Source of the DNA: Escherichia coli
Lineage (GTDB): Bacteria > Pseudomonadota > Gammaproteobacteria > Enterobacterales > Enterobacteriaceae
Assembly: GCF_030013205.1 (NCBI RefSeq)
Contig: NZ_CP122648.1
DNA: 64,000 nucleotides
Direction: 5' to 3' (one strand)
In this document: positions 1 to 64,000 of the stretch, one piece after another
Layout: each line of letters begins with the position of its first letter
Position numbering within the stretch: position 1 is the stretch's first letter
Made by a program: the position numbers and the translations under genes
Notes under the pieces: generated by a model
What the model saw: only the letters and a program-made list of their open reading frames with translations
Told to the model about the DNA's origin: nothing
Database searches by the model: none

Positions 1-16752: not shown

Positions 16753-18987
16753 ATGCAGGAAAACTGCTGGGATGAGGAATCCGCTTCCTTTATTCCGGTC
16801 GAACCAGAATCCGATCCGATGAACGTCAATTTTGACAAGCTGTCCCCTGAAGTACAGAACGCGGTCCTGGTTAAGTTCGACACATGTGAAAACATCACCG
16901 TTGATATGGTTATTAGCGCACAGGAATTGTTGCAGGAAGACATGGCAACATTCGACGGACATATCGTTGAAGCGTTGATGAAAATGCCAGAAGTTAACGC
17001 CATGTATCCGGAGCTTAAGTTGCACGCCATTGGGTGGGTTAAGCATAAATGTATTCCTGGTGCTAAATGGCCCGAAATTCAGGCAGAGATGCGCATCTGG
17101 AAAAAACGTCGCGAAGGTGAACGCAAGGAAACCGGAAAATACACGTCTGTTGTTGATCTCGCCCGCGCCAGAGCCAATCAACAGTACACTGACAATTCAA
17201 CAGGAAAAATCAGCCCGGTCATTGCTGCCACTCATCGCGAATACAAGCAGACATGGAAAACACTGGATGACGAACTGGCCTACGCTCTCTGGCCTGGTGA
17301 TGTGGATGCCGGAAACATTGACGGCAGCATCCATCGCTGGGCAAAAAATGAAGTTATCGACAACGACCGCGAAGACTGGAAGCGTATCTCGGCATCAATG
17401 CGCAAACAGCCTGATGCCCTTCGCTACGACCGCCAGACTATTTTTGGCCTTGTCCGTGAACGTCCGATCGACATTCACAAAGACCCTGTGGCACTGAACA
17501 AATACATTACTGAATACCTGACTACAAAGGGCGTGTTTGAAGATGAAGGAAGAAATCAGAGCGCAACTGATACTCTCTCGTCGCCAGTACCAGAAACTGA
17601 TGCAGTGGAAACGGCAATTCCGGACAACGAAAAAACCGAATGCAAAGTGGAAGTCGAACCATCTGTAGAGCGTGAGGGGCCGTTCTACTTCCTCTTCACC
17701 GACAAGGATGGCGAAAAATATGGTCGCGCAAACAAACTTTCTGGTCTGAATAAGGCGCTGACTGCAGGGGCTACTGAAATCACGAAAGAAGAATATTTTG
17801 CCCGTAAAAACGGTACATACTCAGGTTCACAACAAAATACTGGTGCATCTGACACGACCGCACAACCAGAGCCGGTAAAAGTTACCGCTGACGAAGTAAA
17901 CAAAATTATGCAGGCAGCCAATATCAGCCAGCCTGACGCCGATAAGTTGCTTGCTGTATCACGTGGTGAATTTGTTGCAGGGATTAGCGACCCGAATGAT
18001 CCGAAATGGGTGAAGGGGATTGAAACCCGCGATTCAGTGAATCAGAACCAGCAAGAAACGGAACAGAACGACCAGAAAGCGGAACAAAACAGCCCAAATG
18101 CGTTACAAAACGAGCCAGAAACGAAACAACCTGAGCCAGTAGCGCAACAGGAAGCGGAAAAAGTCTGCACCGCCTGCGGTCAGACCGGCGGCGGCAACTG
18201 CCCTGATTGTGGTGCGGTGATGGGCGACGCAACATACCAAGAAACATTCGATGACAAGAACCAGGTTGAAGTTCAGGAAGACGATTCGGAGAAAATGGAA
18301 GGCGCTGAACATCCACACAAAGAGAATGCTGGCAGCGCTCAGGATCACGCCAGCGATAGTGAAACTGGCGAGACGGCAGATCCCTTAATTACGGTGAACG
18401 GTCATCACGTTATCACATCCACCAGCAGGACGTGTGACCATCTAATGATCGACCTTGAAACCATGGGAAAAAATCCTGATGCCCCGATTATCTCAATAGG
18501 TGCAATATTTTTCGATCCGCAAACCGGAGATATGGGACCGGAATTTAGTAAGACTATCGATCTGGAAACTGCTGGCGGAGTCATTGATCGGGACACCATT
18601 AAATGGTGGCTTAAGCAATCACGCGAAGCGCAATCTGCCATTATGACCGATGAAATCCCGTTAGATGATGCACTGTTACAATTGCGGGAATTTATCGACG
18701 AAAACTCCGGTGAATTTTTTGTTCAGGTCTGGGGAAATGGAGCCAACTTCGACAACACGATTTTGCGCCGTTCATACGAACGGCAGGGGATCCCCTGCCC
18801 GTGGCGTTACTACAACGATCGCGATGTACGCACAATCGTTGAGCTGGGGAAAGCCATAGACTTCGATGCCAGAACGGCTATTCCATTCGAAGGTGAGCGC
18901 CATAATGCACTTGATGACGCCCGTTACCAGGCAAAATACGTTTCAGCAATCTGGCAAAAACTGATCCCGAATCCGGTTGATTTTTAA
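16753..18987 (+). CDS. Phage exonuclease, C-terminal DEDDh 3'-5' exonuclease domain (YdfE-like, full length)
   Basis: 744 aa; C-terminal motifs DLETMG / WGNGANFD / HNALDDA; central acidic Gln/Glu-rich linker with CTACG…CPDCG. Confidence 0.7.
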   Translation: MQENCWDEESASFIPVEPESDPMNVNFDKLSPEVQNAVLVKFDTCENITVDMVISAQELLQEDMATFDGHIVEALMKMPEVNAMYPELKLHAIGWVKHKCIPGAKWPEIQAEMRIWKKRREGERKETGKYTSVVDLARARANQQYTDNSTGKISPVIAATHREYKQTWKTLDDELAYALWPGDVDAGNIDGSIHRWAKNEVIDNDREDWKRISASMRKQPDALRYDRQTIFGLVRERPIDIHKDPVALNKYITEYLTTKGVFEDEGRNQSATDTLSSPVPETDAVETAIPDNEKTECKVEVEPSVEREGPFYFLFTDKDGEKYGRANKLSGLNKALTAGATEITKEEYFARKNGTYSGSQQNTGASDTTAQPEPVKVTADEVNKIMQAANISQPDADKLLAVSRGEFVAGISDPNDPKWVKGIETRDSVNQNQQETEQNDQKAEQNSPNALQNEPETKQPEPVAQQEAEKVCTACGQTGGGNCPDCGAVMGDATYQETFDDKNQVEVQEDDSEKMEGAEHPHKENAGSAQDHASDSETGETADPLITVNGHHVITSTSRTCDHLMIDLETMGKNPDAPIISIGAIFFDPQTGDMGPEFSKTIDLETAGGVIDRDTIKWWLKQSREAQSAIMTDEIPLDDALLQLREFIDENSGEFFVQVWGNGANFDNTILRRSYERQGIPCPWRYYNDRDVRTIVELGKAIDFDARTAIPFEGERHNALDDARYQAKYVSAIWQKLIPNPVDF

Positions 18988-19053
18988 TGTTCAACCCTGA
19001 TCGCCGTCCCCGAATTATATTGGCGGCGGTCATGCTGTAAGGCACGTGACCAC

Positions 19054-19305
19054 ATGTACGAATTAACTCTATCGCCAGCAGAGATTCAAGAGATCACGAA
19101 ATACGAGCGATACACAAAACAGCAACACCAGTTAAGGCTGCACGGTATCCCATTTGTAATCGGTCCTAAAAACGAACCAATAGTTCTTCGCAGGGATATT
19201 CCACACGGACTGACTACGATGCCAAAAGCACCTGAACTGGTTTCCGCTGAACCCGATTTTGAGGCGCTGAACAATGGGAAGACCAAGAAAAAACAAAAAA
19301 GATAA
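19054..19305 (+). CDS. Putative excisionase
   Basis: 83-aa ORF immediately upstream of and overlapping int; basic C-terminus. Confidence 0.45.
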   Translation: MYELTLSPAEIQEITKYERYTKQQHQLRLHGIPFVIGPKNEPIVLRRDIPHGLTTMPKAPELVSAEPDFEALNNGKTKKKQKR

Positions 19306-20293
19306 TGCACTACCACCGCGTGTTAGATCGAATGGTTACAGTTACGTATGGAAACCCGAAGGAAGCACAAGAACTATAGGGCTCGGAAGAGTGCGGGAAA
19401 CCAGCGTAGCTAAAGTCTGGCAAAATTATGAGCTGGAAAAAGCAAAACTCCACAACATAATGACAGTAGCTAAATTATGGCACATGTTTATGGACTCCCC
19501 TGCATTTACAGAACTGGCCCCCCGAACCCAAAAAGATTATCGGCAACATCAAAGGGCATTGTTGGCAGTATTCGGAAAAGTGCTTGCTGATAATGTAAAA
19601 ATTGAACAGGTAAGAATTTTCATGGATAAGCGAGGACTTGAGAGCAAGACCCAAGCAAACCATGAACTGGCAAGTCTGAGCCGTGTATACGGATGGGGAT
19701 ATGAGCGTGGGTATGTGAAAAATAATCCATGCAAAGGAGTCAGAAAATTCACACTTAAAGCCCGTACTGTTTACATCACCGATGAACAGTATGCTGCAAT
19801 ATATGCGGAAGCAATTCCACAGTTACGTATTGCAATGGAGATATCCTATCTTTGTGCGGCAAGGCTCGGTGATGTACTCGAGCTGAAATGGCAGGATATT
19901 ATGGAGAAAGGGATTTACATTGAGCAAAACAAGACCGGCACTAAACAAATCAAGGAATGGTCTCCGCGATTACGTACGGCGATCCAGTTAGCCCGAAATG
20001 TATCTTCCGGCACATGCGAGTATGTGATCAACACAACCAAAGGCGGGAAGGTAATAGCCAAGACGCTGAACAACTGGTGGAATCAGGCTAAACGTGCAGC
20101 CGAGCAAAAAGCCGGCGTTCCGTTTGGGTGCAACTTCCATGACATAAAAGCCAAAGGGATTTCACATTACGAAGGCAGCAGTCGCGACAAACAAATTTTC
20201 AGTGGACACAAAACAGAAAATCAGGTGTTGATTTACGATCGTAAAACCAAAATAACACCAACACTGGATTTGCCGCTTGTGGTCAGTAAGTAG
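19274..20293 (+). CDS. int: Tyrosine integrase (lambda Int family)
   Basis: 339 aa; N-terminal arm-binding region like lambda Int; conserved C-terminal Tyr region; 3' end 140 bp from the right att repeat. Confidence 0.9.
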   Translation: MGRPRKNKKDNALPPRVRSNGYSYVWKPEGSTRTIGLGRVRETSVAKVWQNYELEKAKLHNIMTVAKLWHMFMDSPAFTELAPRTQKDYRQHQRALLAVFGKVLADNVKIEQVRIFMDKRGLESKTQANHELASLSRVYGWGYERGYVKNNPCKGVRKFTLKARTVYITDEQYAAIYAEAIPQLRIAMEISYLCAARLGDVLELKWQDIMEKGIYIEQNKTGTKQIKEWSPRLRTAIQLARNVSSGTCEYVINTTKGGKVIAKTLNNWWNQAKRAAEQKAGVPFGCNFHDIKAKGISHYEGSSRDKQIFSGHKTENQVLIYDRKTKITPTLDLPLVVSK

Positions 20294-20433
20294 GCAATAC
20301 AGAAAATTTTCTGGCAAAAAGACTTGGTATATTAACTCTGAATAACTCCCTAATATATTGATTTTTCTTGGTGTCAAGTCTGATTAACTTTTCGGATATT
20401 TTCCGTATTATACTGATTTTTCTTTATTTTTCT

Positions 20434-20498
20434 TCGGTCTTGAAAACCGGCGACCCGAAAGGGTTCCAGAGTTCGAATCTCTGCGCTTCCGCCAAATA
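20434..20498. repeat. 65-bp direct repeat, right copy (partial tRNA-Ser 3' end; att core)
   Basis: Identical to 4-68; preceded by non-tRNA sequence, so a partial copy. Confidence 0.85.
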
Positions 20499-20700
20499 AG
20501 ATAAGGGGTTAGCTAACTGCTAACCCCTTTTTCTTTTGCCTGTCGAAATTCTCAGGGCGTTATATTTGCTTAATGACCTGATAATCCGCTGTTAAACCTG
20601 TTCCAGATCAAATGCGTAAAGATGGGTAAAACTTCTGGGTGCCCTTACGCATTATCATTATGCTGCTTAATTAATTACATCTGTCATAGAGAGTGACTCA

Positions 20701-21360
20701 ATGGATCGTATTGTTAGTTCTTCACATGACCGTACATCACTGCTTAGCACCCATAAGGTGCTGCGTAATACCTATTTTCTGCTGAGCCTGACGCTGGCCT
20801 TTTCGGCGATTACCGCAACTGCCAGTACGGTGCTGATGCTGCCATCTCCGGGTCTGATTCTGACGCTGGTGGGTATGTATGGTTTGATGTTCCTGACCTA
20901 TAAAACGGCGAATAAGCCGACCGGAATTATCTCCGCATTCGCCTTTACCGGTTTTCTGGGTTATATCCTCGGACCAATTCTGAATACCTATCTGTCTGCC
21001 GGAATGGGTGACGTAATCGCTATGGCACTGGGCGGAACGGCGTTAGTGTTCTTCTGTTGCTCTGCGTATGTGCTGACCACCCGCAAAGATATGTCGTTCC
21101 TTGGCGGTATGCTGATGGCGGGTATTGTGGTGGTGCTGATTGGTATGGTTGCTAATATCTTCCTGCAACTGCCTGCTCTGCATCTGGCGATCAGCGCGGT
21201 CTTCATTCTGATCTCCTCTGGCGCTATTTTGTTTGAAACCAGCAACATCATTCATGGCGGTGAAACGAACTATATTCGTGCCACGGTTAGCCTGTATGTT
21301 TCGCTGTACAACATCTTCGTCAGCCTGCTGAGCATTCTGGGCTTCGCCAGCCGCGATTAA
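20701..21360 (+). CDS. yccA: FtsH modulator YccA (Bax inhibitor-1 family)
   Basis: 219 aa, recognised sequence. Confidence 0.95.
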
Positions 21361-21450
21361 TCTCACCCGCTAACACTTTCATAGCCTCGCTTTATGCGGG
21401 GCTTTGTTTTTTGTTACACTGCCGGCAGTCTGATTAAGGTAGTAATAATT

Positions 21451-21780
21451 ATGCTGATCTTCGAAGGTAAAGAGATAGAAACGGATACCGAAGGCTATCT
21501 CAAAGAAAGCAGCCAGTGGAGTGAGCCGCTGGCAGTGGTGATTGCAGAGAACGAAGGGATTTCGCTGTCGCCAGAACACTGGGAAGTGGTGCGTTTTGTA
21601 CGTGACTTCTACCTGGAATTTAATACGTCTCCGGCGATTCGTATGCTGGTAAAAGCGATGGCGAATAAATTTGGTGAAGAAAAAGGTAACAGCCGCTATT
21701 TATACCGACTGTTTCCGAAAGGTCCGGCTAAGCAAGCCACCAAAATTGCTGGCCTGCCAAAACCGGTAAAATGTATTTAA
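21451..21780 (+). CDS. tusE: Sulfurtransferase TusE
   Basis: 109 aa, recognised sequence. Confidence 0.9.
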
Positions 21781-22055
21781 TGGATACGAAAATCGGTTAA
21801 TTCCCCCGAGGGGTGATGCGGCTCGCTGAGCACCCGTTCTACACGCGCAGAACGCGGGCCGCCACTCTTTAACCACTGCATTAATTTTTCTACCTGCCCT
21901 TCTTCACCGCAGGCAACCACTTCCACGCTGCCATCGTCAAGATTTTTGGCGTACCCGGCTAATCCCAGTTTTTTCGCTTCGTACTGCGTGGTATAGCGAA
22001 ATCCTACGCCCTGAACTCGCCCGTAAACCCAGGCAATTATGCAGACTTTCGACAT
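21777..22055 (-). CDS. yccX: Acylphosphatase
   Basis: 92 aa from ATG at 22055; [21 protein letters not shown]…. Confidence 0.9.
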
Positions 22056-22149
22056 TGCTGCTCTCCTTATCCTTAATGGACGCGTTGCAAATCCATGGAA
22101 AACTCCGGACAATGACGCCCATTTCTTTGCATCGACAGAAAAGTAAATT

Positions 22150-23340
22150 ATGAGTGTACGTTTAGTGTTAGCCAAAGGGCGCGAAAAATCATTACTTCGT
22201 CGCCATCCGTGGATCTTTTCCGGGGCCGTTGCCCGCATGGAAGGTAAAGCCAGCCTCGGTGAAACCATCGATATTGTTGATCATCAGGGAAAATGGTTAG
22301 CACGCGGCGCTTATTCGCCAGCTTCGCAAATCCGGGCGCGCGTCTGGACGTTTGACCCGTCTGAGTCTATCGACATTGCTTTTTTTTCCCGCCGTTTGCA
22401 ACAAGCACAAAAATGGCGTGACTGGCTGGCGCAAAAAGATGGCCTCGACAGTTATCGTTTAATCGCCGGAGAATCTGATGGCCTGCCGGGTATTACTATC
22501 GATCGTTTCGGTAATTTTCTGGTGCTGCAACTGCTGAGTGCTGGCGCAGAATATCAGCGCGCGGCATTAATTAGCGCCCTGCAAACGCTGTACCCGGAAT
22601 GTGCGATTTACGATCGCAGCGATGTTGCGGTACGTAAAAAAGAAGGGATGGAGCTGACCCAGGGCCCCGTCACCGGCGAGTTGCCGCCTGCCCTGCTGCC
22701 GATTGAAGAACACGGCATGAAGCTGCTGGTGGATATTCAGCACGGACACAAAACGGGCTACTACCTGGATCAGCGTGATAGCCGCCTGGCTACCCGCCGC
22801 TACGTTGAAAATAAACGCGTACTGAACTGTTTCTCCTATACCGGTGGTTTCGCCGTATCGGCACTGATGGGCGGTTGCAGCCAGGTTGTCAGCGTTGATA
22901 CCTCCCAGGAAGCGCTGGATATTGCACGGCAGAACGTTGAGCTGAACAAACTGGATCTGAGCAAGGCTGAGTTTGTCCGTGATGATGTCTTTAAATTGCT
23001 GCGTACCTATCGCGATCGCGGTGAAAAATTTGACGTTATCGTGATGGACCCGCCGAAGTTTGTTGAGAATAAAAGCCAGTTGATGGGCGCGTGTCGTGGC
23101 TATAAAGACATCAACATGCTGGCGATTCAGTTGCTGAATGAAGGCGGAGTTCTCCTGACTTTCTCCTGTTCCGGTCTGATGACCAGCGATTTATTTCAGA
23201 AAATCATCGCGGATGCCGCAATTGATGCCGGTCGTGATGTACAATTTATAGAGCAGTTCCGTCAGGCAGCCGATCATCCGGTGATCGCTACCTACCCGGA
23301 AGGGCTATATCTGAAAGGGTTTGCCTGTCGCGTCATGTAA
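22150..23340 (+). CDS. rlmI: 23S rRNA m5C1962 methyltransferase RlmI
   Basis: 396 aa, recognised. Confidence 0.95.
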
Positions 23341-23715
<375 letters not shown>

Positions 23716-23724
23716 TCCCTGAAC

Positions 23725-23762
23725 AAATCCCCGGAAGGTTTTTGCCTTCCGGGGATTTTTTA
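23725..23762. terminator. Bidirectional terminator between hspQ and yccU
   Basis: ccccggaagg…ccttccgggg hairpin with flanking A and T runs. Confidence 0.6.
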
Positions 23763-24173
23763 TTTGGCCAGGCCCAGGCGAGGGATCTCAATAGCCGGGC
23801 AGCGATCCATCACTACATTTAATCCGGCATCCCGAGCCAGTACTGCCGCTTGCTCATTAATCACCCCCAGTTGCATCCAGAGGGTTTTCGCGCCGATGGC
23901 GATCGCTTCCTGCGCTACGCCCCACGCCGCTTCTGAATTCCGGAAAACATCGACCATATCGACTTTTTCAGGAACTTCTGCCAGCGTGCCATACCCCTGC
24001 TGGCCCAGCAGCGTTTTGCCGGCAACTTTTGGTGAAACCGGAATGACGTGATACCCCTGGTCGAGTAGATATTTCATCACGCGATAGCTGGGACGATCGG
24101 GTTTGTCGCTTGCCCCCACCAGCGCAATGGTGTGAGTGGACGTTAAAATGCCTGCAATATCGGTTTCTTTCAT
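23760..24173 (-). CDS. yccU: CoA-binding protein YccU
   Basis: 137 aa from ATG at 24173. Confidence 0.9.
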
Positions 24174-24345
24174 TATTTCCTCCAGACTGTTTAACAAAGT
24201 GTACGACAAAGCCGACATGCCAACCATGCAGCTAATACGAATGAATGAGAGCAAAAGCGGGAAATATGTCTATATGTTAGTAAGTATGATTAAAGAAAAA
24301 TTTTGACACATTATTATTCGGGCGGTCTTTTGACAGGAGCTACCT

Positions 24346-25008
24346 ATGAAAACCGGCATCGTGACCACCTTGATTGCATTATGTTTGCCGGTATCCGTTT
24401 TTGCCACCACGCTGCGGCTTTCAACCGATGTCGATCTTCTGGTACTCGACGGCAAGAAGGTTTCCAGCTCTCTGCTGCGCGGTGCGGACAGCATTGAACT
24501 GGATAACGGACCGCATCAGTTAGTGTTTCGCGTTGAGAAGACGATTCATCTTTCCAATAGTGAAGAACGGCTGTATATCTCCCCACCGCTGGTGGTCAGT
24601 TTTAATACCCAGCTCATCAACCAGGTCAATTTTCGCCTGCCTCGCCTGGAGAATGAGCGGGAAGCTAACCATTTTGATGCCGCGCCGCGCCTTGAATTGT
24701 TGGATGGCGATGCGACGCCGATTCCGGTAAAGCTGGATATTCTCGCCATTACCTCAACGGCAAAAACGATTGATTATGAGGTCGAGGTTGAACGCTATAA
24801 CAAATCCGCGAAACGCGCTTCACTACCGCAATTTGCCACGATGATGGCAGATGACAGTACGCTGCTTTCGGGTGTTTCCGAGCTGGATGCTATTCCACCG
24901 CAGTCTCAGGTGCTCACAGAACAACGGCTGAAGTATTGGTTTAAACTGGCTGACCCACAAACGCGAAATACTTTTCTGCAATGGGCGGAAAAACAACCAT
25001 CTTCCTGA
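24346..25008 (+). CDS. yccT: Periplasmic protein YccT (DUF2057)
   Basis: 220 aa with signal peptide. Confidence 0.9.
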
Positions 25009-25103
25009 GATTTTTGTGCCTGTGCGCAGGCTTTTTCGGTCTTTATCTTGCAGCGATAAGTGCTTACAGTAATCTGTAGGAAAGTTAACTACGGATGTAC
25101 ATT

Positions 25104-25562
25104 ATGGAACTGACGACTCGCACTTTACCTGCGCGGAAACATATTGCGCTGGTGGCACACGATCACTGCAAACAAATGCTGATGAGCTGGGTGGAACGGC
25201 ATCAACCGTTACTGGAACAACACGTACTGTATGCAACAGGCACTACCGGTAACTTGATTTCCCGTGCAACCGGCATGAACGTCAACGCGATGTTGAGTGG
25301 CCCAATGGGGGGTGACCAGCAGGTTGGCGCATTGATCTCAGAAGGGAAAATTGATGTATTGATTTTCTTCTGGGACCCACTAAATGCCGTGCCGCACGAT
25401 CCTGACGTGAAAGCCTTGTTGCGTCTGGCGACGGTATGGAACATTCCGGTCGCCACCAACGTGGCAACGGCAGACTTCATTATCCAGTCGCCGCATTTCA
25501 ACGACGCGGTCGATATTCTGATCCCCGATTATCAGCGTTATCTCGCGGACCGTCTGAAGTAA
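25104..25562 (+). CDS. mgsA: Methylglyoxal synthase
   Basis: 152 aa, recognised. Confidence 0.95.
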
Positions 25563-25593
25563 TATTGCACAGGTGGCAAACGCCACCTGTTTC

Positions 25594-27648
25594 TTACGGT
25601 TTTCTCGCCACCGGCACATCCAGATTTTTCAGTATTTCCACAAAGGGAGAGGGATTCTCTTTGTTAAACAGTGCCCATACCCGATGGCGTGCCCGGGTTA
25701 GCGCCACGTACATTAACCGCCGTTCTTCAGCGTCCGGGAAATCCTCAACCGGTGGCAGTAGCGCCTCTTCCATAATCGACTCCCGCGCCGCAGCCGGAAA
25801 ACCATCACTTCCCTCCTGCAAGCCAACGATAATGACGTAATCCGCCTGTTGCCCTTTGCTGGCATGAATGGTCATAAAGTCGATTTGCAACTTCGGCCAG
25901 CGTGTTGCCGCTTTTTCCAGGCTGGCAGGCCTCATGTGATGGTAACGCGCCAGGATCAGAATGCGCTCTTCCGGTTTGGCATAACCAGAGAGCTTATCCA
26001 GCAAAGCGTCAAGATGGCTCTCATCCAATAACGTGACGGCTTTTTTGTCTCCATTGGTTAAGCTGTTTAGCGGCTTTTTCAGCTGGCCTGGGTTCTGCTG
26101 AATAAACCGGTTTGCCACCTCACCGATACGACTGTTAAAACGGTAAGTCGTGTCTAAATCACAGCGATCGCCTTCACCAAAGTTTTCATGGAAAGCGGTG
26201 GTGAGCGACATTTGCGCACCGCTGAATCGGTAAATCGCCTGCCAGTCATCACCAACGGCGAACAACGTCGTCTGACTGTTTTGCTTGCGTAATGCCGCTA
26301 ACAACGCTGCCCGCTGCGGCGAGATATCCTGAAATTCATCAACCAGAATATGCTTCCACGGGCTGATAAAGCGACCTTTCTCCAGAATCACAATCGCCTG
26401 ATGAATAAGGCCCGAAAAATCGACAGCGTTTTCTGCCTTCAGCGCACCTTTCCAGGCTTTTAATAACGGGGCCATCAACTTGATACGTTTACTGAACAGA
26501 TCGCGAATCTCTTCGGGTGCACTGGCAATCATTTCTGCCTGTGCACCACCGTGCATCCGCATCAGACTTACCCAACGATCGAGGCGTGAGGCAAGACGAC
26601 GCTGTAATTTTTCATCATCCCAGAAGTTACCTTCTGGCACTGACCACTGCATTTCTTCCGTCAGCCATTGCCGCCAGCCCTTCGCCTGCGCTTTCTTTTC
26701 GCTGCATTGCTTGCGCCACTCAGCAATAAAGAGTTCATGACGGGCAGCGGTATCATTTTCCAGTTTGCTGACTATCGGAACTTTTTTGCTGCCCTGCTGA
26801 ATAATATGCAGCGCCAGCGCATGAAACGTGCGTGCGGTAATGTCTTCGGTATGTAGCCGTTCGCGAATACGCTCGTCCATCTCTTCAGCGGCTTTGCGAC
26901 CAAACGCCAGCAATAAAATTTGCGCAGGGGACGCTTCACCACGCGCCAGCAACCAGCCTGCACGGGCCACCAGCACCGACGTTTTTCCGCTTCCTGCACC
27001 AGCCAGCACTAACAAAGAATGCTCGCCATTAACGACTGCCCGGGCCTGCGCCGGATTCAGCGGTGAAGACTCGACCTGGCGGAAAAAATCCGCATACTCG
27101 GTAAGCATGGCTTCGGTATACGCCTGATTATGCTGCAACCGAGCGCTTTCAATATCTTTCAACCAGGCCTGACATTTACGCCACGCCTCACGGCAGTTAT
27201 CGAATTCTTCCAGTCGGTTAACCGGCAACGGCAACGCCGACAAAGCCTGGCGGATTTGTTGCTGCACGCCAGAGGTTTGCTCACGCGTCAGCCATTTATT
27301 TTCTCCAGTACGCGTGGCAATCAAATCCAGTTGCTGGCGTAAAACACCAGACGCAATTTCGCTCATCTCGCCACTCCACCGCCGCCAGTGAGCATCAAGA
27401 TGATGGTAAAAACGCTGCGTCTCGCCCCATTCGGTGCCGTGCAGACGCACCACTTTTTCGCCCGGCAGTACAAACTCCAGCTCGCCCCATACCAGACCGC
27501 GCTTACAGTGAATCGCCAGTAATTGATTGAAAGGAATAAGGTATTCGTGGCGATCGCCGGAGACTTTAATCCCGGCATTGAGGATCACCGCCCGATCGTA
27601 AGGGTGCTGTGCCAGACGTTTTCCAAGCGTTGTCGCTTTCAGTTCCAT
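25594..27648 (-). CDS. helD: DNA helicase IV
   Basis: 684 aa; Walker A GAGSGKT. Confidence 0.95.
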   Translation of the reverse strand: MELKATTLGKRLAQHPYDRAVILNAGIKVSGDRHEYLIPFNQLLAIHCKRGLVWGELEFVLPGEKVVRLHGTEWGETQRFYHHLDAHWRRWSGEMSEIASGVLRQQLDLIATRTGENKWLTREQTSGVQQQIRQALSALPLPVNRLEEFDNCREAWRKCQAWLKDIESARLQHNQAYTEAMLTEYADFFRQVESSPLNPAQARAVVNGEHSLLVLAGAGSGKTSVLVARAGWLLARGEASPAQILLLAFGRKAAEEMDERIRERLHTEDITARTFHALALHIIQQGSKKVPIVSKLENDTAARHELFIAEWRKQCSEKKAQAKGWRQWLTEEMQWSVPEGNFWDDEKLQRRLASRLDRWVSLMRMHGGAQAEMIASAPEEIRDLFSKRIKLMAPLLKAWKGALKAENAVDFSGLIHQAIVILEKGRFISPWKHILVDEFQDISPQRAALLAALRKQNSQTTLFAVGDDWQAIYRFSGAQMSLTTAFHENFGEGDRCDLDTTYRFNSRIGEVANRFIQQNPGQLKKPLNSLTNGDKKAVTLLDESHLDALLDKLSGYAKPEERILILARYHHMRPASLEKAATRWPKLQIDFMTIHASKGQQADYVIIVGLQEGSDGFPAAARESIMEEALLPPVEDFPDAEERRLMYVALTRARHRVWALFNKENPSPFVEILKNLDVPVARKP

Positions 27649-27770
27649 GACTCTGTAGATCCACACGAAATGATTTCTTATCAGTGTAACCGTCAGAGAA
27701 AACGTGCTCCAGCCCAAAAAAACGTTACAATTGCCGCCCATTACTGAAAACCACAGTAAAGCGAGGTTTT

Positions 27771-28217
27771 ATGCGTACCGTTTTGAACATTCTGAACTTT
27801 GTGCTTGGCGGATTTGCCACCACTCTGGGCTGGCTGTTGGCGACTCTGGTCAGTATTGTGCTGATTTTTACCTTACCGCTGACACGATCCTGCTGGGAGA
27901 TTACTAAACTGTCTCTGGTGCCTTATGGCAATGAAGCTATTCATGTCGATGAACTGAACCCGGCTGGCAAAAATGTGCTGCTAAATACTGGCGGTACGGT
28001 ATTGAATATTTTCTGGCTGATTTTCTTTGGCTGGTGGTTATGCCTGATGCACATTGCAACGGGCATCGCACAATGTATTTCCATCATTGGCATTCCTGTC
28101 GGCATTGCGAACTTTAAAATTGCCGCTATTGCACTATGGCCGGTCGGTCGTCGCGTGGTATCGGTAGAAACAGCGCAAGCTGCGCGTGAAGCCAATGCAC
28201 GTCGTCGTTTTGAATAA
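27771..28217 (+). CDS. yccF: Inner membrane protein YccF
   Basis: 148 aa. Confidence 0.9.
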   Translation: MRTVLNILNFVLGGFATTLGWLLATLVSIVLIFTLPLTRSCWEITKLSLVPYGNEAIHVDELNPAGKNVLLNTGGTVLNIFWLIFFGWWLCLMHIATGIAQCISIIGIPVGIANFKIAAIALWPVGRRVVSVETAQAAREANARRRFE

Positions 28218-28226
28218 TCCACTAAT

Positions 28227-30389
28227 ATGGCCTTTATGCTAAGTCCTTTGCTCAAACGCTATACCTGGAACAGCGCCTGGCTGTATTACGCGCGTATTTT
28301 TATTGCGCTTTGTGGAACCACAGCGTTTCCGTGGTGGCTGGGTGATGTAAAACTGACGATTCCGCTGACGCTGGGGATGGTGGCAGCGGCGCTGACCGAT
28401 CTCGATGACCGGCTGGCGGGACGTTTGCGTAACCTCATCATTACGCTGTTCTGCTTTTTTATCGCCTCGGCCTCAGTAGAACTGCTGTTTCCCTGGCCCT
28501 GGCTATTTGCGATTGGCTTAACGCTCTCAACCAGCGGCTTCATTTTGCTCGGCGGTCTGGGTCAACGCTATGCAACAATTGCTTTCGGTGCATTGCTGAT
28601 CGCCATTTACACTATGTTGGGAACATCACTGTATGAGCACTGGTATCAGCAGCCGATGTATCTTCTGGCCGGTGCCGTCTGGTACAACGTCCTGACACTT
28701 ATTGGTCATCTGCTGTTCCCGGTCCGCCCGCTGCAGGACAACCTGGCGCGTTGCTATGAACAACTGGCGCGTTACCTTGAGCTCAAGTCGCGCATGTTTG
28801 ATCCTGATATTGAAGATGAAAGCCAGGCACCGCTGTACGATTTGGCTCTCGCCAACGGTCAGCTGATGGCGACATTGAATCAGACGAAACTCTCGCTGCT
28901 GACCCGCTTACGTGGCGATCGTGGTCAACGGGGAACGCGTCGCACGCTGCATTATTACTTCGTCGCGCAGGATATTCACGAGCGTGCCAGCTCTTCTCAT
29001 ATTCAGTATCAAACATTGCGTGAACATTTTCGCCACAGCGACGTGCTGTTCCGTTTTCAGCGGCTGATGTCGATGCAGGGCCAGGCGTGCCAGCAACTGT
29101 CACGCTGTATTTTGTTGCGTCAGCCTTATCAACATGATCCGCATTTCGAGCGCGCTTTTACGCATATTGATGCTGCGCTGGAGCGGATGCGCGATAACGG
29201 CGCACCTGCCGATTTACTCAAAACACTGGGATTTTTGCTGAACAATTTACGCGCCATTGATGCCCAACTGGCAACAATTGAATCAGAACAGGCCCAGGCA
29301 CTGCCCCATAATAATGACGAAAATGAGCTCGCTGATGACAGCCCGCACGGATTGAGTGATATCTGGCTGCGTCTTAGCCGTCACTTCACGCCGGAATCCG
29401 CCCTCTTCCGTCATGCGGTAAGAATGTCGCTGGTGTTGTGCTTCGGCTACGCCATCATTCAGATAACCGGAATGCATCACGGGTATTGGATCTTGCTGAC
29501 AAGTTTGTTTGTCTGCCAGCCAAACTATAACGCCACGCGCCACCGCCTGAAGTTAAGGATTATTGGTACGCTGGTAGGTATCGCCATTGGCATTCCTGTG
29601 CTGTGGTTTGTACCGTCACTGGAAGGGCAACTGGTGCTACTGGTTATTACCGGCGTGCTCTTTTTTGCCTTCCGTAACGTGCAATACGCCCATGCAACGA
29701 TGTTCATCACACTTTTGGTGCTACTTTGTTTTAACTTGCTGGGTGAAGGTTTTGAAGTGGCGTTACCTCGCGTAATCGATACGCTGATTGGTTGTGCCAT
29801 TGCGTGGGCGGCGGTGAGCTACATCTGGCCTGACTGGAAGTTTCGCAATCTGCCGCGCATGCTCGAACGTGCCACCGAGGCCAACTGTCGCTATCTCGAT
29901 GCCATACTGGAGCAATACCATCAGGGGCGTGATAACCGTCTGGCGTATCGTATTGCCCGCCGCGATGCACACAACCGTGATGCTGAACTGGCGTCGGTGG
30001 TATCAAATATGTCCAGCGAGCCGAACGTTACCCCGCAAATTCGCGAGGCCGCGTTTCGGTTGCTGTGCCTTAACCATACGTTTACCAGCTATATCTCAGC
30101 CCTCGGTGCTCACCGGGAGCAGTTAACTAATCCTGAAATTCTGGCGTTTCTTGATGACGCAGTTTGCTATGTTGATGACGCGCTACATCATCAACCTGCT
30201 GATGAAGAACGCGTCAATCAGGCATTAGCTGGCCTGAAACAGCGAATGCAGCAACTTGAACCGCGGGCAGACAGCAAAGAACCTCTGGTCGTACAACAAG
30301 TCGGGTTATTGATTGCATTACTGCCAGAGATTGGTCGTCTGCAACGCCAGATTACTCAAGTTCCGCAGGAAACTCCTGTTTCGGCGTAA
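28227..30389 (+). CDS. yccS: Inner membrane protein YccS (FUSC family)
   Basis: 720-aa ORF; K-12 annotated start may be 3 codons downstream (28236). Confidence 0.9.
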   Translation: MAFMLSPLLKRYTWNSAWLYYARIFIALCGTTAFPWWLGDVKLTIPLTLGMVAAALTDLDDRLAGRLRNLIITLFCFFIASASVELLFPWPWLFAIGLTLSTSGFILLGGLGQRYATIAFGALLIAIYTMLGTSLYEHWYQQPMYLLAGAVWYNVLTLIGHLLFPVRPLQDNLARCYEQLARYLELKSRMFDPDIEDESQAPLYDLALANGQLMATLNQTKLSLLTRLRGDRGQRGTRRTLHYYFVAQDIHERASSSHIQYQTLREHFRHSDVLFRFQRLMSMQGQACQQLSRCILLRQPYQHDPHFERAFTHIDAALERMRDNGAPADLLKTLGFLLNNLRAIDAQLATIESEQAQALPHNNDENELADDSPHGLSDIWLRLSRHFTPESALFRHAVRMSLVLCFGYAIIQITGMHHGYWILLTSLFVCQPNYNATRHRLKLRIIGTLVGIAIGIPVLWFVPSLEGQLVLLVITGVLFFAFRNVQYAHATMFITLLVLLCFNLLGEGFEVALPRVIDTLIGCAIAWAAVSYIWPDWKFRNLPRMLERATEANCRYLDAILEQYHQGRDNRLAYRIARRDAHNRDAELASVVSNMSSEPNVTPQIREAAFRLLCLNHTFTSYISALGAHREQLTNPEILAFLDDAVCYVDDALHHQPADEERVNQALAGLKQRMQQLEPRADSKEPLVVQQVGLLIALLPEIGRLQRQITQVPQETPVSA

Positions 30390-30981
30390 GAGAGTCAGCC
30401 CATTCTGCAAGCTCCTGGCGGCGTGCCACCGGGAGCGCAGCTTCATGAATGCCGATAATGGCCCCTTCAAGCATAAACAGAATCTTTTCTGTCACCAGAC
30501 TGTTTTGCTGCCGCAGTCGCAACCAACACATTTTTGCCCCAAGTATACGTAACGCCCGTACATCCTTAATCCCCACCTCCCCGAGAATCGCTTCCAGATG
30601 AAAAGACATATTGGGCAAATCTTTCAGTCTTTCCCGGGTATTGCGCGTGCTTTTCTCTTTCAGCGCAGCATCGAGAGAATATTTCGACAGACGCACCAGC
30701 TTCAGTTGATTTCGCCATAGACTTTCATCAACCCGATAGTAATTGAGGGTAACGGATCGGCCACACTTTTTATATGTCAGCCAGACAGGCGGATGTTTTA
30801 CACAGTACTGTGCACTTTGCTCACAAGCCCGAAGATACAACTCACCATCAGAAACCATCGCAAACACCGTGTCGTCAACGGTCAGGCTGTAACTACCAAA
30901 CAATGATCGGTATTCAATTGTGCCCAACGTTGCCAGGTATTCTTGTGATTTATAGATCCGCTTATAGGAGAGGCTTTTCAT
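30352..30981 (-). CDS. sxy: Competence regulator Sxy/TfoX
   Basis: 209 aa. Confidence 0.9.
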   Translation of the reverse strand: MKSLSYKRIYKSQEYLATLGTIEYRSLFGSYSLTVDDTVFAMVSDGELYLRACEQSAQYCVKHPPVWLTYKKCGRSVTLNYYRVDESLWRNQLKLVRLSKYSLDAALKEKSTRNTRERLKDLPNMSFHLEAILGEVGIKDVRALRILGAKMCWLRLRQQNSLVTEKILFMLEGAIIGIHEAALPVARRQELAEWADSLTPKQEFPAELE

Positions 30982-31157
30982 AAAATTCCTTTTAAAATCA
31001 TAACATAAAAGAATGATTCACATTAACGGATCCGTTAACTACGAAAATAGGCAACTTATTCTTAAGGGGCAAGATTAATTTATGTTTTCCCGTCACCAAC
31101 GACAAAATTTGCGAGGCTCTTTCCGAAAATAGGGTTGATCTTTGTTGTCACTGGATG

Positions 31158-31177
31158 TACTGTACATTCATACAGTA
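31158..31177. promoter_or_regulatory. LexA box (SOS operator) upstream of sulA
   Basis: TACTGTACATTCATACAGTA, consensus CTGT-N8-ACAG. Confidence 0.9.
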
Positions 31178-31199
31178 ACTCACAGGGGCTGGATTGATT

Positions 31200-31709
31200 A
31201 TGTACACTTCAGGCTATGCACATCGTTCTTCGTCGTTCTCATCCGCAGCAAGTAAAATTGCGCGTGTCTCTACGGAAAACACTACAGCCGGGCTTATCAG
31301 TGAAGTTGTCTATCGCGAAGATCAGCCCATGATGACGCAACTTCTACTGTTGCCATTGTTACAGCAACTCGGTCAGCAATCGCGCTGGCAACTCTGGTTA
31401 ACACCGCAACAAAAACTGAGTCGGGAATGGGTTCAGGCATCTGGGCTACCCTTAACGAAAGTAATGCAGATTAACCAGCTCTCCCCTTGCCACACCGTGG
31501 AGTCAATGGTTCGCGCTTTACGCACGGGCAATTACAGTGTGGTGATCGGTTGGTTGGCAGATGATTTGACTGAAGAAGAGCATGCTGAACTTGTTGATGC
31601 GGCAAATGAAGGTAACGCTATGGGGTTTATTATGCGTCCGGTAAGTGCATCCTCTCACGCCACGAGACAACTTTCCGGGCTAAAAATTCACTCTAATTTG
31701 TATCATTAA
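31200..31709 (+). CDS. sulA: SOS cell division inhibitor SulA
   Basis: 169 aa from ATG at 31200. Confidence 0.95.
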
Positions 31710-32065
31710 GTAAATTTAGGATTAATCCTGGAACTTTTTTTGTCGCCCAACCAATGCTTTCAGTCGTGACTAATTTTCCTTGCGGAGGCTTGTCTGAAGC
31801 GGTTTCCGCGATTTTTTTCTGTAAATTGTCGCTGACAAAAAAGATTAAACGTACCTTATACAAGACTTTTTTTTCATATGCCTGACGGAGTTCACACTTG
31901 TAAGTTTTCAACTACGTTGTAGACTTTACATCGCCAGGGGTGCTCGGCATAAGCCGAAGATATCGGTAGAGTTAATATTGAGCAGATCCCCCGGTGAAGG
32001 ATTTAACCGTGTTATCTCGTTGGAGATATTCATGGCGTATTTTGGATGATAACGAGGCGCAAAAA

Positions 32066-33118
32066 ATGAAAAAGACAGCTATCGCGATTGCAGTGGCACT
32101 GGCTGGTTTCGCTACCGTAGCGCAGGCCGCTCCGAAAGATAACACCTGGTACACTGGTGCTAAACTGGGCTGGTCCCAGTACCATGACACTGGTTTTATT
32201 CCTAACAATGGTCCGACCCACGAAAACCAACTGGGTGCAGGTGCTTTTGGTGGTTACCAGGTTAACCCGTATGTTGGCTTTGAAATGGGTTACGACTGGT
32301 TAGGTCGTATGCCGTACAAAGGCGACAACATCAACGGCGCATACAAAGCTCAGGGCGTTCAGCTGACCGCTAAACTGGGTTACCCAATCACTGACGATCT
32401 GGACATCTACACTCGTCTGGGTGGTATGGTATGGCGTGCAGACACCAAGGCTAACGTACCTGGTGGCGCATCTTTTAAAGACCACGACACCGGCGTTTCT
32501 CCGGTTTTCGCTGGCGGTGTTGAGTACGCGATCACTCCTGAAATCGCTACCCGTCTGGAATACCAGTGGACCAACAACATCGGTGACGCACACACCATCG
32601 GTACTCGTCCGGACAACGGCATGCTGAGCTTGGGTGTTTCCTACCGTTTCGGTCAGGGCGAAGCAGCTCCAGTAGTTGCTCCGGCTCCAGCTCCGGCACC
32701 GGAAGTACAGACCAAGCACTTCACTCTGAAGTCTGACGTTCTGTTCACCTTCAACAAAGCAACCCTGAAACCGGAAGGTCAGGCTGCTCTGGATCAGCTG
32801 TACAGCCAGCTGAGCAACCTGGATCCGAAAGACGGTTCCGTAGTTGTTCTGGGTTACACTGACCGCATCGGTTCTGACGCTTACAACCAGGGTCTGTCCG
32901 AGCGCCGTGCTCAGTCTGTTGTTGATTACCTGATCTCCAAAGGTATCCCGGCAGACAAGATCTCCGCACGTGGTATGGGCGAATCCAACCCGGTTACTGG
33001 CAACACCTGTGACAACGTGAAACAGCGTGCTGCACTGATCGACTGCCTGGCTCCGGATCGTCGCGTAGAGATCGAAGTTAAAGGCATCAAAGACGTTGTA
33101 ACTCAGCCGCAGGCTTAA
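32066..33118 (+). CDS. ompA: Outer membrane protein A (variant allele, 350 aa)
   Basis: [21 protein letters not shown] signal peptide; beta-barrel plus C-terminal OmpA domain; surface-loop substitutions relative to K-12 as recalled. Confidence 0.95.
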
Positions 33119-33131
33119 GTTCTCGTCTGGT

Positions 33132-33161
33132 AAAAAACCCCGCTGCTGCGGGGTTTTTTTT
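33132..33161 (+). terminator. ompA rho-independent terminator
   Basis: ccccgctgctgcgggg hairpin followed by T8. Confidence 0.85.
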
Positions 33162-33193
33162 CGTCTTTAGAAAATTGAACTGACTTTCGTCAG

Positions 33194-33646
33194 TTATTCC
33201 TTACCCAGCAATGCCTGCAGATCCTGCTTCAAAGAAGACATTTTATTCGCGTATTTCTCTTTGTTTTCCGCATCTTCAATCAGCTGAACAATTGTTTCAG
33301 AAAGCGTTTTACCGCGACGCTGCGCAAGACCAGCCAGACGTTGCCAGACAATAAATTCCAGATCGATCGATTTTTTGCGCGTATGCTGGTGTTCCGCATT
33401 AAAATGGCGCTTCCGTCTGGCCCGAATGGTTTGCTTCATGCGATTGACCAGTTCCGGATTCATATGCTTGTCAATCCAGCCATTTACCAGCACGGGTTCA
33501 TTTTCCAGCGAGAGCAACACATCGACGGCTTCCTGGGCGGCACTGGCTTCTATGTAACGGGTGATTAACTCCCCTTCGCGGTGCTTCTTCACCAGATACT
33601 TCCATTTCCAACCGCTTTCAAGATTTTCAAGTTGTTGATATTTCAT
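33194..33646 (-). CDS. matP: Macrodomain Ter protein MatP
   Basis: 150 aa. Confidence 0.95.
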
Positions 33647-33831
33647 AGCGATCTCAATGTTACCGTGTAACTCTTTACAGAATATCAGCTTTTTGGGTCA
33701 GTGAAGAAAAGAATCTCCATCCTGTGAGCTTTAACGCCCATGCCAGGAGTATTGTCGGTGCTTTCTACGTGTGCTGCAGTGCCGGTTACGGTATAATCGC
33801 GGCTTTGACAACAGACTAAAAAACATCAACT

Positions 33832-35592
33832 TTGACCATTACGAAACTTGCATGGCGTGACCTGGTTCCTGATACCGATAGCTATCAGGAAATATTTGCT
33901 CAGCCACATTTGATTGACGAAAACGATCCTTTATTCAGTGATACTCAACCGCGACTGCAATTTGCGCTGGAGCAGTTGCTGCATACGCGAGCATCCTCCT
34001 CTTTTATGCTGGCGAAGGCCCCGGAAGAGTCTGAGTATCTGAATCTTATTGCCGATGCCGCGCGTGCGCTACAAAGCGATGCAGGCCAACTGGTGGGCGG
34101 TCACTATGAGGTTTCCGGGCACACCATCCGCTTACGTAACGCAGTGAGTGCAGATGATAATTTTGCGACTTTAACGCAAGTTGTCGCTGCCGACTGGGTA
34201 GAAGCGGAACAACTCTTTGGCTGCCTGCGCCAGTTTAATGGCGACATTACCCTGCAGCCAGGTCTGGTGCATCAGGCAAATGGCGGTATTCTCATCATCT
34301 CTTTGCGTACACTGCTGGCGCAACCTCTGCTGTGGATGCGGCTGAAAAATATCGTTAACCGCGAGCGTTTTGACTGGGTTGCGTTTGATGAGTCGCGCCC
34401 TCTCCCCGTCACTGTGCCTTCGATGCCATTGAAGCTGAAAGTCATTCTGGTAGGCGAACGCGAATCATTGGCTGATTTCCAGGAGATGGAACCAGAGCTT
34501 TCAGAGCAGGCTATTTATAGCGAATTTGAAGATACTCTGCAGATTGTCGATGCGGAGTCAGTAAGCCAGTGGTGTCGCTGGGTGACATTGACCGCCAGAC
34601 ATAATCACTTACCTGCACCAGGAGCGGATGCCTGGCCGGTACTTATCCGCGAAGCAGCCCGCTACACCGGTGAACAAGAAACACTTCCGCTTAGCCCGCA
34701 GTGGATCCTCCGCCAGTGTAAAGAGGTCGCCTCCCTGTGCGATGGCGACACCTTCTCCGGCGAGCAGCTAAACTTAATGCTGCAGCAGCGTGAATGGCGT
34801 GAAGGTTTCCTCGCTGAACGCATGCAGGATGAGATCCTTCAGGAGCAAATCCTGATTGAAACCGAAGGCGAATGCATCGGGCAAATTAACGCCCTTTCGG
34901 TCATTGAATTTCCGGGTCATCCACGCGCTTTTGGCGAACCTTCTCGCATTAGCTGCGTTGTGCATATTGGCGATGGTGAATTCACCGACATCGAACGCAA
35001 AGCGGAGCTTGGCGGCAATATCCATGCGAAAGGGATGATGATCATGCAGGCGTTCCTGATGTCGGAACTACAGCTTGAGCAACAGATCCCCTTCTCAGCA
35101 TCGCTGACATTTGAGCAGTCATACAGTGAAGTGGATGGCGATAGTGCCTCGATGGCTGAACTCTGCGCCCTGATAAGCGCCCTCGCCGATGTGCCGGTGA
35201 ATCAGAGTATCGCTATCACAGGTTCAGTCGATCAGTTCGGTCGTGCCCAGCCGGTCGGTGGTTTAAATGAGAAAATCGAAGGCTTCTTTGCTATTTGCCA
35301 GCAACGTGAGTTAACCGGGAAACAAGGTGTCATTATCCCCACTGCTAACATTCGCCATTTAAGTCTTCACAGTGAACTGGTGAAAGCGGTAGAAGAAGGC
35401 AAATTCACCATCTGGGCAGTAGACGATGTGACTGACGCACTGCCGTTATTATTAAATCTGGTGTGGGATGGCGAAGGCCAAACGACGCTGATGCAAACCA
35501 TCCAGGAACGTATCGCGCAAGCATCGCAACAGGAAGGACGTCACCGTTTTCCATGGCCATTACGTTGGCTGAACTGGTTTATTCCGAACTGA
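33832..35592 (+). CDS. ycbZ: Lon protease homolog YcbZ (LonH)
   Basis: 586 aa, TTG start. Confidence 0.9.
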
Positions 35593-35660
35593 TCGGACTT
35601 GTTCAGCGTACACGTGTTAGCTATCCTGCGTGCTTCAATAAAATAAGGCTTACAGAGAAC

Positions 35661-36179
35661 ATGGTAGATAAACGCGAATCCTATACAAAAGAAGACCTTC
35701 TTGCCTCTGGTCGCGGTGAACTGTTTGGCGCTAAAGGTCCGCAATTGCCAGCACCGAACATGCTGATGATGGACCGTGTGGTCAAAATGACCGAAACGGG
35801 TGGTAACTTCGACAAAGGGTATGTTGAAGCAGAACTGGATATCAATCCGGATCTGTGGTTCTTCGGATGCCACTTCATTGGCGATCCGGTTATGCCGGGA
35901 TGCCTGGGCCTGGACGCAATGTGGCAGCTGGTAGGGTTCTACCTCGGCTGGCTGGGCGGCGAAGGTAAAGGCCGCGCGCTGGGCGTTGGCGAAGTGAAAT
36001 TCACCGGTCAGGTACTGCCGACAGCGAAAAAAGTGACCTACCGTATTCACTTTAAACGCATTGTTAACCGTCGTCTGATTATGGGCCTGGCGGATGGCGA
36101 AGTGCTGGTTGATGGTCGTTTGATCTATACCGCCAGCGACCTGAAAGTCGGTCTGTTCCAGGATACGTCTGCCTTCTGA
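35661..36179 (+). CDS. fabA: 3-hydroxydecanoyl-ACP dehydratase/isomerase FabA
   Basis: 172 aa [23 protein letters not shown]…. Confidence 0.95.
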
Positions 36180-36207
36180 TTAGAATCAGACAGAGTATCA
36201 AAAGGCG

Positions 36208-36236
36208 AAACCTCCGCAATGCGGAGGTTTCTTTTT
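36208..36236. terminator. Bidirectional terminator between fabA and rmf
   Basis: aaacctccgcaatgcggaggttt hairpin + T-run. Confidence 0.7.
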
Positions 36237-36248
36237 AAAGAGACAGAA

Positions 36249-36416
36249 TCAGGCCATTACTACCCTGTCCGCCATGGCTTCTCGCCAGCCTCCCAGCCAT
36301 TGTGACCTTTGATTCAGCGTCTGATAGGGACACATTTCTTTTGAGCGTCCGGTGATGCCGGCCTGATAACCACGTTGATGTGCCCGTTCCAGGCGATCTC
36401 GTTTTTGTCTCTTCAT
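36249..36416 (-). CDS. rmf: Ribosome modulation factor
   Basis: 55 aa MKRQKRDRLERA…; absent from the ORF track (under 60 aa), found by manual translation. Confidence 0.9.
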   Translation of the reverse strand: MKRQKRDRLERAHQRGYQAGITGRSKEMCPYQTLNQRSQWLGGWREAMADRVVMA

Positions 36417-36671
36417 GCCTCGTTTCCCTCATACTGGTTTCTGGTGGAAAAGAAAACAGTGATTACTAAATGTGCAATCACAGTTAAGCAATACCGCGAA
36501 TCATAACTGCCGTCAATGCGCAAAATTCACGCCACTGTCATATTTGTGAGCTACACGGGCATGTCGGTTGTACAAATAATGTGAAGAGGAACAACTTTTT
36601 CCGCAAGTTAGAAACAAAAAAACCGCCTCAGGCAACATACCGGAGACGGTTATATTTACAAATCTTTATGA

Positions 36672-37235
36672 TTACGGTAGACGCTTTATCTCTTGCGCAA
36701 TAGAAGCGGCTTCCTGACTCCATACACTGGCCAACACTTTAACCATTTCATCGTAACCATCCTGAGTTTGCACCCCTTCCAGACGGAACGGACGTTTGAT
36801 CAGTTGTCCCTGGTGGTTCAACAGCCATTCACCACTGACAATGACCTTGCCATCATAGCGACCGTTAAACTCCGTTACGGTAACATTGAGCGTGTCCTGG
36901 GCGCTTCCCAGAGGCTGGGAGGCAACCACCCAGCCGGGCAGTTGCGTACTCAGGTTGGCAACCAGAGTGTTGCGCAACTGTTGATCCAACGGGCTGGCCC
37001 ACAAGTTGTTGTTGGCAATCACATACTTCACATCACTGGTTTGATAAACCACACCATTTCCGGCCAGATAGTCAGGAACAGCGACCTGCTCTACCCATAA
37101 CAGGCGATTACCCTGGCTGGCGGTACTTTGTGTACCGCTCTGCACCACAGGTAACTGGTAATAGTTTTTATTAATTTCGCCGGAGCTGCATCCGGCCAGC
37201 CACAGTGCTGCAATCGTCACTAGCCACTTTTTCAT
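36672..37235 (-). CDS. pqiC: Lipoprotein PqiC
   Basis: 187 aa, lipobox LAGC. Confidence 0.9.
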   Translation of the reverse strand: MKKWLVTIAALWLAGCSSGEINKNYYQLPVVQSGTQSTASQGNRLLWVEQVAVPDYLAGNGVVYQTSDVKYVIANNNLWASPLDQQLRNTLVANLSTQLPGWVVASQPLGSAQDTLNVTVTEFNGRYDGKVIVSGEWLLNHQGQLIKRPFRLEGVQTQDGYDEMVKVLASVWSQEAASIAQEIKRLP

Positions 37236-38872
37236 TGTTTCGCCCTCTTCGGCTCTGGATCTTTTTTGTCCTTCGCTTCAAATACCAGCGCGTTACTCTT
37301 CTCGTTGAGCGTTTTCAGCACCGGTTGCAGTTCTCGCAACACCTGATCAAGTCGCTGCATATCCGCCACCATCTTGTTGTAGGCTGCGGAGCCAGGCTGG
37401 AAGCCCTGCATGCTGCGATTCAATTCACGCAACGTTGACTGCATATCCGTCGGTAACTGCTGCATCGACTGGCTGGCGAGGATCTTGTTCATGCTATCCA
37501 GCGTCGTTTGCAGGTTTTTCATTGTGCGCTGACTTTCAGAAAGCGTACTGGTTGCCTGTTCAATCATCGGATTCAATGGCAGTTTGTTGATCTTATCCAA
37601 CGCTTCCATCAGTCGTTGCTGGATTTGCGCCAGACCGCCGCTGACGGTCGGGATAATCTGATAACCATTAAATTCACGAATACCGGTTATTGCAGGCGTA
37701 TTTGGATAGAAATCGAGATCAACATACAGTGCGCCAGTGACCAGGTTTCCGGTTTTCAGCGATCCGCGTAAACCACGTTTCAACAATTCGCCAAGGTGCT
37801 CAACAACATCCGCATTTTCGCCAAGCTGCATTTTCAGCCGCTCTGGCTCGATACGAATCAGTACCGGAATACGGTAATCATCGTTAAATGTCTGACGCAT
37901 ATTCGGCGCAAAGAATGGCACTTTGCTTACGGTACCCAGGCGAATACCCCGGAATTCTACCGGAGCTCCCGGTTGCAGACCGCGTACCGAATCTTTAAAG
38001 AACATCAGATAATCAATGTGATCGGTGTACAACGAATCCTGAATGCTCTTCTGATCATCATACAAAACGAAAGCTGTTTTCGGTGCCACTGGCTGCCCTA
38101 AATCCAGACCTTCCGGCACATCAAAGCTGACACCGCCACTAAGCAGCGTTGTCAATGAGCCCATCTCCACACGCATTCCCGCTGACGTCAAATCAACCGC
38201 AATGCCACTATCTTTCCAGAAGCGAACATTGCTGGTCACCAGACGGTCATAAGGTGCATTGATGAACAGTTGATAGCTGATATTGCGTTTTTGCGTATCG
38301 AAGGTGCTGGTTTCAACCGAACCTACCCGATAGCCACGGAACAGCACGGGATCTCCTGGCGAGAGCTGCCCGGCTTTTTTGCTATCGAGAATCACACGAA
38401 TACCTTTCGCATCAGGCGGAGCCAACGGTGGCGAGTCCAGCAAATCGTATTTATCCATTTTGCTGCCTTTCGCGCCTGGCTGCAGTTCGATATAAACCCC
38501 AGACAGCAGCGTTCCCAGGCCGCTAATCCCTTCTCGACCAATCTGCGGTTTCACCACCCAAAAGACGGTATCTTTATGCAGCAATTTTTCCATACCGGAA
38601 TTCAGCCGCGCTTTGATTTCAACGTGCGTCAAATCATCAGCCAGTGTGGCGCTTTCAACCACGCCGACGTCAACGCTACGGCTTTTAATGGTGGTTTTAC
38701 CACCTTCTATTCCTTCCGCATTCGCGGTGATCAGGGTCACTTCCGGCCCCTGATGGCTGTAATGATAAAAAAGAACCCAAGCCCCAATGAGCGCCGTGAC
38801 GATAGGAAATATCCACACGGGAGACCAGTTCTTCACTTTCTGGATTTTGGCTTCCCCATTATTAGATTCCAT
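37232..38872 (-). CDS. pqiB: MCE-domain protein PqiB
   Basis: 546 aa from ATG at 38872. Confidence 0.9.
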   Translation of the reverse strand: MESNNGEAKIQKVKNWSPVWIFPIVTALIGAWVLFYHYSHQGPEVTLITANAEGIEGGKTTIKSRSVDVGVVESATLADDLTHVEIKARLNSGMEKLLHKDTVFWVVKPQIGREGISGLGTLLSGVYIELQPGAKGSKMDKYDLLDSPPLAPPDAKGIRVILDSKKAGQLSPGDPVLFRGYRVGSVETSTFDTQKRNISYQLFINAPYDRLVTSNVRFWKDSGIAVDLTSAGMRVEMGSLTTLLSGGVSFDVPEGLDLGQPVAPKTAFVLYDDQKSIQDSLYTDHIDYLMFFKDSVRGLQPGAPVEFRGIRLGTVSKVPFFAPNMRQTFNDDYRIPVLIRIEPERLKMQLGENADVVEHLGELLKRGLRGSLKTGNLVTGALYVDLDFYPNTPAITGIREFNGYQIIPTVSGGLAQIQQRLMEALDKINKLPLNPMIEQATSTLSESQRTMKNLQTTLDSMNKILASQSMQQLPTDMQSTLRELNRSMQGFQPGSAAYNKMVADMQRLDQVLRELQPVLKTLNEKSNALVFEAKDKKDPEPKRAKQ

Positions 38873-38876
38873 ACTG

Positions 38877-40130
38877 TCAGGACTCCTCATGCTCTGATTC
38901 AGGTTGACGATCCCACGACAAACGCGGGTCAAACGTCATAGCAGAAAACATTGTCATTATGACGACTAAAGCAAACATTAATGCACCCATTGCCGGATAA
39001 ATACTCATTAAACCTCCCATACGCACCAGCGCCGAGAGCACCGCGATAACGAAAACGTCAATCATCGACCAGCGGCCTACAAACTCAACAACTTCATAAA
39101 TCAAATGCATTCTTTCACTGTCGCGCTTGCCATGCCCTTTGGCATCCCAACACAACCACGCTATGGCGATCATCTTTAACGTTGGCACCATAATACTGGC
39201 CAGAAAGATAACCGCAGCGACGGGATAAGATCCTTCGCTCCATAACAGGATGACCCCAGCGAGAATCGTCGATGGCATCTTCGAGCCTAATAAATCCGTC
39301 ACCATGATGGGCAAAATATTAGCCGGAAGATACAGCATGATGGACGTAACAAGCAGCGCGAGTGTCCATTGCAGGCTGTTTCTACGTCGAACGTACCCTT
39401 TGGTACTACAACGCGGGCACACGGGTTCGTCAGCAGGAAGGATTGCCGTACAACAGGAGCACGAACGCAGCCCCTGACGTATCCCCGTGACGCCAGGTTT
39501 TAGCGGCTGGCGCAGTTCTGGCATCGGGGCGATATCGTCCCATAACCAGCGACGATCAACGCACTGAAAGGCGCGCAGTTGCAGGACACAAAATAAACAC
39601 CAGGGGAGAAAGCTGCTGCCGACACCAATGCTGCCGTAAGCCATCAGTTTAACGAAACTGACCAGCACACCCGCGAGGAAAATCTCCGCCATTCCCCAGG
39701 TTTTGAGTTGAAAAAGCACCCGTGCCAGTTGCTCTTTTAAACGGACCGGTAATTCCGCGCGATTCACCAGTAACAGAATGGTTATCAGACAAAACGCGGG
39801 AACCAGTTGCACAAACAACAGGAAAAAGGTGCCGAGGCTGGCGTAGTCCTCAGAAAAAAGCACGCCGGGAATTTCCAGTAATGTAATTTCACTGGTAACT
39901 CCTGCAACGTTCATATTCACAAAAGGAAACAAGTTGGACAGCAACAGCATGAACAGTGCAGCCAACGCATAGGCGGTGGGACGCTGCCGAGGGGCATCCC
40001 ACGCCACGGTTAACGTTGTGCCACACCGGGGACATGCCGCTTTCTGACCATGCTCAAGGCGCGGTAACGCCACCAGCATGTCACACTGCGAGCACAGGAT
40101 GTGCTTCGCGGCATGATGATGTTCGCACAT
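38877..40130 (-). CDS. pqiA: Paraquat-inducible membrane protein PqiA
   Basis: 417 aa. Confidence 0.9.
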   Translation of the reverse strand: MCEHHHAAKHILCSQCDMLVALPRLEHGQKAACPRCGTTLTVAWDAPRQRPTAYALAALFMLLLSNLFPFVNMNVAGVTSEITLLEIPGVLFSEDYASLGTFFLLFVQLVPAFCLITILLLVNRAELPVRLKEQLARVLFQLKTWGMAEIFLAGVLVSFVKLMAYGSIGVGSSFLPWCLFCVLQLRAFQCVDRRWLWDDIAPMPELRQPLKPGVTGIRQGLRSCSCCTAILPADEPVCPRCSTKGYVRRRNSLQWTLALLVTSIMLYLPANILPIMVTDLLGSKMPSTILAGVILLWSEGSYPVAAVIFLASIMVPTLKMIAIAWLCWDAKGHGKRDSERMHLIYEVVEFVGRWSMIDVFVIAVLSALVRMGGLMSIYPAMGALMFALVVIMTMFSAMTFDPRLSWDRQPESEHEES

Positions 40131-40259
40131 TGGTACTCCTTAATGATGCGCTATTTTACAGATGACTAACAAAGTGTTGGTTTTCATGCCTGATAAACCC
40201 AGTTCATCAGGCAATTTTACCGTTGTCAGCTGTCTCTGTTTAAATCGACTATTTTGCGA

Positions 40260-42167
40260 TCAGCCACCATTTTTTAACGCTTCAAGATACTCCCAGCGTT
40301 CAAAGGCTTGCTCCAGCTCCTGCTCTGCAGCAGCCATATCGGCGAGCACTTTTTGCGTCTGCTCATGCGGCTGACTGAAGAAGGAAGCATCCGCCACCTG
40401 CGTCTGTAGGGCTTCCAGCTTCGCCTCCAGATCTTCGAGCAATTGCGGTAGCTGCTCCAGTTCGCGCTGCAATTTATAGCTTAGTTTGCTACTGCTGCGT
40501 TTTACAGTTTCTGCTTTTGGCGCGGCGGCTTCTTCGATTTTTTTCACCGCAGGCTGTTTGAGCGCCACATACTGTTCTTGCTGACCACGGGCATCATGAT
40601 AACCGCCGACATAACGACCAATTTTACCGCCGCCTTCGAAGATCCAGCATTCTGTAACGGTGTTATCGACAAACTGACGATCGTGGCTCACCAGCAATAC
40701 CGTGCCCTGGTAGCTGTCGATCAGTTCTTCCAGCAGTTCCAGCGTTTCAACATCAAGATCGTTGGTCGGTTCGTCAAGAATCAATAAGTTGCTTGGTTTG
40801 AGGAACAAACGCGCCAACAACAAGCGGTTACGCTCACCGCCAGAAAGCGCACGTACCGGCGTCATCGCCCGTTTCGGATGGAACAGGAAGTCCTGCAAAT
40901 AGCCCAAAACATGGCGTGGCTTGCCGTTAACCATCACCTCTTGCTTACCTTCAGCAAGGTTATCCATCACCGTTTTATCGGGATCCAGTTCCGCACGGTG
41001 CTGATCGAAATAAGCCACTTCCAGTTTGGTGCCAACGTGAATACGCCCGCTGTCCGCCTGAAGCTGACCGAGCATCAGTTTCAGCAGCGTGGTTTTGCCG
41101 CATCCATTCGGACCAATCAGGGCAATTTTGTCGCCACGTAGAACCTGGGCAGAAAAATCTTTCACCAGTTGCTTACCGTCGACCTGGTAGCAAACGTCTT
41201 CCATTTCGAAAACGATCTTACCGGAACGGCTGGCCTCTTCCACCTGCATCTTTGCGGTACCCATCACTTCGCGACGTTCGCCACGCTCGCGACGCATTGC
41301 TTTCAGGGCGCGTACGCGGCCTTCATTACGGGTACGGCGTGCTTTGATCCCCTGGCGGATCCACACCTCTTCCTGCGCCAGTTTGCGATCGAACTCGGCA
41401 TTTTGTAGTTCTTCCACGCGCAGGGCTTCTTCTTTTTCCAGCAGGTACTGGTCGTAATTCCCAGGATAGGTCACAAGCTTGCCGCGATCGAGATCAACAA
41501 TACGCGTCGCCATATTGCGGATAAACGAACGGTCGTGGGAGATGAAAATAATCGTCCCATTGAAGGTTTTAAGGAATCCTTCCAGCCAGTCGATGGTTTC
41601 GATATCCAGGTGGTTAGTCGGTTCGTCGAGCAGCAATACGCGCGGATTGCTCACCAGCGCGCGTCCTAATGCCGCTTTACGCAACCAGCCGCCGGAAAGC
41701 GACGACAGCGCAACGTTAGGATCTAACCCCAGTTGCGCCAGCACTTCGTTAATGCGGTTTTCCAGCTGCCACAGGTTGTGGTGATCCAACTGTTCCTGAA
41801 CCTTCGCCAGTTCGTTGAGATTTTTCTCGCTCGGGTCGTTCATCACCAGGCGCGAAATATCGTGATAGCGTTTCAGGTATTCCGCTTGTTCTTCAATGCC
41901 TTCGGCAACGAAATCATAAACACTCCCCTCAACGTTACGCGGCGGATCCTGTTGCAGACGAGCTACAATCAAATCTTGCTCGTAAATAATGCGACCGTCA
42001 TCCAGCCCTTGTTCACGGTTGAGGATTTTCATTAACGTCGATTTGCCTGCGCCGTTGCGGCCCACCAGACAAACACGTTCGTTATCTTCGATATGCAGTT
42101 CTGCGTTATCGAGAAGCGGCGCGTCGCTGAACGACAGCCATGCGCCATGCATACTGATTAATGACAT
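40260..42167 (-). CDS. uup: ABC-F ATPase Uup
   Basis: 635 aa, tandem ABC domains. Confidence 0.95.
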   Translation of the reverse strand: MSLISMHGAWLSFSDAPLLDNAELHIEDNERVCLVGRNGAGKSTLMKILNREQGLDDGRIIYEQDLIVARLQQDPPRNVEGSVYDFVAEGIEEQAEYLKRYHDISRLVMNDPSEKNLNELAKVQEQLDHHNLWQLENRINEVLAQLGLDPNVALSSLSGGWLRKAALGRALVSNPRVLLLDEPTNHLDIETIDWLEGFLKTFNGTIIFISHDRSFIRNMATRIVDLDRGKLVTYPGNYDQYLLEKEEALRVEELQNAEFDRKLAQEEVWIRQGIKARRTRNEGRVRALKAMRRERGERREVMGTAKMQVEEASRSGKIVFEMEDVCYQVDGKQLVKDFSAQVLRGDKIALIGPNGCGKTTLLKLMLGQLQADSGRIHVGTKLEVAYFDQHRAELDPDKTVMDNLAEGKQEVMVNGKPRHVLGYLQDFLFHPKRAMTPVRALSGGERNRLLLARLFLKPSNLLILDEPTNDLDVETLELLEELIDSYQGTVLLVSHDRQFVDNTVTECWIFEGGGKIGRYVGGYHDARGQQEQYVALKQPAVKKIEEAAAPKAETVKRSSSKLSYKLQRELEQLPQLLEDLEAKLEALQTQVADASFFSQPHEQTQKVLADMAAAEQELEQAFERWEYLEALKNGG

Positions 42168-42178
42168 TACTATTCCTT

Positions 42179-44287
42179 TCAGGCTGCGGTAATCAGCCAG
42201 CAGTTGTGGATCTGGCGGTTACGGGCGAAATCCTGGGAGAGCGTTTTTTGCGTAATTTCTTGTGCTTTCAGTCCCAGTTTTGCCAGGCCGTCGAGATCCA
42301 TACGGAAGCCACGTTTGTTGTTCGAGAACATGATCGTCCCACCTGCACGCAGCAGACGTTTCAAATCTTTCATCAGCGCCAGATGATCGCGCTGAACATC
42401 AAACGCATCTTCCATTCGTTTTGAGTTAGAGAAGGTTGGCGGATCGATAAAGATCAGATCGAACTGTTCATTTGCCTCACGCAGCCACGCCAGGCAATCG
42501 GCTTGAATCAGGCGATGCGCACGCCCGGTTAGGCCATTCAGACGCAGGTTGCGTTCTGCCCACTCCAGATAAGTACGTGACATATCCACGGTGGTGGTGC
42601 TGCGTGCACCGCCTAATCCCGCATGCACGGTGGCGCTGCCGGTATAAGAGAACAGGTTGAGGAAATCTTTGCCTTTGCTCATCTGACCGAGCATACGACG
42701 GGCGATACGGTGATCGAGGAACAGACCGGTATCGAGGTAATCCGTCAGGTTCACCCACAAGTGAGCGTTATATTCGGTGACTTCGAGAAACTCGCCCTTC
42801 TCGCCCAGTTTCTGGTACTGATTTTTGCCCTTCTGGCGTTCGCGGGTTTTCAGCACCAGTTTGTTTGGCGCAATCCCCAGTACCGAAATGGTTGCAGCGA
42901 TAATATCGAACAGACGCTGACGCGCTTTGTGCGCATCAATAGTTTTTGGCGGCGCATACTCCTGCACCACCACCCAGTCGGCATAACGGTCAACTGCAAC
43001 GTTGTATTCCGGTAGATCGGCGTCGTACAGGCGGTAGCATTCAATGCCTTCCTGACGCGCCCACTTCTCGAATTTTTTGAGGTTCTTACGCAGACGGTTG
43101 GCGTAGTCTTCTGCCACCATTGCCGGTTTGCTGTCTGGTGTGCTTTCGGCAACGTGGTAATTTTTCTGCACGCAGTCTAATGGACCGTTTTTCGCTTTGT
43201 ACTGTTTGTCTGCACGCAACTGCAGGCAACTTAACAGATCCGGCGAGGCACTAAACAAAGAGAGATTCCAGCCACCGAACTGGTTTTTCATGATTCGGCC
43301 CAGCAGGCTATGCAGCGCAATCAGCGCCGGTTCGCTGTCCAGACGTTCACCGTATGGCGGGTTGCTCAACACTGTACCGTACGGCCCTTTCGGCAGCGGA
43401 TTGGTCAGTTGCGCGACATCTTTCACCTCAAAGGTGATCAGTTCACCAATCCCCGCAAGACGGGCGTTAGTGCGCGCACGTTGAATCACCCGTGCGTCGC
43501 TGTCCGAACCGTAAAAATGAGAGCTATACTCAGCCAGGCCTTTACGGGCGCGAGTTTGCGCTTCCGCTTTCACTTCCTGCCAGATAGCTTCATCATGCTG
43601 CGCCCAGCCGCTAAAGCCCCAACGCCCACGGTGCAAGCCTGGTGCGCGATCGGTCGCCAGCATCGCCGCTTCAATCAGCAACGTACCGGAACCACACATC
43701 GGATCGAGCAGCGGCGTTCCTGGCTGCCAGCCGGATCGCATCACAATAGCGGCTGCCAGGGTTTCTTTGATCGGCGCAATACCAGCACGATCGCGATAGC
43801 CACGCAGATGTAAACCATCACCACTGAGATCAAGGGCGATACTGGCGGTTTCTTTATGCAGCCAGACGTTAACGCGGATATCCGGCGCATCGCGATCAAC
43901 ATTTGGACGCGGCAGATTTTTCCGCGTGAAAGCATCGACAATCGCGTCTTTCACTTTCATCGCACCGTACTGACTGTTGCGGATGGTGTCATTCAAACCA
44001 CTGAAGTGGACAGCGAAGGTCGCGCCAGGATTAAACATCTCTGTCCAGTTGATCGCCTGAACACCGAGATAGAGGTCTAAATCGCTGTAAACCTTACACT
44101 CGCCCAGCGGCAACATAATACGCGAGGCCAGGCGGCTCCACATCAGGCTCTGGTAAACAAGCCGTGTGTCGCCCTTGAAATGGACCCCACCCTGAACCAC
44201 CTGGCATTCAACGGCCCCCAGGTTTTCCAGTTCAGTTTTTAACAGCTCTTCCAGCCCACGGGCCGTACTGGCAAACAGAGAATTCAT
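42179..44287 (-). CDS. rlmL: 23S rRNA m2G2445/m7G2069 methyltransferase RlmKL
   Basis: 702 aa. Confidence 0.95.
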
Positions 44288-44530
44288 ATCGTCACTTTTA
44301 CTCTAAGAGCCTACCGCAGTAGGCGTAATTGTTGCAGTCAGTCTGGACATGGACAGCGCGGAGAAACCGGAGCGTACACAAGTACGTGAGGATTTCGAGC
44401 ACTTCCCTGGGCCAAACTGACAAATAAAATAGCCTAATGGGACAGGCGCTAAGAAAATTGTTGCGCATTATAGCTAATAAGCGCGTCATGTCATAAAGTT
44501 GAGGGCTTATTTTCATTTGAGGACCGCATC

Positions 44531-45640
44531 GTGGCGACATTAACCCGGCTTTTTGTTCATCCTGTTAAATCGATGCGCGGCATTGGTCTTACACATGCCC
44601 TGGCAGATATCAGTGGCCTGGCCTTCGATCGCATCTTTATGATCACGGAACCTGACGGTACGTTTATTACCGCTCGCCAGTTTCCCCAGATGGTACGGTT
44701 TACTCCTTCACCTGTGCATGATGGCTTGCATCTCACCGCACCAGATGGCAGTAGCGCATATGTTCGTTTTGCTGATTTCGCCACACAAGACGCACCAACC
44801 GAAGTTTGGGGCACACATTTTACCGCGCGAATTGCACCAGACGCGATCAACAAATGGCTAAGTGGATTTTTCTCCCGCGAAGTGCAGTTGCGCTGGGTGG
44901 GGCCACAAATGACCCGGCGCGTGAAACGCCACAACACTGTACCTCTGTCATTTGCTGATGGCTATCCTTACCTTCTTGCTAACGAAGCCTCGTTACGTGA
45001 TCTCCAACAACGTTGTCCGGCCAGTGTAAAAATGGAGCAATTCCGCCCCAATCTGGTGGTTTCCGGCGCGTCAGCCTGGGAAGAAGATCGCTGGAAAGTG
45101 ATTCGCATTGGTGATGTGGTATTTGATGTGGTTAAACCTTGTAGCCGCTGTATTTTCACCACCGTCAGCCCAGAAAAAGGGCAAAAACATCCGGCAGGCG
45201 AGCCATTAAAAACATTGCAATCTTTCCGCACTGCCCAGGATAACGGCGATGTCGATTTTGGTCAGAATTTAATTGCCCGTAATAGCGGCGTGATTCGCGT
45301 TGGCGATGAGGTGGAAATTCTGGCAACGGCTCCGGCAAAAATTTACGGCGCAGCTGCCGCTGATGATACCGCCAACATCACGCAACAACCGGACGCAAAT
45401 GTAGATATTGACTGGCAGGGACAGGCATTTCGTGGAAATAACCAACAAGTGTTGCTGGAGCAATTAGAAAATCAGGGAATTCGTATCCCTTATTCTTGCC
45501 GCGCGGGCATTTGTGGAAGTTGCCGTGTTCAGCTTTTAGAAGGCGAAGTCACGCCGCTGAAAAAATCAGCAATGGGCGATGATGGCACCATTCTTTGCTG
45601 TAGCTGTGTACCGAAGACTGCGCTTAAGCTGACGCGTTAG
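44531..45640 (+). CDS. ycbX: MOSC/2Fe-2S protein YcbX
   Basis: 369 aa, GTG start, C-terminal ferredoxin cysteines. Confidence 0.9.
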
Positions 45641-46179
45641 ACTGCCTGTTCGAGGCTGAAGCTGTCAACATTAACCTGCGGTTTCAGCCTGTCGTTCATG
45701 ATTTTGATGGCGTCGCCCAGCTGCATCGCGCGACCCGCAATAACAACGCAGGGTTGTGCCAGCAGGCATAGTGCGGCATTTTCGCCAGATTCAACGACCA
45801 GCAAATTGACTTGCTCGTGAGTGTCGCTCAACCAAACGCAGGCCGCATCGCCCGGCATGGGCACCCACATTTCACCATGGGAAACAAAATGCCAGCTTTT
45901 CGGCATTTGCGGTTTGAGATAACGAATTGCTACCAGCGCATTAAGCACCAGTTCGGCTTTTTGTTCTTTAGATAAATTAAAATCGCGGCATTTTTCTTCA
46001 AATGAGAAATAGAGCGCGGCGTCGTCAACGCAAAAGCCTGCGGGAGAAAAGGCATCTGGAGTCAACATTTTGCGCGCAAAACGTGAGCGAAATAGCATAC
46101 CATTGGCTAAATCGAGCATCATTCGATCGTGCTCTTCATCGTAATACCAACGCCAGTTATCATCTGGTTTAATTCGCAT
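45637..46179 (-). CDS. zapC: Cell division protein ZapC
   Basis: 180 aa from ATG at 46179. Confidence 0.9.
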
Positions 46180-46352
46180 TTGCCTCTCCCCTACCCTATA
46201 AAACCGCAGCAACACAATCCATTGTCGCTTCGCTTAATAACCTCAACAATAAAAGTACAAAATGTCTAAATAAGCAACAGCGATGAATATAAAACAACCA
46301 GGGCTTAAAATAAAGCCCTGATTATCTTATAAAGAGGAATTCGAAGAAATAA

Positions 46353-47363
46353 TTAGATATGGGTAACGATTTCTTTAATCAGCGGCGGACCTTTAAAAAT
46401 AAAACCAGAATAAATTTGCACCAGTGAGGCCCCCGCAGCAATCTTTTCACGCGCAGCGATAACCGAGTCGATGCCGCCAACACCGATGATCGGTAAGCGA
46501 CCATTTAATTCCTGTGATAAACGGCGAATAATTTCGGTGCTTTTTAACTGAAGCGGACGACCACTTAAGCCACCGGTTTGATCACAATTTTTCATTCCCT
46601 GAACCAGAGAACGATCGAGTGTGGTATTGGTTGCAATAACGCCATCAATATTATGGCGAACTAAACTATCGGCAACCTGGATCAATTCTTCTTCAGAAAG
46701 ATCCGGCGCGATCTTCACTGCGATCGGCACATATTTATGGTGCATCGCTTGCAAATCATTTTGCTTATTTTTAATCGCGGTTAAGAGATCATCCAGCGCT
46801 TCGCCATATTGCAGAGTACGTAATCCCGGTGTATTCGGCGATGAAATATTGATGGCGATATATCCCGCATAAGCATAGATTTTTTCCATACAAATCAGAT
46901 AGTCATCTTTACCCTGCTCCACCGGCGTATCTTTATTTTTGCCGATGTTAATACCCAGGACGCCATCATAATGGGCTTTTTTTACGTTCTCTACGAGGTT
47001 ATCAACGCCAAGATTATTAAAGCCCATACGGTTGATCAAACCTTCGGCATCTACCAGACGAAAGAGACGCGGCTTGTCATTACCTGGCTGTGGACGTGGC
47101 GTGACGGTACCGATCTCGATCGATCCAAATCCCATCGCGCCTAACGCGTCAATGCACTCCCCGTCTTTATCAAGACCGGCTGCCAGACCAAGCGGATTTT
47201 TAAACGTCAGGCCCATGCAGTTAACAGGTTTCGCAGGCACTTTCTGCCGCACCAGTGCTTCAAACGGCGTTCCTGTAATACGGCGTAATTGCTGAAAAGT
47301 AAACTCATGAGCGCGCTCTGGATCGAGCTGGAAAAGGGCTTTACGAACGAAGGGGTAGTACAT
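46353..47363 (-). CDS. pyrD: Dihydroorotate dehydrogenase (quinone)
   Basis: 336 aa. Confidence 0.95.
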
Positions 47364-47599
47364 GAACTCTCCTGGATTCCCGGTGTGCAAACCGGGGGCG
47401 TATTATGTGCGAGTTCGGACCAAAAGGGAATTGACCTGTGGCAATAAATAGCAAACGTTTTCTTATTGCGCTTTTTTTATGCTTTTTTTGGCTTTTCTTC
47501 CTCAGATAAATCATTTCGACTCGCGGGCCACCTCTGTCAGACTGACCGAATTGTTATCAATGTTAACAAAACAAGAACAATTGGTTATAAGGAGAGAGT

Positions 47600-48175
47600 A
47601 TGCGTGTCATCACCCTGGCGGGTAGTCCTCGCTTTCCTTCTCGCTCCAGCTCCTTGCTGGAATATGCGCGGGAAAAACTGAATGGCCTGGATGTAGAGGT
47701 TTATCACTGGAATCTGCAAAACTTTGCCCCGGAAGATCTGCTTTATGCTCGTTTCGATAGTCCGGCACTCAAGACCTTCACCGAACAACTGCAACAGGCC
47801 GATGGACTGATAGTCGCTACACCTGTGTATAAAGCCGCCTATTCCGGCGCGCTGAAAACCCTGCTCGACCTGCTGCCAGAACGCGCTTTGCAAGGCAAAG
47901 TGGTGCTACCACTGGCGACGGGCGGCACGGTGGCTCATCTGCTGGCGGTCGATTACGCCCTTAAACCAGTTTTAAGTGCGCTGAAAGCCCAGGAGATCCT
48001 GCACGGCGTGTTTGCCGATGACTCGCAAGTAATTGATTACCACCACAAACCCCAGTTCACGCCAAATCTGCAAACCCGTCTTGATACCGCGCTGGAAACT
48101 TTCTGGCAGGCATTGCATCGTCGGGATGTTCAGGTTCCTGACCTTCTGTCTCTGCGAGGTAATGCCCATGCGTAA
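47600..48175 (+). CDS. ssuE: NADPH-dependent FMN reductase SsuE
   Basis: 191 aa. Confidence 0.95.
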   Translation: MRVITLAGSPRFPSRSSSLLEYAREKLNGLDVEVYHWNLQNFAPEDLLYARFDSPALKTFTEQLQQADGLIVATPVYKAAYSGALKTLLDLLPERALQGKVVLPLATGGTVAHLLAVDYALKPVLSALKAQEILHGVFADDSQVIDYHHKPQFTPNLQTRLDTALETFWQALHRRDVQVPDLLSLRGNAHA

Positions 48176-49127
48176 GATCATTAAACTGGCGCTGGCGGGC
48201 TTACTTAGCGTCTCTACACTTGCTGTTGCCGCGGAGTCTTCGCCAGAGGCGTTACGCATTGGCTATCAGAAAGGCAGTATTGGTATGGTGCTGGCAAAAA
48301 GCCACCAATTACTGGAAAAACGCTATCCGCAAACAAAAATCTCCTGGGTGGAGTTCCCGGCTGGCCCACAGATGCTGGAGGCGTTAAACGTTGGCAGTAT
48401 TGATCTCGGCAGTACCGGGGATATTCCGCCAATCTTTGCCCAGGCTGCCGGGGCTGATTTGGTATACGTGGGCGTCGAGCCGCCGAAGCCCAAAGCCGAA
48501 GTGATTCTGGTGGCAGATAACAGCCCGATCAAAACCGTAGCCGATCTTAAAGGTCACAAAGTTGCCTTTCAGAAAGGTTCCAGCTCGCACAATCTTTTAC
48601 TACGCGCACTACGCCAGGCCGGGCTTAAATTCACGGATATCCAGCCCACTTACCTGACACCTGCCGATGCCCGCGCCGCGTTCCAGCAAGGTAACGTCGA
48701 CGCCTGGGCTATCTGGGATCCCTACTACTCCGCTGCATTATTACAGGGCGGCGTGCGGGTGCTAAAAGACGGCACCGATCTCAATCAGACCGGATCGTTT
48801 TATCTGGCTGCCCGTCCGTATGCAGAAAAAAACGGTGCTTTTATTCAGGGCGTACTGGCAACCTTTAGTGAGGCCGATGCGTTAACCCGCAGCCAGCGCG
48901 AGCAAAGCATCGCTTTACTGGCAAAAACGATGGGCTTACCGGCCCCGGTGATTGCCTCTTATTTAGATCATCGCCCCCCTACCACCATCAAACCGGTTAA
49001 CGCCGAAGTTGCCGCCTTACAGCAGCAAACGGCAGATCTGTTTTATGAAAATCGTCTGGTGCCTAAAAAAGTCGATATTCGCCAGCGCATCTGGCGGCCA
49101 ACTCAACTGGAAGGAAAACAATTATGA
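48168..49127 (+). CDS. ssuA: Alkanesulfonate ABC transporter periplasmic binding protein
   Basis: 319 aa, signal peptide. Confidence 0.95.
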
Positions 49128-50269
49128 GTCTGAATATGTTCTGGTTTTTACCGACCCATGGTGACGGGCACTATCTGGGAACGGAAGAAGGTTCACGTCC
49201 GGTTGATCACGGTTATCTGCAACAAATTGCGCAAGCGGCGGATCGTCTGGGTTATACCGGTGTGCTGATCCCAACAGGACGATCGTGTGAAGATGCGTGG
49301 CTGGTGGCGGCGTCGATGATCCCGGTGACGCAGCGGCTGAAGTTTCTTGTCGCCCTGCGTCCCAGCGTAACCTCACCTACCGTTGCCGCCCGCCAGGCCG
49401 CCACGCTTGACCGTCTCTCGAATGGTCGTGCGTTGTTTAATCTGGTCACAGGCAGCGATCCACAAGAGCTGGCAGGCGACGGCGTGTTCCTTGATCATAG
49501 CGAGCGCTACGAAGCCTCGGCGGAATTTACCCAGGTCTGGCGGCGCTTATTGCTGGGGGAAACCGTCAATTTCAACGGTAAACATATTCATGTGCGCGGA
49601 GCCAAACTGCTCTTCCCGCCGATTCAACAGCCGTATCCTCCGCTTTACTTTGGCGGATCGTCAGATGTCGCCCAGGAGCTTGCGGCAGAACAAGTTGATC
49701 TCTACCTCACCTGGGGCGAACCGCCGGAACTGGTTAAAGAGAAAATCGAACAAGTGCGGGCGAAAGCTGCCGCGCATGGACGCAAAATTCGTTTCGGTAT
49801 TCGTCTGCATGTGATTGTTCGTGAAACTAACGACGAAGCGTGGCAGGCCGCCGAGCGGTTAATCTCGCATCTTGATGATGAGACTATCGCCAAAGCACAA
49901 GCCGCATTCGCCCGGACGGATTCCGTAGGACAACAGCGAATGGCGGCGCTACATAACGGCAAGCGCGACAATCTGGAGATCAGCCCCAATTTATGGGCGG
50001 GCGTTGGCTTAGTGCGCGGCGGTGCCGGGACGGCGCTGGTAGGCGATGGTCCGACGGTCGCTGCGCGAATCAACGAATACGCCGCGCTTGGCATCGACAG
50101 CTTTGTGCTTTCGGGCTACCCGCATCTGGAAGAAGCGTATCGGGTTGGCGAGTTGCTGTTTCCGCATCTGGATGTCGCCATCCCGGAAATTCCGAAGCCA
50201 CAACCGCTGAATCCGCAAGGCGAAGCGGTGGCGAATGATTTTATCCCCCGTAAAGCCGCGCAAAGCTAA
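49124..50269 (+). CDS. ssuD: Alkanesulfonate monooxygenase
   Basis: 381 aa. Confidence 0.95.
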
Positions 50270-50279
50270 GGAATAAATA

Positions 50280-51071
50280 ATGGCAACGCCAGTGAAGAAG
50301 TGGTTATTGCGCGTTGCCCCCTGGTTTTTACCGGTGGGCATCGTGGCGGTGTGGCAACTGGCCTCCTCAGTTGGCTGGCTGTCGACGCGTATTTTGCCCT
50401 CTCCGGACGGGGTGGTGATGGCGTTCTGGACGCTCTCCGCCAGCGGCGAATTGTGGCAGCATCTGGCGATCAGCTCCTGGCGGGCGTTGATTGGCTTTTC
50501 AATTGGCGGATCGCTGGGCTTGATTCTGGGACTGATTAGCGGGCTGTCGCGCTGGGGAGAACGGCTGCTGGATACCTCCATTCAAATGTTGCGCAACGTG
50601 CCGCATCTGGCGCTGATCCCGCTGGTGATTTTGTGGTTTGGCATTGATGAATCCGCAAAAATCTTTCTGGTCGCACTCGGTACGCTATTCCCCATTTATA
50701 TCAACACCTGGCATGGCATCCGTAATATCGATCGCGGGTTGGTGGAAATGGCGCGTAGCTATGGATTATCCGGCATACCGCTGTTTATCCATGTGATCCT
50801 GCCTGGCGCCCTGCCCTCAATTATGGTCGGCGTGCGTTTTGCGTTGGGCCTGATGTGGCTGACGTTGATTGTTGCCGAAACCATTTCTGCCAATTCCGGC
50901 ATTGGTTATCTGGCGATGAATGCGCGGGAGTTTTTGCAAACGGACGTGGTGGTAGTCGCCATTATTCTTTACGCCCTGCTCGGCAAACTTGCTGACGTCA
51001 GCGCGCAGCTGTTAGAGCGCCTCTGGTTGCGCTGGAACCCGGCTTATCATTTGAAGGAGGCCACGGTATGA
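50280..51071 (+). CDS. ssuC: Alkanesulfonate ABC transporter permease
   Basis: 263 aa. Confidence 0.95.
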
Positions 51072-51835
51072 ATACTGCTCGTCTGAACCAGGGCACACCA
51101 TTGTTGCTCAATGCAGTAAGCAAACATTACGCAGAAAATATCGTCCTGAACCAACTGGATTTACATATTCCGGCAGGTCAGTTTGTGGCGGTGGTGGGCC
51201 GCAGCGGTGGTGGCAAAAGTACCCTGCTGCGCCTGCTGGCAGGTCTGGAAACGCCAACCGCTGGCGATGTGTTAGCGGGCACCACACCGCTGGCTGAAAT
51301 TCAGGAAGACACGCGAATGATGTTTCAGGATGCGCGTCTGCTGCCGTGGAAATCGGTGATTGATAACGTTGGGTTAGGCCTTAAAGGCCAGTGGCGCGAT
51401 GCCGCGCGTCGGGCGTTGGCTGCAGTAGGACTGGAGAATCGCGCAGGGGAATGGCCTGCCGCACTTTCAGGCGGGCAGAAACAGCGAGTGGCGCTGGCAA
51501 GAGCGTTGATTCATCGACCGGGTTTATTGTTGCTTGATGAACCGCTCGGGGCGCTGGACGCCTTAACGCGACTCGAGATGCAGGATTTGATTGTGTCACT
51601 TTGGCAGGAGCACGGCTTTACCGTACTGTTGGTGACGCATGATGTGAGCGAAGCGGTAGCAATGGCGGACCGGGTGTTGTTAATTGAAGAGGGAAAAATT
51701 GGTCTGGATTTGACGGTGGATATCCTCCGTCCGCGCCGGTTAGGGTCGGTGCGATTAGCGGAGCTGGAATCGGAAGTGTTGCAAAGGGTGATGCAGCGTG
51801 GTGAATCTGAAATTCGCCTGAGAAAACAGGGGTAA
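51068..51835 (+). CDS. ssuB: Alkanesulfonate ABC transporter ATPase
   Basis: 255 aa, Walker [10 protein letters not shown]. Confidence 0.95.
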
Positions 51836-51877
51836 ATTCCCCGAATGGCGGCGCTATTGCCGCCATTCGGTTATTTA

Positions 51878-64000: not shown

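What the first reader, a model, noticed from the sequence alone, without database searches (positions are those of the whole stretch)
16753..18987. 744-aa exonuclease with DEDDh domain and zinc-ribbon linker, with no partner recombinase
The C-terminal 190 aa carry DnaQ-like motifs (DLETMG, WGNGANFD, HNALDDA). The N-terminal 500 aa are uncharacterised and include an acidic Gln/Glu-rich linker with CTACG-x7-CPDCG. No RecT/Bet-type annealing protein is encoded between it and xis, unlike RecE/RecT or Exo/Bet pairs. In K-12 the counterpart (ydfE) is disrupted; this copy appears full length, though its activity and biological role are untested.
Basis: partly seen in the sequence, partly recalled or inferred. 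Interest (0 to 1): 0.45.

Follow-up and report, generated by a model that had tools for sequence, protein, structure and literature searches.

The report
Truncated prophage RecE-scaffold 3'-5' exonuclease gene
The 744-aa ORF is the remainder of a very common, already annotated 823-codon E. coli prophage gene that carries a premature stop codon here; the intact protein joins the N-terminal scaffold of the recombination nuclease RecE to a DexA/Rv2179c-type 3'-5' exonuclease, and that domain swap explains why no annealing partner is present.

Summary
The ORF, the DEDDh motifs, the CxxC-x7-CxxC zinc ribbon and the absence of a RecT/Bet gene are all real. The copy is not full length. ORF 16753-18987 is the downstream part of an 823-codon gene (16516-18987) with an in-frame TGG->TAG nonsense codon at 16738-16740. 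RefSeq annotates the identical sequence (E. coli ETEC1748) as a pseudogene with an internal stop. The TAG allele occurs in 7 of 5,426 complete E. coli genomes, all swine isolates.

The N-terminus is not an orphan. Residues 262-626 are homologous to the RecE N-terminal region, and precomputed Pfam labels name it YdfE_N and YdfE_C. The same scaffold, about 93% identical in protein, occurs in other prophages fused to the RecE-type PD-(D/E)XK nuclease and followed by recT. DNA identity (95.7%) ends abruptly at window 18389/18390. The missing annealing protein therefore follows from a module swap: recT travels with the 5'-3' nuclease.

The C-terminal domain belongs to Pfam Rv2179c-like (E 1e-67), the family of T4 DexA, and all five catalytic residues are intact.

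The DEDDh domain DNA is in 75% of complete E. coli genomes, but this architecture has not been characterised experimentally. This is a known family and a decayed copy, so interest is low.

The parts
16516..18987 (+). Complete 823-codon ydfE-family 'exonuclease' gene, here a pseudogene with an internal stop
   Evidence: In-frame translation. PGAP annotation of the 100% identical ETEC1748 sequence is 'internal stop'. The intact 823-aa allele is WP_063085339.1. PHROG 2082 is 823 positions long.
16738..16740 (+). Premature TAG stop at codon 75 (TGG in intact alleles; W75*)
   Evidence: Alignment to the intact allele shows a single G->A difference. The exact 61-mer carrying TAG is found in only 7 of 5,426 complete E. 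coli genomes, all swine isolates.
16753..18987 (+). It could be made only by re-initiation at this ATG.
   Evidence: the ORF listing. AGGA at 16739-16742 lies 10 nt upstream of the ATG (sequence). Re-initiation is inferred, not shown.
16516..17145 (+). N-terminal region (aa 1-210): an alpha/beta subdomain (1-100) and a helical subdomain (101-210). This is probably the YdfE_N region, but the extent of the Pfam label was not determined. The stop codon cuts the first subdomain.
   Evidence: AlphaFold2 model, pLDDT above 90. The protein carries the precomputed Pfam label PF27430 YdfE_N. dN/dS against mEp460 is 0.155-0.156. No informative structural relative was found.
17299..18393 (+). Region homologous to the RecE N-terminal/middle region (aa 262-626; RecE 278-592). 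It includes helical domain C (aa 245-340), a small beta domain (388-432), a conserved motif, the zinc ribbon and an acidic linker.
   Evidence: BLASTP against K-12 RecE, E 3e-60. NCBIfam PRK09709 positions 261-603, E 3e-83, below the family cut-off. The protein carries the precomputed Pfam label PF27432 YdfE_C.
17962..18009 (+). Conserved motif RGEFvaGISDPNDPKW (aa 483-498), the most widely conserved element of the scaffold
   Evidence: Column counts in the 51-sequence alignment A3: G484 in 35 of 36 rows with a residue at that column, P493 in 32 of 40, W498 in 26 of 31. The motif is nearly identical in K-12 RecE.
18166..18210 (+). Four-Cys zinc-ribbon motif CTAC-x7-CPDC (C551, C554, C562, C565)
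   Evidence: Sequence. Weak Pfam DZR hit, E 0.11. Also present in K-12 RecE, with the four Cys and the x7 spacing conserved. Present in only 9 of 51 diverse homologues.
18211..18426 (+). Acidic linker predicted to be disordered (aa 566-637; 17 D/E against 3 K/R)
   Evidence: pLDDT below 50 for aa 567-637 in the full-length model. Composition count.
18389..18390 (+). Mosaic junction. Upstream DNA is shared with recE-type genes; downstream DNA is the DEDDh module.
   Evidence: blastn: gene nt 1-1874 are 95.7% identical to the 900-aa recE-type gene of L009, and nt 1425-1874 are 77% identical to K-12 recE. Both alignments end at nt 1874.
18439..18954 (+). Rv2179c-like / DexA-like DEDDh 3'-5' exonuclease domain (aa 642-813). 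Catalytic codons: D646 (18451-18453), E648 (18457-18459), D746 (18751-18753), H796 (18901-18903), D801 (18916-18918).
   Evidence: PF16473, E 1.3e-67, 227 bits against a cut-off of 27. Closest solved structure by sequence is 8KEL, T4 DexA, E 1.5e-6. Alignment to DexA. Codon coordinates. Foldseek matches to RNase T, Orn and REXO2.
16047..16435 (+). Upstream neighbours in the same orientation: dicB (16047-16229) and a DUF1482/ydfD-like gene (16232-16435)
   Evidence: Pfam DicB E 1.5e-37 and DUF1482 E 6e-23. The same gene order is seen in K-12 Qin, phage mEp460, phage 813R8 and L009.
19054..20293 (+). Downstream neighbours: a DUF4224 gene in the excisionase (xis) position (19054-19305) and a tyrosine integrase (19274-20293). 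No gene lies between them and the exonuclease gene.
   Evidence: Pfam. RefSeq annotation.

Best explanation
The feature is a recently inactivated allele (W75*, TAG) of the ydfE-family 'exonuclease' gene. That gene is the last early-left gene before xis/int in DicB/Qin-type lambdoid prophages. Here it sits in a ~20-kb degraded prophage between tRNA-Ser/hyaA and yccA.

The intact 823-aa protein is modular, with ordered domains joined by disordered linkers. A YdfE_N head and a YdfE_C middle part make up the scaffold. The middle part is shared with RecE and contains a conserved RGEF..ISDPNDPKW motif, a 4-Cys zinc ribbon and a disordered acidic tether. The scaffold carries a DexA/Rv2179c-type DEDDh domain that removes nucleotides from 3' ends by two-metal-ion hydrolysis.

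The same scaffold occurs elsewhere with the RecE PD-(D/E)XK 5'-3' nuclease followed by recT. This gene is therefore the product of a module exchange at a sharp junction (window 18389/18390). The exchange replaced the nuclease domain together with the downstream recT by a 3'-5' exonuclease module.

A 3'-5' exonuclease destroys rather than creates the 3' single-stranded tails that annealing proteins use. No SSAP partner is therefore expected.

Shown: the stop codon, the homologies, the junction, intact catalytic residues, purifying selection on the family, and the co-variation of recT with the PD-(D/E)XK domain in the one such locus examined.

Inferred: that the substrate is DNA 3' ends, as for T4 DexA and the E. 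coli homologue EcD; that the scaffold targets or tethers the nuclease as it does in RecE; and that this copy yields no product or only an N-terminally damaged one.
For: - Nonsense codon and pseudogene status.
- Family identity: PHROG 2082, PF16473 E 1e-67, precomputed labels YdfE_N and YdfE_C.
- RecE homology ends where the RecE nuclease domain begins.
- The 900-aa variant P0088 has the same first 633 aa at 93% identity but carries DUF3799. Its locus reads dicB-DUF1482-[gene]-RecT-Lar-DUF1187-Exc-Int.
- Among 51 diverse scaffold homologues, 13 have DUF3799 and 6 have Rv2179c-like.
- The catalytic D, E, D, H and D residues are conserved relative to DexA. T4 DexA is itself a PF16473 member.
- dN/dS is 0.16 for the N-terminal domains and 0.29 overall against phage mEp460.
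- In the phage records mEp460 and 813R8 the gene sits in the same position without an SSAP.
- The window contains no SSAP.
- Published activity of relatives: DexA, and EcD as a 3'-5' DNA exonuclease (PMC12153337); Rv2179c as a 3' exoribonuclease (cited in PMC10534295).
- The RecE N-terminal domain has no known function but enhances linear-linear recombination (PMC11611040).
Against: - No biochemical or genetic data exist for this architecture. The literature search for ydfE found only incidental mentions.
- Substrate could be DNA or RNA; both are documented within PF16473.
- Re-initiation at ATG 16753 cannot be excluded. An AGGA lies 10 nt upstream, so a 744-aa product with an intact catalytic domain might still be made.
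- The genome holds four other places matching this gene. They were not examined.
Confidence: 0.72

Rival explanations
1. One reading: the 744-aa ORF is a complete, functional stand-alone gene translated from ATG 16753.
For: The ATG lies 4 codons after the stop, with an AGGA 10 nt upstream. The whole catalytic domain and most of the scaffold are intact. Only one base differs from an intact allele.
Against: - Intact alleles encode about 823-830 aa; one 90%-identity cluster alone holds 23,183 member sequences.
- The upstream 74 codons are in frame and 93% identical to K-12 ydfE.
- Residues 1-100 form one confidently predicted alpha/beta domain. It would lose three of its five strands.
- That domain is under purifying selection, dN/dS 0.155.
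- PGAP calls the gene a pseudogene.
- The TAG allele is confined to 7 genomes.
Confidence: 0.15
2. The intact gene is a prophage-encoded anti-phage defence nuclease. It would be an 'HREX'-like exonuclease that degrades the modified DNA of superinfecting T-even phages. This copy has lost that function.
For: - A stand-alone E. coli member of the DexA-like family, EcD, was reported to digest 5hmC T4 DNA and to protect against T4 (PMC12153337).
- The DEDDh domain DNA is present in 4,064 of 5,426 complete genomes, with up to 7 places per genome, including cryptic prophages.
Against: - EcD is a different, stand-alone protein. Its cloning primers show that it starts MIDTET.
- The residues proposed for 5hmC recognition are not conserved here: DexA W152 aligns to Tyr, and the D169 loop is absent.
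- The residue whose loss defines the 'defence' form is retained: DexA D90 aligns to Asp.
- PADLOC gives only a generic DEDDh hit, E 1.9e-5.
- The gene sits in the phage early-left operon of phage genomes, which fits a role in the phage's own cycle equally well.
- The HREX claim rests on a single study.
Confidence: 0.15
3. The protein still takes part in phage recombination or replication-end processing. It would use the RecE-like scaffold and an annealing protein supplied in trans by another prophage, or RecA, with the 3'-5' exonuclease trimming flaps or 3' tails.
For: - The scaffold is shared with RecE, whose full-length form enhances linear-linear recombination.
- The gene occupies the position of the recombination genes, next to xis/int.
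- E. coli genomes often carry several such prophages, and recE/recT is present in 1,750 of 5,426 genomes.
Against: - 3'-5' polarity is opposite to that needed to create 3' tails for SSAPs.
- No SSAP is present in this element or window, nor in the early-left regions shown for the two phage records carrying the gene.
- recT follows the gene in the one PD-(D/E)XK-variant locus examined.
Confidence: 0.12
4. The C-terminal domain acts on RNA, as the name-giving Rv2179c exoribonuclease does. It would trim 3' ends of phage or host transcripts or small RNAs from the dicB operon region.
For: Pfam family PF16473 is named for a 3'-5' exoribonuclease. PGAP names the gene '3'-5' exoribonuclease'. The closest structural matches include RNase T, Orn and REXO2.
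Against: - The closest solved relative by sequence is the DNA exonuclease T4 DexA. RNase T also acts on DNA.
- The scaffold is shared with a DNA recombination nuclease.
- No DicF or other curated small RNA was found next to the gene here.
Confidence: 0.1

Closest known systems
E. coli K-12 YdfE (Qin prophage pseudogene b1577) and the RefSeq 'exonuclease' / '3'-5' exoribonuclease' family (WP_063085339.1; PHROG 2082; precomputed Pfam labels YdfE_N + YdfE_C + Rv2179c-like)
   Same: Same gene. It is 93% identical to YdfE over the 255 aa that survive in K-12, has the same neighbours (dicB, ydfD/DUF1482, int), and differs from WP_063085339.1 by the single G->A change at codon 75.
   Different: K-12 lost the 3' part of the gene to IS2E. 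This copy keeps the whole length but has a nonsense codon at position 75.
RecE (exonuclease VIII) of the Rac prophage, with RecT
   Same: The middle part of the scaffold is shared: ours aa 262-626 align to RecE 278-592. This includes the RGEF..ISDPNDPKW motif, the zinc ribbon and the acidic linker. Both genes lie in a lambdoid early-left operon, upstream of the xis/int end. A sister allele (P0088) combines our exact scaffold with the RecE nuclease domain and recT.
   Different: The catalytic domain is DEDDh 3'-5', not PD-(D/E)XK 5'-3'. No trace of DUF3799 is found. The N-terminal head is YdfE_N, not Exonuc_VIII PF06630. No recT follows. The NCBIfam RecE equivalog scores 280 bits against a cut-off of 1269.
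T4 DexA (PDB 8KEL/8KEN) and the E. coli stand-alone homologue EcD ('HREX')
   Same: Same Pfam family: DexA scores 79.9 bits on PF16473. DexA is the best PDB sequence match, E 1.5e-6. The DEDDh catalytic residues are conserved.
   Different: DexA (227 aa) is a single-domain protein, and EcD, judged from its cloning primers, starts directly at the exonuclease motif. Ours carries the domain at the end of a ~640-aa scaffold. DexA-specific loops, including the one holding D169, are absent, and W152 aligns to Tyr. The ability to discriminate 5hmC is therefore not predicted.
Mycobacterium tuberculosis Rv2179c (founder of PF16473)
   Same: Strong full-length match to the family profile: positions 2-177 of 177, E 1e-67.
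   Different: Rv2179c is a stand-alone cellular exoribonuclease acting on 3' overhangs of dsRNA (as cited in PMC10534295). Ours is a C-terminal module of a prophage protein. No direct pairwise match to an Rv2179c chain appeared in the PDB sequence search.
Stand-alone Rv2179c-like exonucleases of temperate phages (e.g. Salmonella phage F1055 gp28, Escherichia phage SKA5)
   Same: 58-61% identical to our C-terminal domain. F1055 gp28 passes PF16473. In F1055 the gene lies two genes upstream of the integrase, separated from it by a small hypothetical ORF in the xis position.
   Different: They lack the YdfE/RecE scaffold entirely; the F1055 protein is 185 aa.

Membership tests
Pfam PF16473 Rv2179c-like 3'-5' exonuclease (DEDDh) | Score above the family gathering threshold over the whole domain | tested here: met
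   227.3 bits against a cut-off of 27, profile positions 2-177 of 177, E 1.3e-67.
Pfam PF16473 Rv2179c-like 3'-5' exonuclease (DEDDh) | DEDDh catalytic residues: Asp and Glu in motif I, Asp in motif II, His-x4-Asp in motif III | tested here: met
   D646/E648 (DLE), D746 (NFD) and H796-x4-D801 (HNALDD) are present. They correspond to DexA D7, E9, D119, H186 and D191. The paper's figure legend prints 'E12', but DexA residue 12 is Gly in the sequence, so E9 is taken as the catalytic Glu. MAFFT placed our His against DexA H190, so the His-x4-Asp match to H186/D191 rests on motif correspondence.
Pfam PF16473 Rv2179c-like 3'-5' exonuclease (DEDDh) | 3'-5' exonuclease activity | not testable with these tools
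   Requires a nuclease assay on the purified protein.
YdfE-family prophage exonuclease (PHROG 2082; YdfE_N + YdfE_C + Rv2179c-like) | Full-length collinear match and the same domain order | tested here: met
   PHROG 2082, 1648 bits, covering positions 80-823 of 823. The in-frame upstream 74 codons supply positions 1-79. Precomputed Pfam architecture of the family.
YdfE-family prophage exonuclease (PHROG 2082; YdfE_N + YdfE_C + Rv2179c-like) | Uninterrupted reading frame, i.e. a functional member | tested here: not met
   TAG at codon 75. RefSeq marks the gene 'internal stop'.
RecE / exodeoxyribonuclease VIII | C-terminal PD-(D/E)XK (DUF3799, PF12684) 5'-3' nuclease domain | tested here: not met
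   No PF12684 hit. phmmer and tblastn with the RecE nuclease domain find nothing. Homology to RecE ends at aa 626.
RecE / exodeoxyribonuclease VIII | Score above the NCBIfam equivalog cut-off (NF007259) | tested here: not met
   280 bits against a cut-off of 1269. Only profile positions 261-603 of 877 are matched.
RecE / exodeoxyribonuclease VIII | Adjacent cognate annealing protein (recT) | tested here: not met
   The next gene downstream is the DUF4224 gene in the xis position. No RecT or Bet homologue is in the window. By contrast, recT follows the PD-(D/E)XK variant.
HREX (DexA / EcD 5hmC-recognising exonuclease) | Residues proposed for 5hmC recognition (DexA W152, D169) | tested here: not met
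   W152 aligns to Tyr, and the loop containing D169 is absent (residues as given in PMC12153337).
HREX (DexA / EcD 5hmC-recognising exonuclease) | Loss of the tetramerisation residue (DexA D90 replaced, as A78 in EcD) in the bacterial 'defence' form | tested here: not met
   The aligned residue is Asp (D718) in the HMMER and MAFFT alignments to DexA.
HREX (DexA / EcD 5hmC-recognising exonuclease) | Protection against T4 and selective cleavage of modified DNA | not testable with these tools
   Requires plaque assays and nuclease assays.

The most novel reading that the evidence does not exclude
The YdfE/RecE N-terminal scaffold may be a general delivery platform that does not depend on nuclease polarity. 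Its conserved RGEF..ISDPNDPKW motif, with the zinc ribbon in some members, would dock the protein on a host or DNA-end target. The flexible acidic tether would then present whichever nuclease is attached.

On this reading the abundant DEDDh version has a distinct, unrecognised job. Examples would be prophage-encoded exclusion of incoming phage DNA, or removal of 3' tails to block competing recombination. It would not be merely a degenerate RecE.
Probability: 0.2. Interest if true: 0.5.

Novelty: already known. Interest (0 to 1): 0.2.

Why it matters
For this window it matters little. The feature is a decayed copy of a gene that RefSeq, PHROGs and Pfam already catalogue.

The family itself deserves a note. 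An 823-aa protein whose nuclease domain DNA is found in about three quarters of complete E. coli genomes, often in several places per genome, has never been characterised. It shares the N-terminal region of RecE, whose function is still unknown. Natural alleles swap a 5'-3' nuclease plus recT for a 3'-5' nuclease on an otherwise about 93%-identical scaffold. These alleles offer a ready-made comparison for asking what that scaffold does.

Tried and rejected
- Full-length model. It showed only separate ordered modules joined by disordered linkers. The zinc ribbon was modelled with low confidence.
- PADLOC. Only a generic CRISPR-associated DEDDh hit, E 1.9e-5.
- Literature. The 'ydfE/Qin/exonuclease' search and the 'full-length RecE' search were swamped by unrelated matches (a surname, and 'receptor'). 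A whole-word 'ydfE' search found only incidental mentions.
- EcD. Its sequence could not be retrieved. The cloning primers show that it starts MIDTET and ends TIPETYD, so it is a stand-alone paralogue and not this gene.
- Regulatory signals. The promoter and terminator scan around the gene found nothing above the shuffled expectation.
- DicF. Absent at Rfam gathering threshold and at E <= 1.
- P22 erf. The region I fetched was the wrong one, so Erf-type SSAPs were tested only through the Pfam scan of eight ORFs and the RefSeq annotation, not by tblastn.
- TAG as a sequencing error. Considered and rejected, because the TAG is present in 7 complete assemblies.
Full report
**Observation.**
The ORF listing finds the reported ORF at 16753..18987 on the + strand, 744 aa, starting with ATG. 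Its C-terminus contains DLETMG, WGNGANFD and HNALDDA. Further upstream lies VCTACGQTGGGNCPDCG, a CxxC-x7-CxxC motif, between Gln/Glu-rich and acidic stretches. The ORF is not a complete gene, however. A 74-codon ORF (16516-16740) lies in the same frame and is separated from it by one TAG codon (16738-16740) and four sense codons. PHROG 2082 ('exonuclease') is 823 positions long, and the 744-aa ORF matches only positions 80-823.

**Origin and status.**
- The region 16400-19060 is 100% identical to E. coli ETEC1748 and five sister swine ETEC chromosomes. There PGAP annotates 16516-18987 as a pseudogene, '3'-5' exoribonuclease domain-containing protein, internal stop'.
- Strain P15-25 carries an allele that differs by about one mismatch over the 2,661-nt query (4909 versus 4915 bits). 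It is annotated as an intact 823-aa 'exonuclease', WP_063085339.1.
- In the 71-nt alignment around codon 75 the only difference is TGG versus TAG.
- The exact 61-mer carrying TAG occurs in 7 of 5,426 complete E. coli genomes, all from swine. A further 134 records hold near-identical versions, nearly all of the listed ones annotated as intact.
- This is therefore a recent, lineage-restricted nonsense mutation and not a sequencing error.
- The surrounding element is a ~20-kb prophage remnant between tRNA-Ser/hyaA and yccA. It has several pseudogenes (tail genes, a truncated DnaT-like replication gene) and lacks the repressor region.

**Domain content.**
- Pfam places an Rv2179c-like 3'-5' exonuclease domain at aa 563-734 of the ORF, which is 642-813 of the 823-aa protein (E 1.3e-67, 227 bits against a cut-off of 27).
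- The best PDB match by sequence is 8KEL/8KEN, the T4 exonuclease DexA (E 1.5e-6). The entries were identified through PMC12153337.
- DexA itself passes PF16473.
- The catalytic residues are all present: D646, E648, D746, H796 and D801 in 823-aa numbering, equal to 567, 569, 667, 717 and 722 in the ORF.
- A full-length AlphaFold2 model gave Foldseek matches to RNase T, oligoribonuclease, REXO2 and Cap18, all DEDDh enzymes.

**The N-terminal ~640 residues are related to RecE.**
- NCBIfam's RecE model (PRK09709) matches aa 159-547 of the ORF at profile positions 261-603 of 877 (E 3e-83). The score is far below the equivalog cut-off.
- BLASTP against K-12 RecE aligns our residues 262-626 with RecE 278-592 (E 3e-60). 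The last ~160 residues are very similar: DKLLA.SRGEFV.GISDPNDPKWVKGI, the zinc ribbon C.ACGQTGG.NCPDCGAVMGDATYQETF, and the acidic stretch ending ETGE.ADP.
- The similarity stops where the RecE nuclease domain begins. PF12684 covers RecE 615-850, and a 2023 review gives the nuclease domain as residues 564-866 (PMC11611040).
- Precomputed Pfam labels for the family are PF27430 (YdfE_N), PF27432 (YdfE_C) and PF16473. The two YdfE models are absent from the local Pfam copy, which explains why one search did not report them.
- That review still describes the RecE N-terminal domain as being of unknown function. It notes that full-length RecE enhances linear-linear recombination.

**Module swap.**
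- The homologue search with residues 1-633 returned, among hundreds of 823-830-aa DEDDh proteins, a set of 900-aa proteins (for example P0088). These are 93% identical over 99% of the query but carry PF12684/DUF3799, the RecE-type PD-(D/E)XK domain.
- The locus of P0088 reads dicB, DUF1482, the 900-aa gene, RecT, Lar/RalR-like, DUF1187, Exc, Int.
- At the DNA level, our gene nt 1-1874 are 95.7% identical to that gene, and nt 1425-1874 are 77% identical to K-12 recE. Both alignments end at nt 1874, which is window 18389.
- In the one PD-(D/E)XK locus examined, recT comes directly after the gene. The DEDDh module replaces the nuclease domain, and recT and its neighbours are also absent.
- This is the simplest explanation for 'no partner recombinase'. 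It also makes mechanistic sense: a 3'-5' exonuclease does not generate the 3' tails that annealing proteins load on.
- The window contains no RecT, Bet, lambda Exo, Gam or RecE-nuclease homologue (tblastn). The ORFs between the replication genes and the integrase are DnaT-like, YdfC, a hypothetical protein, DicB, DUF1482, DUF4224 and Int.
- The phage records mEp460 and 813R8 have the same order dicB-ydfD-exo-xis-int without an SSAP. The arrangement is therefore a property of the family and not of this remnant.

**Further mosaicism.**
- Among 51 diverse full-length scaffold homologues, 20 carry the K-12-RecE-type head (Exonuc_VIII, PF06630), 13 carry DUF3799, 6 carry Rv2179c-like, and one carries a fused RecT domain.
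- The 813R8 gene has a highly diverged N-terminal region (pS 0.7-0.8) but an almost identical DEDDh domain (pS 0.017).
- Stand-alone versions of the DEDDh domain (185 aa in phage F1055) occur in other temperate phages. In F1055 the gene lies two genes upstream of the integrase.
- The scaffold is a narrow family: 254 cluster representatives among 1.84 billion.
- The family is very abundant in E. coli. The DEDDh domain DNA is in 4,064 of 5,426 complete genomes, at 8,105 places and up to 7 per genome. The RecE-nuclease-plus-recT segment is in 1,750 genomes.

**Structure.**
- AlphaFold2 on residues 1-345 with a 48-sequence alignment gave pLDDT 92 and pTM 0.54. It shows an alpha/beta subdomain (1-100), a helical subdomain (105-205), a disordered stretch (223-235) and a second helical domain (247-340), the last being the part shared with RecE.
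- The full-length model adds a small beta-hairpin/helix domain (388-432) and the moderately confident conserved motif (475-495).
- It also shows long disordered segments at 347-383, 438-457, 500-549 and 567-637.
- Column counts show that the RGEF..ISDPxDPxW motif is the most widely conserved element of the scaffold. The four Cys occur in only 9 of the 51 sequences.

**Selection and consequence of the stop.**
- Against the mEp460 allele, dN/dS is 0.155 for residues 1-100, 0.156 for 101-210, 0.30 for the middle part, 0.42 for the (little diverged) DEDDh domain, and 0.29 overall.
- The family, including the part upstream of the stop, is therefore under purifying selection.
- The stop falls inside the first predicted domain. 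A product re-initiated at M80 would lack three of that domain's five strands.
- An AGGA at 16739-16742 lies 10 nt before the ATG, so re-initiation is conceivable but untested.

**Function.**
[quoted passage not shown] They also include the stand-alone E. coli homologue EcD, reported to degrade 5hmC DNA and to protect against T4 (PMC12153337).
- Rv2179c is a 3' exoribonuclease (as cited in PMC10534295).
- EcD is not this gene. Its cloning primers encode MIDTET...TIPETYD.
- The residues proposed for 5hmC recognition are not conserved here: W152 aligns to Tyr and the D169 loop is missing. The D90 equivalent is retained.
- I therefore commit to the following. The intact protein is a scaffold-tethered 3'-5' exonuclease acting on DNA 3' ends during prophage induction or early infection. 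It is not an SSAP-coupled recombination nuclease. The copy in this window is inactivated or at best crippled.
- Defence, trans-recombination and RNA-processing roles remain open rivals.

**Verdict.**
The gene family is already catalogued and the exact sequence is annotated as a pseudogene, so novelty is 'already known' and interest is low (0.2). The natural RecE-nuclease/DEDDh swap on one scaffold is worth noting for anyone studying the RecE N-terminal domain, whose function is still unknown.

Noticed in passing
window 1-20350: The host element is a ~20-kb degraded lambdoid prophage between tRNA-Ser/hyaA and yccA. The tRNA is cut by the window start. Tail fibre, J and tail-assembly genes are fragments, and one further gene has an internal stop. 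The truncated DnaT-like replication gene (14191-14652, minus strand) abuts ydfC, so the cI/cro (dicA/dicC) immunity region appears to be deleted.
   Followed up: partly
window 15046-15606 (-): A hypothetical ORF (WP_046788612.1; 151 aa as annotated, 186 aa from the first GTG) has a coiled-coil-like N-terminal part and a C-terminal CPQC...CPAC four-Cys motif. It sits between ydfC and dicB, where K-12 Qin carries dicF. It has no significant Pfam match.
   Followed up: partly
window 14600-16600: No DicF small RNA is detectable, although dicB is present. The only match is a sub-threshold hit to the sRNA family STnc100 at 15870-16024 (+), 33.5 bits against a gathering score of 47, just upstream of dicB.
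   Followed up: partly
window 555-753 (-): Full-length Rfam match to IS009 (RF02111, 223 bits) near the tRNA-Ser end of the prophage.
   Followed up: no
window ~10141-10703 and ~5073-6158: The remnant still carries an apparently intact ParD/ParE-type (RelE/ParE family) toxin-antitoxin pair and a DNA methyltransferase gene, according to the RefSeq annotation of the identical sequence.
   Followed up: no
L009:6001-9505; alignment A3: One of the 51 diverse scaffold homologues has a RecT domain within the same polypeptide (Pfam RecT, E 1e-42). This could be a natural RecE-RecT fusion or a gene-calling read-through. Which member it is was not determined.
   Followed up: no
NZ_CP122719.1 (ETEC1748 genome, outside the window): The genome holds four other places matching this exonuclease gene (five in all). 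Intact paralogues, and possibly a recE/recT-type copy, may exist elsewhere in the same cell.
   Followed up: no
L012:2510-3067 and L013:2498-3071: Stand-alone 185-aa versions of the DEDDh domain occur in temperate phages such as F1055. In F1055 the gene is two genes upstream of the integrase. In phage SKA5 the gene is split into two ORFs, probably by a frameshift.
   Followed up: partly

Follow-up and report, generated by a model that had tools for sequence, protein, structure and literature searches.

An intact Escherichia coli ompA gene with the loop pattern of the common OmpA-long isoform

A sequence-only reading of the window (the whole 64-kb stretch of Escherichia coli DNA analysed here) had pointed to an ompA gene whose product seemed to differ from K-12 OmpA in its surface loops. 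This raised the question of whether the gene carries a new variant or one that is already known, and what the altered loops would mean for the agents that recognise OmpA. The gene was found to be intact and of functional type, and it very probably encodes the common natural isoform OmpA-long, pattern (III, β), of the ompA2 class. The allele, which represents one of the two main OmpA forms in E. coli, is an ordinary natural variant that is already known.

The ompA open reading frame opens ATGAAAAAGACAGCT, with the Shine-Dalgarno sequence GAGG just 5' of it, and its nucleotide sequence was 100% identical to that of ompA as annotated in E. coli K_EC180 (WP_000750418.1). The gene order sulA-ompA-matP-ycbZ, taken from annotation and from the open reading frames of the window, was common to the window, K-12 strain RP437 and K_EC180. 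The predicted product would have the architecture usual for enterobacterial OmpA, in which a signal peptide precedes an eight-stranded barrel bearing four surface loops, followed by a proline-rich hinge and a periplasmic peptidoglycan-binding domain. The features of the locus were as follows.

31200-31709, plus strand: sulA, neighbour of ompA
31933-32065, plus strand: 5' untranslated leader of ompA, including the Shine-Dalgarno GAGG; same as K-12
32066-33118, plus strand: ompA coding sequence, ATG start, 350 amino acids plus stop; very probably the OmpA-long isoform, Liao pattern (III, β)
32066-32128, plus strand: signal peptide of 21 amino acids; same as K-12
32132-32662, plus strand: N-terminal eight-stranded β-barrel domain, from PF01389 and identity to 9FZD
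32666-32704, plus strand: proline-rich hinge of 13 amino acids; same as K-12
32741-33028, plus strand: C-terminal periplasmic OmpA-like (peptidoglycan-associated) domain, from PF00691
33132-33163, plus strand: intrinsic terminator downstream of ompA, a hairpin with a 12-bp stem (6 GC pairs) followed by a T-run
33194-33646, minus strand: matP, neighbour of ompA
33832-35592, plus strand: ycbZ, neighbour of ompA

The OmpA_membrane profile PF01389 matched residues 23-199 over positions 1-180 of its 180 (E = 1.2e-79, 266.7 bits, cutoff 21), and PF00691 matched residues 226-321 (E = 8.7e-24, 84.2 bits, cutoff 27.2). No frameshift, stop or loss of a Pfam domain was seen when the open reading frame and the Pfam matches of the window ompA were checked. 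A pseudogene or a sequencing artefact was rejected because the open reading frame was intact, both Pfam domains were full and 100% identical annotated genes were present in 17 genomes. A 374-amino-acid open reading frame starting from GTG 31994 was found to be an in-frame upstream extension of the ompA frame. This start was ruled out, as the ATG at 32066 agrees with the annotated start, with that of K-12 and with the Shine-Dalgarno sequence.

Upstream of ompA, the window and K-12 differed at four intergenic positions, located at -316, -252, -250 and -215 from the ATG, and the 214 nucleotides 5' of the ATG were identical to the K-12 sequence. Because the nearest upstream difference lies at -215, the leader, which we take to be 133 nucleotides long as in K-12, is also that of K-12. 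No nucleotide difference from K-12 was present in the first 43 ompA codons, and the AQA/APKD context of the predicted Sec cleavage site was present; the signal peptide of OmpA has a length of 21 amino acids (PMC9560509). A simple scan of the plus strand returned no sigma-70 promoter, a result obtained with a crude consensus that does not imply absence of a promoter. Since all functional parts of OmpA and a K-12-identical leader are present, the expression and structural roles of the window OmpA should be unchanged compared to K-12.

The K-12 reference used for the protein comparison was the OmpA of strain RP437 (WP_000750416.1, positions 3001-4041 of the fetched locus). The alignment placed the differences in four regions.

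32201-32203, plus strand: loop 1 variant codon CCT, N46P in the precursor, mature residue 25; Salmonella also has CCT
32324-32332, plus strand: loop 2 variant DNI, with S87D, V88N and E89I at mature residues 66-68; SVE in K-12
32450-32482, plus strand: loop 3 variant of 11 residues compared to SNVYGKN (7 residues) in K-12; 12 nucleotides longer
32747-32749, plus strand: threonine codon ACC at mature residue 203 in the C-terminal domain, N224T in K-12 precursor numbering

In loop 1, FIPNNG was found in place of the K-12 FINNNG, and in loop 2 the SVE of the K-12 KGSVENGAYKA was replaced by DNI, whose codons GAC AAC ATC are the same in Salmonella ompA. In loop 3, which reads TKSNVYGKNHD in K-12, the changes were S129A, Y132P, N135D and the addition of the four residues GASF, whose codons were placed by the aligner at 32465-32476. 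All three loop differences had been named beforehand by comparison with K-12 loop sequences; the alignment confirmed them and showed that the K-12 sequences used there were accurate. The fourth region, N203T in the periplasmic domain, was absent from that earlier account. Outside the changes in loops 1-3 and N203T, the window OmpA was identical to the K-12 protein. The amino acid changes in the barrel were therefore confined to loops 1-3, and loop 4 was the same as in K-12.

OmpA was typed by its outer-loop pattern in 78 isolates by Liao et al. in 2017 (PMC5413513). Pattern III, defined by proline in loop 1, DNI in loop 2, the long loop 3 and histidine in loop 4, made up 14.1% of these isolates, and pattern II, which differs from pattern III by asparagine in loop 4, and pattern I, that of K-12, made up 20.5% and 33.3%, respectively (PMC5413513). 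The C-terminal patterns are set by residues 175, 203 and 251, with A, T and G in pattern β (PMC5413513). The window OmpA carried P25, DNI at residues 66-68, an 11-residue loop 3 and histidine in loop 4 (GDAHTIG), as in pattern III, and A175, T203 and G251 in mature K-12 numbering (A200, T228 and G276 in the window precursor), as in pattern β. The combination (III, β) was present in isolates 6, 117 and 146 of the same study, as obtained from the intersection of its strain lists (PMC5413513). The histidine/asparagine site of loop 4 is given there as residue 149 (PMC5413513, Table 3A) and was counted as mature residue 151 by alignment (H176 in the window). The other positions of that scheme (25, 66-68, 108-114, 161, 175, 203 and 251) agreed with the alignment count, so the 149 reflects inconsistent numbering in the literature and no sequence difference.

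Descriptions of the long-loop set date from 2004-2006, and its classification from 2017 (PMC5413513). The class was designated ompA2 by Power et al. in 2006 and was PCR-positive in 43% of 524 isolates, as relayed in PMC5413513 and PMC9560509; according to Liao et al., ompA2 spans patterns II and III (PMC5413513). The sequence of the PDB entry 9FZD represents the most frequent OmpA-long (PMC12259851). When the window barrel was compared with chain A of 9FZD, the two were identical at 174 of 174 residues (precursor residues 22-195), with all four loops included.

The frequency of the long loop 3 in complete E. coli genomes was determined with an 81-nucleotide query centred on loop 3, and at least 80% coverage was counted as a match. 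The long loop 3 DNA was found in 2124 of 5426 genomes (39%), in agreement with the published long-loop frequency of 41-43% (PMC5413513), and K-12-type genomes matched the query over the 33-nucleotide flank only. The exact 350-amino-acid protein corresponds to the RefSeq record "MULTISPECIES: porin OmpA [Enterobacteriaceae]" and occurs on at least 1000 contigs. The whole gene was present at 99% nucleotide identity or more in 370 complete E. coli genomes, and at 100% identity in 17 of the 5426, all of them from pig or wild boar (K_EC180, O139:H1 strains and several ETEC). Given the number of contigs with the exact protein compared to the 17 porcine genomes with the exact DNA, the protein appears to be widespread and the synonymous haplotype to mark a porcine lineage, for which it is a possible marker.

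For alleles expressed in MG1655, a correlation of residue 203 (asparagine or threonine) with biofilm formation and hydrophobicity was reported (Liao 2022), and Thr203 sits in the proposed dimerisation region. In F-plasmid transfer by TraNγ, OmpA is the mating-pair-stabilisation receptor; the G154D change in loop 4 abolishes this function and Klebsiella OmpA fails in it. An effect of (III, β) relevant to the pig-associated lineage, whether by resistance to porcine OmpA-dependent phages, by biofilm formation or hydrophobicity through residue 203, or by F-type (TraNγ-OmpA) recipient ability, is conceivable but quite unlikely.

The ompA genes of the window and K-12 differed at 47 nucleotide positions, made up of 35 substitutions and 12 gap positions. 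Within K-12 codons 44-185 there were 44 of the 47 differing positions and 32 of the 35 substitutions (binomial P = 5.5e-10 for the substitutions, as the segment makes up 41% of the gene), and the last 161 codons contained 3 differences. By the Nei-Gojobori method, dS was 0.228 in codons 44-185, whereas the rest of ompA gave 0.017 and the genes sulA, sxy, ycbZ and matP gave 0.017-0.065, so that dS in the variable segment was 3.5- to 13-fold above that of the flanking genes and the remaining ompA. At barrel positions outside the loops, whose boundaries are approximate, dN was 0 and dS was 0.09. Within the loops, codons differed at two or three positions, with K-12 AAC, GTT and GAA corresponding to CCT, AAC and ATC in the window, respectively. 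These multi-site codon changes, together with many synonymous differences, argue for an old haplotype and not for recent mutation, and the 3.5- to 13-fold higher dS argues that the haplotypes are far older than the clonal frame around them. As read from the nucleotide comparison, the pattern of differences is characteristic of two old haplotypes that recombination has set off from a clonal frame of young age. Positive selection could not be demonstrated in this single pairwise Nei-Gojobori comparison with approximate loop boundaries, where loop dN/dS was approximately 0.22 and not above 1.

The sequence-only reading had also proposed that the changed loops belong to the receptor area for phages and colicins, and that susceptibility may change. 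Published work on this allele class supports both proposals. Phages Ox2 and K3 need the OmpA loops, and their resistance mutations lie at residues 25, 70, 110 and 154 (PMC12032242); almost all ompA mutations that confer resistance to phages or colicins are located in loops 2 and 3 (PMC9560509). In the window OmpA, residue 25 itself was altered, and the DNI and loop 3 changes flank residues 70 and 110. By analogy, a change in susceptibility would be in line with the observation of Power et al. 2006, as relayed in PMC9560509, that ompA2 isolates were less sensitive to phage lysis, and with the restriction of some Gp38 phages to certain variants. According to PMC12032242, eight natural ECOR variants of OmpA were cloned into MG1655 ΔompA; phages with a type-1 Gp38 infected all of them, and phages with a type-2 Gp38 (Straboviridae) infected only variants with loop 2a plus loop 3a or 3b, the permissive variants carrying E89 in loop 2. 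Because the loop 2 residue E89 is named for the permissive variants in that study, loop 2a would be the SVE form. Since the SVE form with E89 is missing from the window allele, we infer that the DNI/long allele would be non-permissive for phages with a type-2 Gp38. Of two nanobodies, Nb39 is specific for OmpA-long and Nb01 for OmpA-short; both touch loop 3 extensively, and Nb39 contacts all four loops (PMC12259851).

Since all amino acid differences in the barrel lie in loops 1-3, only its outward-facing epitope would be altered, and this epitope would be the contact site of phage receptor-binding proteins (such as the Gp38 of T-even-like phages), of antibodies or nanobodies, and of some colicins. 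A cell with OmpA-long would be recognised by a different subset of phages, colicins and antibodies than a K-12-type cell, because the altered epitope is what these binders contact.

The strong association of the alleles with phylogroup (PMC9560509; PMC6995065) allows another reading, in which selection does not act on the isoform polymorphism, which merely follows phylogroup, and the loops are without ecological consequence. The low loop dN/dS agrees with this, as does the report that (I, α) and (II, α) could not be told apart by surface charge, by hydrophobicity, in biofilm formation or in killing by elastase, even though all four loops differ (Liao 2022). Neutrality is nevertheless considered unlikely, as it sits poorly with the 3.5- to 13-fold excess of dS in the segment and with the restriction of barrel replacements to exposed loops while dN elsewhere in the barrel is 0. 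In addition, pattern III is found in phylogroups A, B2 and others (PMC9560509), and isogenic swaps altered phage infection and nanobody binding (PMC12032242; PMC12259851). Because the alleles correlate with phylogroup, clonal structure accounts for part of the isoform distribution. Phage or immune pressure may keep both isoforms at intermediate frequency, which would be consistent with the 39/61 split of the isoforms, with the restriction of replacements to the loops and with the raised dS.

To establish the polarity of the changes, two Salmonella ompA loci were compared, both with sulA-ompA-matP synteny. Of the Salmonella OmpA proteins that fall into the same 90% cluster, 3 of 4 had proline in loop 1 and 4 of 4 had DNI in loop 2, and Salmonella loop 3 was long, ending in S-x-K-D/N-H-D. 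At the 32 differing sites in codons 44-185, Salmonella had the window base at 23, the K-12 base at 6-7 and neither at 2-3. The codons common to Salmonella and the window were CCT in loop 1, GAC-AAC-ATC in loop 2, and CCT and GAC in loop 3 (P132 and D135), and synonymous sites were also shared at codons 91, 111, 120, 127 and 128. The dS of the segment to Salmonella was 0.32-0.39 for the window and 0.43-0.50 for K-12, and in the C-terminal part the window and K-12 were equidistant from Salmonella.

Since Salmonella has the window state at 23 of the 32 differing sites, the long/P/DNI state is probably ancestral-like and the K-12 short allele is probably derived. The polymorphism would then be old, with the long/P/DNI state common to Salmonella. 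The description of loop 3 as bearing a 4-amino-acid insertion holds with K-12 as the reference, but not as a statement of polarity, because the long state appears to be ancestral-like. The polarity and the anatomy of the divergence are the additions made here to a known allele; if the K-12 reference carries a derived short form, insertion calls based on that reference can be inverted.

A hint of mosaic structure was observed at 32195-32470. At the synonymous sites of codons 44-57, the window was derived at 4 of 6, and in codons 58-131 K-12 was derived at 7-8 of 8, with the K-12-derived stretch reaching about codon 135. This hints that loop 1 and loops 2-3 lie in recombination tracts of their own.

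The codons shared with Salmonella in loops 1 and 2 and at P132 and D135, and the confinement of the divergence to approximately 430 bp between near-identical flanks, would also be expected if the long-loop segment had recently been imported from Salmonella or another genus by recombination. Such an import is very improbable, since the window segment is still separated from Salmonella by the dS given above, keeps residues specific to E. coli (for example DLDIYTR and GGVEYA compared to DLDVYTR and GGIEYA in Salmonella) and belongs to a form present at 39% across diverse hosts; with the K-12 segment still farther from Salmonella, any import more likely made the short allele. To the reading that the allele is a novel or rare strain-specific variant that arose recently through point mutations and an insertion under pressure from phages, we give virtually no credence: its exact nucleotide sequence was limited to 17 complete genomes, all porcine, but the exact protein and the long loop 3 are common, the loop set has long been known and classified and its barrel crystallised as 9FZD, two or three changes per loop codon amid many synonymous differences are those of an old haplotype, and Salmonella has the same codons.

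The assignment to OmpA-long would help to predict the OmpA-dependent phages (with a type 1 or a type 2 Gp38) to which the strain could be susceptible and the diagnostic nanobody that applies (Nb39, not Nb01), and it bears on the match to OmpA-loop vaccines built on K-12 or K1 sequences.

Elsewhere in the window, the comparison with K_EC180 (swine faeces, Korea; NZ_CP062203.1) gave 99.96-99.99% identity over aligned segments, with positions 777-64000 covered. An IS1 of approximately 762 bp, which splits a hypothetical prophage gene in K_EC180 (6138-6899 of the fetched locus), was missing from the window (6900-6914), which thus comes from a very close relative of K_EC180, or from another assembly of that lineage. 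A degraded lambdoid prophage at approximately 1-20300 adjoins yccA. In the annotation of K_EC180, its genes for tail fibre, tail assembly and host specificity (J) are truncated; it also has a DNA methyltransferase, a holin, RusA, antiterminator Q, replication protein P, ydfC and dicB, a ParD/ParE toxin-antitoxin pair (approximately 10141-10706), and an exonuclease and a tyrosine integrase (approximately 19275-20293), both of which are frameshifted. No tRNA genes were found within the 64-kb window, and the prophage attachment site is therefore not a tRNA within it. Rfam matches were obtained for the IS009 RNA (555-753, minus strand) and for the PyrD leader (47358-47431, minus strand, 97.9 bits), an ordinary cis-regulatory element upstream of pyrD. 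The neighbouring ompF (58130-59218, plus strand), another phage and colicin receptor gene, was near K-12, with 98.9% nucleotide identity and one amino acid change (T269I in the precursor), and divergence of the kind seen in ompA was not found in it.

Among known systems, the K-12 OmpA (Liao (I, α), OmpA-short; PDB 1BXW, 1QJP and 9FZC) had approximately 98% aligned identity to the window OmpA (338 of 346 residues). The two share the gene, locus, leader, signal peptide, β-strands, hinge and C-terminal domain, and have lengths of 346 and 350 amino acids, respectively. They differ in the nanobody that binds them (Nb01 and Nb39, respectively) and, by analogy with the published variants, would differ in the subset of Gp38 phages. 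The structural reference for OmpA-long is 9FZD chain A (Communications Biology 2025; clinical isolate CS#11 in complex with Nb39), a construct without the signal peptide and the C-terminal domain, which places residue 203 outside the comparison.

The ompA2 of Power et al., from bird isolate B194 (pattern II), has the same loop 1 proline, loop 2 DNI and loop 3 as the window, and both alleles would score positive in the PCR assay of those authors. In contrast, pattern II has the loop 4 GDANTIG and L161, whereas the window has GDAHTIG and M161, which places it in pattern III. The allele described in 2004, as summarised in Liao 2017 (PMC5413513), has the outer loops of pattern III like the window, and the loop 3 DNA of CFT073 was 98.8% identical to the window over 81 nucleotides. 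The C-terminal pattern of the 2004 allele may differ, since B2 strains are mostly (III, γ) or (III, δ) and the window is (III, β) (PMC9560509). The OmpA of Salmonella enterica, with approximately 94% protein identity and dS of 0.23-0.39 to the window, has a long loop 3 with a PG(G)..S.KDHD motif, but differs in the details of this loop (SNAPGYSTKD, SNTPGGASYASYKD) and in many C-terminal residues.
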